Part shown: one piece after another, positions 1 through 64,000 of the stretch
How the letters are laid out: each line of letters starts with the position of its first letter
Position numbering within the stretch: the stretch's first letter is position 1
Source of the DNA: Alphaproteobacteria bacterium
GTDB taxonomy: Bacteria > Pseudomonadota > Alphaproteobacteria > Sphingomonadales > Sphingomonadaceae
Assembly: GCA_030431875.1 (NCBI GenBank)
Contig: JAUIIG010000001.1
Coordinates: forward strand, 37,539 to 101,538
Direction of reading: 5' to 3'
DNA length: 64,000 nucleotides
Program-made: the position numbers and the translations under genes
Notes under the pieces: generated by a model
The model's input: only the letters and a program-made list of their open reading frames with translations
Told to the model about the DNA's origin: nothing
Database searches by the model: none

Positions 1-411
1 ATTACCCGCGATTTCGACATGCAGACCCAGCCGCACCTGCTGCTGCTGCAGAAGACCATGGTCATGGTCGAAGGCATTGCCACCCAGCTGCATCCGCAGA
101 TCAACATGTGGGACGTCAGCGCGCCCTATGTCCGCAGCTGGATCCGCGACGAACTGGGGCCGGAAGCTGCCATTGCTGATCGTATCAGGACAGATTTCGA
201 TACGCTGATGCGCATCCCGGACCTTGTCCGCCGCATCGAGGACCGTTTCCCTTCAAAGGGCGGCGCGCCCGAGCCGCCGCCGTTGCCCCACATCGAACTG
301 GTGTGGGAACGCCGCGCTAACAAGGGCCGCGGTTGGCTGGGCTATGCAGCCGCTGCTGCCGTGGGCGGCGCAGCCGTGTGGGGCGCAACGCTCGCCGGAT
401 GGCTCGGCTAA
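1..411 (+). CDS. ubiB: 2-polyprenylphenol 6-hydroxylase / UbiB kinase-like protein, C-terminal part (5' truncated by window)
   Basis: Frame is open from base 1; QPHLLLLQKTMVMVEG motif, C-terminal TM helix, position upstream of coaBC-dut. Confidence 0.9.
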   Translation: MTRDFDMQTQPHLLLLQKTMVMVEGIATQLHPQINMWDVSAPYVRSWIRDELGPEAAIADRIRTDFDTLMRIPDLVRRIEDRFPSKGGAPEPPPLPHIELVWERRANKGRGWLGYAAAAAVGGAAVWGATLAGWLG

Positions 412-472
412 CGGTGGGGGAAATCCCCGCGCACCGGTTGAGGCTTTGCCCTGCCCGGTCCAGACACATGCC

Positions 473-1564
473 ATGACCAACCCGCTCGCATGGTGGAACG
501 GCCTCGGACGCCCGCTGGCGCGCTTGCCGCGCTGGGCGGCCATGGCCCTTATCGCCGCGCTGATCGCGAGCGTGGTGTGGAGTACCTTCGCCGTTGCCCC
601 GGTAGAGCAAGCAGAGGTCAGCCGCTCCGAAGCCAGCGAGAGCGAGGGTGACCGCGCGCTCTATCAGCGTATTTCCGAACGTGTCGCGGCAGGCGAAGGC
701 TATTACGAAGCCGCCGTCGACGAGCAGCGAACCCGCAATTACCCGACCCGGCCCTTTGTCACCGTCCGCCTGCCAACGCTGGCATGGCTGCACAGTGTGA
801 TCGGCGCGAGCGGGGTGCGGATTGCTTCCATGATCCTGCTGCTCGCCTGCCTCTGGGGCCTGCACCAGCGGCTGGACGGGCGGACGGACCCGCTTGAGCG
901 TACCGCCGCCGTCATAATGCTGGCGCTGGGCGGAGCGGCGGTGGCGGGATCGCAATCGGGATATGTCCACGAAGTGCTGGCAGGCATGCTGCTGACGCTG
1001 GCCTTCGTGCTCTACACTCCGCAACGATGGTGGCCCTCCTTGCTGGCGGCGGGTGCGGCGCTGGCCGTGCGCGAACTGGCTGCGCCATTCGTCCTGCTGT
1101 GGCTGGCGCTTGCGCTGATGGAGAAACGCTGGCGCGAAGTGGCCGCATTGGCCGCGCTGTTGCTGGTCTTCGCCGTGGGCATGTACCTGCATTACCTTGG
1201 CGTCGAGGCTTACCGCCTGCCAGGCGACCCCGCGTCGCAGGGCTGGGATGGCATGCTCGGCCCGGCCCTGCCGCTGATGGCCATGTCGCGCCTCACCGCA
1301 CTGCTGGTGCTGCCGGTTACCTATGCTGCGCCCTTTGCCTTGCTGGCGCTGGTGGGCTGGCTGGGGCTGGGCGAACGCATGGGGCTGTTCGCCACGCTGT
1401 GGTTTTTCGGCATGTTCGCGGCCATGGCCCTGTTCGCCCGGCCGGAGAACTTTTACTGGGCGCAGCTGGTGCTGCCTGCCTATTTCGCCGGTCTTGCCCT
1501 CGCGCCGCGTGCGCTGGCAGACCTTGGAGCCGCTGCAAAGGGGTCTATGGAAAGGCAAAGTTAA
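473..1564 (+). CDS. Polytopic membrane protein, possibly GT-C-like glycosyltransferase fold
   Basis: ATG at 473 in the 224..1564 ORF; about 10 hydrophobic segments, periplasmic loop with YPTRPFVTVRLP, HE and RE motifs. Function is a guess. Confidence 0.7.
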   Translation: MTNPLAWWNGLGRPLARLPRWAAMALIAALIASVVWSTFAVAPVEQAEVSRSEASESEGDRALYQRISERVAAGEGYYEAAVDEQRTRNYPTRPFVTVRLPTLAWLHSVIGASGVRIASMILLLACLWGLHQRLDGRTDPLERTAAVIMLALGGAAVAGSQSGYVHEVLAGMLLTLAFVLYTPQRWWPSLLAAGAALAVRELAAPFVLLWLALALMEKRWREVAALAALLLVFAVGMYLHYLGVEAYRLPGDPASQGWDGMLGPALPLMAMSRLTALLVLPVTYAAPFALLALVGWLGLGERMGLFATLWFFGMFAAMALFARPENFYWAQLVLPAYFAGLALAPRALADLGAAAKGSMERQS

Positions 1565-1615
1565 CCATCATTTGCCATCAGGCACGCTTGGACTATTGAA
1601 CGTGATGGTTATCCG

Positions 1616-3337
1616 ATGTTGCAGCAGCAGATCGACGTGAAGGAACGGGAGGAAAACTCGACCAAACCCCGCATCCTGCTTGTGGTGGGCGGTGGCATTG
1701 CCGCCTACAAGAGCTGCGAACTCGTGCGCCTTATCGCCAAGGCCGGAGGCAGCAGCACCTGCGTCCTGACCGAGGGCGGGGCGCAATTCGTCACGCCCAT
1801 GGCGCTGGCGGCGCTGTCCGGCAACCAGGTCTTCACCTCGCTGTGGGACCTCAAGAACGAGGCCGAGATCGGCCATATCCAGCTGTCGCGCGAGGCGGAC
1901 CTTGTGGTTGTCTGCCCCGCCACGGCGGACCTGATGGCCAAGATGAGCGCCGGTATCGCCGACGACCTTGCCACCACGCTGATCCTCGCCACCGACAAGC
2001 CCGTGCTCGTCGTCCCGGCGATGAACGTGAAGATGTGGCAGCACGAGGCCACGCAGCGCAATATCGACTGGCTGCGCGAGAGCGGCGTACGGGTCATGCA
2101 GCCTGACGAAGGTGCCATGGCTTGCGGCGAATTCGGCCCCGGTCGCTTGCCCGAACCGGAAATGGTCTGGCTGGAAATTGCCGACATGCTCGGCCTTGAT
2201 CCGGGTGCCGTGGGCGCCGAGATCGAAGATTACCTGCGCGGCATCGAAGCGGGCGAAGACGATCACGAAGGCGCGGATATCGGCGGGGATCACCCCGGCG
2301 GCCTTGCCGGCATGCTTGCCAGTATCATCCCGCGCTCCACCCCGCGCAAGGACGAGCTTGAGGACGAAGAGCTCTACGAAGGCGAAATTCCTGAAGGGAC
2401 GGTCATCGGACCTGACCTGCCGGAGCCCGATTATTCGGGTGTCGAGCACCTGATCCCGACCAAGGGCAAGGCCAAGGCCGCACCGCCGACGGACCGCGAG
2501 GCGATCAACCACGAGGTCAACGCGCGGCAGGAAGCCCCGCAGCCGTTCGAAGGCGAGGATGCGGCAGCTCCGGTCAACCCGTTGGCTCCGGGCGGCACGG
2601 TTCCGCCCGCGGCGGCACTTGCCCCGCATCCCGACGAGTTCGACCCGCTGGCAGGGCAGCCCGCCTTCGAGGACGATATCGAACACCGCCCGCTCTACGG
2701 CAAGCACGTGCTCGTCACCGCTGGCCCGACCCACGAGCCGATCGATCCGGTGCGCTACTTGGCCAACCGGTCGAGCGGCAAGCAGGGCTATGCCATTGCG
2801 GCTGCTGCGGCTGCTGCTGGCGCCAAGGTCACGCTGGTCTCCGGCCCCGTCCACTTGCGCACCCCGCTGGGTGTCGACCGCATCGATGTGGAAAGTGCCG
2901 AGGAAATGGCCAAGGCCGTGCGCGAGGCGCTGCCGGTCGACGTTGCCATCATGGCAGCAGCTGTCGCCGACTGGCGCACCAAGGATTACAACGACATCAA
3001 GATCAAGAAGCGCGGTGCCGCACCGCCTGCGCTGGTCCTGACCGAGAACCCCGACATCCTCGCCAGCGTGGCAGCCAGCGCCAAGCGGCCAGACCTGCTG
3101 GTGGGCTTTGCCGCCGAAACCAACGACGTGGTCGACAACGCCCGCAAGAAACGCAAGTCCAAGGGCGTCGACTGGATCGTCGCCAATGACGTGTCGGGTG
3201 ACGTCATGGGCGGTGACAACAACCACGTGCACCTCGTGAAAGAGGGCAAGGTCGAGCATTGGGACCCGATGACCAAGCAGGACGTCGCGACCAAGCTGAT
3301 CCAGGAAATTGCCGAGAGGGTGAAAGCCGATGCCTGA
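1616..3337 (+). CDS. coaBC: Bifunctional phosphopantothenoylcysteine decarboxylase/synthetase with a long acidic interdomain insertion
   Basis: [13 protein letters not shown] and PAMN (CoaC); [19 protein letters not shown] and GFAAET (CoaB). Confidence 0.95.
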
Positions 3338-3800
3338 ACAAGCTCCGGCGCAGGTTCCGGTGCAGATCAAGCGGCTGCCGCACGGCCACGGACTGGACCT
3401 GCCCGCCTATGCCACTGCCGGCGCTGCGGGCATGGACATTGTCAGCGCGGAAAACATCACCCTGCGCCCCGGCTCGCGCCATGCCGTGGCGACCGGTTTC
3501 GCCGTGGCGATCCCGTCGGGCTACGAGATCCAGGTACGTCCGCGCTCGGGCCTCGCGCTGAAGCACGGGGTGACCGTGCCCAACACGCCGGGCACGATCG
3601 ACAGCGACTATCGCGGCGAGTTGAAGGTCATCATGATCAATCACTCGGACGACAACTTCCCCATCCAGCGCGGCGACCGCATCGCCCAGCTGGTGCTCAG
3701 CCCGGTAACGCAGGGCGCGTGGGAAGAGGTTGACGAACTGGACGATACCGAGCGCGGCGCAGGCGGCTTCGGTTCCACCGGCGGGCACGACCGGCTCTAG
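3330..3800 (+). CDS. dut: dUTP diphosphatase
   Basis: [17 protein letters not shown] and [10 protein letters not shown] motifs. Confidence 0.97.
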
Positions 3801-4351
3801 GCCTGCGCCCTGGCGTGCAAGGCGTGCTGGCGGAAGGCCAGGGCGGCGCCTCCCCACAGCAAGGAAAACCCGGCCAGCACAGCCCATTCGACAGCGTGGC
3901 CCGGCATCAGTACCAGTGCGAAAAGCCCTAGCAGGATCTGGCTGGCAGACATGGTGCCGGTTATCGCCAGCATGGCGCGGGGTCGGAACCTGCCCGTGGC
4001 CGCAGCCAGCAGGCCAAGCGCCAGGACGGCGAAAAAGCCCATGTTCACGGGCGATCCCTCGTCACCGATGATACCGACCGCTAGGTTGCTCCACACGGTG
4101 AAGAAGGCCGCGAATGTGGCCAGGGCAAAGCCGATCAGGTGCGGCCAGCTGCGCGCTAGCCGCAGGCCGCCTTCGGCAGCGAGTCCGGTCAGCAGCAGGA
4201 TTGCGGCGGCAACCACGAAATCGCCCGCAGTCCAGTTGACCTCCCGGGTGAACTGCATGGCGATGGCGGGGAGGCCGAGCAGGGCTGCGGCGGCACTCCA
4301 ACCGGCGATGCGCCAGCCGGTCAGGCGGCGGTGAAATGGAATGTCTGTCAT
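3797..4351 (-). CDS. Hypothetical membrane protein (about 6 TM)
   Basis: ATG at 4351 with AAGGA RBS; hydrophobic; divergent from the wHTH regulator. Confidence 0.75.
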
Positions 4352-4400
4352 AGTCGGTTCCTTGCAATCGATGGAGTGCGGCAAATGCCCGGATCGCGCC

Positions 4401-4435
4401 TGAGCGGCATGAGGAATTCATGAGCAATGGCTGAA
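4401..4435. promoter_or_regulatory. Phased TGA(G) direct repeats, candidate operator of the adjacent OmpR/CadC-type regulator
   Basis: TGAG at 4401, 4410 and 4421 and TGAA at 4432; the last three are 11 bp apart. Confidence 0.45.
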
Positions 4436-4487
4436 AACCTTCCCCCGGCCCGCGCGCCGTCATAGGAAGGCGTAAGAAAATGCCACC

Positions 4488-5504
4488 ATGACCCACGCAC
4501 CGCCCATCCTTCGTTTCGACCGCTTCACGCTCGATCGCGCGAACCGGCTGCTGCTGCGCGACGGACATCCGGTCGACGTAGGCAGCCGTTATCTCGATGC
4601 GCTGGCCCTGCTTGTCGAGGCGCGCGGCGCTCTGGTCTCCAAGGACCGATTCATGGACGAGGTCTGGCGCGGTGTGCCTGTGACCGACGAGGCGCTAACC
4701 CAATGCATCCGCACCCTGCGGCGCGCACTGGATGATGACGCGGCCAATCCGCGCTTCATCCGGACTGTGCCGAAACATGGCTATCGCTTTGTTGGCAGCC
4801 TTGATGGCGATGTCATTGCTGCGGCCGGCCTGCCGCATGGCGCAGAGCAGGAGTCGGGCAGGCTGGCAGGGGCAGCCACCTTGGGCGGGGCGCTGGCGGG
4901 GCTGTCAGGTGGCCTGCTCTACGGCCTGCTGATGGCCCGCAGTAGCGAAGACGGCAGTCCGGTGCTGCTGACCATGCTCGCCCTCTGTCTTGCCGTGGGT
5001 GTGTTGGGCGGCGCCGGAGTCGGACTGGGCATGGCCATTGCCACGAACCTGCGCGGACGGAGTGCTGCCATGCTGGTGTTGGGCGGCGGGCTTGGCGGCC
5101 TGGTCGTGGGCGCGCTTGGCCGGATCGTCGGGCTGGACCTGTTCCACGTACTGGCGGGCGTCGGTGTGGGGCCGGTAACGGGGGTTTTCGAAGGGGCGGC
5201 AGTCGGCCTGCTGGCTGGCGGCGGCTGCGCGCTCGTGGCGCGAAATGCCGGCTGGCTCGGCGGACTGCTGGCAGTTCTTCTGGGCGCTGCAGGTGGTGCG
5301 CTCATCGCCTTGGTGGGGGGACGCTTGATGGCGGGCAGCCTGCTGCTGCTTGACCACTCGCTGGCAGAATCGCGTCTCGGCCTCGATAGGCTCGGAACCG
5401 TGCTGGGAGATGCACAATTCGGCCAGACCGCGCTCGTCGCGGCTTCGGCGCTGGAGGCCGCCGTCTTCGTCACCTGCGTGGCGCTGGCCGTGCGGCGCGC
5501 TTGA
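4488..5504 (+). CDS. Membrane-anchored transcription regulator: OmpR/PhoB (CadC/ToxR-like) winged helix plus Gly-rich multi-TM domain
   Basis: FDRFTLD...LVSKDRFMDEVW...LRRAL...IRTVPKHGYRF, followed by a hydrophobic C-terminal half. Confidence 0.85.
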   Translation: MTHAPPILRFDRFTLDRANRLLLRDGHPVDVGSRYLDALALLVEARGALVSKDRFMDEVWRGVPVTDEALTQCIRTLRRALDDDAANPRFIRTVPKHGYRFVGSLDGDVIAAAGLPHGAEQESGRLAGAATLGGALAGLSGGLLYGLLMARSSEDGSPVLLTMLALCLAVGVLGGAGVGLGMAIATNLRGRSAAMLVLGGGLGGLVVGALGRIVGLDLFHVLAGVGVGPVTGVFEGAAVGLLAGGGCALVARNAGWLGGLLAVLLGAAGGALIALVGGRLMAGSLLLLDHSLAESRLGLDRLGTVLGDAQFGQTALVAASALEAAVFVTCVALAVRRA

Positions 5505-5513
5505 GTTGCTCCT

Positions 5514-7004
5514 TCAGAACCGGCTGGGGAACTTCTTGATCGCCCAGCTGCCGTCCTTCTCGTTCATGGTGGCGCAGATGATGGTTTCACCATCGGTGCG
5601 CACGTTGACGAGGCCGTAGACCTGTCCCGCGACGACCGAGAGCCGCTTCATCTCCTTGTGCTTCTTCTCCGCCGAAAAGGCGCCGGGCTTGGTTTCGTCG
5701 AAATGCATGACCGAGTTGGCGAAGTCGTTGCCGGTCAGCATGAAATCGGTCCCGCCCGACTGCTTGACCTCGATCTTGGTCGGCTCACCCATGGAGACGG
5801 AGCGCGCCGTTTCGGTCGAATAGACCAGCGGGGTGAGTATCTGGTCGTCCTTGATGGTCAGGTAACCGGTCACGCCGCTGGCCCCGACAATGCCCGGACG
5901 CGGGTGGTCATGCCCTTCGCCGTCGCCAGAGGAAATCACCGTGGCGCTGGGGTTCACCCGCGACAGGAATTCGAGGCTGACGTCGTCGCTGCCGTGGTGG
6001 CAGGCCTTGGCCACGTCGGCCATGAACACGGCCTCGCGCCCCTCGTAACCGGCCAGCAACAGCTTCTGGCTGCGCTGGTTGAGGTCGCCCGTCAGCAGCA
6101 CCCGCGTGCCCTTGTAGTCGACCCGCAAGGTGATCGAATGGCCGTTGGTGTTCTGCGAGTTGCCGCCGGTGAGGCGCTCCAGGCCCGGCTCTCCGCCGGC
6201 GTCGAATTCCAGCGGACCGAGCACATGGATATCAAGGTCCTGTTCGGCAAAGTCGGGCAGGCTGCCGGTCTTGTCGCTCAGGCGCTCGAACTCGGTATCG
6301 CCGCCGTGCTGCGCCTTCGCTTGTGTCAGCTTCTCGATGAAGTCGGCCCACATGCCCTGCAGTCGCGGATTGGCGCCGTTTGCCAGTTGCGCAACGGCTG
6401 CGGGTCGATCACTCAACAGGTCTGTGAAGTAGCGCTTGCTGCCGACTTTCCTGGTGCTGCCCAGCGTCCGGTCATCATCCGGCGTTTTCCACCATGACAG
6501 GCCCGCATGATAGAACCTGTCGACCTTCACGTGATCGCAGTCGAGTTCGCCATCCTGCTCCACGTCGAGCAGGTCATCCAGCCCGCCGTAGTGATCGAGA
6601 TCGTTGTGCGAGGCCATCATGGCGTCGAGCCGGATCGTATCCTCGCCGTAGTCGGCGTAGAACTTCCAGTCGACGAAGTCCGCTGCGCTCTTGCCGGTGT
6701 TCTGCTTTGATCGCGGATAGCCGCCGTCGATCAGCATGTGCTTGCGCTCTGGCGTGACAATCAGGATGCCGTCGCCCTGGCCCACGTCGATGAAGTATAT
6801 CTCCAGCAGCGCTTCGCCCTCCAAGGCGGCGCTGCCCATCCAGCAGGTCTTCCAGCGGTGGCGACCACGAACGCGGGAACGGTCTCCGTCTTCCTCCAGC
6901 ACGTCGACCCGGTCACCCCAGAGGAAGTGCTTGACCGTCTTTCCCCCGGTCTTGTTCACCGTGCCCTTGGCCTCAGGCACTCCGACATATTTCCAGTTCG
7001 GCAT
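5514..7004 (-). CDS. Standalone ComEC/Rec2-like metallo-beta-lactamase-fold hydrolase with an N-terminal SH3-like domain
   Basis: [30 protein letters not shown] and HDHP motifs; no signal peptide or TM segment. Confidence 0.8.
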
Positions 7005-7109
7005 CGAAACAGCCCCCCGCTGCGAGATTTCGACTCGGCAACATACGCGATTCCAGCCACTTGCACCACGCGGGGAACTCCGTGGTCATATATCGCCAAT
7101 GCGCCCGGC

Positions 7110-7137
7110 TTGACCTGCCAATCAGCGAGGCTAGATT
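7110..7137 (+). promoter_or_regulatory. Sigma70-type promoter for the uORF-yjhX transcript
   Basis: TTGACC, then GCTAGAT; matches the alphaproteobacterial TTGACS...GCTANA pattern. Confidence 0.55.
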
Positions 7138-7164
7138 TGATGTATCCATTCCAGACAGGAATCT

Positions 7165-7188
7165 ATGTCAGAGATTGTCATCCGCTGA
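7165..7188 (+). CDS. 7-aa leader peptide MSEIVIR (toiL-like regulatory uORF)
   Basis: CAGGA RBS, ATG TCA GAG ATT GTC ATC CGC TGA; 3' end is complementary to the yjhX RBS region. Confidence 0.6.
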
Positions 7189-7191
7189 GCC

Positions 7192-7222
7192 GCCCGGCCC
7201 GCGACCTGATCGCGGGAAGGGC
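7192..7222 (+). promoter_or_regulatory. GC-rich hairpin in the yjhX leader
   Basis: GCCC-GG-CCCGCGA / TCGCGGG-AA-GGGC. Confidence 0.6.
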
Positions 7223-7298
7223 AGTCGCGCGCCCCGGTCACGCTGCATTGGCGGCGGGCCATGTCGGCGCGCTTGCCAGCAGATGGACTATCTTTCCA

Positions 7299-7556
7299 AT
7301 GAACATTTCCAAGTACGAACAGCGCGTGCTGCACGTGCTGGCGCAGGGCGGACGCATCGAGTTCGACCGTGACGCCAGCGGCCGCGTGACGCAGGTCGAC
7401 TGCTTCAACCGCGACGGCTTCCGGCTGGCAGACTGCTCGCTGCCCGTCTTTTCCCGTCTGAAGCGTCGAAGGCTGATCCGCAGCAGCGGCGGCGCGGCCT
7501 ACCGCATCACCCATGAAGGTCTGCGGGCCGTTCGGGCCCAGCTCGACAACCGTTAG
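7299..7556 (+). CDS. yjhX: YjhX/TopAI family (UPF0386) toxin-like protein
   Basis: [18 protein letters not shown]...C..RDG...[19 protein letters not shown], 85 aa. Confidence 0.88.
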
Positions 7557-7565
7557 CCGAAACGA

Positions 7566-7595
7566 GAGGGGCGGCACCTTGCGGAGCCGCCCCTC
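7566..7595. terminator. Hairpin between convergent genes
   Basis: GAGGGGCGGC / GCCGCCCCTC 10-bp stem; no clear U-tract. Confidence 0.6.
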
Positions 7596-7621
7596 GATGA
7601 TCGCAATCGCTGTGGTATTGA

Positions 7622-8314
7622 TCAGTCCCGTTCTTCGGGGGCGACCGAGATGCGTACCGTTTCGCCCGAATTGCCGGGGAAGTCGGTGAACATGGCCTCG
7701 ACCAGGTTGGGTACCAGGTACTGCAGGCGGTTGGACTGCGAGGCGGCTTCGGCGCGGCCTTCGAACAGGCGCTCACCCGTGGCGGCATTGTCGATCTTCA
7801 GCTCGATACCGCTGGTGTAGACGGTGTAGCTGACCACATCGTCGCCGAAGAAGCTGTCGTTCCAGCCCCAGCCCCAGTTGCGGTCGCGCAGGTAGGCCAC
7901 GCGGGTGCGGCCAAGGCGGTCTCGGAAGAGCACGGGGCGGGAGTAGCCGTACCAGCTGGAATAGAAGGGGTCGCGGGTGCGGAAGCCGGTGGAGCGCACG
8001 CGTTCACGGCCATTGTCGACGCCGTAATCGAAGCGAACCAGCAAGGTGGCCGCTTCGGGCGAGGCAGCCTGCGTATAGCCCAGCTGCGCCATGTGTTCCT
8101 CCACCTCGTCGGCATAGAGCGCGAACTCCAGGCCACCGGCGAGGGCGGGATCGTCAGCGACGACAAAGAAGCTCTGACCCTCGGGCGCAGGCAGCTGGCT
8201 TTCAAAGCGCGAGACGTCCGCGCGGAACGGGGTGGCGCAGGCGGCCAGGCCCAGGGCGAGCGCGGGCAGGAGCGAAAACCTGGCGAGGCGCTTCACGGAT
8301 GAAATGTTCAACAT
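7622..8314 (-). CDS. DUF4136-like lipoprotein
   Basis: Lipobox LAAC; LLVRFDYGV, aromatic/Arg-rich insert, LFEGRA. Confidence 0.8.
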   Translation of the reverse strand: MLNISSVKRLARFSLLPALALGLAACATPFRADVSRFESQLPAPEGQSFFVVADDPALAGGLEFALYADEVEEHMAQLGYTQAASPEAATLLVRFDYGVDNGRERVRSTGFRTRDPFYSSWYGYSRPVLFRDRLGRTRVAYLRDRNWGWGWNDSFFGDDVVSYTVYTSGIELKIDNAATGERLFEGRAEAASQSNRLQYLVPNLVEAMFTDFPGNSGETVRISVAPEERD

Positions 8315-8408
8315 GGCGAGTTCTCTCTGTGCGATTGGCTGCGCATGCGGCCCCCCAACCCAGCGCGCAGGAGTTTCAACGATAGGCCGTGCAATAGCAA
8401 GGGCAGGG

Positions 8409-8424
8409 TGAACCGGGCTTGAAC
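8409..8424. promoter_or_regulatory. TGAAC direct repeat with 11-bp period (TGA-N8-TGA); CenR-like or degenerate CtrA box
   Basis: TGAACCGGGCTTGAAC in the divergent intergenic region. Confidence 0.4.
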
Positions 8425-8520
8425 CGCAACTCTGTCGCGAAGCGATTTATGCAGCAAAGACAATGCGTTTACCGCTTATTGAGCCCTTGGCGCTAGGCAG
8501 GATGCGACCGAGGAGATCGC

Positions 8521-9210
8521 ATGGCTTATCCCGAATCCGAAGGCGCACGCGTCAACCGCAGCCGGTACTGGCTGATGTTCTTCGTCACCATGGTGGCGAG
8601 CATCGTGCTGATCGGCGTCAGCATTGGCGCCTTTGCCAATGGCAGCATCGGGCTGGGCATCATCGCCTTCCTGCTGATCGCGCCGCTCAACATCTATTTC
8701 CGCGTCATCATGATGCGTCGCTGCCGCGACATCGGCTGGGCACCCGCCTTGCCGTGGATCACCTTCGGGCTGGGCATCGTCGCCAGCGTGTTCAGCTTTG
8801 GCAGCATGGCCACGCTTGATCCGACCATAATCCTTGGCGGATCGGGCTTTTCCATGCTGGTTTCGCTGGCTGATCTGGTGCTGATGATCGCCTTGGGCAG
8901 CGTGCGGGGCAAGCCGCAGATGGACTATCGCGAGGTCTTCGACGGATACGACCGCCAGCCCGCACCGCAGCAGCGTACCGGGCCGCGTCCTGCAGCGGGC
9001 TTCAGCACGTCGCAGCCGGGGGCGGCAACAGGCGACGCAACCAGCAGCGGGGACGCGATGGACGATGCGATCGCCCGCGCGCTGGAAAACTACAAGCGCA
9101 CCGGCTCCGCCGTGCCCGAGCAGGCGACTGCTGCACCCTCGCCAGTGCGGCAGAGAGCACAGCAGGCCGCGCCTGCGCGGGTAGCCGGGTTTGGGCGGAA
9201 GATGGTCTGA
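8521..9210 (+). CDS. DUF805-family membrane protein with a disordered C-terminal tail
   Basis: GRxNRxxYW-like start, RRCRDIGW (variant of RRxHDxG); tail ends GFGRKMV. Confidence 0.8.
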   Translation: MAYPESEGARVNRSRYWLMFFVTMVASIVLIGVSIGAFANGSIGLGIIAFLLIAPLNIYFRVIMMRRCRDIGWAPALPWITFGLGIVASVFSFGSMATLDPTIILGGSGFSMLVSLADLVLMIALGSVRGKPQMDYREVFDGYDRQPAPQQRTGPRPAAGFSTSQPGAATGDATSSGDAMDDAIARALENYKRTGSAVPEQATAAPSPVRQRAQQAAPARVAGFGRKMV

Positions 9211-9229
9211 TGGGCTGCTTGGCCGCGTT

Positions 9230-9820
9230 TCAGGCAGGTTCCTGCGGAGGCTCGTTCCTGAACGAGAAGAAATGCAACTCGACATCGCCCAGAGTTATGA
9301 CGTCCTGGTGCGACAGCCCTGTTTTTTCGCCAATCTCCGTCCCGTTCACGAATACCGGGTTGGTCGGGTTGAGCGGTAGCAGCAGGACCTTGTCCTCCGC
9401 GGCATGCAGGATGCAGTGCTCGCGCGAAACGTAAGGACTGGTCAGGATAACGTCGCAACTCGCGCTTCGCCCGATCAGCAGGTTGGCATTGTCGCGAACC
9501 CAGATCTTGGCCTTGTAGTCTTCGTCCTGCTTGTCAGCGTAGTAGAGAAAGCCAATCGCGGTTTCCTTGGCGACCTCGTTGATGAAATCGCGTGCCGCCT
9601 CCTCGCTCGTCTGACGCAACGTGGCGTACTTGTAGGCCACCTCCAGCTTCTGTTCGGACAGTGCCCGCACCTGCTCACTGCGGTACTTTTCAAGGTCGAG
9701 CTCTATCTGGCGCAAGTGGGCAATATTCTGCCGTCTTGCCGCAAAGAAGGCGACACCCGCCGTGATACTGCTCGCCAGCAATGCCACCAGGGCCGTGGTG
9801 AGAGTGGCATCCTCAGCCAC
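9230..9820 (-). CDS. TM helix, coiled coil and FHA domain protein
   Basis: GTG at 9820 overlaps the trpS stop; GR, SREH and NPVFVNG FHA motifs. Confidence 0.8.
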   Translation of the reverse strand: MAEDATLTTALVALLASSITAGVAFFAARRQNIAHLRQIELDLEKYRSEQVRALSEQKLEVAYKYATLRQTSEEAARDFINEVAKETAIGFLYYADKQDEDYKAKIWVRDNANLLIGRSASCDVILTSPYVSREHCILHAAEDKVLLLPLNPTNPVFVNGTEIGEKTGLSHQDVITLGDVELHFFSFRNEPPQEPA

Positions 9821-10832
9821 GAACCAGCCCCAGCGCCTTGTAGGCGGCATCCAGCGTCGGCGTGCCCTGCTCGCGGGCCTGTGCAGCACCGCGCGCAAGG
9901 ATGGCGTCGAGCTGTTCGCGATCATCCTTCAGTTCCACGAACCGGTCGCGGATCGGGCTGAGGACCGACACCATCAGCTCTGCCAGGGCCGGCTTGAACT
10001 GGCCGAAGCCCGCGCCGCCATGGTCTGCGAGCACCTGCTCTGCCGTGGTTTCTGCCAGCGCGGCATAGATGCTGACGAGGTTCAGCGCCTCGGGCCGCTC
10101 TGCCAGCCCCGCGACTTCGCTGGGCAGCGGTTCGGGATCGGTCTTCGCCTTCTTCACCTTTTGCGCCATGGTGTCGGCATCGTCGGTCAGCGAGATGCGG
10201 CTCATGTCAGACGGGTCCGACTTGGACATCTTCTTGCTGCCGTCGCGCAGGCTCATGATGCGGGCGGCGGTTTCCGGGATGAAGGGATCGGGCAGGGTGA
10301 AGACCGGGTCCTCTTCCGAAGCGAAGTCGTTGTTGAACTTCTGCGCAATGTCGCGCGCCAGCTCGAGGTGTTGCTTCTGGTCATCGCCCACGGGCACGTG
10401 GGTGGCCTGGTACAGCAGCACGTCGGCGGCTTGCAGCACGGGATAGCTGAACAGCGCGGCGGACTGGCCTTCGCGGTTCTTGCCCGCCTTGTCCTTCCAT
10501 TGCGTCATGCGGTTGAGCCAGCCCATGCGCGCCGTGCCCATAAGCAGCCATTGCAGCTCTGCATGGGCGGGCACTTGCGCCTGGTTGAACAGCACGGTCT
10601 TGCTCGGGTCGAGCCCGCAGGCGACCAGCGTGGCAACCATTTCGAGGGTGGCGGCGTGCAGTTCCGCCGGGTTGTGTGGCATGCTGATGGCATGGAGGTC
10701 CGCCAGGAAGATGAGGCACTTGCCATTGTTGGCAACGGCTTCGTCCTGCAGTTTCACATAATTCTTGATCGCACCCAGGTAGTTGCCAAGGTGCGGCTTG
10801 CCGGTGGGCTGGATTCCGGAAACGACGATCAT
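9813..10832 (-). CDS. trpS: Tryptophan--tRNA ligase
   Basis: SGIQPTG.PHLGNY (HIGH), VPVGDDQKQH, KMSKS. Confidence 0.98.
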   Translation of the reverse strand: MIVVSGIQPTGKPHLGNYLGAIKNYVKLQDEAVANNGKCLIFLADLHAISMPHNPAELHAATLEMVATLVACGLDPSKTVLFNQAQVPAHAELQWLLMGTARMGWLNRMTQWKDKAGKNREGQSAALFSYPVLQAADVLLYQATHVPVGDDQKQHLELARDIAQKFNNDFASEEDPVFTLPDPFIPETAARIMSLRDGSKKMSKSDPSDMSRISLTDDADTMAQKVKKAKTDPEPLPSEVAGLAERPEALNLVSIYAALAETTAEQVLADHGGAGFGQFKPALAELMVSVLSPIRDRFVELKDDREQLDAILARGAAQAREQGTPTLDAAYKALGLVRG

Positions 10833-10893
10833 CGGATAGGTCTTTCAAATGCAATGGCTGGCAGGCCCGTGGCGCTGCCGGGAACAGGTCGGG

Positions 10894-10983
10894 TCAGGCG
10901 CGGCCCAGCCATCGCCAGGCCGCCCGCCCGCGCACTGCGAAACGCAGCGGAGCCGAACCGGTCGAGGGAGTCATTGCAGTCAT
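10894..10983 (-). CDS. Trp-containing leader peptide MTAMTPSTGSAPLRFAVRGRAAWRWLGRA (trpL-like)
   Basis: Translated by hand; TGG CGA TGG near the 3' end; stop lies 61 nt upstream of trpS; alternative ATG at 10974. Confidence 0.6.
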   Translation of the reverse strand: MTAMTPSTGSAPLRFAVRGRAAWRWLGRA

Positions 10984-10991
10984 CGCCGTGC

Positions 10992-11019
10992 CGCTTAGCA
11001 CAAGCGGGCGGATGGGCAA
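10992..11019 (-). promoter_or_regulatory. Sigma70-type promoter directly upstream of the leader ATG (possibly leaderless start)
   Basis: Minus strand TTGCCC-N16-TAAGCG (GCTAAG), with ATG 8 nt downstream. Confidence 0.45.
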
Positions 11020-11024
11020 GGTGC

Positions 11025-12617
11025 TCAGGCGCTCGGCACGCGCTTGCGGGTGAAGGCCTTGAGCCGGTCGCGGCTGACCGCGCCGATGGCGAAGGCGACG
11101 CCGAAATAGACCGCCATGGCGCCTGCCACGAGCACGCCGACAGCCAGCAACTGGACCATCAGGTTGAGGTCATAGACGTATTCCAGCAGGTCGCGCCCGT
11201 ACCACAGCGCAGCACCCATGGCGGCAGCAGCCAGCAGTTGCCGCACCAGTCGCCCGATCAGCGGCCAGTCCATCGCGTAGTGCCCGCGCACGCGCAGCAC
11301 CACGTAGAGGATCAGGCAGTTGAGCCATGCCCCGATCACGCTGGCAGCGGCGACACCTTCCACGCCGAAGCGATGGAGGAAGGCGAGGTTGAAACCGACG
11401 AACACGGCCAATGCCGCAAAGGCCGCATAGACCGGTGTGCGGGTATCCGAACGGGCATAGAAGCTGGGCACCAGCACCTTTACCAGCACGTAAGCGGGCA
11501 AGCCGCCGACCAGCACCGCCAGCACGCCGCCGGTCATCGCCGCGTCGGCAGCATCGAACCGGCCACCGCCGAAGATCACGGTGATGAAAGGCACGGCACA
11601 TACGGCCAGTGCCACGGCGGCAGGAAGGGTCAGCAACATGCCCAGCTCGATGGCGTTCGATTGCACGCGGGCGGCGCCGTCCTTGTCCTTCGCGCCGACG
11701 AACTTGGACAGCGTGGGCAGGATCGCGGTCGACAGGGCAATGCCGATGATCCCCAGCGGCAACTGGTTCAACCGGTCGGCATAGTTCATCCAGCTGACCG
11801 CGCTGCCCTCCAGCTGGTTGAGGAAGTAGACCTGCAGCAGGGTGTTGATCTGGTAGGCCCCGCCGCCGATGGCTGCGGGCAGGGCAATCTTGCCCAACCG
11901 CTTTACCTCGGGCGTCAGCTTCGGACGGCTGATCCAGCGCGGGCGGAATCCTTCCTTGCGCGCCCAGTAGACCAGCCATGCCAGTTGCAGCACGCCGGCC
12001 ACGGGAATGGCCCATGCCACGACATAGCCCATGGCGACGATATTGCTCTGCGCTCCATGCGACATGCTGACGCCCAGTAGGGTCACGATCAGCACAAGGT
12101 TCAGGATGACGGGGAAACTTGCGCCCGGCCCGAAACGAGAGACCGAATTGAGCATGCCGGTCAGCAGGGTCACCACGCTGACGAGCACGATGTAGGGGAA
12201 CATGATCTGCGCGAAATCGACCGAATAGTCGAACTTGGCCGGATCGATGGGTTTGTCCGACAGCAGCCAGATTACGCCCGGCATGGCGATCTCGAACACC
12301 GCGGTCAGCAGGATCAGCGCCGGGACGAAGACCGAGATCACGTCCTGCGAGAAGCTGCGCGCTTCCTCCAGCCCTTCGGCTTCGGTCTTGCCGTCCTGGT
12401 GCAGGCGGCGCGAGAACATCGGCACGAAAGCGGCCGAGAAGGCGCCCTCGGCGAACAGGCGGCGGAACACATTGGGAATGATGAAGGCCTGGAACCAGGC
12501 GTCCGTCACGTCATTCGCGCCAAGCACGCGCGAGAAGATCATCTCGCGCGCCATGCCGGCCACGCGGCTCACCATGGTGAGCGAGCCGATCGTGCCGACG
12601 TTCTTGAGCAGGCTCAT
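11025..12617 (-). CDS. murJ: Lipid II flippase MurJ (MviN)
   Basis: SRVAGMARE, PNVFRRLFAEGA, YADRLNQLPLG. Confidence 0.96.
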   Translation of the reverse strand: MSLLKNVGTIGSLTMVSRVAGMAREMIFSRVLGANDVTDAWFQAFIIPNVFRRLFAEGAFSAAFVPMFSRRLHQDGKTEAEGLEEARSFSQDVISVFVPALILLTAVFEIAMPGVIWLLSDKPIDPAKFDYSVDFAQIMFPYIVLVSVVTLLTGMLNSVSRFGPGASFPVILNLVLIVTLLGVSMSHGAQSNIVAMGYVVAWAIPVAGVLQLAWLVYWARKEGFRPRWISRPKLTPEVKRLGKIALPAAIGGGAYQINTLLQVYFLNQLEGSAVSWMNYADRLNQLPLGIIGIALSTAILPTLSKFVGAKDKDGAARVQSNAIELGMLLTLPAAVALAVCAVPFITVIFGGGRFDAADAAMTGGVLAVLVGGLPAYVLVKVLVPSFYARSDTRTPVYAAFAALAVFVGFNLAFLHRFGVEGVAAASVIGAWLNCLILYVVLRVRGHYAMDWPLIGRLVRQLLAAAAMGAALWYGRDLLEYVYDLNLMVQLLAVGVLVAGAMAVYFGVAFAIGAVSRDRLKAFTRKRVPSA

Positions 12618-12646
12618 CGTCTATTCGCCCGCATGTGAATGGTGGC

Positions 12647-13180
12647 TCAGCCTTCGCCGCCAGCCGGGGCCTCGGCCGCCGGAGCCGCGGCACCCTGTGC
12701 GCCCTGCGCCTGCATGCGCTGGGCGTAGAGGCCGTTGAAGTCGATCGGGTCGAGCATCAGCGGGGCAAAGCCGGCATCGCGGATGGCATCCGAAATCACG
12801 CGGCGGGCATAGGGGAACAGGATGCGCGGAGCCTCGGCATACATGAACATGTGCTGCTGGGCTTCGGCCATGTTGCGCATGCCGATCAGGCCGCAATAGG
12901 CCAGCTCGACGATATAGGCGGTGCCTGCTTCCATCTTCGAAGTGACGGTGATCTTCAGTTCGACCTCGGTCACGTCGTCGCTGGCTGGCTTGGCTCCGAT
13001 GTTGAACTGCACGTCCATCTGCGGCTTGTCGGTCCAGCGGAAGCTCTGCGGCGCGTTGGGGTTCTCGACCGAGAGGTCCTTCACGTACTGCGAGATAATG
13101 CCGGCCACCGGTGCGGTATCGCTGCCGTTGCTGCCTGCTGCGGGATCGAGGTTCTTCAGGACGTCGCCTTCGTCGGCCAT
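12647..13180 (-). CDS. secB: Protein-export chaperone SecB
   Basis: QYVKDLSVENP, ILFPYAR, LDPIDF; start at MADEGD. Confidence 0.95.
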   Translation of the reverse strand: MADEGDVLKNLDPAAGSNGSDTAPVAGIISQYVKDLSVENPNAPQSFRWTDKPQMDVQFNIGAKPASDDVTEVELKITVTSKMEAGTAYIVELAYCGLIGMRNMAEAQQHMFMYAEAPRILFPYARRVISDAIRDAGFAPLMLDPIDFNGLYAQRMQAQGAQGAAAPAAEAPAGGEG

Positions 13181-13411
13181 GGTAAAGTCGTCTTTCGTTA
13201 CTGTTTGGGCGCGGTGGACCCGCGCGGACAATTGTTGGGCGCGCGCCTATCACCCCTTGGGACGGCTAGCAATGGCATGTCGCAGAGCGGCCGATTCGCT
13301 TCATGCCTACTTAAGGCACGGTGGCGTAATCCGGTTGTTCATTTGATATTGGACACTATCTGGTTCACTATAGATGTAAGGCGTGCCTGCCGCCTGTGGT
13401 TTGCGGGCAGA

Positions 13412-14086
13412 ATGGGAAACTGGTTCGTGATTATTGAAATCGTCATCCTCGCCATGATTGCCGCCTTCCTCGGCATGCGGCTCTATTCGGTGCTTGGGCG
13501 CCGGGCAGAGCACGAGGAAGAGATTATTCCCACCAACCGTTTCGACATGCTGGACGAGCAGGACCGCAAGAAGGTCCCGCCGCCGCCCGCGCCCGAACTG
13601 ATCGTGGAAGATCGCACCATGCCGGGCTTCCCGCCTGCCATCGAACGCGGCTTGCGCGAGATTTCGACCGCTGATCGCAATTTCGAGCTGCTCGGCTTCC
13701 TCGAAGGTGCCAAGGGTGCCTACGAAGTGGTGCTGGAAGCCTACTGGGAAGGCGACAAGGACGAGCTGAAGGAACTGTGTGACGACGACGTCTACCAGAG
13801 CTTCGCCGCCGCCATCGACGACCGTGAAGCCAGCGGCATCACGCTTGACAACAAGCTGATCCGGATCGAGGACACCACTGTCCATTCGGCAGAGCTGGAC
13901 GGCAAGATCGCCCGTATCGCGGTGCGCTTCGTCTCCGACATCGCCAGCGTCACCCGCGACAAGGACGGCAATGTCATTGCCGGTTCGCTCGACGATGCTG
14001 TCGAAAGCCGCGACGTGTGGACCTTCAGCCGCGACATTCGCTCGGCTGATCCCAACTGGCTGCTCGACGAGACCGACGAGGGCTGA
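13412..14086 (+). CDS. Tim44/TimA family protein
   Basis: IVILAMIAAFLGMRLYSVLGRR, FLEGAKGAY, WTFSRD...PNWLL. Confidence 0.9.
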   Translation: MGNWFVIIEIVILAMIAAFLGMRLYSVLGRRAEHEEEIIPTNRFDMLDEQDRKKVPPPPAPELIVEDRTMPGFPPAIERGLREISTADRNFELLGFLEGAKGAYEVVLEAYWEGDKDELKELCDDDVYQSFAAAIDDREASGITLDNKLIRIEDTTVHSAELDGKIARIAVRFVSDIASVTRDKDGNVIAGSLDDAVESRDVWTFSRDIRSADPNWLLDETDEG

Positions 14087-14102
14087 TAGCCGAAGCGGCG
14101 TG

Positions 14103-15281
14103 ATGAACGCGCGCCGCCTTTCCGCATTGCTGACACTGTCGCTGCTCGCTGCCTGCGGGCCGCTGATCCCGCGTGTCGAGCCGCCTGCGCCCGTTGCTGA
14201 CAACGCCTATGCGCTCGGCGTGCGCAGTGCGCGCGCGAACTGGGGTTCGCTTTCTGCTGCTGACGCCAGCGCCGCGCTGGATGCCTTTGCCGCCAGCTGC
14301 CGCGTGGCGACCAGCCGCGCGGATGTTTCCGGCCTGACCCGGCCCGACGACTGGAGCGCGCCTTGCGCCGTGGCGCCAGGCTGGCCGCGCGACCGGGCTG
14401 TCGACTTCTTCGAGGACAATTTCGCGCCCGTTCGCGTGGGCGAGGGCAGCGCCTTTGCCACCGGCTACTTCGAGCCCGAAATTCTCGGCAGCCGCACCCG
14501 CCGGTCGCCCGGCGACGTGCCTGTTTACGGGTTGCCGGACGATCTCGAACGCTGCTGGCGCGATGGCACACCCGAGAGCGAGCGCGAGGGCCGCGCCCCG
14601 CTCAGCCGCCGCACTGCCGACGGGCGCTGCGTGCCCTATTACACCCGTGCAGAAATCGAAGACGGCGCGCTCGATGGGCGGGCTCCGGTCATCGGCTATG
14701 CCAGCGACCCGGTGGAATTCTTCTTCCTGCAGATCCAGGGTTCGGGCCGCCTGCGCACGTCCACCGGCGAGGTGATCCGCATCGGCTATGCCGGGCAGAA
14801 CGGCCATTCCTACACTGGCATCGGCGGGGTCATGCGCGAACGCGGATTGCTGGGCGACGGACCGGGCCAGTACGCCGGATCGATGCAGGGCATCATGCAA
14901 TATATCCGTGAGAACCCGCGCGAAGGGCGCGACCTGATGCGCCTCAACGAAAGCTGGGTCTTCTTCACCGAACTGACCGGTGACGGGCCGCTCGGCTCGA
15001 TCGGCGTACCCGTGCGCGGGGAAAGCTCGGTGGCGGTGGACCCCAGATTCGTACCCTATGGCGCACCCGTGCTGCTCGACCTCGATCGCAGGGTGGCCAA
15101 CGGCCTGTGGGTGGCACAGGATACCGGCGGGGCGATCCGCGGACCCAACCGCTTCGACACATTCTGGGGTGCAGGGACGCAGGCGCGCGAGACTGCCGGC
15201 GGCATGAGCGGGCGCGGCGAGGCCGTGATCCTGCTGCCTCGCGAATCGGCCCGGAGGCTGGGCCTGGGCGATCCCCGATGA
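14103..15281 (+). CDS. mltA: Membrane-bound lytic murein transglycosylase A
   Basis: Lipobox LAAC; TGYFEP, QIQGSG, AQDTGGAIRG..RFDTFWG. Confidence 0.93.
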   Translation: MNARRLSALLTLSLLAACGPLIPRVEPPAPVADNAYALGVRSARANWGSLSAADASAALDAFAASCRVATSRADVSGLTRPDDWSAPCAVAPGWPRDRAVDFFEDNFAPVRVGEGSAFATGYFEPEILGSRTRRSPGDVPVYGLPDDLERCWRDGTPESEREGRAPLSRRTADGRCVPYYTRAEIEDGALDGRAPVIGYASDPVEFFFLQIQGSGRLRTSTGEVIRIGYAGQNGHSYTGIGGVMRERGLLGDGPGQYAGSMQGIMQYIRENPREGRDLMRLNESWVFFTELTGDGPLGSIGVPVRGESSVAVDPRFVPYGAPVLLDLDRRVANGLWVAQDTGGAIRGPNRFDTFWGAGTQARETAGGMSGRGEAVILLPRESARRLGLGDPR

Positions 15282-15841
15282 GCCGCGCGCCGCGCGGACT
15301 GTCAGCCGAGGAAGCCGCGCTCTGGAACAAGGTCGCGAGCACGGTACGGCCACTGCATCCGCCAGTGGCCCACGCAAAGCCGAAGGAGCTGTCGCTCAAG
15401 ACCGTGCCGCAGCCCAAGAAGCTGGCTGCGCGCAAGCCTGCCGCGCCCGTTCACCAGCCGGTGGCGACAACGCCGCCAGGCATACCCGTTGGCCAGAAGG
15501 GTCTCGATTCGCACTGGGAGCGCCGCCTCTCACGCAATTCGACCGACCCGGACTTCACCCTCGACCTGCACGGCCATAACCTCGAGCAGGCCTACCGGCG
15601 GCTCGATGACGGGCTGCTGCAGGCCAAGGCCATGGGCGCGCGGCTGGTGCTGGTGGTGACGGGCAAGCCGCGTCCGGTGCAGGCAGCAGACCGGGGCGAA
15701 AAGCGCGGTGCGATCCGCGCCAAGATCCTCGACTGGCTGGCAGCGGGCCAGCACGCCGGCGACATTGCCGCCGTCAGGAATGCGCACCGCCGCCACGGGG
15801 GCGAGGGCGCGCTTTACCTGGTGCTGCGCAAGCGCGGCTGA
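15278..15841 (+). CDS. Smr/MutS2 domain protein
   Basis: LDLHG, VVTGK, HGGEGALY. Confidence 0.9.
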   Translation: MSRAPRGLSAEEAALWNKVASTVRPLHPPVAHAKPKELSLKTVPQPKKLAARKPAAPVHQPVATTPPGIPVGQKGLDSHWERRLSRNSTDPDFTLDLHGHNLEQAYRRLDDGLLQAKAMGARLVLVVTGKPRPVQAADRGEKRGAIRAKILDWLAAGQHAGDIAAVRNAHRRHGGEGALYLVLRKRG

Positions 15842-15859
15842 TTCAGCGGAACAGCCGTC

Positions 15860-16393
15860 TCAGCCGAACAACATGGTGTTCATCAGGCGGCCCTCGCCGA
15901 TGAAGGCCCAGACGCCAGGGATCATCAGCGCGCCGAGGAACAGCCCGACGATCTCGTTGCGGTGGCCCTTGATGTCACCCTTGCGGGCCTTGCTGACGAT
16001 CAGCCAGGCGGCGCGGTAGGTGATCGGAACGAAAATGTGGATCCAGCTGAAGGTGCCAAGGCCGTGGATCCACAGGGTCGCGGTCGCAGTAATCACCATC
16101 AGCGCCACCCACAGCTTGCCCAGTTGCTTGTGCATCGGCGTGCCCTTGGGGGCGAGCAGCAGGTAGAGGCCCAACGGCACACAGGGCAGCACGGTGGTGA
16201 CGTGCACGGCAACAGCGACATTCCGCAGGTGGGGCAGGTCTGGCGTGTAACCCAGCAGCGCCCGGCTGATGGCGTAGAGCGACAGCGCGGTCATCACGGT
16301 GCCGGACACGATCACCATGGCGCGGATCAGCGGGTTGAGGTCAAGCGCGCCGGCGGGACGGTGGAACGGATTGGCAAAGGCAAGTGCGGGCAT
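15860..16393 (-). CDS. DUF2306-like membrane protein
   Basis: HV...LG...KGTPMHKQLGKLW, FSWIH, GHRNE. Confidence 0.8.
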   Translation of the reverse strand: MPALAFANPFHRPAGALDLNPLIRAMVIVSGTVMTALSLYAISRALLGYTPDLPHLRNVAVAVHVTTVLPCVPLGLYLLLAPKGTPMHKQLGKLWVALMVITATATLWIHGLGTFSWIHIFVPITYRAAWLIVSKARKGDIKGHRNEIVGLFLGALMIPGVWAFIGEGRLMNTMLFG

Positions 16394-16555
16394 TGGTGAA
16401 ACCCTCCGAAATTCGATGTGCCCCGCTTTCCTGCCGCATGACCGTCCGCCAGCAATCGCATGTTCGCGGACTGGGCGCCGAATACGCGAAATGCGCGGAT
16501 TTGCGGGGGTTTGCCACTTTACGAAGCGCGAACGGGCGCTAGTTTCGCAGGCGAA

Positions 16556-17374
16556 ATGACCGATCGCCCCGCCGCCCAGACACCCGCCAGGTCGCGATTC
16601 ACGCGCCGCCTGCTGATCGACCTGTCGATCATGCTGGTGATCGGCGTGGTGCTGGCGCTGCTCGGGCCTTTCGGCAGTTTTGCCGATCCGATCGAGCTGC
16701 GGCTGGTCTACTGGGTGGGCCTGGCCGTGGCAGGCTATGCCTTTTATGCGCCGATCAGCGGCCTCGTGGTGCCCTGGGGCAAGTCGATCGACCTGCCCGA
16801 ATGGGCCCTGTGGATCGCCTCGGTCCTGATTGCGACCATTCCCATGTCGCTGTTCATCTGGTGGCTCGGTTTCCTTGGCCACGAGTTCCGCTGGCCGCGG
16901 CTGGACGAGGCTTTCGGCACCTACGTCAACGTGCTGATCATTGGCGCGGGCATCACCGTGCTGTTCCATATCCTCCAGCGCGAACCGGCGACCCACCCGG
17001 CTGGCGCGGCGGCCGAACCTTCTACGGGGCCGGATTCGTCACCCCCGTCAGAATCCAATGCAGGCCCCCGCTTCCTCGACCGCTTGCCGCCGGAGCTTGG
17101 CACCGAGCTGATCGCGCTGGAGATGGAAGACCACTACGTCCGCGCCCACACCGCGCTGGGCAGCGAGCTGGTGCTGCTGCGCATGCGCGATGCCGTAGCG
17201 GAACTGGACGGGATCGAGGGCGAGCAGGTCCACCGTTCGTGGTGGGTGGCGCGCGGAGCGGTTGCCGACGTCCAGCGCGACGGGCGCAACGTGCGGCTGG
17301 TGCTGGAAAACGGCATCGTCGCCCCGGTCAGCCGCGCCAATGTCACGACGCTGAAGGAACGCGGCTGGTTCTAG
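16556..17374 (+). CDS. Membrane-anchored LytTR-family regulator
   Basis: N-terminal TM helices; C-terminal MEDHYVRAHT and QVHRSWWVA motifs. Confidence 0.88.
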   Translation: MTDRPAAQTPARSRFTRRLLIDLSIMLVIGVVLALLGPFGSFADPIELRLVYWVGLAVAGYAFYAPISGLVVPWGKSIDLPEWALWIASVLIATIPMSLFIWWLGFLGHEFRWPRLDEAFGTYVNVLIIGAGITVLFHILQREPATHPAGAAAEPSTGPDSSPPSESNAGPRFLDRLPPELGTELIALEMEDHYVRAHTALGSELVLLRMRDAVAELDGIEGEQVHRSWWVARGAVADVQRDGRNVRLVLENGIVAPVSRANVTTLKERGWF

Positions 17375-17379
17375 GCCAC

Positions 17380-17413
17380 AAGAAAGGCCCCCGACATTGC
17401 TGCCGGAGGCCTT
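17380..17413 (-). terminator. Intrinsic terminator of katG
   Basis: Minus strand AAGGCCUCCG / CGGGGGCCUU followed by UUCUU. Confidence 0.7.
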
Positions 17414-17421
17414 GGTGCGAC

Positions 17422-17451
17422 CCGAGTAGCCTGAGGGGGGAGGGCTCTCGG
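17422..17451 (-). ncRNA. 3'-UTR hairpin with a C-rich loop (CUCCCCCCUCA)
   Basis: CCGAG(T)AGCC / GGCTCTCGG stem; a functional RNA role is not shown. Confidence 0.35.
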
Positions 17452-17468
17452 TTTGGGGTATGCCTGCC

Positions 17469-19685
<2,217 letters not shown>

Positions 19686-19716
19686 TCAATGATCGGAGGA
19701 TGCGCCCGATCCTGTA

Positions 19717-19762
19717 ATTCGTCCAATCGATAAGTTGGCACTGTTTGATCGCTTTTCGCGAA
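19717..19762. promoter_or_regulatory. Possible OxyR-like half-site pairs upstream of katG
   Basis: ATTC-N7-CGAT (19717-19731) and ATCG-N7-CGAA (19748-19762). Confidence 0.35.
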
Positions 19763-19846
19763 GAATTGGTGGTGGGGCTGCGGGAGTGATGGCTGTTTGG
19801 CGCGGGCGATGTTAGCCTGCGCGCAAAAGCAGCGGGGAGAACGGGT

Positions 19847-21298
19847 ATGGCTGGCACAGAGCCGGGGTTGGCGACGGCAATCGAGCTGCGCGACATGCTG
19901 GAAAAGCGGGCGATCTCGGCGGTCGAGCTGCTCTACCATTTCAACGACCGGATCGAGCGCTTCGATGCTGCCTTCAACCTCGTGATCTCGCGCAACATGG
20001 ATCGCGCCCAGGCTGAAGCGGCCGAGGTCGACCGCAAGCGGGCGGCGGGCGAGGCGCTGGGGCCGCTCGCCGGCTTGCCGATCACGATCAAGGAATGCTG
20101 GGAGGCCGAGGGAACGGTTACCAGCTGTGGCTTTGAATTCCTGCGCGACCACCGCCCCGATCGCGATGCCGACGCGGTTACCCTGCTGCGGCAGGCGGGC
20201 AGCGTCATTTTCGGCAAGAGCAACCTGCCTCAAGGTGCCAGCGACTGGCAGAGCTTCAATCCCATCTACGGCCTCAGCCGCAATCCGTGGGACACGGGCC
20301 GTTCGCCCGGCGGCTCTTCCGGCGGCGCGGCAGGTGCGGTGGCCTGCGGCTTCACGGCCTTCGAAATGGGCAGCGACATCGGCGGGTCGATCCGCATACC
20401 GGCGCATTTCTGCGGCGTGTTCGGGCACAAGCCGAGCTACGGCCTCGTGCCGATGCGCGGACATATCCCGCCGATGCCGGGCGCGCTTTATGAAGTGGAA
20501 CTGGGCGTCGGCGGACCGCTGGCCCGCTCCGCGGCGGACCTGGCCATGCTGCTGCCCCTGATGGTGCGCGAAGAGCGCCGCACGCTACTGCGACCCGCGC
20601 GGCATGACAGCCTGGCCGATTTCCGTGTCGGACTGTGGCTGGGCGAAGGCAGCGACTACCTGCTCGACGACGCCTATCGCGCCATTATCGAGGACTATGT
20701 CGCGGCGCTGGTGAAGGCAGGAGCCAAGGTGGAGCGGGTCGCCCCGCCAGTGGACCCGGACGAAAGCTACGACACCTACCTGCACATGCTCTTCGCCATC
20801 GTTGGCGCGGGCGCTCCCGGTGAATCGGAAGAATTTGCCGCCCATGCGCCCGATGACCCTACGGGCATTGCGGCGAAGCTGTCGCGCTACATGGCCAGCA
20901 GCCTGCCCGACTGGTTCGCCCTGCTGGAACGCCGCGAACGTTTGCGCCTCGGCTGGGCGAACTATTTCAGCGAATACGACGTGCTGTTATGCCCGCAGGT
21001 GCCGATCCTGGCCTTTGAGCACAAGGCGGAGGGCAAGGGCGTGCATTCCGAGCAGCTGGCGCGGCGGATCATGGTGAACGGGCTTGAGGAGCCCTACCTC
21101 GATTTCACCTGGCAGGGCATGGCCACGGTCGCTGGCCTGCCCGCGACCTGCATGCCCACCGCGCGGCAGGCGAATGGCCTGCCGGGAGGGCTGCAGATCA
21201 TCGGGCCGCAAATGGAAGACCTGACCGCGATCCGCTTTGCCGAACTGGCAGAGCAGGCCGCCGGCGGCTACGTGCCGCCGCCCGCCGTCACCGGTTAG
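19847..21298 (+). CDS. Amidase signature family enzyme
   Basis: [29 protein letters not shown]. Confidence 0.92.
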
Positions 21299-22893
21299 GC
21301 GGCGACCAGCTCCTCTTGGTCCGCATCGGTGCGGATGAGGTAGTCGAAGGCCGAGAGGGCTGCCTTGGAGCCGGAGCCCATGGCGACGACGATCTGCTTG
21401 TAAGGCACCGTGGTGCAATCGCCTGCGGCGAAGATGCCGGGGAGGTTCGTGGCACCCTTGCTGTCGATCACGACTTCGCCGTGCTGCGACAGTTCGATGC
21501 CGCTGTCCTTCAGCCACTCGGTGTTGGGGACGAGGCCGATCTGCACGAAGACGCCTTCTAGCTCGACGGTATGTTCGTCGCCTGAGACGCGGTCCTTGTA
21601 GACGAGGCCGTTCACCTTGCTGCCGTCGCCGGTGATCTCGGTGGTCTGGGCGTTCAGCAGGATGTCCACGTTGGGCATGGAGCGCAGCTTGTCCTGCAGT
21701 ACCTGGTCAGCGCGCAGCTGGGTGTCGAATTCCACCAGCGTGACGTGGCCGACGATCCCTGCAAGGTCGATCGCTGCCTCGACGCCGGAGTTGCCGCCGC
21801 CGATTACCGCCACGCGCTTGCCCTTGAACAGCGGGCCGTCGCAGTGCGGGCAATAGGCCACGCCCTTGTTGCGATAGTCCGCCTCGCCCGGCACGCCGAG
21901 CGCACGCCAGCGAGCACCCGTCGCCAAGATCATTGAGCGCGCCTTCAGCACGCCGCCATTCTCGAGGTGCAGTTCATGCAGCCCGCCTGGACGCGAGGCA
22001 GGAACCAGCTTGTCCGCCTTGGCGAGGTTCATCAGGTCGATGGCTTCCTGTGCCTTGACCTGCCGGTCGAGATCGGCGGTCAGCTTGGGGCCTTCGGTAT
22101 ATTCGGTGCCGGGCAGGTTCTCGATGCCCAGCGTATCGTTCAGCTGCCCGCCGAAGCGTTCAGCGGCGATGCCGGTGCGGAAGCCCTTGCGCGCGGTGTA
22201 GATGGAGGCTGCGACGCCGCCGGGGCCGCCGCCCACCACCAGCACTTCGAACGGAGCCTTGGCGGACAGCTTTTCAGCCGCCTTGGCGCTGGCGCCGGTG
22301 TCGACCTTGGCCAGCACCTCTTCCAGCGTCATCTTGCCGTTGAAGAAGGGTTCGCCATTCAGGAAGGTGGCGGGCACGGCCATCACGTCGCGGGCGTCGA
22401 CTTCGTCCTTGAAGGTGCCGCCTTCGATCAGCGTTGCGGTGATGCGGGGGTTGAGCAGTGCCATCAGCGTCAGCGCCTGCACCACGTCGGGGCAGTTGTG
22501 GCAGCTGAGCGAGAAGTACATCTCGAAGGCGAGGTCTTCGTCGAGCGCGGCAATCTGGTCGAGCAGGTCCTGCTCGACCTTCGGCGGATGGCCGCCCGCC
22601 CACAGCAGGGCCAATACCAGCGAAGTAAATTCGTGGCCCATCGGCAGGCCGGCAAACCGGACCGACTTAGTGGGGTCCGATGCGCGGCGGATCACGAAGC
22701 TGGGCTTGCGATCATCGGTGCCGTCGAAGCTGGCGGAGACCTTGTCGTTCAGCGTGGCGATCTCTTCCACGAGCTCGCGCGTCTGCGCCGACTTGGCATC
22801 ATCACCCAGCGAAGCGACGAGCTCCACGCCCTCGCGCAAGTTCTCGAGGTAGGCCTTGAGCTGCTGCGTCATGTTGGCGTCGAGCATGGTCAT
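21295..22893 (-). CDS. ahpF: Alkyl hydroperoxide reductase subunit F
   Basis: SCHNCPD, GGGPGG, YCPHCDG, GGGNSG. Confidence 0.97.
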
Positions 22894-22924
22894 GTCCTTG
22901 GCTGGGTAGACGGAAAAAGCGTTG

Positions 22925-23040
22925 GAGACCCGGGGCTGGGGGGGAGGGGGGGAGGGGTGCCCCGGGTCTCTTCGCGACCCGAACCGTCTGTGCGGTTTCG
23001 GGTGGACCGGAACGGGCGGAGGCCCGCTGCCGGATTCGGG
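22925..23040 (-). ncRNA. Structured ahpC-ahpF intercistronic RNA, three hairpins, two with CCUCC-type loops
   Basis: 12-bp stem GAGACCCGGGGC/GCCCCGGGTCTC with a poly-C loop on the mRNA; CGGGC-CUCC-GCCCG; CCCGAACCG/CGGTTTCGGG. Confidence 0.45.
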
Positions 23041-23045
23041 TGTGC

Positions 23046-23612
23046 TTAGATCTTGCCGACGAGGTCAAGCGAGGGAGCCAGCGTGTCGCTGCCTTCTTCC
23101 CAGGCAGCCGGGCAGACCTGGCCGGGGTTGGCGCGGACGTACTGGGCGGCCTTGATCTTGCGGGTCAGTTCGTTGGCATTGCGGCCAACGCCTTCGCAGG
23201 TGATTTCCATGATCTGGATCACGCCGTCCGGGTCGACCACGAAGGTGGCACGGTCAGCCAGGCCCATTTCCTCGCGCAGCACGTCGAAGTTCTTCGACAG
23301 CGTGTGCAGCTGGTCGCCCAGGAACGGGAACTTCAGCTTGCCGATCTTGTCCGAGGTGTCGTGCCAGGCCTTGTGGCTGAAGTGCGTGTCGGTCGAGACG
23401 GCGTAGACTTCGACGCCCATCGACTGCAGCATGTCGTACTTCTCGCCCATGTCTTCGAGCTCGGTCGGGCAGACGAAGGTGAAGTCGGCCGGGTAGAAGA
23501 AGAAGACGCTCCACTTGCCCTTCAGGTCTTCGTCGGTGACGTCAAAGAAGTCCTTGCCGGCCTGGAATGCGGTGGCCTTGAACGGCTTGATGGTGCTGCC
23601 GATGATACCCAT
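23046..23612 (-). CDS. ahpC: Alkyl hydroperoxide reductase subunit C (peroxiredoxin)
   Basis: [20 protein letters not shown]. Confidence 0.98.
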
Positions 23613-23687
23613 TGAAATATTCCCCTTTGATCAGGTGTGTGTTTGTGAACTCACGGAGCCAAATAGGGATTGATGCAGCGCAAAAAA

Positions 23688-23724
23688 GCGATTTTGTGCG
23701 ATTGCGAAGATCGAAATAATCGAT
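23688..23724. promoter_or_regulatory. OxyR-like binding site
   Basis: GCGA-N7-CGAT-N7-ATCG-N7-CGAT; same spacing as ATAG-N7-CTAT-N7-ATAG-N7-CTAT. Confidence 0.55.
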
Positions 23725-23809
23725 CAACCGTACGCAAGTTTCGAAAACTGCAACAGGTGTTGTGATTTTTGCAACTCGGCGTGCAGCGATTGCGCTGGCG
23801 GCGCCTCGG

Positions 23810-24679
23810 CTAGCCGAGAATTTCCCGCATTTCCGCGGAGATGGCCCTGCCGTCCTGTTCGATGCCATCAAGCGTGGCGCGCGCGAGGGCGCGATAGGTC
23901 GGCAGCGCCTGCGGGCAAGATCCCTCAAGTGCAGCGACATGGCTCCTGATCGTCTCCACGTCCCCGCGCAACAGCGGGCCGGACAGCGCGGCGAACCCCT
24001 GGTCGAGGCTGTTGGCGAGTGCGGCCCGAACGAGCGGGGCGAAGGTCGCCGTAGGGTCCGGCACGCTGGCCGCCTCCAGCATGGCCGATGCCTGCGCGAT
24101 CAGCGTCACGAGGTGATTGGCGGCGTGGCAAAGTGCGGCGTGGTAGAGCGTTCGGTCCTCTTCGGCGATCTCGACTGCCACGCCTTCGAGCGAAGCAACC
24201 AGCCTGAGCCCCTTCTCGCGCGCTGCGGGCTGGATGGCGGTGACGGCAAAGTGTGCCCCTGCGACATTGGGCACGTCCACGGACTTCTTGCCGGTAAAGG
24301 TCATTACCGGATGCAGCGCAGCTGTCAGCGCGCCAAGTCGAGCCAACGGATCGAGCACGGCGACCCCGCTCCGCCCGCTGACATGGAAGACCAGAGTGGG
24401 CGTCGGGAAAGGTCCTGCGGCTGATAGCTGGCCGATCACTTCAACCATGGCGTCGTCGGCGACGGCGATCATTACCAGGTCGCAGGCATGGAGCGCGCCG
24501 AGGTCGCCGGTGGCCTCGGCCCGGCCCAGCGTGCTTGCCAGCTGCTCCCGGTGAGCGGATGTTCGGCCCCAGATCAGGAGAGGTGCGGCAGACTGTTCGG
24601 CGAGCAAGCTGCCCAGCGCAGCGGCCACGCGGCCCGTACCGACGATGCCCACCTTCGCGAAGGGAGCAGTCTCAGGCAT
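23810..24679 (-). CDS. Rossmann-like plus DUF2520 domain protein (PanG-like ketopantoate reductase candidate)
   Basis: GTGRVA, AVADD, HVSG, LHP, YHAA, GPLLRGD. Confidence 0.85.
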   Translation of the reverse strand: MPETAPFAKVGIVGTGRVAAALGSLLAEQSAAPLLIWGRTSAHREQLASTLGRAEATGDLGALHACDLVMIAVADDAMVEVIGQLSAAGPFPTPTLVFHVSGRSGVAVLDPLARLGALTAALHPVMTFTGKKSVDVPNVAGAHFAVTAIQPAAREKGLRLVASLEGVAVEIAEEDRTLYHAALCHAANHLVTLIAQASAMLEAASVPDPTATFAPLVRAALANSLDQGFAALSGPLLRGDVETIRSHVAALEGSCPQALPTYRALARATLDGIEQDGRAISAEMREILG

Positions 24680-24682
24680 TGC

Positions 24683-25753
24683 TCACCCGCATTGCGCGCG
24701 GTGCAGCAGCTTCTGGTCTGCCAGCACCAGCGCCATCATGGCCTCGACCACCGGCACGCCGCGAATGCCGACACAGGGATCGTGGCGACCCTTGGTGCTG
24801 ATTTCGGTCGCCTCGCCGTCGCGCGTTACAGTATCGACCGGTGTCAGGATCGAGCTGGTCGGTTTGAAGGCCACGCGGCAGGTCACCGGCTGGCCAGTAG
24901 AGATACCACCTGCAATGCCGCCCGCGTGGTTGGCCTTGAACTCCACCGAGCCATCCGCGCCAGGACGCATGGGGTCGGCATTGCCTTCGCCCGTGTTCTG
25001 GACCGCGGCGAAACCATCGCCGATCTCCACGCCCTTGGTGGCGTTGATCGTCATCATCGCGGCGGCGAGCTCGCTGTCGAGCTTGGCATAGATCGGCGCG
25101 CCCCAGCCCGCCGGAACGCCCTCGGCCCAGCAGGTGACCATTGCCCCCAGCGACGATCCGGACTTGCGGGCATTGTCGACCAGCTGTTCCCACCGCGTCA
25201 CCGTTTCGGCGTCGGGGCAGAAGAACGGGTTATTGCGGATCTCCGCCTTGTCGAAGCGCGAATAGAGCAGCGGCACTTCGCCGATCTGTTCGACCCATGC
25301 GGTGATCTCGACCTCGGGGATAACCTTGCGAGCAATCGCGCCTGCTGCCACCCGCGCCGCCGTCTCGCGCGCCGATGACCGCCCGCCGCCGCGATAGTCG
25401 CGGAAGCCGTACTTGGCGTCGTAGGTGTAGTCCGCGTGGCCGGGGCGATAGGCCTTGGCGACTTCGGAATAGTCCTTCGATCGCTGGTCGGTGTTCTCGA
25501 TCATCAGGCTGATCGGCGTGCCGGTGGTCTTGCCCTCGAACACGCCCGAAAGGATGCGCACCTCGTCCGCCTCGCGCCGCTGGGTGGTGTACTTCGACTG
25601 CCCCGGCTTGCGCGCATCGAGGTACGGCTGGATATCCGCCTCGGACAGCTCGATGCCCGGCGGGCACCCGTCGACCACCACGCCCAGCGCAGGGCCGTGG
25701 CTTTCCCCCCAGGTGGTAAAGCGAAAGACGCGTCCGAAAGTGTTCCAGCTCAT
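24683..25753 (-). CDS. aroC: Chorismate synthase
   Basis: [30 protein letters not shown]. Confidence 0.98.
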
Positions 25754-26035
25754 GGCGACGCCTCTAAGGCGAAAATTGCGCCCCTGTCGAGCATTGTGCA
25801 ACTTTCCTACAGGCAATTGCCCTCGGTAGAGGCCGGAATTCTTGTCCTTCGGGTGATCGGGCAAATGGACGGCCGTGGTGTCAACTTCGTGCTTTCCGGC
25901 TGATCGTTTGAAAACATTGCAGAAAGAGCGCCTGCCGGCGATCGTCACGATGTCAACTTCGCCAATTTCGCCGATCCTTCGCAAAATCCGGAGAAATGCG
26001 TCGCGCCTCTGGCAAAAGCGCCCCGGCTGGGGCAG

Positions 26036-26050
26036 GAACAGATCATGATC
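26036..26050 (+). promoter_or_regulatory. Alphaproteobacterial LexA-like box overlapping the ruvA start
   Basis: GAAC-N7-GATC versus consensus GAAC-N7-GAAC. Confidence 0.45.
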
Positions 26051-26656
26051 GCAAAGCTGACAGGCAAGCTCGACGAGACCGGTGAGGACTGGGCGATCGT
26101 CGACGTGCAGGGCGTGGGCTACCTCGTCCATTGCTCGACCAAGACGCTGGCCGCGCTGGGGGCGGTGGGCGATGCCTGCACCGTCCATACAGACCTGCAG
26201 GTGAGTGAGAACGACATGCGCCTGCTGGGCTTTGCAGAAAGCAGCGAGCGCGACTGGTTCCGCCTGCTGACCGCGGTGCAGGGCGTGGGCAGCAAGGTCG
26301 GCCTCGCCATCCTGTCTGCCTTGTCGACCGGAGAACTGCGTGATGCCTGCGCGGCGCAGGATGCCGCCACGGTGGCGCGCGCCAATGGGGTTGGGCCGAA
26401 GCTGGCCGGACGCATCGTCAACGAATTGAAGGATAAGGCCGGGGCCATGCCTGGCGTTGCTGACGGCGGCATGGCTGGCGGCACGGCAGTCTCTCCTGCA
26501 GGCGGGGCGAGCGCCGATGCCGTCAGCGCCTTGCAGAACCTCGGCTTCAAGCCTGCTGTTGCTGCGCAAGCCGTGGCCCGGGCGCAGGAAGAACTCGGTC
26601 CCGACGCGGGCGAGGGCGAGCTGATCCGGGTCGCGTTGAAGAGGGCAGCGGGATGA
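26045..26656 (+). CDS. ruvA: Holliday junction branch migration protein RuvA
   Basis: [15 protein letters not shown] HhH, ALQNLGFK. Confidence 0.97.
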
Positions 26657-27048
26657 TGCGCAAACTGATCGTTTTCGGAGCTGTCACGGCCCTGCTGGCG
26701 GCTTCTCCGGCCATGGCCTGTCGCAGCGCCTATTCGGAGACGCACGTCTTCCTGCCAACCCTGCCGAAGGAGCTCGACCCGGGGATGGTTATCCTCCGCG
26801 TGGCCCCGCCAGTCGAGCAAATGGACGAGAACTACGTGGCGCGGGTGCGGGTGATCGAAGCAGTGCAAGGCGACTGGAACGGCGAGACTGCCATGATCGA
26901 CTACGGCCCCTTCACCAGCTGTTCGCGCGCCGACTTGCCGACGACCGGTGCCTACGTGGTTGGCCAGCGTTCGATCCTGCCTTCACGGTTGGTGGTGCGG
27001 CAATACCGGCGCGGCGAACTCGTCAACGAAGGACGGAGGGATCAATGA
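26653..27048 (+). CDS. Exported hypothetical protein with two Cys
   Basis: Signal peptide (PAMA-C); coupled to ruvA. Confidence 0.7.
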
Positions 27049-27596
27049 CCAGGCTAGCGACAGCCCTTGTGCTCGCGGGCGCATTGCTTGGGACTGCCCC
27101 GGTGGCAGCGCAGGACGTGCCGACCTTCACCTACGGCCCGGTGTTCGAGGACTTCGGTCCCGTCGCTGACGTCGACATGGACATGGCCCTGCCCGCCGAC
27201 GCCTACTTCCGCGTGGCCTTCGATATTTCCGAAGCTGCCGAGCCGGGCGAAGTCAGCCGCCGCATCGAAAGTGCGGCGCGGTTCATCAACATGCACGTGC
27301 GCGCGGGCGTGCCCGAGGAACGGGTGCAGGTCGCCATCGTCGTCCACGGCCGCGCGGGCTTCGACCTGATGCACCAGGATGCTTACGGTGCGCGCAATGA
27401 CGGGGCGGAAAACGCCAACCTGCCCTTGATCGCCGCGCTGATCGAGCATGGCGTGCAGATCTACCTCTGCGGCCAGTCTGCGGCGGGGCTGGGCATCACC
27501 AACGACGATCTCGCGCCCGGCGTGCAGATGGCGCTGTCGGCGATGACCGCCCACGCGCTGTTGCAGCAGCAGGGCTATACGGTGAACCCGTTTTGA
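27045..27596 (+). CDS. Exported DsrE-family protein
   Basis: Signal peptide; VAFD, VVHG, IYLCGQS, VNPF. Confidence 0.82.
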   Translation: MTRLATALVLAGALLGTAPVAAQDVPTFTYGPVFEDFGPVADVDMDMALPADAYFRVAFDISEAAEPGEVSRRIESAARFINMHVRAGVPEERVQVAIVVHGRAGFDLMHQDAYGARNDGAENANLPLIAALIEHGVQIYLCGQSAAGLGITNDDLAPGVQMALSAMTAHALLQQQGYTVNPF

Positions 27597-27613
27597 ACTT
27601 AGCCATCAACCCT

Positions 27614-27642
27614 CGTCATCCTGAACTCGTTTCAGGATCCAT
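27614..27642 (+). repeat. CGTC-tagged REP palindrome, left copy
   Basis: CGTCATCCTGAACTCGTTTCAGGATCCAT. Confidence 0.8.
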
Positions 27643-27649
27643 CGCGCAT

Positions 27650-27967
27650 TCAGCGCTGGGGCAGCGGCGGCAAGCCGAGCCCCGGTGCGAGGTCATGCCA
27701 GTCGGGGTTGTCGCTCTCGATCAGGTTGATCTTCCATTGTCTGTGCCACCGTTTGAGCTGCTTCTCGCGCGCTATGGCGGAGCCCATTTCATCGAACAAT
27801 TCATAGCGAACGAGCCTGTGGACCCCGTGCTGGCTGGTAAATCCCGAGACTGCATCGGTGCGATGCTGGTGAAGTCGGGTAATCAGGTCGCTGGTGACGC
27901 CGATGTAGATCGTACCGTAGGCCTTGCTCGCAAGGATGTAGACGCAGGGTTGGCGCGGAGACAGCAT
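27650..27967 (-). CDS. Small standalone GIY-YIG nuclease
   Basis: CVYILAS...IYIGVTSDL..RLHQH, AREKQLKRW. Confidence 0.9.
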   Translation of the reverse strand: MLSPRQPCVYILASKAYGTIYIGVTSDLITRLHQHRTDAVSGFTSQHGVHRLVRYELFDEMGSAIAREKQLKRWHRQWKINLIESDNPDWHDLAPGLGLPPLPQR

Positions 27968-27987
27968 GGTTCGGAGACTGGTGCGAA

Positions 27988-28016
27988 ATGGATGCTGAAA
28001 CAAGTTCAGCATGACG
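27988..28016 (-). repeat. CGTC-tagged REP palindrome, right (inverted) copy
   Basis: Reverse complement CGTCATGCTGAACTTGTTTCAGCATCCAT; 26/29 identical to the left copy. Confidence 0.8.
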
Positions 28017-28029
28017 GTAGGGGGCTGGT

Positions 28030-29058
28030 GTGACCGACCAACCCATCCACTCCCCCGACCGCCAGCCGGAAGACCCGGACGCTGCACTGCGCCCGAAGTC
28101 GCTGCGCGAATTCGTCGGGCAGGAGGCGGCGCGGGATAACCTGCGCGTGTTCATCGAGGCCGCGCGTGGACGCGCCGAGGCTATGGACCACGTGCTGTTC
28201 TTCGGCCCGCCCGGTCTCGGCAAGACTACGCTGGCGCAGATCGTGGCGAAGGAACTTGGCGTCGGTTTCCGTGCCACCAGCGGCCCCGTCATCGCCAAGG
28301 CAGGTGACCTTGCTGCCCTGCTCACCAACCTCGAACCCAATGACGTGCTGTTCATCGACGAGATCCACCGGCTCAATCCGGTGGTCGAGGAAGTGCTCTA
28401 CCCGGCGATGGAAGACCGCGCGCTCGACATCATCATCGGCGAGGGGCCGTCGGCGCGCTCGGTGCGGATCGACTTGCCGCCCTTCACGCTGGTGGGTGCC
28501 ACCACGCGGCAGGGACTGCTCACCACGCCCTTGCGCGACCGTTTCGGCATCCCCGTGCGGCTGGTCTTCTACACCGAGGACGAGCTGATGCGGGTGGTCA
28601 CCCGCGGCGCGGGCCTGCTGGGCCTTGCCATAGACGAAACGGGCGCGCGCGAGATCGCGCGACGCTCTCGCGGTACGCCGCGTGTTGCCGGCCGCCTGAT
28701 GCGCCGCGTGCGCGACTTTGCCCAGGTGAAGGGTGCCGCCACCGTTTCCAGCGCTGTTGCAGACGAGGCGCTCACCCGGCTGGAGATCGACAACCTTGGC
28801 CTCGATGCCATGGATCGCCGCTATCTCACTATGATCGCGGAGACCTACAAGGGTGGCCCGGTGGGCGTCGAAACGCTCGCCGCGGGCCTAGCCGAACCGC
28901 GCGACACGGTGGAGGAAGTGATCGAGCCTTACCTCATCCAGTTGGGCCTGATCGCCCGCACCGCGCGCGGTCGGTGCCTGAATGATGGCGGATGGGCCCA
29001 TCTGGGAATCACTCCGCCCTCGAAACCGCAGGCTGGCCTGTTCGAAGACGAGGGCTGA
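28030..29058 (+). CDS. ruvB: Holliday junction branch migration helicase RuvB
   Basis: [29 protein letters not shown]. Confidence 0.98.
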
Positions 29059-29293
29059 CGCTCGCGGTTAAGCCCATGCTCACCATATGCCGCGCCGTTT
29101 CGGTTCCATAGTGGGACACAGTGCGGGAAAGCCGCAGAAAACGGCAATTTTTTTGGCTCCGAAGTGCCAGAATCATGGTTAACGCAATTGCGGAGAAAGG
29201 TTTTGCGGGTCTCTTTGGCAGGCACCGGAAAAGGGGAGAAATGTCATTCGGACGTTTCCTACCCGATTCCGGCAGAGCTGAGAGAGACATTCT

Positions 29294-30898
29294 ATGTCGG
29301 TACGTATGGCCATTGCGAAACTCACCGCCGCAGCAGCGGGCGGTGCAGTCATCGGCGGAGGCGCGGTGCATGTCGCCGAGCCCCAGGCTGCGCAGGTTGA
29401 CTACAAGACGGGCGAAAATGCCGAGGTTGCCGAAGTCGAGCTGATCGACGTGAAGGACACCCCGGTGGCACAGCGCACCATCCCGCCGCGGCCGCGCGAA
29501 CAGCGCCGCCTGCGCCGGACGATCGAGACCGAGTGCTGCGAGGAAGTGGCCATGGGCATGCCATTGCCGCTGCCCCCGCTGCCTTCGGCACCCGTGCGTG
29601 GTGGCGGTGGCGGCCAGCAGGTTATCGTCGGTGGCAGCACCGGCGGTTTCGGTGGCGGCTTCGGCGGCGGTTTCTTCGGCGGGTTCTTTGGTGGCTCGGG
29701 CGGCGGCGGCAGCGTCGTGGTCGACATGAGCACCACCACTTCGGGCTCCAGCTCCGGCTCGTCGAGCGGCGACATCATTATCGACATCGACAACAGCTCG
29801 ACCGGCTCTTCGACCTCGACCAGCTCGGGCGGTTCGTCGACCTCCACCTCGGGCGGTTCGACCAGCACCAGCACGGGCGGCTTCACCAGCACGACGTCGA
29901 GCGGCACGATCACCAGCACGAGCACCAGCTCGACCGGTGGTTCGTCTTCGTCGACCTCTACCGGCGGCGTGACCAGCACGACTTCGTCCTCGACCGGTGG
30001 TGTCACCAGCACCACGGGCGGTGTCACCAGCACCTCGTCCTCGTCGGGCAACGTCACTTCGTCGACCAGCGGCTCCAGCTCCAGCTCGGGTTCGTCGAGC
30101 ACCAGCTCGTCGACTGGCGGCAGCACCAGCGGTTCGTCGTCGACCAGCGGCTCGTCCTCGGGCTCGTCGAGCGGCAGCAGCTCGGGCGGCAGCAACGGTG
30201 GCCACGGTTCGTCGAGCTATGGCGGCACCAGCGGCCATGGTTCTTCCAGCTATGGCGGCACCAGCAGCTATGGTGGCAGCAACGGCGGCAGCACCGGCAG
30301 CTCGACCACGTCGAGCACCACCGGTGGCAGCACGACCGGCAGCACCACCAGCGGCGCATCGACCACCTCGACTTCGTCGGGTGCAACGTCGAGCTCGACC
30401 ACTTCGGGTAACGTGACCAGCACGACCTCGACCGGCGGCAACACCACCTCGACCACGACCGGCGGATCCACCACCACTGGCGGATCGACCACCACCACGG
30501 GCGGCAGCACCGGCGGTTCGACCACGGGCGGCAGCACTGGCGGCGTGTCGACCACGACCTCGACCAGCACCGGCGGCGTTTCGACGACCACCGGCGGCGT
30601 GACCTCGACCAGCTCGACCTCGGGCAACGTGACCTCGTCGACCTCGGGCTCCAGCTCGACCTCGACCAGCACCAGCACGTCGACCTCGACCTCGTCGAGC
30701 ACGTCCTCGTCCACTTCGACCTCGTCGTCGACCAGCGGCAGCACGAGCAGCTCTGGCGGAACGACTGGCGGCACTTCGTCGGGTACCCAGGTCCCGGCAC
30801 CTGGCATGCTGTTGTTGTTCGGTGCGGCAGCCGGCGCAGTGTTCCTGCGTCGTCGTCGCAAGTCGGGCGAAGGCGAGGGCGAACGCCTCGCGGCCTGA
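29294..30898 (+). CDS. PEP-CTERM sorting-domain surface protein with a very long Ser/Thr/Gly tract
   Basis: C-terminal VPAPGMLLLFGAAAGAVFLRRRRK; N-terminal signal-like segment. Confidence 0.88.
   Translation: MSVRMAIAKLTAAAAGGAVIGGGAVHVAEPQAAQVDYKTGENAEVAEVELIDVKDTPVAQRTIPPRPREQRRLRRTIETECCEEVAMGMPLPLPPLPSAPVRGGGGGQQVIVGGSTGGFGGGFGGGFFGGFFGGSGGGGSVVVDMSTTTSGSSSGSSSGDIIIDIDNSSTGSSTSTSSGGSSTSTSGGSTSTSTGGFTSTTSSGTITSTSTSSTGGSSSSTSTGGVTSTTSSSTGGVTSTTGGVTSTSSSSGNVTSSTSGSSSSSGSSSTSSSTGGSTSGSSSTSGSSSGSSSGSSSGGSNGGHGSSSYGGTSGHGSSSYGGTSSYGGSNGGSTGSSTTSSTTGGSTTGSTTSGASTTSTSSGATSSSTTSGNVTSTTSTGGNTTSTTTGGSTTTGGSTTTTGGSTGGSTTGGSTGGVSTTTSTSTGGVSTTTGGVTSTSSTSGNVTSSTSGSSSTSTSTSTSTSTSSSTSSSTSTSSSTSGSTSSSGGTTGGTSSGTQVPAPGMLLLFGAAAGAVFLRRRRKSGEGEGERLAA
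29713..30785 (+). repeat. Low-complexity coding tract with internal protein-level duplication
   Basis: TGGV...SGNVTSSTSGSSS block at about 29960-30080 and again at about 30537-30660; SSYGG occurs three times. Confidence 0.85.
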
Positions 30899-30920
30899 GC
30901 CACACAATAGATAAACGGGG

Positions 30921-30958
30921 GGAAGGGCGGTTCCGGCTGGAGCCGCCCTTTCGCTTTC
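30921..30958. terminator. Intrinsic terminator, probably bidirectional
   Basis: GAAGGGCGGTTCC / GGAGCCGCCCTTTC followed by a T-rich run. Confidence 0.75.
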
Positions 30959-30968
30959 CTACAAGCTG

Positions 30969-31472
30969 CTAGCCCGCCACCCAGTCCACCTGGTCCAGCA
31001 GCATCACGCCATCGAGCTCCCAGATGTTCCGGTAGCCATAGCCGTAGAGGTTGATGAAGGTCGGGATGTTGAGGGCCAGTTGGACCCGCTTGAGCGGCAC
31101 TGGCGGCACGTTATTGGCGAAATTGTTGTTGCAGTAGATGAACACCGGCGTGTCCGGATGAGGAAGGATCTCGGCCAGCTTTTCGTCGGTGAAGTCGGAG
31201 AAGGGCAGGTTTACTGCGCCCTCGATATGGCCAGCGGCGAAAGCGGCTGCGCTGCGGGTGTCGAGGATGATCGCACCGGGCTCGTTCGCCCTCGCACGCC
31301 AGTCCTGCCAAGCCAGCAGCCGACCCTCGCGATAGGCGCCCAGTTCACCGGCCAGCTCGACGAAACCGCCATAATCGACGCCGGCCTCGGCTGGCGCAGT
31401 CTGGGCGAGCGGCGTCGAGGTCGGCGCGGTGCCGAGCAGGGCCAGTGGTGCGAGAGCCAGTAGGTAGCGCAT
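30969..31472 (-). CDS. Exported rhodanese-like protein
   Basis: Signal peptide; ILDTR, GHIEGAVNLP, FIYC. Confidence 0.85.
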   Translation of the reverse strand: MRYLLALAPLALLGTAPTSTPLAQTAPAEAGVDYGGFVELAGELGAYREGRLLAWQDWRARANEPGAIILDTRSAAAFAAGHIEGAVNLPFSDFTDEKLAEILPHPDTPVFIYCNNNFANNVPPVPLKRVQLALNIPTFINLYGYGYRNIWELDGVMLLDQVDWVAG

Positions 31473-31532
31473 TGTCGTTCCCCTTTGCTGGGGCCGAGAA
31501 TGCACGGCAATGCCAAACCTGTGGTGAACGGG

Positions 31533-31946
31533 CTAGTCGCCGGTGGCCGTTTCCAGCCCGTCAGCCACCCAGGCCGTGATCCCGCCTTCAAGGTGGCGCA
31601 CCGTATCGCCGGTGAAGTCCGCCAACATGCCGGCCGCGCGGCCCGAACGGTTGCCCGAGCGGCAATAGAGCACGGTCTCGCGGCCATCCTCGAACGGGAC
31701 AGCCGCGGGATCGAAGGTCTCGACCGGCATGTTGATCGCGCCGGGCAGGTGGCCCGCAGCGAATTCCTCTGGGGTGCGCACGTCGATCACGATTGCCTCG
31801 CCGTTGGCGCGCATGGCGGCCAGCTCCGCCGTGCCGACGAATTCGACAGCCGGCATGGGAGCCTCGGCCACCGGTGCCTCTGCCAAGGGGTCATTGGCAC
31901 AGGCAGCCAGGGCCAGTGCGGCAGCAGCGATGAGCGCGCCGCGCAT
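31533..31946 (-). CDS. Rhodanese-like lipoprotein
   Basis: Lipobox LAAC; IDVRTPEEF..GHLPGA, YCRSGNRS. Confidence 0.88.
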   Translation of the reverse strand: MRGALIAAAALALAACANDPLAEAPVAEAPMPAVEFVGTAELAAMRANGEAIVIDVRTPEEFAAGHLPGAINMPVETFDPAAVPFEDGRETVLYCRSGNRSGRAAGMLADFTGDTVRHLEGGITAWVADGLETATGD

Positions 31947-31948
31947 CG

Positions 31949-34621
<2,673 letters not shown>

Positions 34622-34787
34622 GAACGAGTGGTCCTCTTTTTGCGTTGCGGTTCGGCCCCGGACTTGCGAGGGAGGGCCGTTTCGAGGGCGAGTTGCGCTT
34701 TTGTGCGGCGCAGGTCAAGTCACCGATGATGCATTGCAGCAGGGACGGGCCGGATGGGGCCGTGCCCGAGTGCCGGAGAATCGCCAC

Positions 34788-34964
34788 ATGTCGCTGGGAA
34801 ATCCGCAGAAACACAAGGCCCCGCTGGGCGTGCTGGTAATGCTGGCGGCGCTTGTCCTGGCGGCTTTCCTGGGTGCTTCCGCGGGCCTGATATGGGAAAA
34901 ATCCGGTTGGTTCTCTGACGATGTCGAAGAAGAGGTCGTCACCCGGGAGCAGCCCGGCGGCTAG
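34788..34964 (+). CDS. Small single-pass membrane protein (58 aa)
   Basis: GGAG RBS; one TM helix and an acidic tail. Confidence 0.55.
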   Translation: MSLGNPQKHKAPLGVLVMLAALVLAAFLGASAGLIWEKSGWFSDDVEEEVVTREQPGG

Positions 34965-35860
34965 AGGTTGGCTGTTTCGGTTGCAGGCACGCGCTTGGTT
35001 CGCGTGGCGGCGATCCAACAGGCGATGACGATCAGGACCACGCCAACGATCGTGGGGACGGTTACGGTCTCGCGGAAGAACAGCCAGCCGAACAGCGCGG
35101 CCCAGAGGAACCCGGTATATTCCACCGGCACCAACACCTGCGCCTCGGCGCGGGCATAGGCCCAGGCGATAATCATCGATGCGCTGACGCTAAGCACCGC
35201 TGCCATGGTCAGCGTGCCGGCAGTGTCTACCTGCGGCAGGACAAAGAAGAACGGGGCGGCCAGTGCCAGTACCAGCGCCGAAATGCAGGCCTGGAAGGTC
35301 GCCACTTCCAGCGGCCCGGCCAGTTGCGACTGCTTGCGGATGATGACGAAATTGTAGGCGTAGAGCAGGGCGGAGAAGGCCAGCGATGCCAGTCCCAGCG
35401 CGGTGTCTTCGCCAAAATCGTCACGCCCAAGTCGGCCCCAGACGATCACCAGGGTGCCAGCAAAGCCGAGCACGGATGCATGGATAGCCCCACGCCCGAT
35501 TTTCTCGCCCAGCAGGAGGTGCGCGAAATAGAGTGCGATCAGCGGCGCAACGAAGCTGATGGCAATGGCCTCGGCCAGGGGCAGCTGGGTGAGGGCATAG
35601 AAGAAGCTCAGGGCCATGAAGGCAGAGATCACGCCGCGCTGCAGGTGCAGCTTCATGACCGCCCCGCGCGGCCAGCGGGGACGGCGCAGGAGCCAGATCG
35701 GCAGGGTAATTGCCGCAGCGATCAGCCCGCGCAGCATGGTAGCCGAATAGGCACCCGCCGCCAGCGAGGCATCCTTCATGAAGGCATCCATCAGCGACAG
35801 GAAGGCCACCCCGACAATCGCGGCAAGGAACGGCAGCAACAGACGTTCAGGGTGATTCAT
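34961..35860 (-). CDS. DMT/EamA family transporter
   Basis: Ten TM helices with twofold repeat; LPLAEA, LLGEK. Confidence 0.9.
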   Translation of the reverse strand: MNHPERLLLPFLAAIVGVAFLSLMDAFMKDASLAAGAYSATMLRGLIAAAITLPIWLLRRPRWPRGAVMKLHLQRGVISAFMALSFFYALTQLPLAEAIAISFVAPLIALYFAHLLLGEKIGRGAIHASVLGFAGTLVIVWGRLGRDDFGEDTALGLASLAFSALLYAYNFVIIRKQSQLAGPLEVATFQACISALVLALAAPFFFVLPQVDTAGTLTMAAVLSVSASMIIAWAYARAEAQVLVPVEYTGFLWAALFGWLFFRETVTVPTIVGVVLIVIACWIAATRTKRVPATETANL

Positions 35861-36008
35861 GCGCGGCTTCTAGGCCGCACGGAGCTTTCCGTCATCTCCG
35901 GCGTTGTATCGGCGTTCAGTATCGGGCGTTCAAATTCGGGCGTTCAGGGCCGTGAAAGCGAGCCTGCTTGATCCTTGCTTGGCCAAACGGCAGAATTACG
36001 GGGCAAAC

Positions 36009-37388
36009 ATGGTTAACCGGATAACGATTCGCATGAGGCTTGCACGCCTTGCCACTGCTGCTGCGGCAGCCGCCTTGCTGGCTGCGCCGGGCGCCGCGCA
36101 AACGCTCGTGCCGCAGGATCCCCTGCAGGACGAAGACGCGGCCGAAGTCACCGTGACGCCCGGCTTCCGCAGCCAGGAGGTGGTGCAGGACGACCCGCGC
36201 GTTATCGCCATCCATCACTGGTCGCTGGAGAACGCCACCGCGCTCGCCGAGGTGCTGGAAAACATCGGCAGCGAAGGCCTCGAGCCCGCAGATTACCGGC
36301 CCGACCTGCTGCGCGCCGAAATTGCCAATGGCGAAAGCAGCGCGCTCAACATTCGCGCCAATGGCGTGCTGGCCTGGTTGATCGAGGACCTGCGCGACGG
36401 CCGCACGCCGATGGAGGCGCGGCGGCAGTGGTTCGTGGTCGATCCCGATGCCGACCTGATGCCCACCGGCGCGCTGATGGCGCAGCTGCTCGACAGCGGC
36501 GAGATCCACCGAATCGTGGACCTGCTGGCCCCGACCCACGCCGACTATGCCGCCCTGCGCGAAGAGCTGGCGAAGACGCCGCTGGAAGAAGCCGCCAAGC
36601 GCCGCATGATCCGCGCCAACATGGACCGGTGGCGCTGGCTGCCACGCGATCTTGGCGGGCAGTACCTGCTTACCAACGTTCCCGAATACCAGCTGCGACT
36701 GATGGTGAACGACAACATCATCCGCACCTATCGCACCATCGTTGGCGCGCCCGGTCGCACGGCCACGCCGCAATTGATGGAGACGGTGGAAGGGGTGGTG
36801 TTCAACCCGACCTGGACGGTGCCGCAATCGATCGTGCGGGGGGAAGGGCTGGGCAACCGCGTGCTCAACAACCCGCAATGGGCGCGCGCCAATGGCTATC
36901 GCGCCACCCGCGGAGCCAACGGCTATATCAGCGTGGTGCAGCAGCCGGGGCCGGGCAATTCGCTGGGAATGATGAAGCTCGACATGCCCAATCCGCACGC
37001 GATCTTCCTCCACGATACGCCTGCACGCCACCTGTTCGACAGCTCCAACCGCGCACGCAGTCACGGCTGTATCCGGGTGGAGCGGGCGCTGGAATTGGCC
37101 ATGACCGTGGCAATCCTGGGGCAGGGTGCGACGCGGGACGAGGCCGTGGCAATCTCTACCAGCGGGGATTACACTCGCGTGCCGGTGGAGCGGACCATGC
37201 CGGTCTACATCACCTATTTCACCATGGGCGTCGACGTCGATGGCGAGCTGCGCCAGTACGAGGATATCTACGGACGCGATGCGCCGGTGCTCGCCGCGCT
37301 GGATGCTCCGCGCGTGGGGAACCGTGCCCGGGCGTCGAACGAGGCCGTGGTGGAAATCATCGACGATATTCGCAGTACTGCGCGCTGA
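36009..37388 (+). CDS. L,D-transpeptidase (YcbB/LdtD-like with scaffold domain)
   Basis: NMDRWRWLP, VNVPEY-like motif, IFLHDTP, SHGCIRV; start at 36009 or 36033. Confidence 0.92.
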   Translation: MVNRITIRMRLARLATAAAAAALLAAPGAAQTLVPQDPLQDEDAAEVTVTPGFRSQEVVQDDPRVIAIHHWSLENATALAEVLENIGSEGLEPADYRPDLLRAEIANGESSALNIRANGVLAWLIEDLRDGRTPMEARRQWFVVDPDADLMPTGALMAQLLDSGEIHRIVDLLAPTHADYAALREELAKTPLEEAAKRRMIRANMDRWRWLPRDLGGQYLLTNVPEYQLRLMVNDNIIRTYRTIVGAPGRTATPQLMETVEGVVFNPTWTVPQSIVRGEGLGNRVLNNPQWARANGYRATRGANGYISVVQQPGPGNSLGMMKLDMPNPHAIFLHDTPARHLFDSSNRARSHGCIRVERALELAMTVAILGQGATRDEAVAISTSGDYTRVPVERTMPVYITYFTMGVDVDGELRQYEDIYGRDAPVLAALDAPRVGNRARASNEAVVEIIDDIRSTAR

Positions 37389-37391
37389 AGC

Positions 37392-38150
37392 CTATTCGGG
37401 TTCGACCGGAGGCAGCAACTCAGGCGGAATCGCCGCTTCGCGGTTGAAGGCCTCTGCCTCGCCACTGGCTTGCCGTTCGGCCACGGCAGTCTCGAAGTCC
37501 ACCGCCTCCTGCTCCGGACTAGCGACCTGTTCGCCGTGCTCGCCGATGCCAAGCCTATCGGCGAAAACCAGCCGTCCACCTGCCAGCCGGTAGAGTGCTT
37601 GCGGGAAGACTTCAGGGCCGAAGGCGAAACAGCCGTTGGAGCGGCCCAGCCTACCCCAGCGTTCGACATGTTCAGGAGTGGCATAGCTGGCCGGGTGCAT
37701 GACGATGGCGCGCGGGAAGGCGTTGGAATTGTCGCTGTCGAGCCCGCCCAGTCGCACCGAAGTACCAAAGCGCCCTTCGTACCATTCCCACGTCACATAG
37801 GCGCCGCGGCTGGTGGCCCAGCTATCGTGCAGGTTGGAAAAACCGTTGAGCCAGCCGTCATGCTCCGGGTCGGAGCCGCTGCCATGCGCGACCAGTACGC
37901 TGTCCGCCGTCCCGGCTTCGAGGTTGACGAAATGGAAGCGCGGCAGGCTGGAATGCAGGCCGAAGTCGGCCACGCCCACCACGTCCTTGCGCCAGAGCAC
38001 GTTGCCCGTGCGTTCGACCTCGCGGCGGGCCACATCCAGCAGGCGGCGCGTGCGCGGATCAGGCGCGGCCTGTGCGAACACGCGCGCCGGCGCGGCAGCC
38101 AGCGCCGTCCCGGTGACGAGTGTTCCTGCAAGCAGTTCGCGGCGATTCAT
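37392..38150 (-). CDS. Tat-exported murein L,D-transpeptidase catalytic-domain (YkuD_2) protein
   Basis: NRRELL twin-Arg signal; VAHGSGS, IVMHPA, GRSNGCFA. Confidence 0.88.
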   Translation of the reverse strand: MNRRELLAGTLVTGTALAAAPARVFAQAAPDPRTRRLLDVARREVERTGNVLWRKDVVGVADFGLHSSLPRFHFVNLEAGTADSVLVAHGSGSDPEHDGWLNGFSNLHDSWATSRGAYVTWEWYEGRFGTSVRLGGLDSDNSNAFPRAIVMHPASYATPEHVERWGRLGRSNGCFAFGPEVFPQALYRLAGGRLVFADRLGIGEHGEQVASPEQEAVDFETAVAERQASGEAEAFNREAAIPPELLPPVEPE

Positions 38151-38213
38151 GGCTGGCACATTGCACCTGCGAGCTGAACCTTGTCCATATGCCCTGCGCC
38201 CAAACCGGGATGG

Positions 38214-39143
38214 TCAGCCTTTGAGGCGGGTTATGGCGTCCTGGCTGGCGGTGATATAGGCGCCATTGCCGTGCCGGTGCGTGCCGACGAAATGGACGAA
38301 GCGGGTGTCGTCACCCCAGTCCTCGTTCCAGTAATTCATGTAGCGATCATAGGGCAGCACAACCGGCTGCGCCTCGTTGGCGAGGTGGAAGTTGCTGGTG
38401 ACCTGCTCGGTACCCCAGATCGTCACGTCGTCTTCGCCGATCATGCGCTTCATCTCGGTGAGGAAAGCGCTGGCCAGCGGGCGGCCGGTGCCCATGGCGG
38501 CAAACCCGGCAAAGCCGGAACAGCCGCGGGCATATTTCCAACCGCGCTTGGCGGGAATCGAGTCGAGACGGGATTCGATGCGCGACTGCACATGGCCTTC
38601 CATCACCCCGTCGGGATAGAAATGCTCGCGGAATTCCTGCAGCGGCAGCGGACCGACTTCGGCATCCTTGCCGCCGAGGAACAGGAAACTGCGGTTGCGC
38701 GCGATGGCTTCGGTCACTTCGGGCACGGGGCCGATGGTCACCGTGTCGCTGTCCAGCTGGATCCAGTATTCGCCGGCGCGGTTGTCGAGGATCGTCAGCA
38801 GGCGCTCCCAGGTGCCGCCTGCGGGAAATTCGTTGAGCACGACCTCGTCGATGCGCATGATTTCGGGATCGCCGCAATGGTGCGCCAGGATCGCCCGGTC
38901 CTGTGCGGTCAGCGTGCCATCGTCGAGAATTGCCACGCGGCCGCGGCGCAGCTCGTGCCACAGCGACTTCACTGCCACGAGATAGGGCAGCAGCACCGCC
39001 GTGCCGATCATGGAGAACAGCACGACGCCGTCCTGCCTGGGCTCGATCGGCGGCGTGCGCAGGATATCGGTGATCGCTTCGGCGTGGCGCGTGGCTTCGG
39101 CCTTGGCGCGCCAGCGGCGGGGCAGGAGGCTGCTCATGTTCAT
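38214..39143 (-). CDS. GT-A-like glycosyltransferase candidate
   Basis: ILDDG, QLDSD (DxD), late HFVG motif. Confidence 0.6.
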   Translation of the reverse strand: MNMSSLLPRRWRAKAEATRHAEAITDILRTPPIEPRQDGVVLFSMIGTAVLLPYLVAVKSLWHELRRGRVAILDDGTLTAQDRAILAHHCGDPEIMRIDEVVLNEFPAGGTWERLLTILDNRAGEYWIQLDSDTVTIGPVPEVTEAIARNRSFLFLGGKDAEVGPLPLQEFREHFYPDGVMEGHVQSRIESRLDSIPAKRGWKYARGCSGFAGFAAMGTGRPLASAFLTEMKRMIGEDDVTIWGTEQVTSNFHLANEAQPVVLPYDRYMNYWNEDWGDDTRFVHFVGTHRHGNGAYITASQDAITRLKG

Positions 39144-39148
39144 ACGGT

Positions 39149-39685
39149 TCAGTTGCCCAGCACCATGCGATCATCGGCAATGCGGACATCGCCGATGGTT
39201 TCGAGGAAAGACTGGCCCAGCAGCGAGATGCCCAGGCCTTCGGGTACGATGATGGCGTCGACGTTGCTGGCTTCGAATTCACCCAGCCGCAGACGCGGAA
39301 TGCTGGTGCGCACACCGTGGACCGCGCCGCTGGCACCTTCGGCCACCGGCTGCACTTCCTGGTCGTCCCAGTACAGGCCCATGGCCAGGGCATCGTCGCC
39401 GGTCAGGGCCACGACGCTGGCGCCGGTGTCCACCAGCATGCGGGTGGGCACACCGTCGACCGAAACCTCGGCGTAGAAGTGCCCGTCACGTTCGCGCTGT
39501 AGCACCAGCTCGTCACCCCAGCCGGAAGTGGCAGGGACGTTCTGCGCCGATCCGATCATGATCGTCTCGTCGCCTTCGGCCAGCGCATGGCGGGTGATCT
39601 GCTCTTCGGCCTGGAACACGGGCATGGCTACGCCCACGGCTCCGCCGACGATCAGCACACAGGACAAGGCCAGCTTGGCATCCAT
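39149..39685 (-). CDS. Clan AA (TIGR02281-type) aspartic protease, PerP-like
   Basis: DGHFY, LVDTGAS, SLLGQSFL; N-terminal TM helix. Confidence 0.9.
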   Translation of the reverse strand: MDAKLALSCVLIVGGAVGVAMPVFQAEEQITRHALAEGDETIMIGSAQNVPATSGWGDELVLQRERDGHFYAEVSVDGVPTRMLVDTGASVVALTGDDALAMGLYWDDQEVQPVAEGASGAVHGVRTSIPRLRLGEFEASNVDAIIVPEGLGISLLGQSFLETIGDVRIADDRMVLGN

Positions 39686-39719
39686 GGCCTGCACCCTAAC
39701 GTGCAGGTCTTGCCACGGA

Positions 39720-39735
39720 GTAAAGGAAAGCTAAC
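39720..39735. promoter_or_regulatory. Degenerate CtrA-like box
   Basis: GTAA-N7-CTAAC versus TTAA-N7-TTAAC (2 mismatches). Confidence 0.3.
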
Positions 39736-39780
39736 GATTTCCGCCGGTTTTGCGGCCTCTTGCCGGAGGCCGAAAGCGCC

Positions 39781-40140
39781 TCAGGAAGCGACGCATTCCA
39801 TCGCCGCCCCGATGGCGCTGCTGCCGATCTTGCTGGCGAAGGAGCGTGACAGGCGATTGAACTCGCCCTGGTCCATCCCGATCATCTCTGCAGCGTCGCT
39901 GTCGGACGTGCCCGGCGGCAGGCTGTACACGTCGTCGACAAAGGCCAGCTCTTCGGAATTAAGCCCGGCAAAGGCCCGATCGGTCATGCAACTGCATTCG
40001 CCTTCGGTCAGGCGGCCGCCGCTGCTGTTCACGCAGGAATCGGTCATTTCGGACTTGGCCAGGTCCACGCCGCTGCTGCAGCCCGCTAGTGCCAGCCCCA
40101 GAGCCAAACCCATTGCTGCCTTGCCGATCGAAACGTTCAT
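39781..40140 (-). CDS. Hypothetical lipoprotein with four additional Cys
   Basis: Lipobox LAGC; C...ECSC...C pattern. Confidence 0.75.
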   Translation of the reverse strand: MNVSIGKAAMGLALGLALAGCSSGVDLAKSEMTDSCVNSSGGRLTEGECSCMTDRAFAGLNSEELAFVDDVYSLPPGTSDSDAAEMIGMDQGEFNRLSRSFASKIGSSAIGAAMECVAS

Positions 40141-40202
40141 CTTGGTGTTACCCCCTTATTCTTGAGCGGAAACTTCAAGGGAAACGAGGGTGGCAAGTCA
40201 AG

Positions 40203-40718
40203 TCAGGATGCCGTGGCAAGCCGCTCCAGCTCGGCATAAATGGCATCTTCGCTGCGGCTGGCGGCATTGCGCCAGGTAGTGGCTGTGTCGGGGTTCACCA
40301 GCGTGCCATCGGCGGTGATCACCAGCAGGTTGGGCGTGCCCGGCAGGTCTTCCAGTCCGAACCGCCGAGCGATATCGATGTTATGGCCATCGCCTGTCTG
40401 CGGCATGCCGATGTTGACGAAGACAAGCTCGTAGTGCTCCGCCACCAGCGACTCGAAACGCGGCGTTTCCAGCCATCCGGCAAGCGCGCGGCTGTCGTGG
40501 CACCAGTTGGCGCCCATCACCAGCATGACACGGGTATCGTTGGCAGCCGCGCGGGCAAGCGCCGCGTCGACCTCGGCAGAGGGATCGGGCGTGACTACGT
40601 AGGAAGCCGCCTCCGGATAGGCGGCGTGGTGCTGCTGGGTGCTCGCGCAACCGGCCAGCAGCAAGGCTAGCGGGGCCAGTGCCGACGTCAGCCGGACGGC
40701 AGGACTGGCCCGCAGCAT
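40203..40718 (-). CDS. Thioredoxin-fold lipoprotein (single-Cys WCHDS)
   Basis: Lipobox LAGC; MGANWCHDS, GTP. Confidence 0.85.
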   Translation of the reverse strand: MLRASPAVRLTSALAPLALLLAGCASTQQHHAAYPEAASYVVTPDPSAEVDAALARAAANDTRVMLVMGANWCHDSRALAGWLETPRFESLVAEHYELVFVNIGMPQTGDGHNIDIARRFGLEDLPGTPNLLVITADGTLVNPDTATTWRNAASRSEDAIYAELERLATAS

Positions 40719-40724
40719 ATTGCC

Positions 40725-40856
40725 TTACTTCTGCTTCGAGCCGGGTTTCACGTCGCCCTTCACACCGGCCGGGCCACCAGCGCCTTTTTCGGCCTTGATG
40801 CGTGCTTCTTCTTCCGGAGTAAGCTTGGCGCCCCCGCCCATCTTTTCGTCCTTCAT
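40725..40856 (-). CDS. 43-aa charged small protein
   Basis: Strong AAGGGGA RBS; sits between the ispG stop and the next start with 13-nt and 6-nt gaps. Confidence 0.6.
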   Translation of the reverse strand: MKDEKMGGGAKLTPEEEARIKAEKGAGGPAGVKGDVKPGSKQK

Positions 40857-40869
40857 GGTCTTTCCCCTT

Positions 40870-42009
40870 CTATTCCGCCGCTTGCGCATGGGGATCGAAG
40901 GCGACGGCGGTGCCCGCCTCGATCTCGGCAGCCTTGGCTTCCACCAGTTCGACGATGTGGTCGAGCATGGCTTCGCTCTCGACATGGTGGTCGGTAACTC
41001 CCGACAAATAAACCATATGTTTGCCTGCGCCGCCACCGGTAATGCCGATATCGGTTTCGCGCGCTTCGCCGGGGCCATTGACCACGCAGCCGAGGACCGA
41101 AAGGCTCATCGGTGTCTTGATGTGCTCAAGCCGCTTTTCCAGCGCTTCCACCGTGCGGATCACGTCGAAACCCTGCCGCGAGCACGAGGGGCACGAAACC
41201 ACGCGCACACCGCGCGTACGCAGGCCCAGCGCCTTCAGCATCTCGAAGCCGACGCGCACTTCCTGCTCGGGCTCTGCCGATAGCGAGACGCGGATGGTGT
41301 CGCCGATGCCGGCCCACAGCAGCGAACCGATGCCGATCGAGCTTTTCACCGTCCCGCCGATCAGGCCGCCCGCCTCGGTAATGCCGAGGTGCAGCGGGCA
41401 ATCGACCGTTTCGGCAAGGCCGTGGTAGGCCGCCACCGCGAGGAAGACGTCGGACGCCTTCACCGCCACCTTGTATTCGTGGAAGTCGTGGTCCTGCAGC
41501 AGCTTGATGTGATCGAGCGCGGACTCGATCAGCGCCTCGGGGCAGGGCTCGCCGTACTTCTCCAGCAGGTCGCGCTCCAGCGAACCCGCGTTGACGCCAA
41601 TGCGGATCGCGCAGCCGTTGGCCTTGGCCGCGCGTACGACCTCGGCCACGCGTTCGCTCGAGCCGATGTTGCCGGGGTTGATGCGCAGGCAGGCCGCGCC
41701 CTTGTCGGCGGCTTCCAGCGCGCGCTTGTAGTGGAAGTGGATGTCGGCAACGATCGGAATGTTGGCTGCCCTGGTGATCTTGTCGAAGTTCTCGGTCGAT
41801 TCCGCCGTGGGGCAGGACACGCGGATGATATCCGCTCCCACATCCTCGCAGCGGCGGATCTGGTCGATCGTCGCGCTGACGTCCTCGGTGGGGGTGTTGG
41901 TCATGGTCTGCACCGTGATCGGTGCATCGCCACCGACCGGCACATTGCCGACCATGATCTGGCGGGACTTGCGGCGCTCGATATCGCGCCAAGGGCGTAC
42001 GGAAGACAT
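40870..42009 (-). CDS. ispG: (E)-4-hydroxy-3-methylbut-2-enyl-diphosphate synthase
   Basis: [36 protein letters not shown]. Confidence 0.98.
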
Positions 42010-42081
42010 GGTGGCGGATATAGGCAAATGCAGATGAAGGGGCAATGACAGCGGCGCGCGATTGCGGCATGGTGCGGGACG

Positions 42082-43122
42082 ATGAACGATCCGCAAATCG
42101 ACGAGCAGGCAGATACCGGCACCGCAGGCAGCGGAGGGGACTGCACCGATGACAATCCCTTGCTGTTTGCCCGCGTGCTCGACGGCGTAGGGGCCGGACG
42201 GGCGCTGACCTGGGAAGAAGCCAGGGCCTGGCGACCCGACGACAACGGCCGGGTCATGTGGGTGCACCTGTGTCGCAACCGCCCGGGTGTCGAGGAATGG
42301 CTGGAAGAGCTCGGCATCCCTGAACCGACTCGCGAACTGCTGGTCAGCGACCGCACCCGTCCACGCGCCTTTCGCGAAGCAGACACACTTGTTGCCACGC
42401 TGCGCGGTATCAATTTCAACCCCGGCGCCGAGCCGGAGGACATGCTGTCCATGCAGATGTGGTGTGACGGCACGCGGCTGCTGACCTTGCGTCGCCATCC
42501 CTTGCAGACGCCGCGACGCGTGCTGGCGATGATCGACCGGCGCGAGGCCGGACCGACCGATGCCGGTGCCCTGATCACCGAGATCACCGAGGCCATGATC
42601 ACCCGCATGAACCGCGCAATCGTCGATATGAACGATCATCTCGACCAGCTGGAGGAGCGACAGGGTAGCGACGAGGCCGAGGAGATGCTCGACAAGATCG
42701 CCTCGATCAGGCGCAATTGCCTGGGGCTGAAACGCCACATGGGGCCCATGCACGAGGCGCTGGAAGCCATGTCCCGCTACGCCCCGCCGTGGTTCGAGGA
42801 ACATGATCGCCGCGAGATCGCCGAGTCCATCGATCGGCTGCGGCGCTATCTCGAAGACCTCGATATCAGCAAGGAAAGCGCGGTCGTCTTGATGGACGAC
42901 ATTCGCGGACGCTCGATTGCACGCAACGAGCAGGCCACCTACCTGCTCACCATCGTGGCGGGGATCTTCCTTCCGCTGGGCTTCATTACCGGCCTGCTGG
43001 GCATCAATGTCGGTGGCATGCCGGGGGTGGATGACGGTGACGCCTTCTGGATCGTCGTCGGCCTGTGCGGCGCAATCATGACCGCCCAACTGCTGCTGTT
43101 CTGGAAATGGCGCTGGCTTTGA
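42082..43122 (+). CDS. ZntB/CorA-family divalent cation transporter
   Basis: [22 protein letters not shown] (GIN signature). Confidence 0.9.
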
Positions 43123-43137
43123 CGGGGAACTGAACGG

Positions 43138-44895
43138 GTGGAACACGGACACGGCCTGATGTTGCGCGATGCCCTGCTGATGCTGGGTTTTGCCCTTGTG
43201 GCCGTGCTTGCCTTCCGTCGTGCGGGGTTGGGGGCAACGCTCGGCTACCTGCTCGCGGGTGCCCTGCTGGGGCCACACGTTTTCGGTCTCGTCGACGGCG
43301 CGGAAGAAATGGCGACCATTGCCGAACTTGGCATCGTCATGCTGCTGTTCGTCGTGGGGCTGGAGCTGAGTCCGGCGCGGCTGTGGCGGATGAAGTCAGC
43401 CATCTTCGGACTTGGCCTGGCGCAGGTGGTGGCCTGCGGGCTGGCCGTGACGGCGACCATCCTCGCGCTGACCGGTTATACGACAGCCGCCGCGCTCGCC
43501 ATTGGCTTGCCGCTGGGGCTGTCTTCGACCGCGCAGGTGTTGCCCATGTTGCAATCGGCGGGTCGCCTGCGCACACCATTCGGCGAGCGGGCATTCTCGA
43601 TCCTGCTGTTCCAGGACCTGTCGATCATCCCGCTGATCACCATCATCGCCGCGATGAGCCGCAATCCAGCCGCGCAGGACGGCCCCGCGGGTTGGACGCT
43701 GGCGCTGCTGGCGCTGGCGGCAATTGTCGGGCTGATCGCGGCGGGGCGCCTGCTGATCCGCCCGCTGTTCCGGCTGATCGGCGGGCTGGGCGAACGCGAG
43801 CTGTTCATCGTCGCAGCCCTGTTCACCGTGCTTGCCAGCGCGGTGGTGATGCAGTCGCTGGGCCTTTCCGCAGCGCTCGGTGCCTTCATCGCCGGGGTCA
43901 TGCTGGCCGACACGCCTTACCGGCACGAACTGGAGGCGGATATCGAGCCGTTCCGGTCGATCCTGCTGGGCCTGTTCTTCGTTGCCGTGGGCATGATGCT
44001 GGACCTTGGCGTAATCGCCGAGCGGCCAGGCTTCGTGATCGGCTTTGCCGTTCTGCTCATCGTCGTGAAGACGGTCATCATCACCGGGTTGGGGCTGCTG
44101 CTCAAGATGCGTTGGCAAGGCGCACTCGCGCTGGGCCTCCTGCTCAGCCAGGGCGGTGAATTTGCCTTTGTCCTCTATACCCAGGCGCAGCAGGCGCTGC
44201 TGATCGCACCGGAAACGGCCAGCCTGTTCGGCGCGATCGTCACGCTGTCGATGGCTGCCACGCCGCTGCTGATGCTGGCGACCCGCCGCATCCGCCGGAT
44301 CCCCGATGAGGACCAGGGATCGCGTGACGAGCCGCAGGCCGAAGGCGCCCGGGCCATCGTGATCGGTTATGGCCGCTTCGGACAGTCGGTATCGCAGATC
44401 CTGCAGGCGGGCGGGATTTCGGTGACGCTGGTGGATCACAAGGTCTCGCAGATCGACCTGTCGGAACAGTTCGGCAGCAAGGTCTATTTCGGTGACGGCA
44501 GGCGGATCGACCTGTTGCGGCAGGCAGGTGCCGTAGAAGCGCAGCTGATCATGTTCTGCTTCCGCGAAGGGGCGGACGCTTCCCTGCTGCGAGCGGTGCA
44601 CGAGGCCTTCCCCAATGCGGCGCTCTACGTGCGCGGATACGACCGGCGCACGGTGATCGAACTGGCGGGAGGACCTGCCGACTATGTCGTGCGCGAGATG
44701 CTGGAATCGGCCGTTCGCATGGGCTTGCTGGCGCTGGAGAAGGTCGGCCTGAGTGACGAGGAGCTCGACCGGGCCGAGGCGCTGTTCCGCAAGAACGACC
44801 GCGATCGCATGCACGTGCAGATCGAAGGCGGCGATATCTTTGCCGCGCGCGAGATGACCCGCGAGCAGCAAAGGGCGCTGCGCGGCGAGGACTGA
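43138..44895 (+). CDS. CPA2 K+/H+ antiporter (KefB/KefC-like) with KTN domain
   Basis: [28 protein letters not shown]. Confidence 0.92.
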
Positions 44896-44916
44896 CGGGC
44901 GGGCGGTCGGCTCGGC

Positions 44917-46170
44917 TTACTCTTCCATGTTGGCCCCCAGCAGGTGCTGCTGCGCGGCAACGACCGGCAGCGGGCGGGCGAACAGGTAGCCTTGGCCGTA
45001 ATCGACCCCCAGGTCCTGCATCACCGCGCGTTCTTCTTCGGTCTCGATACCCTCGGCAACCAGCTTCGCGCCGATATCGCGCGAGAACTGCACCATGGCG
45101 GCCGTTATGGCGCGGCGGGCAGGATCGCGGTCGATGTCGCGGGTCATCAGCATGTCCATCTTGAGGATGTCGGGCTGCAATTCGATCAGGTGGCGCAGGC
45201 CGGAATAACCCGTGCCGACATCGTCGATGGCGATGCGGGCGAAAGGCTTGAGCGCCTCGATTTCGCGGGCGAGGGCGGCGAAGTCTTCCACCTGCTGGTG
45301 TTCGGTGATCTCGATGACGAGGTTCCTGCCACCGGCTTCTTCGAGCACCTTGCGCAAGGCACCGGACATGATCGTGTCGGGCGAGGCATTGATTGCAGCG
45401 TAGATGCCATCGGGCACGGTGCCGACTGTCTCCAGCGCACCGCGCACGGCAGTCATTTCCAGCTCCATTCCGAGGCCGACCTTCTCGGCATCGTCAAACC
45501 AGGCCTGCGGACCGCGCTTGTTGAGATCGGGGAAGCGGGCGAGGCACTCGACACCGACGGCCTTGCCGCTGGCGAGATCGTGGATCGGCTGCTGGAACAT
45601 GGTGACCGCGTGGCCATCCAGCATGGCTTCCACCCGCTTGCGGGCTTCGCGCAGCTCGGCATCTTCGGCCAGCGAGCTTTCGATGCGTTCGCCAACGATC
45701 CCGGCAAAGCTCTTCAGGATATCGAGGTCGCGCTGCGTCATGGTGCGGTCAGGCTTGCGTCCGAGGGCGCAGAAGCTGCCCCAGACGGTGCCGTCGGACA
45801 GGCGCAGCGGGGTGTTGATATGGCAGCCTACCGGCAGGAACTGGGTGATCGTCAGCTCCTGCGTCAGCGGATAGTCGGCCGGATCCTGGATCAGCTCGGG
45901 CAGGCGGCCATTGAGAATGTGCCAGCAATAGCCTTCCTCGCGCGGGTCGCGGAAACCCGGTCCCATCGGCAGGTCGAGGTCGGTGCTGACATGGGTCAGC
46001 TCGCGCTGTTCGTCTTCGACATAGCGCGAGACGAAGGCGATCTCGACGCCAAGGTGGCCGCGGACGGTATTGAGGATGCGTTCGATCGCCGGGTCGTTGA
46101 CCAGTTCGTCGGCCAGCGGGCGCGCTGGTGCCTCGGCGAAGTCGGGCAATTTGAGTGCTAGGGCTCCCAT
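44917..46170 (-). CDS. GAF-EAL c-di-GMP phosphodiesterase
   Basis: GAF domain; QPI, ECLARF, EITE, DDVGTGYS, AEGIET, QGYLF. Confidence 0.9.
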   Translation of the reverse strand: MGALALKLPDFAEAPARPLADELVNDPAIERILNTVRGHLGVEIAFVSRYVEDEQRELTHVSTDLDLPMGPGFRDPREEGYCWHILNGRLPELIQDPADYPLTQELTITQFLPVGCHINTPLRLSDGTVWGSFCALGRKPDRTMTQRDLDILKSFAGIVGERIESSLAEDAELREARKRVEAMLDGHAVTMFQQPIHDLASGKAVGVECLARFPDLNKRGPQAWFDDAEKVGLGMELEMTAVRGALETVGTVPDGIYAAINASPDTIMSGALRKVLEEAGGRNLVIEITEHQQVEDFAALAREIEALKPFARIAIDDVGTGYSGLRHLIELQPDILKMDMLMTRDIDRDPARRAITAAMVQFSRDIGAKLVAEGIETEEERAVMQDLGVDYGQGYLFARPLPVVAAQQHLLGANMEE

Positions 46171-46194
46171 ACCTGCGGATATGGATGAAAAGCC

Positions 46195-46210
46195 CTAAGA
46201 GCGGCTTAAC
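46195..46210. promoter_or_regulatory. CtrA-like box upstream of the GAF-EAL gene
   Basis: CTAA-N7-TTAAC, one mismatch to TTAA-N7-TTAAC. Confidence 0.5.
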
Positions 46211-46728
46211 TAAAGCCGAAGTTCGTAGAGGAATTCCTCGTCGCGTTGTTCACCAACCCAGAAGCCGATATCGGCTATCTTCCCAAAGCCGTAGCGCTGG
46301 TAGAACCGCTGCGCCCCGTAATTCTCGCTCCATACCGATAGCTGGACGGCATCGCATTGCCGTTCACGCGCCAGCTCGAGGCACCAGTCCATCAGCGCCG
46401 CGCCCAGGCCTTCGCCTGTTCGTACGGGATCGGTGTAGAGCTGGCCGAGGCACAGCGGGTTCCTGGCATCCGAATGTTCGCGGTAGGGGCTGGGCTGCTT
46501 CACCTTGATATAGGCCGTCAGTCCGCTGCCGGGGGCATCCTCGGTCAGCTGGTGGCGGATGGCGGGATCGGCGATCTCGGCGGCGACGGCTTCCACCGAA
46601 TAGGCTTCCTGCAGGAAGCTATCGAGGTCCTGCTTGCGATAGAGGTGTTCGAAGGCATGGCAAAAGCTGTCTCGGCCCAACTTGGCGAGAGACTCGGCAT
46701 CTTCCGGAACGGCGTCGCGCAGGATCAC
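46210..46728 (-). CDS. GNAT N-acetyltransferase (PaiA/SSAT-like)
   Basis: LYT...GEGLG..LM, LSVWSEN..AQRFYQRYGF. Confidence 0.88.
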   Translation of the reverse strand: MILRDAVPEDAESLAKLGRDSFCHAFEHLYRKQDLDSFLQEAYSVEAVAAEIADPAIRHQLTEDAPGSGLTAYIKVKQPSPYREHSDARNPLCLGQLYTDPVRTGEGLGAALMDWCLELARERQCDAVQLSVWSENYGAQRFYQRYGFGKIADIGFWVGEQRDEEFLYELRL

Positions 46729-47624
46729 GAATATTTGTCGCGCTTGCGTTTGCCGAAGCGCATGCCCGATTCGAGATGACCGCGCAGGGCAGCGTAGAAG
46801 GCTTCGAGGAACTGGCGTTCATCGCCGGCACCCAGCTGCCAGCCGATCTTGGTGGTGATGGCCTCTGCCACTTCGCGCAAGCTCTCGGGCCGGTTCTGCC
46901 GCAGCACGCCTTCCAGCACCTGCAATTCGTGTTCGCCGTAGACCGACAGTTCGGCCTCGCCGAAGCGGTATTCGGACGAGCGGTCGGGCGCCAGCGACAT
47001 GGCTTCCTTCAGCTTGGCCTGCTTGGCCTCGACCACCCAGGTGCCCGCAACAATGTCTCCCGCGCGCAGCGCATCCTTGTTGAACACGGGGAACAGCACG
47101 AAGATCGCCAGCCAGATGAAGGCGGCAAAGCCGGAAACACCGGCGAAGGCACCACCGCCGAACAGGAAGACGCTGGGCAGGAATACCTCGACATCGCGCA
47201 CCAGGTTGCGGGCGATCACCATCTCGGCGGTAAGCCGTCCGCCGTCGCGCGCGGCAACGCGAAGGCCGACCAGCCGCTTGCCCGGCGTGGCCGCGCGCGG
47301 CCCCAGCTCGAACCACAGGAAGTATCCATAGCGGGAGAGGAACACCAACATGATCAGCATGACCACGATGAACTGCAACACCGGCGAGCTTTCGACGTCG
47401 CCCTCGCTCAAGCCAAGTACCCCAAGGCCGAAGGCATAGATCAGCAGGAAGACCGCGATGAACCCCAGCAGCAGGATCACAAGGTCGAGGATCAGCGCAC
47501 CGGCGCGGGCACCCTTGCTGCCGACGGTCAGCGGCAGGGCGAGGCCTTCCGGCGTAATCAGCATGCGCGAACGCTTGGACAGGTCGCGATGGAGCACGGG
47601 GCGATTGACGGTGCTCTCGCTCAT
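46725..47624 (-). CDS. RDD family protein
   Basis: TPEG, RAGALILD, TPGKRLVGLRV, GDIVAGTWVV. Confidence 0.88.
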   Translation of the reverse strand: MSESTVNRPVLHRDLSKRSRMLITPEGLALPLTVGSKGARAGALILDLVILLLGFIAVFLLIYAFGLGVLGLSEGDVESSPVLQFIVVMLIMLVFLSRYGYFLWFELGPRAATPGKRLVGLRVAARDGGRLTAEMVIARNLVRDVEVFLPSVFLFGGGAFAGVSGFAAFIWLAIFVLFPVFNKDALRAGDIVAGTWVVEAKQAKLKEAMSLAPDRSSEYRFGEAELSVYGEHELQVLEGVLRQNRPESLREVAEAITTKIGWQLGAGDERQFLEAFYAALRGHLESGMRFGKRKRDKYS

Positions 47625-48670
47625 GTCTCGTGCTCCTGCGGCTTGGGCACGAAGGCGAAGTAGAGCACCCAGAAGGCCAGCATGACCCCACCGATGGTGT
47701 AGCGCGAGCCCATGTCACCCACCAGCTGGCGGGCGTAACCTTCCAGCAGGCCGGCCACGATCAGCATGATGGTACAGCCGGCCATGACCTGGGCGGCGCG
47801 CACACCGGCGTGGCGCATGGCGGACAGGATCGACCGCTTGCCGGGAAAGGCCATGGTGCGGCCTACATGCATGCCCGCCGCGCCGGAAAGCAGGATGGCA
47901 CCGATCTCTGTCGTGCCGTGGACGCTCAGCCAGGCACCGAATTCCCAGCCGAGCCCGGCATCGGCAAAGACCCACAGCATCGCGCCGAGCAGGGCCATGT
48001 TGTAGACCAACAGCAGCAGGGTGGGGATGCCGAAGCAGAAGCCCAGCGCGAAGGCCATGATGCACACGCCGGTATTGTTTGAAAACAGGTAGGCGGCAAA
48101 GACGCCGAGGCCGTTGGCGTCTTCCGTGGTCGCCAGCGTTTCCCGCAAGACTTCGGGATCGGCGCCCGGAACGCGGCCGCCCGACATGCCTCCGGGCACC
48201 AGCGAGAAGAACCAGCTTTCGTCGCGTTCCACCAGCAGCCAGCCGACAACCGTGCCTGCCAGCATGACGGCGAAGGCGATGCAGATGTCGAGCCAGATGG
48301 CGCGGATCGATGCGCTCCAGCCGCCGCCGAGGAAGTAGCGCAGCCAGCCGCTGAGGCCGATGCGTGGGCCGTAGATCTGGAACCAGGCGCGGCGCACCAG
48401 TGCCTCGAGATAGCTCAAGGTTGCTGCATCGAGCGAAGTCTCGCGCGCCACGGCCAGTGAAGATGCAGTCTTGCGATAGAGCACCGGCAGTTCGAGCAGG
48501 TCGTCGTCGCTGATCCGCTTCGGGCGGTTCTTTTCCAGGGCGGTGACGATGGCCTCGAGCCGCTGCCAGTCGACCTCGCGTTCCAGCCGGAACTTGTCGG
48601 ACCGCAGCGAGGCCGCCTCGATATCGGCGGGCGGCTCGATCTCAGCCTTGGAGAACAGGGTAAGTGCCAT
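47621..48670 (-). CDS. SpoIIM/DUF95-family membrane protein
   Basis: FSNN, VHGTTEI, AGLLEG. Confidence 0.88.
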   Translation of the reverse strand: MALTLFSKAEIEPPADIEAASLRSDKFRLEREVDWQRLEAIVTALEKNRPKRISDDDLLELPVLYRKTASSLAVARETSLDAATLSYLEALVRRAWFQIYGPRIGLSGWLRYFLGGGWSASIRAIWLDICIAFAVMLAGTVVGWLLVERDESWFFSLVPGGMSGGRVPGADPEVLRETLATTEDANGLGVFAAYLFSNNTGVCIMAFALGFCFGIPTLLLLVYNMALLGAMLWVFADAGLGWEFGAWLSVHGTTEIGAILLSGAAGMHVGRTMAFPGKRSILSAMRHAGVRAAQVMAGCTIMLIVAGLLEGYARQLVGDMGSRYTIGGVMLAFWVLYFAFVPKPQEHET

Positions 48671-50034
48671 CAGCCGATTGCCTCCGCCCGCTTTGTTTCA
48701 AGGTAGAGGTCGATCAGGCGATAACCGATGGTCTCGTGCCGTGCTTCGATCACGTTGACGCCGAGGCGGCGCAGGCGCGTCAGTACCAGTTGCCGCTGGC
48801 GATGCAGCGCATCGGCCCCCACGGCGACGGCGATATCTCTCATGCTGTCGGGATCGGCCTCGGTCAGTTCCTCAAGTTCGGTGTCGACCAGGGTGACGAA
48901 GATCACCAGGTGATGCCGCACCAGCCGCTCGACGCTTTCGACCATGAGTTCGGCCGAGGTCGGGTCGGCAAAGTCGGAGAACAGCACGATCAGGCTGCGG
49001 CGCTTGAGCCGGGCGGTGAGCGTCGCGAGTGCCAAGGTGAAGTTGGGTTCACGCGGGATGTAGTCGAGCTCTGCCGCCGCGCTCTGCAAGCGGTGGAAGG
49101 CGCGGGTGTCGGTGACGAAGGGCGTCATCAATTGCGGGTGGTCGGCAAAACCGAACAGGCTCACCTTGTCACCGCCCTTCAGCGCGACATAGCTCGCCAT
49201 CAGCGCGGCGGAGACAGCGCGGTCGATGCGGGGCAGGCCATCGACGGGCTCGCACATCGACTGGCCGCAATCGAAGGCGAAGACGATCTGGTTGTCGCGT
49301 TCGGCCTCGTTCTCGCGGGCGTAAAGTGCGGTGTGGCGGGCCGAAGCCTTCCAGTCGATGCGGCGGCGATCCATGCCGGCTTCGTATTCGGACAGCGCCT
49401 CGAACTGGGTGCCTTCGCCGCGGATACGGCGGGCAACGAGGCCGAACTGGGCATCGCGCAGAAAGCTCTGCAGGACGGGAGAGCGGACCGGCGAGAGGTC
49501 CGGCCAGACACGGATGCCGGCGTCGAGCGTCGAATGTTTCTGCCGCACGGCCAGGCCCAGCGGACCGCGCCAGCGCAGCCACAGGTCGTACAATTCGCCG
49601 GGGCCACGACGGACCGGCACGGCCTCGCCGTTTCCGACAAACATCCCGGCTTCCCCGGTCGGCTGAAGCTTGAACAGCGCCGTGCCGCCCTCGCCAAGTC
49701 GCGGATCGAAACCGATGGCGGCTTCGGGCAGGGCGGCGTCGCTGTCGCGCTCGATTTCTGCTTCGACGCGGATCAGGGCCGTCTGGCCCACTTCCGCATC
49801 AGCCGGGACATAGTAGGCGAAATTGACCAGCTTGCCCGCCAGCCAACCATCCAGCACCGCAAGGAACAGCAATGCCAGGCCCGCCGCCGGGGCGACGATC
49901 CAGGCATTGGGTGCGGTTGCCGCCACCACCACGGCCACCGGCGCGAGCAGGGCCAGCAGCCCCAGCGCCAGCGGGGTCGGCACGATGGGGACCGGCGGCA
50001 GGTTCGCCAGGAAGGGGATGCGCGGCAGTTTCAC
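48670..50034 (-). CDS. DUF58 (vWA-like) protein
   Basis: GEGTQFEALSEY, IDWKASAR, DCGQSM, LFSD. Confidence 0.88.
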   Translation of the reverse strand: MKLPRIPFLANLPPVPIVPTPLALGLLALLAPVAVVVAATAPNAWIVAPAAGLALLFLAVLDGWLAGKLVNFAYYVPADAEVGQTALIRVEAEIERDSDAALPEAAIGFDPRLGEGGTALFKLQPTGEAGMFVGNGEAVPVRRGPGELYDLWLRWRGPLGLAVRQKHSTLDAGIRVWPDLSPVRSPVLQSFLRDAQFGLVARRIRGEGTQFEALSEYEAGMDRRRIDWKASARHTALYARENEAERDNQIVFAFDCGQSMCEPVDGLPRIDRAVSAALMASYVALKGGDKVSLFGFADHPQLMTPFVTDTRAFHRLQSAAAELDYIPREPNFTLALATLTARLKRRSLIVLFSDFADPTSAELMVESVERLVRHHLVIFVTLVDTELEELTEADPDSMRDIAVAVGADALHRQRQLVLTRLRRLGVNVIEARHETIGYRLIDLYLETKRAEAIG

Positions 50035-50038
50035 GGGG

Positions 50039-50997
<959 letters not shown>

Positions 50998-51001
<4 letters not shown>

Positions 51002-52251
51002 TTTGTCAGCGTCCTTTCAAATGTCCGTAAGCGCTGCGCTGCGCGAATGATGTCGCGCGGGCGGCTGGCCTCGCGCAGGTCCCCTGCGAGGCGAGAGAAG
51101 GGCGGGCCGTCATGGCCGCGTTTCTGAAGTGCATTGTCGATGGCGACTTCGCGCGAATCGTGATCGCCGATCCTGAGGCCCAGCGCGCTCGCCACGCGGC
51201 GGCCGACCATGTCCTCGTAAGGCTGCTTGAGCAGGTGCCAGCGCTTGACGCGTTCAAGCAGGGCGGCGCCGTTGCGCGCCAGTTGCCGCTTGCCCTGCGC
51301 CATGGCCGGAGCCTCTGCCACCGGCGGGCCGAAGCGGCGGAAGGCGCGCCAGGCGATCACCAGCGCGGCCAGGATCATGCACAGCGTGGCGGCGAGGAAG
51401 GGCGGCTCGAAGGCGAGGGTCAGCAGGTTGTCGCTGGCGCCGAGGCCGTTGAGCGTCAGGTCGAACTGCACCGGCATGCCGCTGTCTTCGGTGGCGATGG
51501 CGATCAGGTCGAGCGCTAGCCGCGCTCGCTCCTCGTCCGCCATGCCGTAATTGTTCAGCAGGTCCGGTTCGAACACGACAATGATCGGCCAAGGGTCGTA
51601 ATATTCGTAATCGCCGGGCGCTTCGACCTGCGCCACCAGCACGTCACCCTCGTCATCAACAACCATGGCGCGCAACTTGGTCTCGGGCTGGGTGGTCAGG
51701 GCCTGGACGACATCCTCGTCAGGCAAGTCACCGCTGCGGGCCAGACCTTGCCAGCCGCCGGTCTCGCCCACCGATAGTTCGGCGCCGTCGCCGATCTCGA
51801 GCCCGGCAAACCATTCGGGCGAATCCGGACCCATCAGCATCACCCAGCCGTCCTCGGCCTCCACTCCGGGCGCGTCAGGCACGGGGAAGGCGATCCATTT
51901 GGGCAGGACCAGCAAGGTCGGCCCGATGGCACTTTCGCGCCGGGTCTCGATGATCTCGTCGATCTCTTCGTGGTCGCTCCAGATCGGCGGCGTCAGGACA
52001 AGCAGGCCGTAGTCGTTGTTGCCGCTGGGATTGCGCGACAGGCTGACTTCGTGGCCGGTTTCCTCAAGCAGGGTGGCGAGGCCGGAATAGCCGTTCAGCC
52101 CGTTGGCGGCGGCGTGGCTGCCACCATTGCGCTCGTCGTCGCCGTTCCAGCCTTGCCCCAGTGCGTAGAGCAGCAGGAGGAAGGCCAGCGCGCCGACCAC
52201 CAGCAGGCCGAGCACCACCGCGGGGCGGAAAGGATTGGCCGCCCGGCTCAT
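50998..52251 (-). CDS. DUF4350-like membrane/periplasmic protein
   Basis: N-terminal TM helix, LLVLPKW, second TM helix then RFGP. Confidence 0.75.
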
Positions 52252-52925
52252 GATCCGATGGCCTTTTGCGCGAGGGCGAAATCGGCATAGGCCGCGCGGG
52301 CTGCCTGCCAGTCATCCTGGCTCAGCTTGCGCAAGGCGAACAGGCTGCGTTCCACCGGCGCGGCGATCAGGGCAAAGGCGTTGCGTGCGGCTTCGGGCAG
52401 GCGCGGCTCGCTGGCCAGTTCGCGCGCCGTGCTGCTCGGCTCGACCAGGTCGGGCCGCGCCTCGGCAATCTGGCCCACCGAACGCTTCAGCAGCAGGTGG
52501 GTGGCTTCGTCGTAGTCACCCGATGCAGCCAATCGGTCCGCTTCCTCCAGCAGGGCGAGCGCCGCGGTCTCTTCGGGCACCCATTCCTCTGCCTTGGCAC
52601 CGGATTTCCTGCCGCGTGCCTTGCGACCGAAGGTGCCGGGGGCATAGGCGTTGATCAGGAAGTAGGCGACGATCAGGATGGCGGCGCCGATCAGCACCCA
52701 TTGCAGCACCGGCCAGATGGCGACGAGGAAGCGTCCAATCGGGGCGAAAACGTCTGCCAGCCACTGGACCAGCTCGGACAGCCAGTCCGGCGGAGGTTCC
52801 GCCTGGGCTTCGGGTAGTTCGACGGGGCTGAACTGGATATCGCCGTCAGCACGCATCTCGCGCCATGCGCTTGCGACATCGTCGCCTTGCGCCGGCAGCG
52901 CTTCATTCCCCTGACCCGTTGTCAC
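52248..52925 (-). CDS. DUF4129-like membrane protein
   Basis: One TM helix; A..LA..G.Y.EA, TAREL, VERSLF; start uncertain (GTG at 52925). Confidence 0.72.
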   Translation of the reverse strand: MTTGQGNEALPAQGDDVASAWREMRADGDIQFSPVELPEAQAEPPPDWLSELVQWLADVFAPIGRFLVAIWPVLQWVLIGAAILIVAYFLINAYAPGTFGRKARGRKSGAKAEEWVPEETAALALLEEADRLAASGDYDEATHLLLKRSVGQIAEARPDLVEPSSTARELASEPRLPEAARNAFALIAAPVERSLFALRKLSQDDWQAARAAYADFALAQKAIGS

Positions 52926-53040
52926 GCTGCCATTGTTTGCACGGGCTTCGACGCGACGCAACGCCTGCCTTGGGATAGGGTGCACAAAAGTGCTCTCGCC
53001 CCGTTATGATACGGATATCGCGGCCAAATCGGGCAGGTCG

Positions 53041-53532
53041 CTAGAGGTCCAGCCCCATGCAAGTGCTGAAATCGTCGATCACGTAGTCGGCATAGGCATC
53101 GCATGGCACGAAGCCGTGCTTGCGATAGAGCGCGTGGGCCGGTTCGAAGACGGGGCCTTGCCCTGTTTCGAGACCCAGCCAGGTCAGTCCAGCGGCCCGT
53201 GCTTCGGCAACCAGGTGCAGCAGGATGGCCTCGCCCGCGCCGGTGCCACGCCAGCCGTCGGCTGCGCGCATGGACTTTACCTCGCCTTCGGTGCCGCCCA
53301 GCCGCTTGAGCGCACCAACCGCGGCCAGTTCCCCGTCGACGCGCGCGGCATAGAAGGTGACACCCGGCTCTTTCAGCCGCGCGGCATCCAGCGCATGGAC
53401 TTTGCAGGCTGGCGAATTGGCATGCATTTCCTCGAGGTGCCGCTCCAGCAGGGCAAGCACGTCCGCCGATTCGAGCGGGTCGGGACCGATGGTGAAGGCC
53501 GCCGGTGGCAGCTTGCGGCTTTGCCCGGCCAT
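53041..53532 (-). CDS. GNAT N-acetyltransferase (YsnE-like)
   Basis: GEVKSMR, RGTGAG, LETG...LYRKHGF; TGATG coupling to pheA. Confidence 0.88.
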   Translation of the reverse strand: MAGQSRKLPPAAFTIGPDPLESADVLALLERHLEEMHANSPACKVHALDAARLKEPGVTFYAARVDGELAAVGALKRLGGTEGEVKSMRAADGWRGTGAGEAILLHLVAEARAAGLTWLGLETGQGPVFEPAHALYRKHGFVPCDAYADYVIDDFSTCMGLDL

Positions 53533-54443
53533 CAGCCGCGCGGCCTGGCCATCGGATAGCTGCCGAACATCTGCACCTGCTTGCAGTGGAAGCGCAGTTC
53601 CTCGAAGGCGCGGTCCACCGCCGGATCGCCCCCATTGCCGTAACTGGGCGCACCGATGATATCGGCATAGAACATGGTGGCGGCGAAGCTGGCGCCCTTC
53701 TGGTAGCTTTCCAGCTTGGTCATGTTGACGCCGTTGGTGGCGAAGCAGCCGAGCGCCTTGTAGAGCGCGGCAGGCACGTTGTTCACCTCGAAGACGAAGG
53801 TGGTCATGGCCTGCTGTCCGGCCAGGCTTGCCGGGTCCAGCGGCTCGCGCGCCAGCACCACGAATCGCGTGGTGTTGTCGGCAGCGTCCTCGACGTTCTC
53901 TTCCACCACTTTCAGGCCGTAAAGGTCTGCCGCGAGCAGCGGGGCAATGGCCGCCACCTGCGGGTCGCCCAGTTCGGCCACATGCGCGGCAGCACCTGCC
54001 GTATCGGCATGGGCCAGCGGCACGATGCCCTTCTCGCGCAGGTAGTGGCGGCTCTGGCTGAGTGCGTGCGGATGGCTGAAGGCGGCCTTGAAGGGCCCCT
54101 CTTCCTCCAGCGCCATCAGCGCGTGTTCGATGGCGAGGAAGTGTTCGCCGACGATCGACAGCCCGCTTTCGGGCAGCAGAAAGTGGATGTCGGCCACACG
54201 GCCCGCCTGCGAATTCTCGATGGGGATCATCGCGCAACTGGCGCGGCCTTCCTTCACCGCCTCGATCGCGCCGAGGAAGCTGTAGCACGGCAGCGGCAGC
54301 GCCTCGGGGGCCCATTCGTTCACCGCGCGGTGCGAATTGGCTCCGGGCGCGCCCTGGAAAGCGATGGCGCGCGCAGGCTCCTGCGCGGCGGCGGCGTGCA
54401 TGGTCTCGACCAGTTCGAGCGCGGGGGCGGCATATGATTCCAT
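53532..54443 (-). CDS. pheA: Prephenate dehydratase
   Basis: FQGAPGANS, PIENS, SHPHAL, NTTRF, TKLES ACT domain. Confidence 0.95.
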   Translation of the reverse strand: MESYAAPALELVETMHAAAAQEPARAIAFQGAPGANSHRAVNEWAPEALPLPCYSFLGAIEAVKEGRASCAMIPIENSQAGRVADIHFLLPESGLSIVGEHFLAIEHALMALEEEGPFKAAFSHPHALSQSRHYLREKGIVPLAHADTAGAAAHVAELGDPQVAAIAPLLAADLYGLKVVEENVEDAADNTTRFVVLAREPLDPASLAGQQAMTTFVFEVNNVPAALYKALGCFATNGVNMTKLESYQKGASFAATMFYADIIGAPSYGNGGDPAVDRAFEELRFHCKQVQMFGSYPMARPRG

Positions 54444-54563
54444 TGGGGAAAGGCCGGTAGCCTTGCCACGCCCTGCCGACAAGCGTGCATCGACCCTTGC
54501 GCCCTTCGCCTCTGCGCACTAGAGCGCCCATCGAAACTTCCAACTGGCAGAACATCACTTGTC

Positions 54564-55211
54564 ATGAGCAACACCAACACGATCTTCGGCTGGGTCCTTG
54601 CCAGCGGCATTGTCGCCCTCGGCCTTACTTCGATCAGTTCGAAGTATTTCCATGCGGATAACCCCGAAGTCCACGACGACCACTACGGCTATGTGATTGA
54701 AGCGGCTGAAGGCGGCGGCGCCGAAGCTGCCGGTCCGTCGCTGGCAGAGCTGCTCGCCACCGGCGATGCTGCCGCTGGTGAAGCTGTCTTCGCCAAGTGC
54801 GTTGCCTGCCACACGATCGAACAGGGCGGTGCTGCCGGTATCGGCCCGAATCTCTACGGCGTGATCGGCACCCCGATCGCCAGCCACGCTCCGGGCTTCG
54901 CCTATTCCAGCGCGCTGGCCGACCATGGCGGTGACTGGGACTATGACAACCTCGATGCCTGGCTGTCCAGCCCGCGTGCCTTTGCCAACGGCACCAAGAT
55001 GAGCTTTGCCGGCCTGTCGAGCGCTGAAGAACGCGCCAACCTGATCCTTTACATGCGCAACTACGGCGGCGGCCCTGACCTGCCGCCGGTGCCGGTTGCG
55101 GAAGAAGCCGTGGCCGAAGAAGGCGCAGAGGATGCCGAATCCGGTGCAGCGGCGGAAGCCGTTGCCGAGCAGAACGCGGCTGCAGAGATCGTGGAAGCCA
55201 CCGAAGGCTGA
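54564..55211 (+). CDS. Membrane-anchored cytochrome c (CycM/c_y-like)
   Basis: N-terminal TM helix, CVACH, GPNL, GTKM, acidic tail. Confidence 0.93.
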   Translation: MSNTNTIFGWVLASGIVALGLTSISSKYFHADNPEVHDDHYGYVIEAAEGGGAEAAGPSLAELLATGDAAAGEAVFAKCVACHTIEQGGAAGIGPNLYGVIGTPIASHAPGFAYSSALADHGGDWDYDNLDAWLSSPRAFANGTKMSFAGLSSAEERANLILYMRNYGGGPDLPPVPVAEEAVAEEGAEDAESGAAAEAVAEQNAAAEIVEATEG

Positions 55212-55235
55212 TCGCTTTCGCAGTGTCCGAAACAA

Positions 55236-55268
55236 GAAAGCCCCGGCGAAAACCGGGGCTTTTCTTTT
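55236..55268. terminator. Bidirectional intrinsic terminator
   Basis: AAAGCCCCGG / CCGGGGCTTT flanked by A and T runs. Confidence 0.85.
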
Positions 55269-55271
55269 GCC

Positions 55272-55946
55272 TCATTCCTGCTCGGCGCGTCCCTTGAAGC
55301 CCTGGGCGACAACGTACCATTCGCTGGAGCCCTTGCGGCTGGCGGGCGGCTTGGCATGCTTGACCGTCTTGAAGTGCTTCTTGAGCAGGTCGAGCAGTTC
55401 CCTGTCGGTGCCCCCGGCAAAGCCCTTGGCGACGAAAGCTCCGCCCTTGTCGAGCACTTCGACGGCGAACCATGCTGCGGCTTCGACCAATGCCATGGTG
55501 CGCAAATGGTCGGTCTGCTTGTGGCCCACGGTGTTGGCCGCCATGTCCGACATGACGAGGTCCGGCGGGCCGTCGAGCGCGGCGGTCAGGGCCTCGGGCG
55601 CGGCTTCGTCCATGAAATCCATCAGCAGGATCTCGACGCCCTCGATCGCTTCGGTCTCGAGGATGTCGATGCCGACGATGGCCGCCTTGGGCGCCTTGCG
55701 CCGCACGACCTGAGCCCAGCCGCCCGGCGCGATGCCAAGGTCGACCACGCGCTGCACACCTTTCAGCAGGCCGAATCGCTCGTCCAGTTCGATCAGCTTG
55801 AAGGCGGCGCGGCTGCGATAGTTCTCGTCCTTGGCGCGCTTCACGTAAGGATCGTTGAGCTGGCGTTCGAGCCAGCGCTGGCTCGATGCCTTGCGCTTCT
55901 TCGCCGTCTTTAGGCGGCGCTGCGAATCCTGTCCGGCGCGCGACAT
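55272..55946 (-). CDS. rlmE: 23S rRNA Um2552 methyltransferase
   Basis: YRSRAAFKL, DLG.APGGW, SDMAANT, KPPASR. Confidence 0.96.
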   Translation of the reverse strand: MSRAGQDSQRRLKTAKKRKASSQRWLERQLNDPYVKRAKDENYRSRAAFKLIELDERFGLLKGVQRVVDLGIAPGGWAQVVRRKAPKAAIVGIDILETEAIEGVEILLMDFMDEAAPEALTAALDGPPDLVMSDMAANTVGHKQTDHLRTMALVEAAAWFAVEVLDKGGAFVAKGFAGGTDRELLDLLKKHFKTVKHAKPPASRKGSSEWYVVAQGFKGRAEQE

Positions 55947-57127
55947 CAGCGAAGCCCTCCGGACTGCTTGATCCGGCGCAGGGCTGCCTGGGCCTCGTAC
56001 CCTTCGGCATCGGCGGCCATCAGGCTGCGCAGGATACCTTCACGAATGCCGCGATCCGCCACGCCAAGGCGTTCTGCAGGCCAGATGTCGAGGATCGCTT
56101 CGAGGATGGCGCACCCGGCCACCACCAGGTCGGCGCGGTCGTGGCCGATGCAGTCGAGCTGGCTGCGTTCATGCGGCGACATTCCCGACAGCCGCTGCGA
56201 GATATCGCGCATCGATTCTGCCGGCACGATCAGGCCATCGACTGCCTTGCGATCGTATTGCGGCAGGCCGAGGTGGACGCTGGCAAGCGTCGTCACCGTG
56301 CCGCTGGTACCCAGCAAGCGCTGTTCGGGGGCCTTGTGCCGGTCGATCCGCTCGGCGAATTCGGCGAAGCTGTCGAGCACCAGCTGCTTCATCCTAGTGT
56401 AGCGCGCCAGCCGCCCGTGTTCGTCTTCCGGTTCCTTGCCGACGGTTTCCGAAAGCGAGACCACGCCCCAGGGCACGCTCTGCCAGTCGAGGATGCGCGG
56501 CACCGGGGCACCGGGTTCGATCAGCACCAGCTCGGTCGAGCCGCCGCCGATATCGAAGATGATCGCGGGGCCGATGCCGTCCTCCAGCAGGATGTGGCAG
56601 CCCAGCACGGCGAGGCGGGCCTCTTCCTGCGCGCTGATGATATCGAGCACGATACCGGTTTCGTCCTTCACCCGCTGGATGAAGGCTTCACCATTGACGG
56701 CGCGGCGACAGGCCTCCGTAGCGACCGAGCGGGCGAGGTGGACATTGCGCTTGCGCAGCTTGTCGGCGCAGACCTTCAGGGCACCTAGCGCGCGGTCCAT
56801 CGCGTGATCGGACAGGCGGCCGGTCTGCGCCAGCCCTTCGCCCAGTCGCACCACGCGGCTGAAGGCGTCGATCACGACGAAATTCTCGTCGGCCGGACGC
56901 GCGATCAGCAGGCGGCAATTGTTGGTGCCGAGGTCGATGGCCGCATAGGCTTGCTTGAAGCTCTTGTGTGGAGGGCGGCGCCATGGCCGCGCGCTGCGCG
57001 GGCTGCCCCTGTTGTTGTCGCCGGAACTGCTATTTTGGCCTTGGTGCTGGTTCGGTCGCCTTGCTTGCCCCTTGGGCGCCCTGTTACCGGCCTTTTCGCG
57101 TTCGTCCGGCGGATTGATATCCGCCAT
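55946..57127 (-). CDS. ppx: Ppx/GppA phosphatase
   Basis: AIDLGTNNCR, ATEACR, DIGGGSTE, GIREG. Confidence 0.92.
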   Translation of the reverse strand: MADINPPDEREKAGNRAPKGQARRPNQHQGQNSSSGDNNRGSPRSARPWRRPPHKSFKQAYAAIDLGTNNCRLLIARPADENFVVIDAFSRVVRLGEGLAQTGRLSDHAMDRALGALKVCADKLRKRNVHLARSVATEACRRAVNGEAFIQRVKDETGIVLDIISAQEEARLAVLGCHILLEDGIGPAIIFDIGGGSTELVLIEPGAPVPRILDWQSVPWGVVSLSETVGKEPEDEHGRLARYTRMKQLVLDSFAEFAERIDRHKAPEQRLLGTSGTVTTLASVHLGLPQYDRKAVDGLIVPAESMRDISQRLSGMSPHERSQLDCIGHDRADLVVAGCAILEAILDIWPAERLGVADRGIREGILRSLMAADAEGYEAQAALRRIKQSGGLR

Positions 57128-57248
57128 GTTCGTATTCCAAATAATCTATCACCCGCCCGTGCTGTAAAGCGCGACGAGCGGAAACCTGGTTTCAGGCTAT
57201 ACCAACGGGCGGATTGGCACAAGTCGGACACGGCGGTAGGGCTGGTGC

Positions 57249-57830
57249 ATGGAATCTTCCCCCACGATTGCCCTGTTCGCCAAGTACCCGCAGGCGGGGC
57301 TGGCCAAGACCCGGCTGGCACCCCTGCTGGGCGAGGCCGGGGCGGCCGAAGTGCACCGCAAGCTGGTGGAGAAGACGCTTGTAACCATGCGCGAAAGCGG
57401 GCTGCCCTTTGCCGTCTATTTTGCGGGCGCACCGCGCGAACACTTTGCGGAATGGCTGGGCGACGGCGTGCCGCTGGTGGAGCAGGGCGAGGGTGACCTC
57501 GGTGCCCGGCTGGCGCGGGTGAAGGCCCCGGCGATCCTGCTGGGGGCGGACATTCCGGGGCTGCGGGTGGAGCACCTGACGGCTGCTGCCGAAGCGCTGG
57601 CGGAAAGCCCGGTGGTGATCGGTCCGGCCAGCGATGGTGGATACTACCTGCTTGGTTTTACGATGGAAATACCCTTTCTCTGGCAGGATATGCCTTGGGG
57701 GACTGAGAGGGTCCTAGCGAGGACTGAAGCCCGTCTGGCGGAGCGCAAGGTGCCTTATCGCCTGCTTGGCGAGTTGGACGACTGCGACCGGCCGGAAGAC
57801 CTCGCCGCATGGCCGGAGCTGCTGCCATGA
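57249..57830 (+). CDS. TIGR04282/DUF2064-type CofC-like transferase
   Basis: FAKYP..G.AKTRL, QGEGDLGARL, GPASDGGYYLLG, D.DRPED. Confidence 0.88.
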   Translation: MESSPTIALFAKYPQAGLAKTRLAPLLGEAGAAEVHRKLVEKTLVTMRESGLPFAVYFAGAPREHFAEWLGDGVPLVEQGEGDLGARLARVKAPAILLGADIPGLRVEHLTAAAEALAESPVVIGPASDGGYYLLGFTMEIPFLWQDMPWGTERVLARTEARLAERKVPYRLLGELDDCDRPEDLAAWPELLP

Positions 57831-58552
57831 GCCGCGTTTCCATCGTCGTCCCCATGCTCAACGAAGGGGCCGCACTGCCGGCGCTGGTCGAGCACTTGTC
57901 CAGGCTCGATCCTGTCCCTCTGGAGGTGCTGGCCGTCGATGGCCGGAGCGCCGACAATTCGATCATGCTGGCCGATGCGGCGGGCTGGCGGGTGCTGGTG
58001 ACCGATGCCGGGCGCGGCAGGCAGATCAACGCCGGTGTCGAAGCCGCGATGGGCGAATTTGTCGTCGTGCTCCATGCCGATACGATTCCGCCGACAGACA
58101 TGGTCGCGGTGATCGAAGCGACCCTGTCCGATCCGAAGATCGCGCTCGCCGGGTTCACCCCGATCATCCGTGGTTCGGAAAAGACGCGCTGGGGCACCAC
58201 GGCGCACAACTGGCTCAAGACCTGGTACGCGCCGCTGCTCACTCGCCCGCACCTGTTCCTGCGCGGGGTGCGGCTGCTGTTCGGTGACCACGCCATGTTC
58301 TTTCGTCGCGCGCAATTCCTCGAAAGCGGGGGCTGTGACCCCAATGCCAAGGTGATGGAGGAAGCGGACCTCTGCGTGCGCCTCGCGCGTTATGGCCGCG
58401 TCAAGCTCGTGCGCCGCACCGTTGTTACCAGCGACCGGCGCATCGCCGAGTGGGGAGCGCTTAAGGCCAACTGGATCTACTTCAAGGTCGGGATGCTATG
58501 GGCGCTGGGCATTCGCGAGCGGCTGGAACGGCATTACCCGGACGTGCGCTGA
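57827..58552 (+). CDS. TIGR04283-type family 2 glycosyltransferase
   Basis: SIVVPMLNE, DG.S.D, GRGRQINAG, LHADT, FGDH, YPDVR. Confidence 0.88.
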   Translation: MSRVSIVVPMLNEGAALPALVEHLSRLDPVPLEVLAVDGRSADNSIMLADAAGWRVLVTDAGRGRQINAGVEAAMGEFVVVLHADTIPPTDMVAVIEATLSDPKIALAGFTPIIRGSEKTRWGTTAHNWLKTWYAPLLTRPHLFLRGVRLLFGDHAMFFRRAQFLESGGCDPNAKVMEEADLCVRLARYGRVKLVRRTVVTSDRRIAEWGALKANWIYFKVGMLWALGIRERLERHYPDVR

Positions 58553-59625
58553 TTCCCCATCCGTTCGCCTCGAGCGAAGTCGAGAGTCGGTGGCGCGAGC
58601 GTGTCTCGACTACGCTCGACACGAACGGAAGGTTGAGGGAGGAAGCCGACAGAGATCGCGTAACCGATCAGCCGGTCCAGCCATGCGCTGTCCGTTCGCG
58701 GACAGGCGAGACCAGCTACTGACCGGAAGGCGCTGTCATCGAAGCGCGGGTTGCGGGTGAAGTAAGGCCCGAAAGTGCCCAGCAGGTGTCCCATCAGCAG
58801 GCGTTCGGCAGGGCGCAGGCTCGCCATGTCGACCGCGTCCGGCTCGACCACCACGGGATCGGGCAGGTGCGGTACGCGGGCTATGCCGTGGGCCAGTTCG
58901 GCGGCGGGCAGGGGAGCATCGGCGACAAGGTGGTAATAGCCGCCTTGCGCCCTGTCGAAGCGTTCTGCGAGCCGGACGATACCTTCGGCCACGTGGCAGA
59001 TCGGCACGAAATCGATGGTCGCCCCGCTCTTTGCCGGGAAAGTGCCGATCTTGCCGCGCGCCAGCAGCCGGAAAGCGTTGCACAGCGAGGGGAACTCGCG
59101 GATCGCGCCGGTCGCGCTGTCGCCCAGCACCACCGAAGGCCGGGCAATGACAAAGGGTACGCCGCTGTCCGCCACCACCCGTTCGGCAAGAGCCTTGCTC
59201 TCTTCATAGTTGTTGGTGAAGCGCGTACCTGCAGGGACCGGACCCTCGGCAATCTCGCCCTCGCGCGTGCCGCAGACATAGGCCGTGCTGACATGCAGCA
59301 AGCCTGCACCCGCCGTCTTGGCGAAGTGCGCCGCATTGCGCGTGCCGTCGACGTTGACCAGCGCCAGCTCCTCCTTAGAGGCGTCGAATTCGAGGCTCGC
59401 TGCGCAATGGATCAAAAGGTCGAAACCGCGCGGCTCCAGCCCCAACAGCGGCTGCGTCACATCGCCCGCCACGACCTCGATCCCATCCACCGGAACGCCG
59501 TCGTTGCCGCGCACCTCGCGCGTCCGGCGCACCATGGCGGTCACCTTGTGGCCCCGTGCCGCCAGCCGCGCGCAGACCTCGCCGCCGATCAGGCCGGCGG
59601 CTCCGGTAACGAGGACGCTCAGCAA
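58534..59625 (-). CDS. Extended SDR (NAD_binding_4, fatty acyl-CoA/thioester reductase-like); C-terminus reads through a REP doublet
   Basis: TGAAGLIG, HCAAS, HVSTAYVCG, YEESK, RPSVVLG; TTG start overlaps the methyltransferase stop. Confidence 0.85.
   Translation of the reverse strand: MLSVLVTGAAGLIGGEVCARLAARGHKVTAMVRRTREVRGNDGVPVDGIEVVAGDVTQPLLGLEPRGFDLLIHCAASLEFDASKEELALVNVDGTRNAAHFAKTAGAGLLHVSTAYVCGTREGEIAEGPVPAGTRFTNNYEESKALAERVVADSGVPFVIARPSVVLGDSATGAIREFPSLCNAFRLLARGKIGTFPAKSGATIDFVPICHVAEGIVRLAERFDRAQGGYYHLVADAPLPAAELAHGIARVPHLPDPVVVEPDAVDMASLRPAERLLMGHLLGTFGPYFTRNPRFDDSAFRSVAGLACPRTDSAWLDRLIGYAISVGFLPQPSVRVERSRDTLAPPTLDFARGERMGNQRTSG
58560..58629. repeat. Inverted REP doublet (REPIN-like)
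   Basis: TCCGTTCGCCTCGAGCGAAGTCGAGA (58560-58585) versus reverse complement of 58604-58629 TCCGTTCGTGTCGAGCGTAGTCGAGA; 23/26 identical. Confidence 0.8.
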
Positions 59626-60668
59626 CAGGGCGCTTCGGACTTGGTCGGATTGGCGTCGGACTGGCCGAAGGGAACAGCGGTACCGCAGCCGGGGAAGACG
59701 CCGTAGTGCCGCGAAAAATCGCCGATGAAGTCGAAATGCGGCGCAAAGCGCGTATCCGCCAGCATCATCCAGCTGTTGCCGCAGACCGGGAAGACCCGGC
59801 CCGCCTCGATCGCGTGGTGCGCATCGAGTTCGAACAGCTTCTCGTGCTCGGCCATGGTGCCCTTGTAGACCACGGCCTGGCCGTAATCCTCGCACTGCGG
59901 CTCCAGCCCGGCGAGCTTGAACAGCCGGTAAGTGGCCGAGACAAAGCTGATGCCTGCCAGCTTCTCCGCCGCTTCGGCATCGTTGATGCCCAGCGGACGG
60001 TCGGTCACGAGACGCGGATCGGCAAAACCTGCGGCCTTGGCGATGCGGTCAAAATCGCCCCAGTAGAGCGCACCCGACAGGCATTCGCCGTGCAGCACCG
60101 GATCGTTGAGCAAGTGCTGCGGCACGCGTCGGTCGGCATAGACGTCGGAGAAGTAGAGCTCGCCGCCCGGCTTCAGCAGCTTGTGCGCGGCGGCGAAGAC
60201 GGCGGGCTTGTCGGCGACAAGGTTGATGACACAGTTGGAGACGATGACGTCGAAGCTTTCTGGCTCCAGCCCCAGCTGGTCCAGCTGCTCGATATCGCCT
60301 TCGACGAACTCGACATTGGCATAGCCGAAGCGGTCGGCGTGCCAATCCTTGTGGGCATTGGCCACGGCCAGCTGCTCGGGCGTCGCATCGACCCCCGTGA
60401 CACTGCCGGTCGGCCCGACCAGCTGCGCCAGCAGGTAAGCGTCCTGCCCGCTGCCCGAGCCGAGGTCGAGCACGCGGCAGCCTTCCAGCGCCTGCGGGAC
60501 GACGAGGCCACAGCCGTAGTAGCGCGCCTTCACCCCTTCGTGGACATTGCGCAGGGCCTCGCGGATCGAGGGGGAGGGCATCTCGAAAGTGCAACAGGCA
60601 TCGGTGCGCAGGTCGCCGGAACCTTCCAGCACCTTGCCGTAGTAATTCTGCGAGTTTTCGAGATTCAT
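59619..60668 (-). CDS. ArsM/AS3MT-like SAM-dependent methyltransferase
   Basis: DACC, YYGCG, DLGSGSG, SNCVINL, GECLSGA; C-terminal CC. Confidence 0.88.
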   Translation of the reverse strand: MNLENSQNYYGKVLEGSGDLRTDACCTFEMPSPSIREALRNVHEGVKARYYGCGLVVPQALEGCRVLDLGSGSGQDAYLLAQLVGPTGSVTGVDATPEQLAVANAHKDWHADRFGYANVEFVEGDIEQLDQLGLEPESFDVIVSNCVINLVADKPAVFAAAHKLLKPGGELYFSDVYADRRVPQHLLNDPVLHGECLSGALYWGDFDRIAKAAGFADPRLVTDRPLGINDAEAAEKLAGISFVSATYRLFKLAGLEPQCEDYGQAVVYKGTMAEHEKLFELDAHHAIEAGRVFPVCGNSWMMLADTRFAPHFDFIGDFSRHYGVFPGCGTAVPFGQSDANPTKSEAPCC

Positions 60669-60770
60669 GAAACCGTTTCTCCAGTGGGTCCGAAAGGATG
60701 CATGGACGAGATGAACTTCGTCGGCCATCCTTAATCGGTTACGCCCGGTGCCGGGCCATGGGGAGCCCAA

Positions 60771-62186
60771 GTGAAATACACGCATGACGTGATCGTGATC
60801 GGTGGTGGTGCTGCGGGGCTTACCGCGGCGGGCGGCTGCGCGCTATTCGGGCTAAAGACTGCCCTCATCGAAGGTCACAAGATGGGCGGCGAATGCCTCA
60901 ACAACGGCTGCGTGCCGTCGAAGGCGCTGATCGCCAGTGCCAAGCGCGCCGCCGAAGCGCGCGAGGAAAAGCGCGCCGGGGTGCAGCTGGCTGCGCCCAA
61001 GGTCGAGTGGAGCGGCGTTCACAAGCATGTCCACGATGCCATCGCCCACATCGCACCGCATGATTCGGTCGAGCGGTTCGAGGAGATGGGCTGCGAGGTC
61101 ATCGTGGACTGGGCGCGCCTGACCGGCCCCAACGAGGTTGAGGTGGGCGGCCGCAAGCTGACCGCGCCGCGCATTGTCATCGCCACCGGATCGGGACCGG
61201 CCGTGCCGCCGATCGAGGGGCTGGACGGCGTTCCTTACCTGACCAACGAGAACCTGTTCGACCTGACCGAGCAGCCCGACCACCTCGTAATCATCGGCGG
61301 CGGAGTGATCGGCATGGAAATGGCGCAGAGCTTCTGCCGCCTCGGCAGCCAGGTCACCGTGATCAATCCCGGCGAACTGATGGGCCGCGATGACCGCGAC
61401 TCCGTGGCCGTGGTGAAACAGGTAATGGAAAGTGAAGGTGTCCGCTTTATCGACGGCAAGGCGGACAAGGTGTCAGGCACGGCGGGCAGGATCTCCGTCA
61501 CCACCGATGGTGGAGAGGAGATCGAAGGATCGCACCTGCTGGTCGCTGTCGGACGCAAGGCGCGTACCGAAGGCTACGGGCTGGAGGAGTTGGGCATCGA
61601 ACTGGGCCGCAATGGCATCACAGTCGATGCCCGGCGGCGCACCAGCGTGAAGCACATCTACGCCATCGGCGATTGCCGCGAGGGGCCGCGACTGACCCAT
61701 GTCTCGGGCTACGAAGGCTCCAACGTGGTGCTGGAGATCGCGCTGGGCCTGCCGGCCAAGGTCGACTGGAAAGCGCTGCCATGGTGCACCTATACCGAAC
61801 CCGAAGTGGCGCAGGTGGGCCTGACAGAAACCGAGGCACGGGCCAAATACGGCGACAAGCTGCGCGTCGTGACCGAAGGCTTCGACCATAACGAGCGCGC
61901 CATTGCCGAAGGGCTTGATCAGGGCCACCTGAAGATGATGTTCAAGGGCAACAAGGTTGTCGGCGCCTCGATTTGCGGGGTTAATGCGGGCGAGCTGCTG
62001 TTGCCGATCACCCAGATGATCACCGGCAAGAGCGGCAGTTTCGACGTGGGCGGGGCGGTGATTTCCTATCCCACCCGCGCGGAGATCGTGAAGGCGGCGG
62101 CCTTTTCCGCGTGGGAGCCGACGCTGTTCGGCAAATGGCCCAAGCGCTGGGTGGCCTTCCTCGCCAGGATCAGGCGGGCGTTCTGA
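60771..62186 (+). CDS. MerA/dihydrolipoamide dehydrogenase-like flavoprotein disulfide reductase
   Basis: GGGAAG, GGECLNNGCVPSK, GGGVIG; ends YPT and lacks the MerA C-terminal Cys pair. Confidence 0.9.
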   Translation: MKYTHDVIVIGGGAAGLTAAGGCALFGLKTALIEGHKMGGECLNNGCVPSKALIASAKRAAEAREEKRAGVQLAAPKVEWSGVHKHVHDAIAHIAPHDSVERFEEMGCEVIVDWARLTGPNEVEVGGRKLTAPRIVIATGSGPAVPPIEGLDGVPYLTNENLFDLTEQPDHLVIIGGGVIGMEMAQSFCRLGSQVTVINPGELMGRDDRDSVAVVKQVMESEGVRFIDGKADKVSGTAGRISVTTDGGEEIEGSHLLVAVGRKARTEGYGLEELGIELGRNGITVDARRRTSVKHIYAIGDCREGPRLTHVSGYEGSNVVLEIALGLPAKVDWKALPWCTYTEPEVAQVGLTETEARAKYGDKLRVVTEGFDHNERAIAEGLDQGHLKMMFKGNKVVGASICGVNAGELLLPITQMITGKSGSFDVGGAVISYPTRAEIVKAAAFSAWEPTLFGKWPKRWVAFLARIRRAF

Positions 62187-63184
62187 TGGCGAGCAGGACT
62201 GCCAGCCGCAACGCGCCCGATGGCCCGTCACCGTTCGCGGTGGCGGGGGATCGCCTGCCCAAGGCCAAGTTTTCTGACCCGCTGGTGACCGCCAAGGGCG
62301 AGGCGCGGGCGACGGTGGGCCTGCGCCAGCTCGACACGCTCTGGTTTGCCACCGGCACGCTGTGCAACCTTGCCTGCGCCAACTGCTATATCGAAAGCAG
62401 CCCTACCAACGATGCGTTGGTCTATCTGGCGGCTGCGGACGTGGCGCGCTTCCTTGATGAGATTGCGGAGCAGCCAAAGAGACTTCAGGCGCGCGAAATC
62501 GGCTTCACCGGCGGCGAGCCGTTCATGAACCCCGAGATCATCGCCATGATCGAGGATGCCCTGTCGCGCGGGCACGAGGTCTTGGTGCTCTCCAACGCGA
62601 TGAAGCCCATGCGCCGACACGAGGCGGAGCTGCTGCGGCTGCGCGGAGCCTACGGCGACAAGCTGACGATCCGCGTCTCCATCGATCATCACACCCAGGC
62701 CGTGCACGAGGCCGAGCGGGGTCCCAATTCGTGGGCGCCGATGCTGGACGGCCTGCGCTGGCTGTCAGCCAATGGCTTCTCCCTCGCGGCGGCGGGACGG
62801 CACCTGACCGGCGAAAGCGACGCCGAAGCGCGGGTGGCCTATGCCGCGCTGTTCGCCGCCGAAGGGATCGCCGTGGACTGCGCCAATCCCGCCCGGCTGG
62901 TGCTGTTCCCGGAAATGGACGCGAGCGCCGACATCGCCGAGATCACCACGGCCTGTTGGGACATCCTCGGCAAGTCGCCCGACGATATCATGTGCGCCAG
63001 CCAGCGCATGGTGGTCCACCGCAAGGGCGAGCCCGCACCGCGCGTGGTCGCCTGCACCCTGCTGCCCTACGATCCGCAGTTCGATCTGGGCGCGACGGTC
63101 GCCGAAGCTGACCGCGAGGTGTCGCTCAACCATCCCCATTGCGCGCGCTTCTGCGTGCTGGGTGGGGCCAGCTGTTCGGCCTGA
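62186..63184 (+). CDS. Radical SAM protein with a Cys-rich C-terminus (ArsS-related)
   Basis: CNLACANC, FTGGEP, VSID, C-terminal HCARFCVLGGASC. Confidence 0.85.
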   Translation: MASRTASRNAPDGPSPFAVAGDRLPKAKFSDPLVTAKGEARATVGLRQLDTLWFATGTLCNLACANCYIESSPTNDALVYLAAADVARFLDEIAEQPKRLQAREIGFTGGEPFMNPEIIAMIEDALSRGHEVLVLSNAMKPMRRHEAELLRLRGAYGDKLTIRVSIDHHTQAVHEAERGPNSWAPMLDGLRWLSANGFSLAAAGRHLTGESDAEARVAYAALFAAEGIAVDCANPARLVLFPEMDASADIAEITTACWDILGKSPDDIMCASQRMVVHRKGEPAPRVVACTLLPYDPQFDLGATVAEADREVSLNHPHCARFCVLGGASCSA

Positions 63185-63243
63185 CGGATTAGCAAAAGCT
63201 AATAAACCTATTGCGATTTGCTGCCGTTAGCGGCAAGATTCCC

Positions 63244-63257
63244 CTGATCACGATGAA
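63244..63257. promoter_or_regulatory. Degenerate FNR/FixK box
   Basis: CTGAT-N4-ATGAA versus TTGAT-N4-ATCAA. Confidence 0.3.
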
Positions 63258-63314
63258 GCGCGCCAGCCAGACGGGTCGCAGGCTTGGCAATAAGCGTGTC
63301 GTGGTGGGGGTATA

Positions 63315-64000
63315 ATGATAACAATCGCTGACGGCGATGCACCGCTGGCCCTGGATAGCGCCCAACTCCGTTCTTTTCTGGATATCATGCCGATCGCCAT
63401 GATCCTGGCGGATCATGACGGCATCATCCGTGCCGCCGGGCATACGGTGGAAGAGCACTTTGGCTATTCGCGCGATGAACTGGTTGGCCAGAACGTTTCG
63501 ATCCTGATGGGATCGCCGCACCAGGAGCGGCACGATGGCTACCTCAGACACTACCAGGAAACCGGCGAGAAGCGCATCATAGGCAAGCCGCGGATCGAGA
63601 ATGCGCGGCACAAGAACGGGCATGCCATCGCGGTCGAGGTGAACGTCGGCGAGACGGTGATCGAGGGGCGTCCCTATTACCTTGGCTTCCTGCGGCTGAT
63701 CGAGGCTGCCGAGACCAACCCGCAGCAGATCCAGACCATGCTGAGCGAGCTTGCCCATGTCTCGCGCGTTTCCGCGATGGGTGCCTTGTCGACTGCGATC
63801 GCGCACGAATTGAACCAGCCGCTGACGAGCATTTCCAACTTCGCCGAGGGCGCGCGTGACCGCCTGAAACAGCGTGCCGATGCGGAAGACCTGGGGGAAG
63901 TGATCGAAGCACTGGAAATCTGCAGCGAGCAGGCCGTTCGCGCAGGCCAGTTGCTGACCCGCTTGCGCGAGTTCCTGAAGCCTCCTGCGCACAAGACCGA
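63315..64000 (+). CDS. fixL: FixL-like heme-PAS histidine kinase (3' truncated by window; absent from ORF track)
   Basis: Hand translation from ATG 63315: GQNVSILM...RHDGYLRHY..TGEKRIIG (PAS), MGALSTAIAHELNQPL (H-box). Confidence 0.85.
   Translation, partial: MITIADGDAPLALDSAQLRSFLDIMPIAMILADHDGIIRAAGHTVEEHFGYSRDELVGQNVSILMGSPHQERHDGYLRHYQETGEKRIIGKPRIENARHKNGHAIAVEVNVGETVIEGRPYYLGFLRLIEAAETNPQQIQTMLSELAHVSRVSAMGALSTAIAHELNQPLTSISNFAEGARDRLKQRADAEDLGEVIEALEICSEQAVRAGQLLTRLREFLKPPAHKT

Follow-up and report, generated by a model that had tools for sequence, protein, structure and literature searches.

A probable toiL-type regulatory leader upstream of an alphaproteobacterial yjhX gene

The yjhX locus and its upstream region

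The window (the whole stretch of DNA that was analysed, 64,000 nucleotides from an alphaproteobacterium of 62% GC) carries a yjhX gene of 85 codons on its plus strand. The predicted protein matches the Pfam profile PF09857 (YjhX_toxin) over its full length (residues 1-85, E=1e-39) and shares 56-60% identity with E. coli TopAI. A 294-nt intergenic region separates yjhX from a divergent MBL-fold gene. This region holds a promoter-like site, an AGGA motif and a short upstream open reading frame (uORF). The features of the locus are as follows:

5514-7004, minus strand: MBL-fold gene, divergent upstream neighbour of yjhX
7110-7137, plus strand: promoter-like site recognised by sequence pattern (TTGACC at 7110-7115, 16 nt, TAGATT at 7132-7137)
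7147-7310, plus strand: whole leader, as delimited by a covariance-model match
7157-7160, plus strand: putative ribosome-binding site of the uORF (AGGA), 4 nt before its ATG
7165-7188, plus strand: uORF of 7 codons plus stop, ATG TCA GAG ATT GTC ATC CGC TGA (MSEIVIR*)
7165-7187, plus strand: predicted 5' arm of helix P1, which is the uORF from start codon to stop codon (minimum free energy (MFE) fold and pair probabilities)
7192-7222, plus strand: predicted hairpin P2, 3' of the uORF stop and devoid of a U tract (MFE fold; aligned to P2 of the covariance model)
7227-7272, plus strand: predicted stacked hairpin P4/P3 (MFE fold; counterpart of P4 and P3 in the covariance model)
7277-7306, plus strand: predicted 3' arm of P1, or anti-uORF (MFE fold and pair probabilities)
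7299-7556, plus strand: yjhX, homologue of topAI (Pfam PF09857)
7622-8314, minus strand: DUF4136 lipoprotein gene, convergent, the next gene after yjhX

The promoter, the uORF, the hairpin at 7192-7222 and the pairing of 7177-7187 with 7277-7288 had been pointed out in an earlier note on this DNA, and all these coordinates proved correct on re-reading. The promoter-like site is the only sigma-70-like match within 6950-7700, compared with 0.2 in shuffled sequences, and TTGAC[CG] also occurs 53-59 nt ahead of the uORF ATG in four relatives (L007, L011, L012 and L036). To judge from this pattern, transcription probably starts near 7144. The uORF ATG lies 134 nt upstream of the yjhX ATG. Sequencing runs containing the leader sequence are DNA metagenomes only (biofloc and others).

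In E. coli, YjhX and YjhQ have been described as a toxin-antitoxin pair (Yamaguchi and Inouye 2015, PMC4666372). However, tblastn searches with E. coli YjhQ and with an Agrobacterium GNAT protein linked to yjhX (E<=1e-4) identified no YjhQ-like GNAT gene in the 64-kb window, and the same two queries identified none adjoining yjhX in ten Erythrobacteraceae relatives. The convergent DUF4136 gene is syntenic in all ten of these relatives while the upstream MBL gene is not. The lack of an adjoining GNAT gene together with the DUF4136 synteny indicates that the window yjhX is a stable chromosomal gene without adjacent antitoxin gene, carried by an Erythrobacter/Porphyrobacter-like organism, and the locus therefore differs from the E. 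coli topAI operon, where yjhQ is adjacent. In the wider sample described below (the best 80 of more than 500 matched loci and the added loci), the two tblastn queries detected a downstream GNAT gene adjoining yjhX in 36 of 87 loci, leaving about 51 of the 87, among the matches listed, with no adjacent antitoxin gene.

Predicted fold of the leader

The RNA from 7145 to 7310 has a predicted MFE of -75.7 kcal/mol against -60.5 +/- 4.3 kcal/mol for shuffled sequences (z = -3.56), and none of 200 shuffles is as stable. The stem previously proposed between 7177-7187 and 7277-7288, with one mismatch and one bulge, does form in these predictions: C7183 faces A7281 and G7285 is bulged, the stem alone contributes -10.4 kcal/mol, and its pair probabilities range from 0.44 to 1.0 in the leader ensemble with the 3' end of the RNA placed at 7310, 7340 or 7400. 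It constitutes the core of a longer helix, P1, in which 7165-7187 is joined to 7277-7306 by 21 predicted pairs. Beyond the core, GAGAU (7171-7175) pairs with AUCUU (7290-7294), C7169 and A7170 pair with G7301 and U7300 of the yjhX start codon, and the AUGU that opens the uORF (7165-7168) pairs with ACAU of yjhX (7303-7306). Given this extent, the 5' arm would consist of the whole uORF, and the 3' arm of positions -22 to +8 in the initiation region of yjhX. The latter spans GGA 7285-7287, the spacer, U7300 and G7301 of the start codon and yjhX codons 2-3. The proposal that the stem covers the GGA upstream of yjhX thus stands, with two amendments: the helix is longer and reaches the start codon, and the GGA, located 11-12 nt upstream of the ATG, is for that reason a weak ribosome-binding site. 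Close relatives have a homologous AGGAC in its place. P1 closes over the hairpin 7192-7222, present in the MFE fold, and over a second stacked hairpin (7227-7272).

Taken alone, the duplex between uORF and start region reaches -18.7 kcal/mol. Shuffling of the 3' arm puts this at z = -1.96, and the window uORF pairs equally well with 9% of the start regions from other loci, among the matches listed. With the duplex only about two standard deviations better than shuffles, the window stem as a single sequence is suggestive rather than conclusive; it is the comparative data presented below that make the predicted stem convincing.

The presence of a ribosome on the uORF was modelled by forcing the uORF and its footprint flanks to remain single-stranded. 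In the window, the start region of yjhX (-15 to +6) then has a mean unpaired probability of 0.62 instead of 0.42, while the value stays at 0.42 when a middle segment of the leader of equal size is masked. The same effect appears over 80 loci (among the matches listed), where masking the uORF raises the value from 0.38 to 0.54 and masking the middle segment leaves it at 0.38 (Wilcoxon p ~5e-12). An occupied uORF is therefore predicted by this model to open the yjhX start region, which is the behaviour that the earlier note had proposed.

The same architecture would also fit a uORF acting as a constitutive opener, whose ordinary translation, without stalling, transiently opens P1 and keeps translation of yjhX at a low basal level, so that output tracks the rate of uORF initiation and not the presence of antibiotics. 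When the fold includes the coding sequence, GGAA 7158-7161, at the uORF ribosome-binding site, can pair with yjhX codons 3-4, and uORF initiation may consequently be limited by structure. However, the E. coli leader is strongly repressed although its uORF, toiL, is translated, and mutation of the toiL start codon leads to 12- to 110-fold less induction (Baniulyte and Wade, eLife 2025, PMC12121999). Moreover, a constitutive opener does not need the conserved Glu3, Val/Ala5 and C-terminal Arg (the latter encoded by six different codons) described in the next section. We regard this explanation as rather unlikely.

Searches for terminators bear on another possibility, in which the main output would be transcriptional, with premature termination (Rho-dependent as for E. 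coli topAI, or intrinsic) as the decisive step and occlusion merely its trigger. No terminator-like site is present between 7144 and 7299, and the leader does not contain the GC-rich hairpin followed by a U tract that characterises an intrinsic-terminator attenuator. The hairpin 7192-7222 was considered as an intrinsic terminator and rejected as it has no U tract, being followed by AGUCGCG. The only terminator-like match, with a poor tail, lies inside yjhX (7427-7444). In E. coli, Rho-dependent termination inside the topAI reading frame follows translational repression (PMC12121999), and a transcriptional step may be an added layer rather than an alternative; as the main output it appears unlikely. 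No Rfam family matches the leader; the one match in its vicinity is a sub-threshold one to BjrC68, located downstream of yjhX on the other strand.

The uORF and its pairing across the yjhX family

Species-representative genomes were scanned for yjhX with an alignment of four proteins as query. The best 80 of more than 500 matched loci were retained and six plasmid or chromosome loci were added. The survey used 86 loci with at least 300 nt upstream. They span the Alphaproteobacteria (Sphingomonadales, Rhodobacterales, Hyphomicrobiales, Rhodospirillales), Betaproteobacteria and Gammaproteobacteria, and the closest to the window among the matches listed is an Erythrobacter MAG (81% amino-acid identity). 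A uORF was accepted if it began with ATG, comprised 6-8 codons, was preceded by a purine-rich ribosome-binding site and lay 109-170 nt upstream of the yjhX start. Such a uORF occurs in 80 of the 86 loci (best 80 of more than 500 plus six), at a median distance of 127 nt. Among these listed matches, the expectation is 5.9 loci on average with mononucleotide shuffles (maximum 15) and 6 with the reverse complement, although the counts overstate the number of independent events since the sampled sequences are phylogenetically related. Glutamate is found at codon 3 in 68 uORFs, compared with 0.2 in shuffles (same best 80 of more than 500 plus six).

Three of the six loci that escape the rule (6/86 among the matches listed) still carry a short uORF at this position: MLEIVAIR with a weak ribosome-binding site in L073, MLMTESVS (or MTESVS from an internal ATG) in L041, and MEII in L006. 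In L010 the stop codon of the uORF has been lost, and two Pseudomonas yjhX loci among the 86 have no leader. An independent set of metagenome contigs gave 59 of 77 by the strict rule. Here variants such as MTTEIA and MLSEIA escape only through the ribosome-binding-site pattern, and a uORF of 13 codons ends in PEIVIR*. When metagenomes were searched for leaders nearly identical to that of the window, the best match showed 79% amino-acid identity, so that there is no close series with which to test the exact window stem. The uORF, which also occurs where no antitoxin gene adjoins yjhX, tracks yjhX and not the toxin-antitoxin pair. The start codon of yjhX itself is TTG or GTG in 23 of 87 loci (among the matches listed), a frequency that fits tight translational control.

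Among the matches listed, the 80 uORFs encode 60 distinct peptides with the consensus M-[LSQKF]-E-[INTL]-[VA]-x-x-R-stop, to which MSEIVIR of the window conforms. Their length is 8, 7 or 6 codons in 58, 20 and 2 of these loci respectively, and the changes involve whole codons. Arginine is the C-terminal residue in 57 of the 80 (among the matches listed) and uses six codons (CGC, CGA, CGG, CGT, AGA and AGG); Val or Ala at codon 5 is likewise encoded by GTA, GTG, GTC, GTT, GCG, GCA or GCC. The glutamate codon is GAG rather than GAA by 65 to 3, even in E. coli-like genomes, and the third base of codon 4 is T in about 70 of the 80 loci while the amino acid varies (I, N, T, L, R or S), both among the matches listed. 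GAG and the third-position bases of codon 4 lie in the helix. The retained third base and the GAG bias imply that part of the apparent peptide conservation is an RNA-level constraint. Conversely, closure of the frame at 6-8 codons and the varied codons used for Arg and for Val/Ala5 are signs of selection at the level of translation. Both levels of selection thus appear, from these codon patterns, to act on the uORF.

The strong conservation of GAG-NNT-G nucleotides could by itself reflect RNA structure alone, in which case the ATG-to-stop frame would be incidental, belonging to an untranslated structured RNA or to a chance arrangement. This is extremely improbable: a ribosome-binding site, ATG, 6-8 codons and a stop recur in 80 of 86 loci (among the matches listed) where about 6 are expected, length changes are whole codons, and the E. 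coli homologue is demonstrably translated. The Ile/Val-rich peptides of the window (MSEIVIR) and of E. coli (MLENVIIR) also bring to mind an attenuator responding to amino-acid or tRNA supply, which would pause ribosomes at I4-V5-I6 when branched-chain aminoacyl-tRNAs are scarce and so link yjhX to nutrients and not to antibiotics; related sensory uORFs, for instance that preceding whiB7, also answer amino-acid starvation according to the authors of the eLife study (PMC12121999). However, the residues at these positions vary freely in the family (AGN, VTT, AAR, TVS), and the uORFs have only 6-8 codons and lack the repeated regulatory codon of classical leader peptides. Such an attenuator is very unlikely.

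Conservation of the pairing was examined in 23 E. coli-like leaders from beta- and gammaproteobacteria (set A5, which includes no alphaproteobacterial sequence). Unprompted, RNAalifold pairs uORF codons 5-6 with an anti-uORF segment adjoining the yjhX ribosome-binding site, and also the uORF AUG with CAU at the yjhX start. A five-helix structure was defined for this set (P1 in two segments, P2, P4 and P3). It leaves 86.3% of cells paired compared with 26-46% when the partners are slid by 1-3 columns, and contains 100 double-change cells against 36.9 in shuffles (0/500). Compensatory changes affect 7 of the 9 pairs that join uORF codons 5-7 to the anti-uORF; for example, GCAGUA (Ala-Val) is accompanied by UACUGC, and GUAGCA (Val-Ala) by UGCU(A/G)C. 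Helices P4 and P3 both covary.

A covariance model built from these 23 leaders (R1) has a single match in the 64-kb window, at 7147-7310, covering positions 1-171 of 171. Its score is modest (23.9 bits, E=2.3e-4 by rough calibration) and derives in part from the conserved uORF and the first yjhX codons. The alignment places P2 at 7192-7222 and P4/P3 at 7227-7272. R1 also recovers many other alphaproteobacterial leaders at full length, with weak scores.

Covariation alignments of yjhX leaders had been called for in the earlier note. The 23 E. coli-like leaders covary, while in alignments of the window's own clade (A4 and A7, from Erythrobacteraceae and Sphingomonadales) the pairing register of P1 shifts between lineages (GAGAUUG/CAAUC, GAGAAUG/UUCUC, and GUCAUC/GAUGGAC in the window), and column-wise covariation fails there for this reason. 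An alternative given by RNAalifold for A4 and A7, pairing GAGAUUGU with the invariant yjhX codons 2-4, was set aside: it carries no covariation information and has a probability of about zero in the ensemble of the window leader. In a global MAFFT alignment of 78 leaders (A3) the 3' arm came out misaligned, and covariation was not assessed from it.

Cognate and permuted duplex energies were compared instead. Among the non-E. coli-like leaders (n=56, mainly alphaproteobacterial, among the matches listed), the cognate duplex averages -19.6 kcal/mol against -16.0 +/- 0.39 for permuted partners (0/5000); in the metagenome set (n=52) the values are -20.8 and -16.6 kcal/mol (0/5000). Decoy targets from the same locus are weaker (-17.3 and -14.9 kcal/mol). 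In addition, at least 6 uORF bases pair with the -35 to +6 region of yjhX in 73 of 80 MFE folds (among the matches listed). The uORF therefore co-evolves with the yjhX start region across the family.

Proposed mechanism and relationship to known systems

The peptide, its position, the fold, the near-universal uORF, the co-evolution and the R1 match agree with one another, and the window element is thus probably a toiL-type regulatory leader that gates yjhX by ribosome stalling on the uORF. The data favour none of the four other explanations considered above. A transcript starting near 7144 would first encode the well-initiated seven-codon uORF MSEIVIR, whose RNA would double as the 5' arm of P1. 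Closed over its two internal hairpin domains, P1 would bury the weak ribosome-binding site, the spacer, the start codon and codons 2-3, keeping yjhX off by default. Fast transit of ribosomes through the uORF would open P1 only briefly. A ribosome stalled at the start codon, at Val5/Ile6 or at Arg7-stop would occupy the 5' arm, leave the yjhX start region free and allow the TopA-inhibitor protein to be made. The signal would be impaired translation; if E. coli toiL is a guide, several classes of ribosome-targeting antibiotics would provoke it. The window uORF is probably translated, which the conserved frame and stop and the synonymous variation in the family support indirectly; stalling and the stresses behind it are inferred, and a Rho step may follow, as in E. 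coli.

Few bacterial uORFs have been shown to respond to several unrelated classes of ribosome inhibitors; toiL is among them, and has so far been described in E. coli and relatives carrying the topAI-yjhQP operon. No description of a toiL-type leader outside enterobacteria was found in the literature searched. Since the concept is already published, the present finding is an extension and not a new principle. It is modestly new in its breadth, the uORF and fold being near-universal for the sampled yjhX genes of Alpha-, Beta- and Gammaproteobacteria, also where no antitoxin gene is adjacent. The leader is kept even without an adjacent antitoxin, as for the syntenic chromosomal yjhX of Erythrobacteraceae. 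This suggests that the leader rather than the antitoxin is the conserved safeguard on the topoisomerase inhibitor.

A broader reading is offered tentatively, as a possibility short of an expectation. The toiL uORF and the long-range helix might be an ancestral and near-obligatory companion of yjhX across three classes; YjhX might then be primarily a topoisomerase I modulator induced by translation stress and gated by RNA and nascent peptide, and not a classic toxin of a toxin-antitoxin pair, with x-E-x-(V/A)-x-x-R-stop as a conserved ribosome-arrest module. The occurrence of the leader in distant Proteobacteria, for its part, predicts that environmental alphaproteobacteria turn on a brake on DNA topology in response to ribosome poisons, such as antibiotics that neighbouring organisms make. 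With at least 60 distinct peptides and the RNA arms that match them, the family also amounts to a mutational series provided by nature, in which the roles of residues and pairs in stalling could be addressed.

The closest known system is that of E. coli K-12 (NC_000913), where toiL (ATG CTG GAG AAT GTA ATC ATC CGA TAA, MLENVIIR*) lies 139 nt before topAI, a hairpin is found 3' of toiL, and GAUGAUUA adjoins the topAI ribosome-binding site. toiL is a translated uORF, and tetracycline, retapamulin, tylosin, erythromycin and spectinomycin all depend on its start codon to induce topAI; Val5 plays a part in the tylosin response, while erythromycin appears to stall termination (PMC12121999). The earlier note had taken this architecture to be conserved in the window, a view upheld by the peptide, the position (134 vs 139 nt), the helix layout, the R1 match and the near-universal uORF. 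MSEIVIR shares with toiL M1, E3, V5, I6 and the Arg before the stop. In both cases a YjhX/TopAI gene is preceded, at a distance of about 135 nt, by a short uORF with its ribosome-binding site, the RNA of this uORF pairs with the region around the start of the gene (as a prediction in the window), and the long-range helix encloses a hairpin after the stop and a second stacked hairpin; the window leader is moreover found by the covariance model of E. coli-like leaders. The differences are a peptide of 7 codons instead of 8 (one Ile fewer) with a UGA instead of a UAA stop, a result of which may be that antibiotic-specific stalling differs from that of toiL; the pairing register, since P2 begins 4 nt after the stop in the window and contains the stop in E. 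coli; the downstream context, with a convergent DUF4136 lipoprotein gene in place of yjhQ/yjhP; and the host, a high-GC alphaproteobacterium.

Mia-127 of Salmonella enterica, a small protein encoded upstream of topAI (cited in PMC12121999), belongs to the same uORF family as the window uORF. A Salmonella plasmid copy in our sample (L005) encodes MLENVII* 138 nt upstream of yjhX. The Salmonella element comes from an enterobacterium, is almost the same as toiL and has a yjhQ-like GNAT gene linked to it, whereas the window sequence is distant from it and no antitoxin gene adjoins yjhX there. Type II toxin-antitoxin autoregulation, as for YjhX-YjhQ, resembles the window in acting on a gene of the YjhX toxin family. 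However, no antitoxin gene is adjacent here and control appears to sit in the leader RNA and not with an antitoxin partner.

Finally, the ermCL/ermBL, msrDL, vmlR and cplR uORFs operate by the same principle of translation attenuation, a stalled ribosome remodelling the RNA and exposing a start region, but they have no sequence relationship to the window leader. They control resistance genes and mostly respond to one drug class or use one stalling position, whereas the protein under control of the toiL-type leader inhibits growth, and in E. coli this leader answers at least five drug classes.

Conserved and variable parts of the uORF

The toiL-like uORF upstream of yjhX (7165-7188, +, MSEIVIR-stop) takes other forms at further yjhX loci. 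In the metagenome set (L101), a longer uORF of 13 codons, MSSNRPLPEIVIR followed by a stop, lies roughly 130 nt ahead of yjhX, whose start is at 1501, and has the C-terminal EIVIR-stop in common with the uORF of the window. This retention suggests that the conserved core of the uORF is its 3' half. The leader from a metagenome-assembled genome of Erythrobacter sanguineus (L010:2874-3030) is a natural stop-loss variant: the uORF stop codon is changed from TGA to AGA, and the frame runs on for more than 50 codons, crossing the yjhX start in another frame.

In the predicted fold that includes coding sequence, the uORF ribosome-binding site itself is paired (GGAA 7158-7161 with UUCC 7307-7310, in yjhX codons 3-4). 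P1, the predicted long-range helix between the uORF and the yjhX start region, may therefore also limit initiation at the uORF.

Genomic setting of yjhX and its leader

The following features lie around yjhX and its leader:

4488-5504, +, ORF of 338 aa, translation inspected by eye
5514-7004, -, MBL-fold gene (496 aa) upstream of the leader
7559-7633, -, BjrC68-like match (Bradyrhizobiaceae sRNA), Rfam, sub-threshold (33.6 bits vs a gathering score of 39, E=8.6e-7)
7622-8314, -, DUF4136 gene, convergent to yjhX

All ten Erythrobacteraceae relatives have the DUF4136 gene in the syntenic position. The upstream side of the leader is a variable region, because the MBL-fold gene is missing from the yjhX flanks of the ten relatives. 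The 338-aa ORF appears to encode an N-terminal winged-helix region of the OmpR/CadC type, followed by what looks like a long Gly/Ala/Leu-rich part, which is probably membrane-spanning.

yjhX and the DUF4136 gene converge, and the BjrC68-like match sits between them; it includes a hairpin, GGGGCGGC...GCCGCCCC, and is probably their shared terminator. At gathering threshold, Rfam gave zero matches across the full 64-kb window (1-64000), and there are no tRNA genes in this entire stretch. Full word sharing with the window sequence was found only for metagenome DNA runs, from biofloc and other sources.

yjhX loci with another leader or none

One clade of yjhX homologues (L138, L142, L148, L150, L153, L164, L165 and L166), with 58-60% identity and TTG as start codon, lacks an ATG uORF in the 170 nt upstream of yjhX. 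These loci share a different conserved leader, GGGAACCGGCUGACGA...CGUAUCUCGGUUCCUGA, which may constitute an alternative regulatory RNA. At two Pseudomonas loci (L057 and L064), yjhX has no leader (region upstream of 3001) and is directly preceded by another ORF, and a gene for a GNAT protein resembling YjhQ, the antitoxin of the E. coli topAI-yjhQP operon, lies about 600 nt downstream; the operon layout differs at these loci.

Follow-up and report, generated by a model that had tools for sequence, protein, structure and literature searches.

Our analysis of a 64,000-nucleotide stretch of sphingomonad DNA (the window) suggests that the 192-nt spacer between murJ and trpS is a leader-peptide sensor for trpS, the gene for tryptophanyl-tRNA synthetase (TrpRS), and that its output is probably translational attenuation. 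The spacer contains an unannotated upstream open reading frame (uORF) that encodes Trp-Arg-Trp (W-R-W) near its end. The conservation of this W-R-W uORF in many relatives very probably marks it as a sensor of Trp-tRNA that would raise synthetase production at low levels of charged tRNA-Trp. The leader would thus be an attenuator of the leader-peptide class, serving an aminoacyl-tRNA synthetase gene. This agrees with the core of the initial annotation, which had read the region as a Trp-codon leader ORF that would sense Trp-tRNA for trpS and that has no U-tract terminator, and which is supported by the comparison with relatives.

Anatomy of the murJ-trpS spacer

The features of the locus are listed in Table 1. 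The window TrpS is 89-90% identical to Aurantiacibacter TrpS proteins. The uORF is on the same strand as trpS and ends 61 nt 5' of it; its strand, its length of 29 codons, its start and its W-R-W motif had all been given correctly in the initial annotation. The CGA codon that separates the two Trp codons is the rarest local Arg codon (1/43 in trpS plus murJ). At the place of the likely trpS Shine-Dalgarno sequence, relatives have GAAAGA, AAGGA or GAGG.

Table 1. Features of the murJ-trpS region in the window.
Feature	Position	Strand	Remarks
murJ, lipid II flippase, gene 5' of trpS	11025..12617	minus	Pfam MurJ, E=4e-100
murJ stop TGA	11027-11025	minus	
Candidate -35 box TTGCCC	11014..11019	minus	putative function
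Candidate extended -10 box TG-n-TAAGCG	10992..11000	minus	family consensus TTGTG(C/A)TA(T/A)G
Leader ORF, 29 codons + stop, MTAMTPSTGSAPLRFAVRGRAAWRWLGRA*	10894..10983	minus	unannotated; kept in relatives; start ATG 10983-10981, stop TGA 10896-10894
Candidate sensor codons TGG CGA TGG (Trp-Arg-Trp)	10909..10917	minus	Trp codons 10917-10915 and 10911-10909, CGA in between
Hairpin H1	10891..10929	minus	5' arm GGGCGGGCGGCCUGGC (codons G-R-A-A-W-R), loop GAUG, 3' arm GCUGGGCCGCGCCUGACCC including the stop codon
Long-range helix, 5' arm GCGATGGCTGG	10905..10915	minus	RNA GCGAUGGCUGG
Hairpin H2, GGCAGCGCC-ACG-GGCCUGCC	10860..10879	minus	competing hairpin GGCAG...CTGCC of the initial annotation
Long-range helix, 3' arm CCAGCCATTGC	10851..10861	minus	RNA CCAGCCAUUGC
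Likely trpS Shine-Dalgarno GAAAGA	10841..10846	minus	by sequence inspection
trpS, tryptophanyl-tRNA synthetase, putative regulated gene	9813..10832	minus	Pfam tRNA-synt_1b, E=6e-70

The promoter-like element that the initial annotation placed 5' of the uORF is conserved in relatives. When 55 distinct leaders are aligned on the -10 box, the T, G, T, G, T and A of this box are invariant or at least 87% conserved, and the TT.C positions of the -35 box, separated from it by a 16-nt spacer, are invariant or nearly so. The ATG mostly follows 9-10 nt after the -10 box (GCTAAG in the window), and this spacing is kept across leaders. A scan for E. coli-type promoters found nothing in the spacer and missed both boxes, which fall short of the E. 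coli consensus on which the scan relies. The position of the boxes places the predicted transcription start near 10985, and a start there would make the uORF mRNA leaderless or nearly so. A search of public sequencing runs for RNA reads returned only DNA metagenomes and metatranscriptomes with 4% of the words. Known RNA families were not recovered at the locus: a gathering-score scan of the whole window against Rfam 15 gave no match (Trp leader, T-box or others), and a permissive scan of positions 10500-11400 gave zero minus-strand matches at E values up to 10.

Conservation of the leader among sphingomonads

The murJ gene is directly 5' of trpS in all 76 related loci with upstream DNA, and the adjacency of the two genes is nearly universal in Sphingomonadales. 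In 64 of these 76 species-level loci the genes abut without a spacer; the element is therefore patchy, even inside the genus Aurantiacibacter, and, as most relatives do without it, dispensable. A spacer of about 180-220 nt occurs in nine loci and in the window, and every such spacer holds a uORF with an in-frame W-R-W (W-A-W in locus L003) in a common layout: promoter, ATG, ORF of 22-34 codons, stop, GC hairpin, G-poor spacer and trpS ribosome binding site (RBS). The leader ORF is also carried by A. gilvus, the carriers of the cassette include Citromicrobium bathyomarinum and N. resinovorum, and a metagenome scan adds 64 further sphingomonad trpS loci, all with a uORF. In-frame Trp codons upstream of trpS, which the initial annotation had proposed to look for in relatives, are thus conserved in nine genome loci, in A. 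gilvus and in 64 metagenome loci. Its expectation that orthologous regions should carry the uORF holds for all spacers of about 190 nt, but not for the 64 loci without a spacer.

As its only anchors, the metagenome scan used TGGCGATGG and the trpS start, so that the invariance of TGGCGATGG in this set is circular and the unbiased set consists of the 10 genome-derived leaders only. In the window, TGGCGATGG occurs in four copies versus 1.5 expected. The metagenome TrpS sequences are 80-97% identical to those of Erythrobacteraceae and Novosphingobium loci, with two exceptions at 70% and 73%. Two non-sphingomonad trpS matches (L088 and L157) were rejected as leaders, as TGGCGATGG reads there as Gly-Asp-Gly-Asp-Gly within the upstream gene, and about 40 human-gut matches were discarded because they belong to an unrelated gene (MESLSGMQT...). 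A mobile repeat insertion was also rejected as the nature of the cassette, which is found only at the murJ-trpS locus, conserves its promoter, ORF and RBS layout, and diverges along with TrpS.

The reading frame of the leader is strictly kept. W-x-W or W..W is present in 10/10 leaders of the unbiased genome set, as is the CGA between the Trp codons, and in 61/61 distinct leaders the Trp codons are read in the frame set by the first ATG 3' of the TGnTA box, across 11 different ATG-to-Trp distances (33-81 nt). From the first Trp codon it is 9-39 nt to the stop. The initial annotation had cautioned that two TGG codons can occur by chance, an explanation that this comparison excludes. The only invariant residues of the leader peptide are M1, W23 and W25. 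Outside W-R-W the peptide differs among the four subfamilies into which the leaders fall (P, T, the window's own subfamily E, and the Novosphingobium subfamily N), a divergence more in keeping with a codon sensor than with a folded peptide. The string CGG GCG GCC TGG CGA TGG is nearly free of synonymous variation, and for the three codons before the first Trp this suggests a constraint at the RNA level.

The scarcity of synonymous variation, which implies selection at least partly on nucleotides, is also what one might expect if the ORF were unrelated to Trp sensing and the spacer either encoded a small Arg/Trp-rich peptide with a function of its own or acted as an RNA or DNA element (a promoter, a protein-binding site or a structured 5' UTR) with an incidental frame. 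Open frames are cheap in 65% GC DNA, and the Sinorhizobium leader peptide peTrpL works in trans (PMC7298713). Such an explanation nevertheless seems quite unlikely to us, given the frame kept across 11 lengths, the constant proximity of the stop to the first Trp codon, the poor conservation of the rest of the peptide and the confinement of the cassette to the position immediately 5' of trpS. In addition, cognate-codon leaders before the matching synthetase gene are an established pattern (pheM-pheST; Streptomyces trpS, PMC1262725).

The conservation of RGRAAWRW as a peptide in three of the four subfamilies could, alternatively, reflect an arrest peptide of the TnaC kind, in which, regardless of tRNA charging, the ribosome would stop at a fixed point once the nascent chain in the exit tunnel detects free tryptophan or a TrpRS inhibitor. 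We give this very little credence, since the distance from W-R-W to the stop varies (9-39 nt), the Novosphingobium subfamily does not conserve the residues that precede W-R-W, and RNA pairing accounts for the conserved codons ahead of the first Trp. Nor would a rise of trpS expression with excess tryptophan make much physiological sense.

Predicted RNA structures and the proposed regulatory output

Two alternative arrangements can be drawn for the window: hairpins H1 and H2, or an 11-bp long-range helix with one G-U pair. H1 is part of the minimum-free-energy folds of the window and of leaders L008 and L012. The 3' arm of the long-range helix, which H2 overlaps, ends 18 nt before the trpS ATG (10832) and 4 nt 5' of the Shine-Dalgarno sequence. 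Both the complementarity and the competing hairpin are present as the initial annotation had described them; its proposal that the helix acts as a switch is only weakly supported. The helix beats 200/200 dinucleotide shuffles of the downstream region (z=-2.9), but its ensemble probability is about zero, the forced structure is 6 kcal/mol worse than the minimum-free-energy fold, and the family-wide mean z is -0.5. Nor is the covariation that had been suggested as a check seen in the nearest relative, A. gilvus, which keeps only a 7-bp core of the helix (CCAUUGC, at the same distance from the AUG as in the window) and in which the change is not compensatory. AGCYAUU is found in several members of subfamily E.

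The folding of the whole spacer is no better than that of shuffled sequences (z=+0.46), so that global stability is uninformative in this GC-rich DNA. Because subfamily E cannot be aligned over its variable 3' half, RNAalifold on a MAFFT alignment of this subfamily detected no more than a small hairpin within the invariant part, and comparisons that use the Trp codons and the trpS AUG as anchors took its place. Similarly, RNAduplex with a wide 5' window was too permissive, and a narrower window was used together with a comparison to shuffles.

A GC hairpin is present 3' of the stop, at the place equivalent to H2, in 63/63 leaders, although the stem sequences are unrelated (GGGCGAG/CUUGCCC in A. 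gilvus) and the region is not unusually stable (mean z=-0.4). The constancy of this hairpin is compatible with classical attenuation of the trp or pheST type, in which stalling at the Trp codons would block the formation of an intrinsic terminator, either H2 or a composite stem that the long-range helix closes. The tail is moderately rich in U in some members of subfamily P (L180 UUUCCAUCUU and L139 AUUCCUGUUUCC, for example), the 11-bp helix of the window is followed by AUUUG, and a ribosome on the Trp codons would mask the 5' strand of this helix. However, the 10 nt 3' of H2 contain just 2 U in the window and a mean of 2.7 U in the 63 leaders, the tails of the Novosphingobium leaders are CA-rich with 0-1 U, and an intrinsic-terminator scan of the spacer found no terminator-like site. 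The absence of a U-tract terminator agrees with the initial annotation. No antiterminator was found either; the sole recurrent complement to the 5' arm of H2 (CCGGGCG/GGCCUGG) is located at -9 to +2 of the first Trp codon, under the stalled ribosome, and would give classical attenuation the wrong regulatory sign. We consider this type of mechanism improbable, and the output is most likely not classical intrinsic termination.

The pairing of the Trp-codon strand with the trpS initiation region in two subfamilies points to translational attenuation. Nucleotide i of W-R-W pairs with nucleotide -i of the trpS AUG in 65% of cells, versus 26-51% in slid registers, and at least 8 of 10 pairs are formed in 19/63 leaders versus 0-3 in 12 other registers. 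The W-R-W segment is the best partner of the RBS window in 29/63 leaders, compared with 18 +/- 3.8 for shuffled RBS windows. These best-partner counts are 13/19 in P and 7/9 in T, whereas those in E (4/16) and N (5/19) equal the shuffle expectation. The complementarity between Trp codons and RBS is register-specific in P and T, where it spans -10..-1 of the trpS AUG and, in a P-type leader, includes GAUGGCC:GGCCAUC. When the footprint of a stalled ribosome is modelled, the predicted unpaired probability of the RBS rises both in P (0.37 to 0.48) and in T (0.47 to 0.59), with a Wilcoxon p=6e-7 overall. In subfamily E, to which the window belongs, the trpS Shine-Dalgarno sequence is predicted to be mostly unpaired and the RBS to be free of masking (0.52 versus 0.53 with the footprint, no predicted effect); the prediction for N is likewise of an unmasked RBS on which stalling has no effect. 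Pairing of the Trp codons with the trpS RBS in two subfamilies suggests translational attenuation. Where transcription starts, whether ribosomes stall, which way trpS responds and, for the window's own subfamily, how the output works are inferred from sequence.

The same sensor could have a primary output that is Rho-dependent. Once the leader ribosome is released, Rho would load on the RNA from the uORF stop to trpS, which is rich in C and poor in G, and terminate early in trpS, unless prevented by stalling or by the ensuing translation of trpS. Precedents are tnaC, mgtL and corL, in which a leader ORF is known to govern the access of Rho, and the lack of a U-tract terminator would be consistent with such an output. 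The base composition is also suitable: the stretch from H2 to the AUG has 15% G and 31% C over about 37 nt, and the spacer from stop to ATG has 23% G and 37% C versus 34% G and 35% C in the uORF. On the other hand, the free spacer, just 58-84 nt with a stable hairpin inside it, is short for Rho loading, a ribosome stalled at W-R-W would leave the loading stretch uncovered, and Rho sites are not reliably predictable from sequence. As the primary output, Rho-dependent termination seems to us rather unlikely.

Under translational attenuation, the conserved promoter (-35 TTGCCC, extended -10 TGnTAAGCG) would start the transcript at, or a few bases from, the leader AUG, and ribosomes would translate the 29-codon ORF up to its Trp-Arg(CGA)-Trp. 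When charged tRNA-Trp is scarce, through low tryptophan or low TrpRS activity, a ribosome would stall on the Trp codons and keep the surrounding RNA open, namely H1 and the strand GCGAUGGCUGG. The Trp-codon strand, which would otherwise pair with the trpS initiation region, directly 5' of the Shine-Dalgarno sequence in the window and over -10..-1 in P and T, would be disrupted in its pairing by the stalled ribosome. More trpS expression would result, providing homeostatic feedback on TrpRS, with Rho-dependent polarity in untranslated trpS as a probable amplifier.

Relation to known leaders and significance

Resistance genes of the ermC and cat types are controlled by translational attenuation, in which a drug and the nascent peptide together stall the leader ribosome. 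The proposed mechanism resembles these systems in that a stalled leader ribosome holds the helix strand opposite the downstream RBS, as matched by subfamilies P and T, but here the stall would come from a lack of charged tRNA, and in subfamily E the RBS itself is outside the helix. The trpS T-boxes of Firmicutes work by direct binding of tRNA, with no leader ORF involved. They share the input (tRNA-Trp charging) and the target gene with the proposed sensor, while the window has no T-box match in Rfam. The pheM-pheST system of E. coli has five Phe codons and an intrinsic terminator, whereas the window leader has two Trp codons split by a rare Arg codon; common to both are a short cognate-codon ORF directly 5' of the synthetase gene and, as proposed here, feedback via tRNA charging. 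The leader is no new principle, as E. coli pheST and Streptomyces trpS already provide examples of cognate-codon synthetase leaders.

The trpS genes of Streptomyces have Trp-codon attenuators (Seliverstov et al. 2005, PMC1262725), for which the same report names the pheST attenuator as an analogue. The likeness to these elements consists of a Trp-codon leader ORF before the synthetase gene and of the expected logic, in which stalling turns expression on. The Streptomyces elements, however, combine a GC-rich terminator and poly-U with an antiterminator, whereas the window leader is without a U-tract and without an antiterminator; they also belong to an unrelated phylum and have no sequence similarity to the sphingomonad leader. 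Among Alphaproteobacteria, the trpL/rnTrpL attenuator of trpE(G) in Sinorhizobium meliloti (PMC6614838, PMC7298713) is likewise a Trp-codon leader ORF. It differs in its biosynthetic target, its 14-aa peptide, its consecutive Trp codons and its terminator, which releases an sRNA; the proposed target of the window leader is trpS.

In Caulobacter crescentus NA1000, another alphaproteobacterium, ribosome profiling detected a small CDS on the trpS mRNA, which the authors regarded as a putative leader peptide (Schrader et al. 2014, PMC4117421, Fig. 2B). There, mviN/murJ (CCNA_00063) is followed by a 167-nt spacer and trpS (CCNA_00062), compared with a spacer of 192 nt in the window. The likeness is one of synteny and spacer length, as the accessible part of PMC4117421 gives no leader sequence, codon content or mechanism, nor does it show regulation for the leader CDS. 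Our literature search found no published description of a Trp-codon trpS leader in sphingomonads, in line with what the initial annotation had stated, with the Caulobacter leader CDS noted in 2014 (PMC4117421) as a footnote to that statement.

More tentatively, the element might sense Trp-tRNA without a terminator and from a leaderless mRNA, with the W-CGA-W codons serving as the anti-RBS strand, so that tRNA charging would translationally attenuate an essential synthetase gene. On the same tentative reading, it would be an old alphaproteobacterial murJ-leader-trpS module that includes the Caulobacter leader CDS and that has been repeatedly deleted in favor of direct murJ-trpS translational coupling, even within one genus.

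To our knowledge, translational attenuation has so far been tied to drug-inducible resistance genes, and the regulation of aminoacyl-tRNA synthetase genes in Alphaproteobacteria has hardly been studied, because T-boxes do not occur there. This leader ORF is also missed by annotation pipelines: a profile of the leader peptide with extended ORFs finds only five matches among 5.8 billion proteins, all metagenomic and either unnamed or labelled 'hypothetical protein', and no gene is called in the murJ-trpS spacer of A. gilvus. The element would supply a sequence-defined and testable example with about 75 natural variants. The four subfamilies have the same sensor codons, with the output apparently wired differently, and natural knock-outs, in which the cassette is absent and trpS is fused to murJ, exist within one genus. 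Together, these variants and natural knock-outs would make the sphingomonad trpS leaders a convenient system for understanding how leader-peptide sensors get built, rewired and lost.

The murJ-trpS spacer and its distribution

The 192 nt that separate murJ from trpS on the minus strand of the window contain a leader ORF (uORF) with two Trp codons near its end, followed by elements that could fold back on them. The initial annotation had described this ORF, an 11-bp helix linking its Trp codons to the region ahead of trpS and a competing hairpin, and a re-check of the sequence found every coordinate correct.

Features of the murJ-trpS region in the window
Feature	Position	Strand	Remark
murJ	12617-11025	minus	upstream gene
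Candidate -35, TTGCCC	11019-11014	minus	from aligned leaders
Candidate extended -10	11000-10992	minus	from aligned leaders
Leader ORF MTAMTPSTGSAPLRFAVRGRAAWRWLGRA	ATG 10983 to TGA 10896-10894	minus	29 codons
H1 (hairpin over Trp codons)	10929-10891	minus	Trp codons at tip, stop codon in 3' strand
Trp codons of leader	10917-10915 and 10911-10909	minus	CGA in between
Long-range helix, 5' arm GCGATGGCTGG	10915-10905	minus	11 bp to 3' arm, one G-U
H2 (GC hairpin after leader stop), GGCAG...CTGCC	10879-10860	minus	overlaps 3' arm of 11-bp helix
Long-range helix, 3' arm CCAGCCATTGC	10861-10851	minus	18 nt ahead of trpS ATG
trpS	10832-9813	minus	downstream gene

Neighbouring genes encode SecB (E=1e-50; 12647-13231, minus) and a weakly matched DUF805 membrane protein (8521-9210, plus); DUF4136 and DUF805 genes flank trpS in related Aurantiacibacter genomes. 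An FHA-domain ORF (9230-9925, minus), if begun at its first ATG, shares 113 nt with the 3' end of the same-strand trpS gene; its true start is probably further downstream.

A TrpS scan with one genome per species identified 80 Sphingomonadales loci, and murJ directly precedes trpS in all 76 for which upstream DNA is present. The two genes overlap or lie 0-51 nt apart in 64 of these; 12 have spacers of 85 nt or more, nine of them measuring 179-218 nt. All nine, like the window, carry a short ORF with in-frame Trp-Arg-Trp (W-R-W; for example, MQDRSIFLSLAPGSWRWHRVARVSR), the variants being Trp-Ala-Trp (locus L003) and two spaced Trp (L007). A metagenome pattern specifying nothing but TGGCGATGG, a 72-102-nt gap and a trpS start retrieved 64 sphingomonad trpS loci, each with the ORF. 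TrpS at these loci is 80-97% identical to that of Erythrobacteraceae and Novosphingobium genome loci, except at two (70% and 73%). The only two other trpS matches (L088 and L157; high-GC, non-sphingomonad, TrpS 44-46% identical) were rejected as chance matches in the upstream gene, which arise only because TGGCGATGG reads Gly-Asp-Gly-Asp-Gly at its end; the pattern thereby has its negative control. The other metagenome matches were mostly one unrelated gut-bacterial gene family, with a few further non-trpS matches.

The organism of the window is a near relative of Aurantiacibacter: its TrpS shares 89-90% identity with those of A. poecillastricola and A. gilvus. The cassette of about 190 nt (10833-11024 in the window; 809-1000 in locus L191) occurs there in the window, A. 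gilvus and A. flavus, as well as in the window's closest metagenomic relatives, and is missing from A. poecillastricola, strain MUD61, A. spongiae, A. sediminis, A. luteus and strain D1-12 (L190, L192, L193, L195, L196 and L197). In the cassette-free species the stop codon of murJ directly adjoins or overlaps the start codon of trpS (for example, ATGA), which suggests direct murJ-trpS translational coupling as the alternative architecture. Leader subfamilies mirror TrpS relatedness, a pattern that would fit an old element repeatedly lost. A different spacer, of 296 nt, occurs in one Sphingomonadaceae MAG (L051, 2205-2500). It lacks a Trp-codon ORF and contains long inverted repeats (TCGTCATTGCGAG...CTCGCAATGACGA); a small mobile element or repeat may have inserted at this junction.

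Promoter, reading frame and leader peptides

An alignment of 55 distinct leaders, anchored at the -10 box, has TT.C in common at the -35 position; a 16-nt spacer separates this from TTGTG(C/A)TA(T/A)G, a TGnTA-type extended -10. An E. coli-type promoter scan of the window's spacer returned no match. The distance from the GCTAAG-type hexamer to the leader ATG is mostly 9-10 nt, so transcription likely starts within about 2 nt of the leader AUG and the ORF would be leaderless or nearly so. When the first ATG 8-17 nt past TGnTA was taken with no preset frame, it shared the frame of the Trp codons in all 61 distinct leaders, over 11 distances of 33-81 nt, and the stop follows 9-39 nt past the first Trp codon. 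This frame test is strong evidence that the leader is selected as an ORF.

The leader peptides can be classified into four subfamilies: E (..RFAVRGRAAWRWLGxA), which includes the window; P (MxRxAxLxRKxPRLxARGRAAWRWP..); T (MDRTAxLERTA..GRAAWRWRx); and N (MQDxS...SWRWR...R), from Novosphingobium. Invariance or near-invariance is limited to M1, the two Trp and the intervening Arg. This Arg codon (10912-10914 in the window) is CGA in 10 of 10 leaders of the unbiased genome set (L003-L045 positions), and CGA is the rarest Arg codon in neighbouring genes (1/43); the alternatives are that slow decoding contributes to sensing and that the GA is required to pair with CCAUC/CCAUU. Synonymous change is almost nil in the CGG GCG GCC preceding the first Trp, which points to an additional RNA-level constraint, as these codons form the 5' strand of H1.

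Pairing partners of the Trp codons

Evidence from the single sequence lies only partly beyond the chance occurrence of which the initial annotation had warned. TGGCGATGG occurs four times in the window versus 1.5 expected. The 11-bp helix outscores 200 of 200 dinucleotide shuffles of the downstream region (z=-2.9), but the entire spacer has no extra stability relative to shuffles (z=+0.46) and the predicted equilibrium probability of the helix in the full leader RNA is about 0. Forcing it costs 6 kcal/mol over the minimum-free-energy fold, which instead contains H1 and H2. The 3' motif CAUUGCA pairs in that fold with UGCAAUG of leader codons 2-4 (10979-10970 with 10857-10850) rather than with the Trp codons, so the same 3' strand has two AUG-containing partners. 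In several members of E, GAUGGCU finds its partner in an AGCYAUU motif located 2-12 nt upstream of the Shine-Dalgarno sequence, the window's helix being the longest of this type. Across relatives, a 7-bp core persists in A. gilvus at the same distance from the AUG, but the change is non-compensatory and the family-wide z for W-R-W:downstream pairing is only -0.5 (E -1.0, P -0.76, T -0.2, N 0).

A register analysis anchored on the Trp codons and the trpS AUG, without structure fitting, singles out the register in which W-R-W nucleotide i pairs with nucleotide -i of the trpS AUG. At least 8 of 10 pairs form there in 19 of 63 leaders, versus 0-3 leaders in 12 other registers; paired cells make up 65% there and 26-51% in slid registers, with some covariation at the two variable positions. 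The W-R-W segment is the best partner of the trpS ribosome-binding site (RBS) anywhere in the leader in 29 of 63 leaders, against 18 +/- 3.8 (maximum 27) in 100 sets of shuffled RBS windows. The signal comes from subfamilies P (13/19) and T (7/9), where an imposed stalled-ribosome footprint raises the predicted unpaired RBS probability from 0.37 to 0.48 and from 0.47 to 0.59, respectively. Leaders of P and T thus have the Trp codons as their predicted anti-RBS strand, a likeness to ermC-type translational attenuation. Pairing is at chance level in E (4/16) and N (5/19), and an imposed stall leaves predicted RBS accessibility in E unchanged (0.52-0.53); predicted RBS masking as in erm-type attenuation is seen only in the sister subfamilies.

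Output step and relation to known attenuators

An H2-type GC hairpin (mean -11 kcal/mol) is found in every leader, beginning about 10 nt past the stop and ending 27-58 nt ahead of the trpS AUG. Its stem sequences are unrelated across lineages; even A. gilvus, with a peptide near-identical to the window's, has a different stem (GGGCGAG/CUUGCCC). No U-tract follows H2: the number of U in the next 10 nt averages 2.7 over the leaders and is 2 in the window, dropping to 0-1 in most Novosphingobium leaders. A terminator scan detected no terminator-like site in the window's spacer, in agreement with the initial annotation. No antiterminator was found in the leaders, and the recurrent complement of the H2 5' arm falls beneath the footprint of a ribosome stalled on the Trp codons. 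Classical intrinsic-terminator attenuation, whose defining feature is missing here, is thus not supported, and intrinsic termination ranks third among the candidate output steps in the window. Rho-dependent polarity ranks second; the H2-to-AUG stretch is G-poor (G 15%, C 31%), the values being 23% and 37% for the whole stop-to-ATG spacer and 34% and 35% for the uORF. Unmasking of the trpS initiation region is the preferred candidate.

The leader region matches no Rfam family, nor does any family reach the gathering score across the 64-kb window. A leader-profile search of 5.8 billion proteins returned only five matches, all metagenomic peptides (four unnamed, one 'hypothetical protein'), and no gene is called in the A. 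gilvus spacer. Like the initial annotation, our literature search found no description of such a leader in sphingomonads. Two earlier observations come nearest. Ribosome profiling of Caulobacter crescentus detected a small leader CDS on its trpS mRNA, with the same mviN-trpS gene order and a 167-nt spacer (PMC4117421), and in Streptomyces trpS has classical attenuators with Trp codons (PMC1262725).

The evidence best supports reading the element as a leader-peptide sensor through which Trp-tRNA supply would act on trpS, an additional member of the leader-peptide attenuator class. Its sensor side, proposed initially as a Trp-codon leader ORF, is well supported by conservation of promoter, ORF and W-CGA-W. 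By analogy with the known working of pheST, the Streptomyces trpS attenuators and T-box trpS, we infer that stalling on the Trp codons would raise trpS expression.

Follow-up and report, generated by a model that had tools for sequence, protein, structure and literature searches.

A probable Ssn-family nuclease gene between two inverted CGTC-tagged hairpins beside ruvB in a Sphingomonadaceae genome

Just ahead of ruvB in this Sphingomonadaceae genome, a small gene is enclosed by two inverted palindromic repeats. The locus raises the question of what kind of unit the gene and its repeats form, and whether this unit is mobile. The locus was analysed within a 64-kb stretch of DNA, hereafter the window. 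A preliminary description, made from the letters of this stretch, had seen in it a minimal mobile-like cassette in which a GIY-YIG enzyme, not an HUH transposase, partners a REP palindrome. The analysis reported here leads us to read the locus, with a probability of about 0.85, as the gene of an Ssn-family nuclease, with its cognate CGTC-tagged hairpin (an Ssn-related motif, SRM, or CGTC-type REP) present in two copies of opposite orientation.

Two bodies of published work bear on this reading. Chenal et al. (Nat Commun 2025, PMC11893778) characterised the N. meningitidis protein SsnA (94 aa; CDD cd10448, GIY-YIG_unchar_3), which consists of a single GIY-YIG domain. SsnA binds the CGTC-tagged NTS hairpin in single-stranded DNA only and cuts just upstream of it. 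The key positions are the GTC before the palindrome, for cleavage, and the C after it, for binding. Homologues from other Neisseria and from Wolbachia act likewise on their own hairpins. The motif was found near 71% of the homologues, and on both sides of 42% of them, and the NTS-ssnA-NTS arrangement was likened to an insertion sequence or to a RAYT/REP system. In the same study, homology to the family was defined by tblastn E < 1e-10, and a degenerate SRM search pattern, HGTCWYN(0-2)YYVSBRHN(0-5)WNVSBRGN(0-2)RNCYNB, was built from 29 genomes. The superfamily of CGTC-tagged REPs was defined by Di Nocera, De Gregorio and Rocco in 2013 (PMC3733652). Such REPs carry an unpaired CGTC or TGTC tag, an 8-9-bp stem opening with A-T, a 4-5-nt loop and a CCA tail. 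They are mainly alphaproteobacterial and occur mostly as inverted dimers, often heterodimers with different stems. They were stated to have no dedicated transposase.

The gene order at the locus is ruvA, a 131-aa ORF, a DsrE-like gene, the cassette in antisense orientation, and ruvB (Table 1). Two 29-nt CGTC-tagged repeats, CGTCATCCTGAACTCGTTTCAGGATCCAT at 27614-27642 (+) and CGTCATGCTGAACTTGTTTCAGCATCCAT at 27988-28016 (-), surround the nuclease gene in inverted orientation, exactly where the preliminary description had placed them. Their pattern has two matches in the window as compared to none in 100 shuffles. The inverted repeat reaches 35 nt at 86% complementarity (27614-27648 with 27982-28016). 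In each arm the tag points outward, away from the nuclease gene. Folded as single-stranded DNA, each arm forms a stem of 8 bp closed by a loop of 5 nt, at -6.1 and -6.7 kcal/mol (z -3.0 and -4.3). Both hairpins are intergenic. The tag of the right arm ends at 28016 and the GTG of ruvB stands at 28030, in agreement with the distance of 13 nt first noted, and the spacer between them, GTAGGGGGCTGGT, holds the sole Shine-Dalgarno-like run for ruvB. A promoter/terminator scan of the locus gave no terminator-like match and no signal for the nuclease gene or for ruvB, and the hairpins are followed by no T-run. A permissive Rfam scan of 27000-28600 gave no match.

Table 1. Coordinates in the window of the cassette, its parts and its neighbours.
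Feature	Position	Strand	Details	Basis
ruvA (context)	26045-26656			
DsrE/DsrF-like gene (context)	27045-27596	+	between ruvA and the cassette	
437-bp block	27597-28033	.	both spacers, the 403-bp cassette and one TGA; missing in G015 and G017	
Left spacer ACTTAGCCATCAACCCT, 17 nt	27597-27613	+	DsrE-like stop to left tag	
Left arm, 3' of gene	27614-27648	+	CGTC tag 27614-27617; stem ATCCTGAA/TTCAGGAT (8 bp); loop CTCGT (5 nt); tail CCAT ending at 27642, then a weaker 6-nt arm extension	inverted-repeat search, pattern match, fold, covariation
ssn-type gene, single-domain GIY-YIG nuclease, 105 aa	27650-27967	-	ATG 27965-27967; stop codon 27650-27652	PF01541, homology, orthologue start
Right arm, 5' of gene	27982-28016	-	on the minus strand, CGTCATGCTGAACTTGTTTCAGCATCCAT (27988-28016) plus a 6-nt extension	inverted-repeat search, pattern match, fold
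Right spacer GTAGGGGGCTGGT, 13 nt	28017-28029	+	right tag to ruvB GTG	
ruvB (context)	28030-29058	+	GTG start at 28030	

The identity of the protein was then considered. The minus-strand ORF between the repeats matches PF01541 with E 1.9e-14. This match spans nearly the whole protein and is its sole Pfam domain, which bears out the earlier assignment of a GIY-YIG nuclease. The ATG at 27967 is the start conserved across 27 orthologues and gives a protein of 105 aa. A longer ORF runs in frame upstream through the hairpin to 28087; it is unsupported by orthologues and was discarded. Residues invariant in the 27 orthologues are the M1 start, Y10, Y21, R31, H35, E68, N81 and N87. A search of NCBIfam returned no significant family, the group I intron endonuclease model reaching only 13.5 bits for a cut-off of 56. 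In a PDB sequence search, just the distant UPF0213 protein BH0048 (1zg2; E 0.0015) and UvrC were retrieved. UPF0213/YhbQ-type proteins are of the same size and fold class (minimal GIY-YIG), but that E value denotes distant kinship. We know of no hairpin partnership in the UPF0213/YhbQ family.

A much closer relative was obtained by tblastn of the nuclease against a plasmid collection, in which a 2.17-Mb N. gonorrhoeae replicon, filed as a plasmid, was matched with E 3e-26. The gonococcal ORF at this match encodes 94 aa and is flanked by canonical NTS copies. In BLASTP, the two proteins align without a gap along 88 aa, at 59% identity (E 2e-37). Because of this gapless identity to an NTS-flanked gonococcal ORF, the protein of the window can be placed in the Ssn family. 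The gonococcal ORF, our comparator for Neisseria, is the presumed orthologue of the assayed meningococcal SsnA. The tblastn value lies far below the family threshold. Size and architecture also correspond to those of Ssn proteins (about 90-105 aa, a single GIY-YIG domain, no extra DNA-binding domain). The protein is without the second domain of GIY-YIG homing endonucleases.

The hairpins were examined in the same way. The two arms of the locus differ at three positions. Two of these differences, C7 to G and G23 to C, concern one stem pair, which is C:G in the left arm and G:C in the right arm; the remaining one is C15 to T in the loop. The preliminary description was thus right in counting two of the three differences as compensatory. 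It had also taken them to indicate selection on structure, and this idea was evaluated on 119 hairpin copies from 24 related genomes, representing 46 distinct sequences. In this set, four of the eight stem pairs vary, almost exclusively by double compensatory substitutions. Pair 6:24 is T:A in 77 copies and C:G in 41; pair 7:23 is C:G in 79, G:C in 32 and T:A in 4; pair 9:21 is T:A in 84 and C:G in 34; pair 11:19 is A:T in 84 and G:C in 34. The search pattern permitted non-pairs at all four of these positions. Among the 46 distinct hairpins, 97.8% of the cells are paired, none of 500 shuffles matches the observed covariation, and sliding the stem register lowers pairing to 17-52%. Overall, the data show that the hairpin is under structural selection. 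The GTC 5' of the palindrome and the C 3' of it are invariant or nearly so in the 46 distinct copies.

The arrangement of this locus, with a G:C arm upstream and a C:G arm downstream of the gene, is also found in at least eight other species as well as in genomes G022, G034 and G035. Behind the compensatory difference between the two arms are two widespread stem alleles. Unlike arms occur in about half of all cassettes. This agrees with the remark of Di Nocera et al. that heterodimers predominate in this REP class (PMC3733652).

How closely the locus resembles described systems can now be stated. As in the SsnA/NTS system, a single-domain GIY-YIG protein of about 100 aa is encoded between inverted CGTC-tagged hairpins, the key GTC and C positions are kept, and the hairpin is likewise dispersed in the genome. 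An oriented CGTC-tagged hairpin is present both 5' and 3' of the gene, an arrangement that recurs in 52 of 80 loci. Several details differ. The stem is ATCCTGAA with a 5-nt loop here, whereas it is ATTCCCGCG with a 4-nt loop in NTS. Copies number tens per genome or fewer here, as compared to hundreds for NTS. The tags here point away from the gene; at the only gonococcal locus inspected, those of the nearest NTS copies point towards it. Finally, the conserved home of this clade beside ruvB is absent from PMC11893778. The published SRM pattern fails on both CTGAAC-stem arms of the window; it matches the NTS-like repeats of this genome and, within the same hairpin family, a variant with a CCCCGGA stem. 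This pattern is a search aid and not a biochemical definition.

With respect to CGTC REPs, the tag, the 8-bp stem opening with A-T, the 5-nt loop, the CCA-like tail and the frequent inverted dimers are all found here. Judged by its text description in PMC3733652, the CGTC-2 type is the one that the hairpin fits. The locus differs in having a probable enzyme partner, whereas the 2013 study found no dedicated one. A comparison with REPIN-RAYT systems (Nunvar 2010; Bertels & Rainey 2011, PMC3116915) also shows a common layout. In both, a single-copy and mostly vertically inherited gene is flanked by hairpins, the same hairpins occur elsewhere as inverted doublets, and the number of repeats depends on the presence of the gene. 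However, the locus is not a REPtron or a member of the REPIN-RAYT group, the gene encoding a hydrolytic GIY-YIG enzyme in place of an HUH (Y1) transposase and the tag being CGTC instead of GTAG. The doublet spacers also differ in that their sequences are not conserved here. The partnership between nuclease and repeat and the layout resembling an insertion sequence or REPtron are not new, having been described in 2025 (PMC11893778). The proposal that a GIY-YIG enzyme, not an HUH one, partners the REP is supported by homology, by the tracking of hairpin type with nuclease clade and by copy number, but as an analogy it was not original.

The distribution of the hairpin was studied next. The genome-wide count that the preliminary description had suggested gave only six copies in this genome (2.96 Mb, 64.5% GC), forming three inverted pairs. 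One of the three bears the gene. The two others are gene-less doublets with spacers of 33-34 nt (G000:C64:18720-18810 and G000:C72:26940-27031). With six copies only, any genome-wide role of the hairpin in this genome must be small. The genome also contains a second small Ssn gene, around which stands a perfect inverted repeat of 36 nt that represents a third hairpin type. The product of this second gene has 47% identity with the first protein and 58% with the gonococcal one.

Homologues of the nuclease are patchily distributed, being present in 31 of 61 related genomes. Some genomes have many copies, pseudogenes among them. A homologue reaches 59% identity or more in seven genomes, which contain 79 hairpins (2 to 25 each), as compared to 40 hairpins, mostly 0 to 2 each, in the other 54 genomes. 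Over the 61 genomes, hairpin number is associated with presence of the clade (Mann-Whitney p about 2e-6, without phylogenetic correction). A control with the reversed pattern gave 0 in every genome. The type of hairpin follows the type of protein. The hairpin of the window flanks homologues of 65-100% identity, and canonical NTS-like hairpins bracket both sides of homologues with 48-57% identity. The association was further examined at 80 loci from about 80 Sphingomonadales species (Erythrobacter, Aurantiacibacter, Qipengyuania, Porphyrobacter, Sphingobium, Novosphingobium, Sphingomicrobium and other genera), with nuclease identities of 66-81% and the hairpin core searched at zero mismatches. 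The hairpin was found on both sides, tags outward, in 52 loci and on at least one side in 70. The co-occurrence of REP family and GIY-YIG clade, also suggested as a check, was therefore observed both in flanking and in copy number.

Most hairpin copies are found in inverted doublets that lack the gene. Doublets fall into two classes of start-to-start spacing, 13 of them with 62-64 nt and 6 with 111-113 nt. Their flanks are unrelated, and similarity between them does not reach beyond the tags. Next to the arms, on the inner side, the bases are like those at the inner ends of cassettes; CGAGAAATGGATCC, for instance, is present in both a doublet of G013 and the cassette of G022. These features fit doublets being derivatives of cassettes from which the gene was deleted. 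The middles of the spacers are unrelated in sequence from copy to copy, and their length is conserved. Such unrelated middles do not fit a recent copying of entire doublets. In at least 10 congeners, the orthologous intergenic region on the dapB side lacks the doublet G000:C72:26940-27031. This region is too diverged for exact boundaries or target duplications to be read; two relatives carry other palindromic elements there. One of the two doublets of this genome folds as a single long hairpin (-37 kcal/mol, z -8.4).

We then asked how the cassette came to reside beside ruvB. Of 50 genomes carrying this nuclease clade, 26 have the cassette at a distance of 55-650 nt from the ruvB start; in the other 24, the clade member is located away from ruvB. 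Cassettes beside ruvB are oriented divergently from this gene in Erythrobacteraceae and Novosphingobium, whereas in five Sphingobium genomes the two run in the same direction. The other neighbour is ruvA in G022, G034, Aurantiacibacter luteus and Erythrobacter W302b, and the DsrE-like gene in this genome and in a Qipengyuania genome. Both junction spacers are common to the window and a Qipengyuania genome: the left spacer, ACTTAGCCATCAACCCT, has its homologue in Qipengyuania L180, and the right spacer is homologous to the corresponding one in G035 and in a Qipengyuania genome. Pairwise distances between nucleases and between RuvB proteins are correlated over 27 genomes (Spearman 0.50, Mantel p about 5e-4). 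The nuclease diverges several-fold faster, RuvB identities of 97-98% corresponding to 81-94% for the nuclease. Because of this correlation and of the ruvB seat in 26 of 50 genomes, the cassette is best regarded as an old, mainly vertically inherited resident beside ruvB that was sometimes lost, and not as a recent insertion. It also seems to have been copied or moved as a unit. In G022, two paralogous cassettes are 77% identical from tag to tag, and their similarity stops exactly at both tags; the 24 genomes with a clade member off ruvB point the same way. The mobile-like character first attributed to the cassette is consistent with these tag-bounded paralogues and displaced members, but at this locus the cassette appears as an old and largely vertical resident.

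Alleles without the cassette were found as well. In the congeners G015 and G017, the 437-bp block is missing and the DsrE-like stop overlaps a TTG start of ruvB (GTTTTGACCGACC). In G016, an unrelated AT-rich insert of about 210 bp occupies the same point. TGA direct repeats bound the 437-bp block in this genome. The idea that G015 and G017 show the empty site before insertion, and TGA a 3-bp duplication, was considered and dropped, in view of the Qipengyuania spacers and of the order-wide ruvB seat. Since a Qipengyuania genome and this genome share both junction spacers, deletion between the TGA repeats fits the two junctions better than virgin sites do. The search for empty-site alleles that had been proposed thus yielded two genomes without the block, but they are best read as deletions.

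What the nuclease would do at its hairpins can be outlined by analogy, binding and cleavage by this particular protein being deduced from the characterised enzymes of Neisseria and Wolbachia. The protein would bind the hairpin only in single-stranded form, during replication, in incoming single-stranded DNA or in extruded hairpins. It would read the stem sequence and the C just past the palindrome, and the tagged strand would be hydrolysed on the 5' side of the CGTC tag, a few nucleotides away from it. With the tags of both arms turned outward, two cuts are predicted just outside the cassette or doublet, one on each strand. A hydrolytic GIY-YIG enzyme cannot rejoin DNA, so that the host's replication and repair would be needed for any mobility. 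As an old and mostly vertical resident, the locus is closer to the single-copy RAYT of a REPIN system than to an active insertion sequence. The nuclease may have a role in spreading or maintaining the doublets; its cuts may lead to such dispersal, to restriction of incoming single-stranded DNA as in Neisseria, or to both. Evidence for mobilisation of the cassette or of the hairpins by the nuclease, a possibility already raised in PMC11893778, is circumstantial.

Several explanations of what the gene and its hairpins do together, or of why they lie together, were weighed against these data. The strongest version of the REPtron analogy holds that the nuclease excises and disperses hairpins and doublets, moves its own cassette and represents the missing transposase of CGTC REPs. 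We consider it possible, if doubtful. It agrees with doublets that share their arms and have arm-adjacent bases like the cassette ends, that lie at unrelated loci with similarity bounded exactly by the tags, and one of which (G000:C72:26940-27031) is missing in at least 10 congeners. It agrees also with a hairpin number that tracks gene presence, with the tag-bounded paralogous cassettes, with the cassette being off ruvB in 24 of 50 genomes and oppositely oriented there in the five Sphingobium genomes, and with the absence of any dedicated transposase found for CGTC REPs (PMC3733652). However, GIY-YIG enzymes are hydrolytic, with no known strand transfer or covalent intermediate, and joining must be left to host repair. 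In addition, inverted tags would lead to one cut per strand, not to two cuts on one strand as in IS200/IS605. The unrelated spacers of fixed length argue against whole doublets having been copied recently, the gene has for the most part stayed in place and been inherited vertically, and this genome has six hairpins only. The hypothesis was, besides, already stated in PMC11893778. A different function, that of a host-serving enzyme for restriction of single-stranded DNA or control of recombination, whose flanking copies would come from a mobile ancestor or serve self-regulation, seems to us rather unlikely. It would suit the long conservation of the gene and both hairpins at one locus, the invariant catalytic residues, the adjacent recombination genes ruvA and ruvB, and the finding that in N. 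meningitidis SsnA lowers transformation by NTS-containing DNA (PMC11893778). However, a genome has 6 to 25 copies of the motif, so that a site would be rare among incoming fragments, and the absence of the gene from about half of the congeners shows that it is dispensable. To our knowledge, natural competence has not been described for these Erythrobacteraceae.

A free-standing GIY-YIG homing endonuclease aimed at the ruvA-ruvB intergenic site would explain why the cassette stands beside the ruvB start in 26 of 50 genomes, in both orientations and with a varied other neighbour, and why it is polymorphic in presence among congeners. This is nevertheless very improbable. The protein has no DNA-binding domain beyond its GIY-YIG core of about 100 aa, and members of the family cut hairpin single-stranded DNA, not an empty double-stranded site (PMC11893778). 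Divergences of nuclease and RuvB correlate, as in vertical descent, and the apparently empty sites of G015 and G017 are best read as deletions, Qipengyuania sharing the junction spacers. REPs are often located at gene ends and both hairpins are intergenic, so that they might also be ordinary terminators or mRNA-stabilising REPs standing by coincidence next to an unrelated small gene. However, there is no T-run and no terminator-like match, one of the arms lies upstream of the gene, the pairing recurs in 52 of 80 species and paralogous proteins carry different, matching hairpins. The coincidence reading is effectively refuted because the pairing recurs and is clade-specific.

Returning to an Ssn-family nuclease with its cognate hairpins, one extension can be formulated. 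The Ssn nuclease could be the partner that creates and maintains CGTC REP doublets, a RAYT-like replicator built on a hydrolytic GIY-YIG enzyme, with cuts on opposite strands followed by fill-in and rejoining by the host. We put this forward tentatively and hold it to be unlikely. If it were true, each broken end would keep a full single-stranded copy, host polymerases and repair would fill in and rejoin, and the copying route would be unlike any described transposase chemistry. The seat next to ruvA and ruvB might then reflect a need for branch-migration proteins to process extruded four-way hairpin structures.

Overall, the comparison of genomes appears to define a distinct specificity clade of Ssn nucleases with CGTC-type hairpins having CTGAAC or CCGGAC stems. 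Its conserved ruvB seat and a hairpin type missed by the published SRM pattern are the other new details. The published pattern under-detects such sites, and the clade offers natural pairs of enzyme and site for mapping Ssn specificities as tools for single-stranded DNA. For the origin of REPs, evidence is provided by the co-occurrence, the tag-bounded units, the doublets resembling gene-deleted cassettes and the stable vertical home at ruvB. This comparative evidence bears on whether Ssn nucleases cause CGTC-type REPs, a question raised by the 2013 and 2025 studies taken together.

The genome that carries the cassette holds a second small Ssn-type gene, located outside the window (see table below). 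Its 99-aa product shares 47% identity with the window protein; with the 94-aa NTS-flanked protein of Neisseria gonorrhoeae, the identity rises to 58%. The gene has a perfect 36-nt inverted repeat, CGTCATTGCGAGGAGCGAAGCGACGCGGCAATCCAG, on both sides, with tags pointing outward. This hairpin represents a third type, found within the assembly solely at this gene. It has a CGTCATT head and an AATCCAG tail in common with NTS. Canonical NTS-like hairpins, CGTCAT[TC]CCCGCGMAGGCGGGRATCCAG, were also observed outside the window, in about a dozen copies. They are for the most part arranged as inverted heterodimers, ~77-81 nt apart, and the assembly yielded no nuclease gene flanked by NTS.

For comparison, the ssnA-like locus of N. 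gonorrhoeae was taken from a 2.17-Mb replicon entered as a plasmid in the plasmid collection and bearing 12 annotated features only. At this locus, the tags of the nearest NTS copies point toward the gene, whereas the sphingomonad loci show the opposite orientation.

Features compared or discussed (G000, assembly of the same organism; C, its contigs; L, extracted loci; G008, G016 and G030, congeners)
Feature	Location	Strand
Second Ssn-type gene	G000:C72:192150-192560 (L002 1398-1776)	
Canonical NTS-like hairpins	G000 contigs C16, C42, C44, C68, C69, C86; variants on C19 and C70	
ssnA-like locus, N. gonorrhoeae	L182, NZ_CP119140.1 1881878-1882938	
Doublets compared	L084-L101, G000:C64:18720-18810, G000:C72:26940-27031	
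Tag to ruvB start	window 28017-28029	
Tag to sirtuin/CobB-like start	G000:C72:27032-27044	
Insert upstream of ruvB, G016	L035 ~1975-2215	
Orthologous site of the G016 insert	window 27597-28029	
Different palindromic repeat, dapB side	L064 (G008), L065 (G030)	
534-aa ORF	window 29294-30898	+

Elsewhere in the window, a 534-aa ORF consists almost entirely of Ser/Thr/Gly runs, and its low complexity gives rise to long spurious ORFs in the remaining frames. At its end, a hydrophobic stretch and then RRRRK look like a PEP-CTERM-type sorting signal.

In the doublets, the gene-less inverted hairpin pairs, spacer sequences are unrelated between copies, yet the start-to-start spacing clusters tightly at two lengths, 62-64 nt and 111-113 nt. 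The arms are nearly identical. At two sites, exactly 13 nt separate an outward tag from the start codon downstream of it, the GTG of ruvB in one case and the ATG of a sirtuin/CobB-like gene in the other. Both intervals contain a purine-rich, Shine-Dalgarno-like run, and similar purine-rich flanks follow the tag in several doublets of relatives. This spacing with its purine-rich run could be due to chance in short intergenic regions.

G016, whose RuvB is the most similar among the congeners (97%), has a ~210-bp AT-rich insert of unrelated sequence exactly at the DsrE-like/ruvB junction, in the position of the cassette. Because an unrelated insert occupies the place of the cassette, the point upstream of ruvB is a repeated taker of insertions. 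Two other congeners carry a different palindromic repeat, with core CCTGAGCTTGTCGAAGG... / ...CCTTCGACAAGCTCAGGG, in the dapB-side intergenic region orthologous to the C72 doublet site. Several REP families therefore have a hotspot in this region.

Follow-up and report, generated by a model that had tools for sequence, protein, structure and literature searches.

A conserved alphaproteobacterial gene cluster with an unnamed radical SAM family, a candidate organoarsenical pathway

A set of six genes from a heterotrophic, marine-type Alphaproteobacteria bacterium was found with its order unchanged across many genomes, so that it is not a chance juxtaposition. We lean towards the reading that it encodes an organoarsenical pathway of the ArsS/TIGR04282/TIGR04283 ("arsenosugar-type") kind, in a version conserved among Alphaproteobacteria in which an unnamed radical SAM family replaces ArsS. 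The genes occupy positions 57249-63184 of the window, that is, the whole 64,000-nt stretch of DNA analysed. The sequence-only reading had proposed a six-gene organoarsenic-type cluster here, serving biosynthesis rather than detoxification; all six open reading frames are present as claimed, and the biosynthetic interpretation is supported by gene context. In agreement with its report that arsR and arsC are absent, a crude motif scan across the whole window revealed no ArsR or ArsC signatures.

Gene order and neighbourhoods

The six genes form three tight pairs (Table 1), in which the TIGR04282-family gene is followed by the GT2 gene, ArsM by the SDR, and the FAD-disulfide reductase by the radical SAM gene. 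The stop codon of g1 overlaps the ATG of g2 in the sequence ATGA, that of g5 overlaps the ATG of g6 in TGATG, and the start of the SDR gene, a TTG codon, lies within the end of the ArsM gene, with an overlap of 7 nt. The divergent intergenic region is presumed, from its position only, to be the promoter region; it yielded neither a sigma-70-like site nor a match to Rfam. Genes for Ppx/GppA and a PAS histidine kinase flank the cluster.

Table 1. Features of the six-gene cluster, in window coordinates
Feature	Position	Strand	Description	Length
g1	57249..57830	+	TIGR04282-family, CofC/MobA-like (DUF2064) transferase	193 aa
g2	57827..58552	+	Family-2 glycosyltransferase (GT2), TIGR04283-like	241 aa
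g3	58534..59625	-	Stand-alone extended SDR, thioester-reductase / fatty-acyl-reductase type	363 aa
g4	59619..60668	-	AS3MT-type arsenite S-adenosylmethionine methyltransferase (ArsM), assigned by family	349 aa
Divergent intergenic region	60669..60770		Between the ArsM-SDR and reductase-radical SAM pairs	102 bp
g5	60771..62186	+	FAD/NAD(P)H disulfide reductase, MerA / lipoamide dehydrogenase class	471 aa
g6	62186..63184	+	Radical SAM enzyme, unnamed ArsS-like family	332 aa

Partner genes were sought within 10 kb of the radical SAM gene at 82 loci of the g6 family. DUF2064 was present at 36 loci, GT2 at 35 and ArsM at 18, and at about 40 of the 82 the radical SAM gene had no partner gene within that distance. 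The g5-type reductase tightly precedes the radical SAM gene in most loci. The six-gene order is shared by Erythrobacteraceae, Sphingomonadaceae, a Beijerinckiaceae MAG and Acetobacteraceae. Moreover, ArsM adjoins a radical SAM gene of this family in at least five independent arrangements: the six-gene form; a directly divergent pair (L036, L046, L054, L061); a minimal operon of ArsM, radical SAM and GT2 (L051); a radical SAM gene divergent from an ArsM-SDR-DUF2064-GT2 operon (L087); and a locus with an added nucleoside phosphorylase, where the g1-g2 type proteins occur as a natural DUF2064-GT2 fusion (L089).

The SDR gene lies immediately downstream of ArsM in 16 of the 16 loci that have both, with a gap of -7 to +22 nt, which bears out the coupling of the two that had been noticed in the window. 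It was also found in 19 of the 24 loci with close TIGR04282 homologues. The description of the SDR as an "extra" enzyme thus did not hold; clusters of this type regularly include the gene, and it is no odd addition. ArsM is the more variable part, and at seven loci it is missing while the other five genes are retained.

Accessory genes common to the g6-family loci and to annotated ArsS loci encode TIGR04282, TIGR04283-like GT2, FA_hydroxylase/sterol-desaturase, MTAP, and TVP38 with an FAD reductase. The link of these genes to arsenic is one of association only, since the annotated ArsS clusters are also without ArsM nearby.

Features of the encoded proteins

The g6 protein has a radical SAM domain (PF04055, 52 bits) with the CX3CX2C motif at C60-x3-C64-x2-C67, nearly invariant in the family alignment, as well as SSPTND and FTGGEPF motifs and five further cysteines in a C-terminus that reads LMC...ACT...HPHCARFCVLGGASCS. 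The C-terminal signature HxCxxFCVLGGxxCS is invariant in the 82 loci, and its Cys motif is common to ArsS; the VMC and C-x2-3-C...G-x-SCS motifs of g6 align with those of two annotated ArsS proteins. By the curated ArsS model TIGR04167, g6 was rejected as ArsS at 53.5 bits against a cutoff of 300, with only model positions 5-153 aligned. Ten diverse relatives scored 47-72 bits on the same model, and no NCBIfam model was passed by g6 or these ten (Rv1681 about 85/380; ArsS about 55/300). No Pfam match to DUF3641 was found in g6 at E<=1e-3, and the radical SAM enzyme is divergent from classic ArsS, as the sequence-only reading held.

In hhalign comparisons, g6 aligned over its full length with the Thiodictyon ArsS, C-terminal Cys signature included (E 1.6e-15), and over the core only with a second ArsS (E 8e-13). 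The Rv1681 family gave E 5e-30, that is, the core is nearer to Rv1681 than to ArsS. The family comprises 225 clusters at 50% identity (E<=1e-30), annotated merely as "radical SAM protein", and includes fusions of TIGR04282 to radical SAM (P0241), of metallophosphoesterase to radical SAM, and of radical SAM to an HD domain. The g6 protein is a member of a widespread family that is named by no curated model and that holds the position of ArsS in gene context.

The g4 product matched PDB 5evj over residues 7-344, which cover the catalytic and C-terminal domains (E 2e-104), and also matched 8xt7 (E 7e-78) and CmArsM 4fr0 (E 2e-71). All four As(III)-binding/catalytic cysteines are kept, at C25/26 (DACC), C53 (YGCG), C146 (SNCV) and C196 (GECL), and they align with their equivalents in CmArsM, confirming the canonical Cys motifs earlier seen in this ArsM-like protein. 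We take the CmArsM equivalents to be those numbered C44/C72/C174/C224. Scores stayed under the NCBIfam cutoffs for NF008823 (169.5/263), the arsenosugar ArsM model NF038099 (86.3/400) and the arsinothricin ArsM model (136/500). Homologues are called "arsenite methyltransferase" in UniRef and JGI, and only "methyltransferase domain-containing protein" in RefSeq. By family, g4 is a genuine AS3MT-type arsenite methyltransferase, with its activity predicted from that membership. An ArsM of the g4 subfamily can also stand alone, as in Sphingomonas kaistensis, where it lies beside the same ppx-rlmE genes.

The SDR (g3) had been described as fatty-acyl-reductase-like, and its best Pfam match is indeed NAD_binding_4 (PF07993), with 113 bits where the gathering score is 20.1. 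It scored 100.4 bits on the thioester-reductase subfamily model TIGR01746, under the cutoff of 213, and 125 bits on PRK07201. TGxxGxxG, VSTAYV and YxxxK motifs are present. The MxaA R domain is both its best PDB sequence match and the top Foldseek match of its AF2 model (pLDDT 88; TM 0.77). A PKS thioreductase and the rice DPW fatty acyl reductase come next among the Foldseek matches, whereas sugar epimerases reached a TM of just 0.56-0.66. The modelled fold and the motifs are those of a fatty-acyl/thioester-reductase-like rather than a sugar-epimerase-like enzyme.

Both transferases had been assigned to TIGR-type families. The assignment stands for g1, which passes TIGR04282 over its full length (170.6 bits, cutoff 134) and also matches DUF2064 (PF09837, 89 bits) and CofC (E 5e-8). 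For g2, TIGR04283 is the best model over the full length, at 166 bits just short of the cutoff of 182; it is a GT2 by Pfam (PF00535, 60 bits), with weaker matches to MftF and glucosyl-3-phosphoglycerate synthase. The "MerA-like" label of g5 is right as to class, as judged by its Pyr_redox_2 and Pyr_redox_dim domains and a redox pair C42-x4-C47 (CLNNGC). As MerA itself g5 was rejected: it scored 312.7 bits on TIGR02053 (cutoff 454), had no match to an N-terminal HMA/NmerA metal-binding domain, and ends in ...FLARIRRAF without the C-terminal Cys pair. On PRK06370.1-3 it scored 385 bits against 620.

A proposed route and competing explanations

In the proposed organoarsenical pathway, ArsM would convert As(III) to dimethylarsenite, as its enzyme family suggests. 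The radical SAM enzyme would then transfer 5'-deoxyadenosyl from SAM to trivalent arsenic, giving a nucleoside like 5'-deoxy-5'-dimethylarsinoyl-adenosine; we infer this step from the gene neighbourhood and from the C-terminal Cys motif shared with ArsS. The reductase, translationally coupled to g6, may keep the arsenical or the cysteine pairs of the enzymes reduced. Adenine would be taken off by an MTA-phosphorylase-type enzyme, whose gene lies inside related loci and not in the window, and the CofC-like TIGR04282 protein and the inverting GT2 could hand the arseno-ribosyl unit to an acceptor. In the least certain step, the SDR, presumably always transcribed together with ArsM, might carry out an NAD(P)H-dependent reduction that yields an alcohol acceptor or acts on a sugar or acyl aldehyde or thioester intermediate.

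It is conceivable, and we offer it tentatively, that the SDR would divert the Sphingomonadales-type cluster to a product beyond the known arsenosugars, either an alkyl arsenoriboside, which is an arsenolipid, or a reduced arseno-pentitol, and that heterotrophic Alphaproteobacteria (Erythrobacteraceae, Sphingomonadaceae, Caulobacterales, Acetobacteraceae and roseobacters) have a second ArsS-type family, so far unrecognised, and a full route from arsenite to adenosine-derived organoarsenicals.

The loci without ArsM, namely the seven that keep the rest of the module and the roughly half of the family that lack this and other partners, would fit a module of radical SAM, reductase, TIGR04282, GT2 and SDR whose native substrate is not arsenic. 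The substrate could then be another metalloid, a selenium/sulfur compound or a phosphonate-like one, with ArsM as an occasional add-on. A Roseomonas plasmid locus, where the radical SAM gene is accompanied by a TrsS-like one and by genes for a PhnD/PhnE-type ABC transporter, is consistent with this, as is the setting of Rv1681, the closest curated family, beside thiol-redox genes and an SBP resembling selenate/phosphonate binders. We regard it as unlikely, however, because ArsM adjoins the radical SAM gene in at least five independent arrangements, the minimal three-gene operon included, because g4 has kept all four As(III)-binding cysteines, and because the accessory genes are those of ArsS, for which arsenic chemistry was shown in vitro (PMC13598754).

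The sequence-only reading had put forward an arsenolipid as one possible product, which the fold and motifs of the SDR, of the R-domain/fatty-acyl-reductase type, would suit. Acting as a fatty acyl-CoA/ACP reductase, the SDR would give a fatty alcohol or aldehyde, and the GT2 would join this lipid to the arseno-ribosyl unit as an alkyl arsenoriboside (compare arsenosugar-phytol), or the lipid would be processed further. An FA_hydroxylase/sterol-desaturase membrane gene flanks the cluster in 21 of the 82 loci, the closest relatives included, and is found in an annotated ArsS cluster as well; DedA/TVP38 membrane proteins occur in related loci, and algae contain arsenoriboside lipids whose aglycones are alcohols (PMC11009773). 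Nevertheless, the six-gene cluster encodes no acyl-activating/adenylating enzyme such as an acyl-CoA ligase, and neither a carrier protein nor a lipid transferase. The window is without the FA_hydroxylase gene, and the substrates of R-domain-like SDRs also include thioesters and aldehydes that are not lipids. An arsenolipid made in this way seems distinctly improbable to us. Detoxification by methylation only, with ArsM working alone among functionally unrelated neighbours, would suit the lone S. kaistensis gene and is very hard to reconcile with start/stop overlaps and tight gene pairs conserved across families and orders, with gene fusions that link the partner proteins, and with the same set in rearranged orders.

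If the g6 family does carry out the ArsS reaction, more organisms would be expected to make complex organoarsenicals, and ordinary marine and soil heterotrophs would join algae and cyanobacteria as their sources. The cluster would then supply candidate enzymes for the steps after DDMAA in arsenosugar/arsenolipid biosynthesis; among the three coupled pairs and the natural fusions are proteins that may remove adenine, activate and transfer the sugar, give redox support or carry out a reductive step.

Comparison with known systems

To our knowledge, the adenosylation step has been assigned to no enzyme family other than ArsS. According to PMC13598754 and PMC12159101, ArsS converts dimethylarsenite to DDMAA by adenosylation (Cheng et al. 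2021), and the ArsM and ArsS of the cyanobacterium Synechocystis give 5'-deoxy-5'-dimethylarsinoyl-adenosine (Xue et al. 2019, Cheng et al. 2021). The present cluster resembles the cyanobacterial system in having an arsenite methyltransferase beside a radical SAM enzyme together with TIGR04282/TIGR04283-type partners, and g6 resembles cyanobacterial ArsS in its CX3CX2C motif and a Cys-rich C-terminus ending in CxxC...G-x-SCS. It differs in that g6 fails the ArsS model and has no DUF3641 match, in that g4 is of the long AS3MT/Chlamydomonas type and not of the NF038099 type (86/400), and in its heterotrophic alphaproteobacterial host.

RefSeq-annotated ArsS loci on plasmids of Burkholderia glumae (bglu_2p) and Thiodictyon (pTs417) have the same accessory repertoire as the g6 family, with proteins just 30-38% identical to those of the window; in contrast, the ArsS there is canonical, no R-domain-like SDR is encoded, and ArsM is not close by. 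The NCBI name "arsenosugar biosynthesis glycosyltransferase" is a prediction, and no experimental paper on such proteins was found in the literature. Arsinothricin synthesis by ArsL/ArsM of B. gladioli (PMC8552651, bioRxiv 10.1101/2024.02.01.577332) likewise combines a radical SAM enzyme with an ArsM-type methyltransferase and forms a C-As bond, but ArsL is non-canonical, transfers a 3-amino-3-carboxypropyl group, and is without TIGR04282/3 partners.

By core sequence, the closest curated family to g6 is the Rv1681 radical SAM (NF049973/NF049985), which occurs with an Rv1680-family SBP-like protein; g6 scored only about 85/380 there, the C-terminal Cys motif is missing from the Rv1681 protein, and the gene partners are others. 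R domains and fatty acyl reductases (MxaA 4u7w/4w4t, rice DPW 7eoz and carboxylic acid reductase (CAR) R domains) share with g3 the fold (TM 0.68-0.77), NAD_binding_4, and the TGxxGxxG, STAYV and YxxxK motifs, whereas g3 stands alone without a carrier domain or FAR C-terminal domain. In the hopanoid HpnH/HpnG system, a radical SAM enzyme adds 5'-deoxyadenosyl, a phosphorylase/nucleosidase removes adenine, and what follows is reduction or glycosylation of the ribosyl unit. HpnA and HpnH were among the weak matches of the present analysis, at scores far below cutoff (HpnA 72/368). The substrate there differs, and the system offers a mechanistic analogy only to the route proposed here.

Layout and surroundings of the six-gene cluster

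The six genes that a sequence-only reading had placed at 57249-63184 were confirmed, and they form three tightly coupled pairs, with a divergent spacer of 102 bp between the g4-g3 and g5-g6 pairs. The cluster is flanked by Ppx/GppA upstream and by a PAS histidine kinase downstream. The G+C content of the window is about 65%, the closest protein relatives belong to Aurantiacibacter, and near-identical DNA was found only in metagenomic DNA runs. A promoter and terminator scan and an Rfam search revealed no element in or around the cluster, and a crude motif scan across the window gave no signature of ArsR or of ArsC. In the closest relatives (L002, L004, L012 and L015), an FA_hydroxylase gene of the sterol-desaturase family lies between ppx and the TIGR04282 gene, where the window has a spacer alone; tblastn across the 64-kb window detected no FA_hydroxylase, MTA phosphorylase, TVP38 or DUF547 gene. 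Farther upstream, four co-directional ORFs, unrelated to the cluster, resemble a Bat/aerotolerance-type operon by eye.

Features of the window in and near the cluster
Feature	Position	Strand	Remark
g1, DUF2064	57249-57830	+	overlaps g2 start as ATGA
g2, family-2 glycosyltransferase (GT2)	57827-58552	+	convergent with g3
g3, SDR	58534-59625	-	TTG start within last codons of g4; 7-nt overlap
g4, ArsM-like	59619-60668	-	upstream partner of g3
g5, FAD disulfide reductase	60771-62186	+	overlaps g6 as TGATG
g6, radical SAM	62186-63184	+	coupled to g5
Spacer between ppx and g1	57128-57248		120 bp
PAS-domain histidine kinase	63316-64000	+	begins just past cluster, runs off window end; by eye from translation
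Four co-directional ORFs	48670-52985	-	include two membrane-anchored proteins; by eye from translations
MoxR-type AAA ATPase-like	50039-51001		by eye from translation
DUF58-like	48670-50034		by eye from translation

Assignments of g1 to g5

The long methyltransferase g4 matched Chlamydomonas ArsM (5evj; E 2e-104, residues 7-344) and CmArsM (E 2e-71), and its four catalytic cysteines aligned with those of the solved ArsM, in agreement with the earlier claim of an ArsM-like enzyme with canonical cysteines. We assign g4 to the true arsenite methyltransferases, in their long AS3MT form. It scores below the NCBIfam ArsM cutoffs, and its homologues are named in RefSeq only as "methyltransferase domain-containing protein". 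Of the two transferase families proposed for the first pair, TIGR04282 held for g1 (170.6, cutoff 134), a DUF2064 protein with a weak CofC-like signal, whereas TIGR04283, the top model for the glycosyltransferase g2, was narrowly missed (166/182). The reductase g5 belongs to the FAD/NAD(P)H disulfide reductases, with CLNNGC as its redox pair. It is not MerA, since both the NmerA domain and the C-terminal Cys pair are missing. Relatives of g5 that share its model group have small inorganic or oxidant substrates.

The protein g3 is an extended SDR, whose best Pfam match was NAD_binding_4 (113 bits, versus 73 for Epimerase) and whose top PDB sequence match was the MxaA terminal reductase. The confident AF2 model (pLDDT 88) was also closest in fold to MxaA (TM 0.77), followed by a PKS thioreductase, the rice DPW fatty acyl reductase and R domains of carboxylic acid reductases (CAR), while sugar epimerases reached only TM 0.56-0.66. 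The modelled fold supports a putative role as a thioester or aldehyde reductase, although the cluster holds neither an acyl-activating enzyme nor a carrier protein. A plain sugar epimerase is less likely, because fold and Pfam ranking favour the R-domain/FAR types. The coupling of the SDR to the methyltransferase, claimed earlier, was borne out across genomes, and the rare linkage that would have spoken against it was not seen. Of 24 loci that carry close TIGR04282 homologues, 19 have the SDR, and at each of the 16 loci holding both SDR and ArsM the SDR gene comes immediately after ArsM, at an interval of -7 to +22 nt.

The radical SAM family of g6

We found that g6 reaches no curated family cutoff (Rv1681, 82.8/380; ArsS, 53.5/300), and no DUF3641 match was detected by Pfam, consistent with the proposal that it diverges from ArsS. 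Ten diverse family members likewise passed none of the NCBIfam models. When 1.84 billion representatives were scanned in full, the family comprised 225 clusters at 50% identity (E<=1e-30). Its members keep CX3CX2C, SSPTND, FTGGEPF and five C-terminal cysteines, and the C-terminus HPHCA(R/K)FCVLGG(A/G)(S/A)CS is essentially invariant among 82 loci. Cysteine is encoded at the C-terminal Cys positions in 82/82 of these, with no in-frame TGA that would indicate a selenocysteine variant. Family proteins occur fused to TIGR04282 (P0241), to metallophosphoesterase (P0242, P0243 and P0280) and to an HD/YfbR-like domain (P0244, radical SAM-HD). The fold of g6 (AF2 model, pLDDT 87) retrieved only generic twitch/SPASM-type relatives (BlsE, SuiB and SkfB; TM ~0.53) and is thus uninformative on substrate. 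A literature search found nothing on this family or its accessory genes. On Marinobacter adhaerens pHP-187 (L083, 9001-9874), an unannotated stretch encodes, in two tblastn pieces, a relative 35% identical to g6 whose last residues are HRCFSCYRFGASCSA; this may be a pseudogene or a gene that escaped annotation.

Two RefSeq-annotated plasmid proteins, from Thiodictyon and B. glumae, served as ArsS references. In profile comparison, Thiodictyon ArsS aligned with the g6 family over essentially its full length, C-terminal Cys motif included (probability 98.5%, E 1.6e-15, 267 columns). For B. glumae ArsS the profile alignment covered the core only (E 8e-13), and HPHCARFCVLGGASCSA lined up with ADHCFGCTAGQGSSCSG in a BLASTP segment and a MAFFT alignment. 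The control, a genuine Rv1681-family protein that scores 535.7 bits against its own model, gave a better core match than ArsS (E 5e-30) but lacked the C-terminal motif. Membership of g6 in the Rv1681 family was rejected on this absence and on the low score (83/380). With a core nearer Rv1681 and an ArsS-like C-terminus, g6 represents a separate family by sequence alone, and it is chiefly gene context that carries the functional argument.

A true Rv1681-family radical SAM gene was also seen among redox- and metalloid-type genes on a Mycolicibacterium vanbaalenii plasmid (L086, NZ_CP126902.1, 1-12675). Its neighbours encode an Rv1680-family SBP-like protein similar to selenate/phosphonate binders, CcdA, a thiol:disulfide oxidoreductase, glutaredoxin, a deiodinase-like protein, and a TrsS-like radical SAM with a DVU_1556-like methyltransferase. 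Such surroundings suggest that the Rv1681 sister family, too, acts on a metalloid or on a small redox-active molecule.

Gene context and a candidate pathway

A scan with one genome per species yielded 80 loci with relatives 59-81% identical, from Sphingomonadales, Caulobacterales, Rhodobacterales, Acetobacteraceae, Reyranellaceae and a few other phyla. Homologues within 10 kb were counted at 82 g6-family loci: DUF2064 at 36, GT2 at 35, FAD reductase at 31, SDR and FA_hydroxylase at 21 each, ArsM at 18, TVP38 at 10, MTA phosphorylase at 8 and DUF547 at 4. At least five different arrangements place ArsM next to the radical SAM gene: the six-gene form; both genes directly divergent; an operon of ArsM, radical SAM and GT2 (L051); an ArsM-SDR-DUF2064-GT2 operon facing the radical SAM gene (Parvularcula); and a locus with a nucleoside phosphorylase and a DUF2064-GT2 fusion (L089, fusion at 10138-11451). 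The other five genes occur without ArsM at 7 loci. Conversely, Sphingomonas kaistensis (L088, CP145607.1, 5469-9047) has an ArsM of the same subfamily on its own at the corresponding ppx-rlmE site; the remaining five genes are missing within 8 kb, as if the module had been lost and ArsM kept.

A large variant locus with the window-type radical SAM was observed on a Roseomonas haemaphysalidis plasmid (L082, NZ_CP061178.1, 6043-18918). It holds TIGR04282, two DUF547, a 459-aa TrsS-like radical SAM, a PhnD/PhnE/ATPase ABC transporter, metallophosphoesterase, chalcone-isomerase-like and MauE/DoxX proteins, FAD reductase, VTT/TVP38, a second FAD oxidoreductase and GT2; ArsM is absent from this locus.

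In the pathway that we propose, g4 would make DMAs(III), which g6 would adenosylate as ArsS does (PMC13598754). Reducing power for arsenic or cysteine pairs would come from g5. Adenine would be taken off by an MTA-phosphorylase-type enzyme, and the arseno-ribosyl unit would be activated and transferred by g1 and g2. GT2 enzymes invert configuration; given an alpha-linked donor, this would agree with the beta-ribosides found in known arsenosugars. For the SDR, candidate reactions are formation of an alcohol acceptor and reduction of either the ring-opened ribose or an acyl thioester; an arsenolipid as the product is speculative.

The native substrate may, on the other hand, not be arsenic, because half of the g6-family loci stand without any arsenic-linked neighbour; at about 40 of the 82, none of the nine counted neighbours lies within 10 kb. 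Organoarsenic biosynthesis, as first proposed, is supported by the adjacency of ArsM in its several arrangements and by accessory genes common to ArsS loci. The SDR is absent from both canonical ArsS loci examined, on the Thiodictyon and B. glumae plasmids, and so marks the g1-g6 type of cluster. The annotated ArsS loci share their accessory genes with the g6-family loci: Thiodictyon has GT2, sterol desaturase, arsS and TIGR04282, and B. glumae has arsS, MTA phosphorylase, TIGR04283, TIGR04282, an FAD oxidoreductase and a TVP38-FAD oxidoreductase fusion. The most useful new element is an unnamed radical SAM family in the position that ArsS occupies in these loci.
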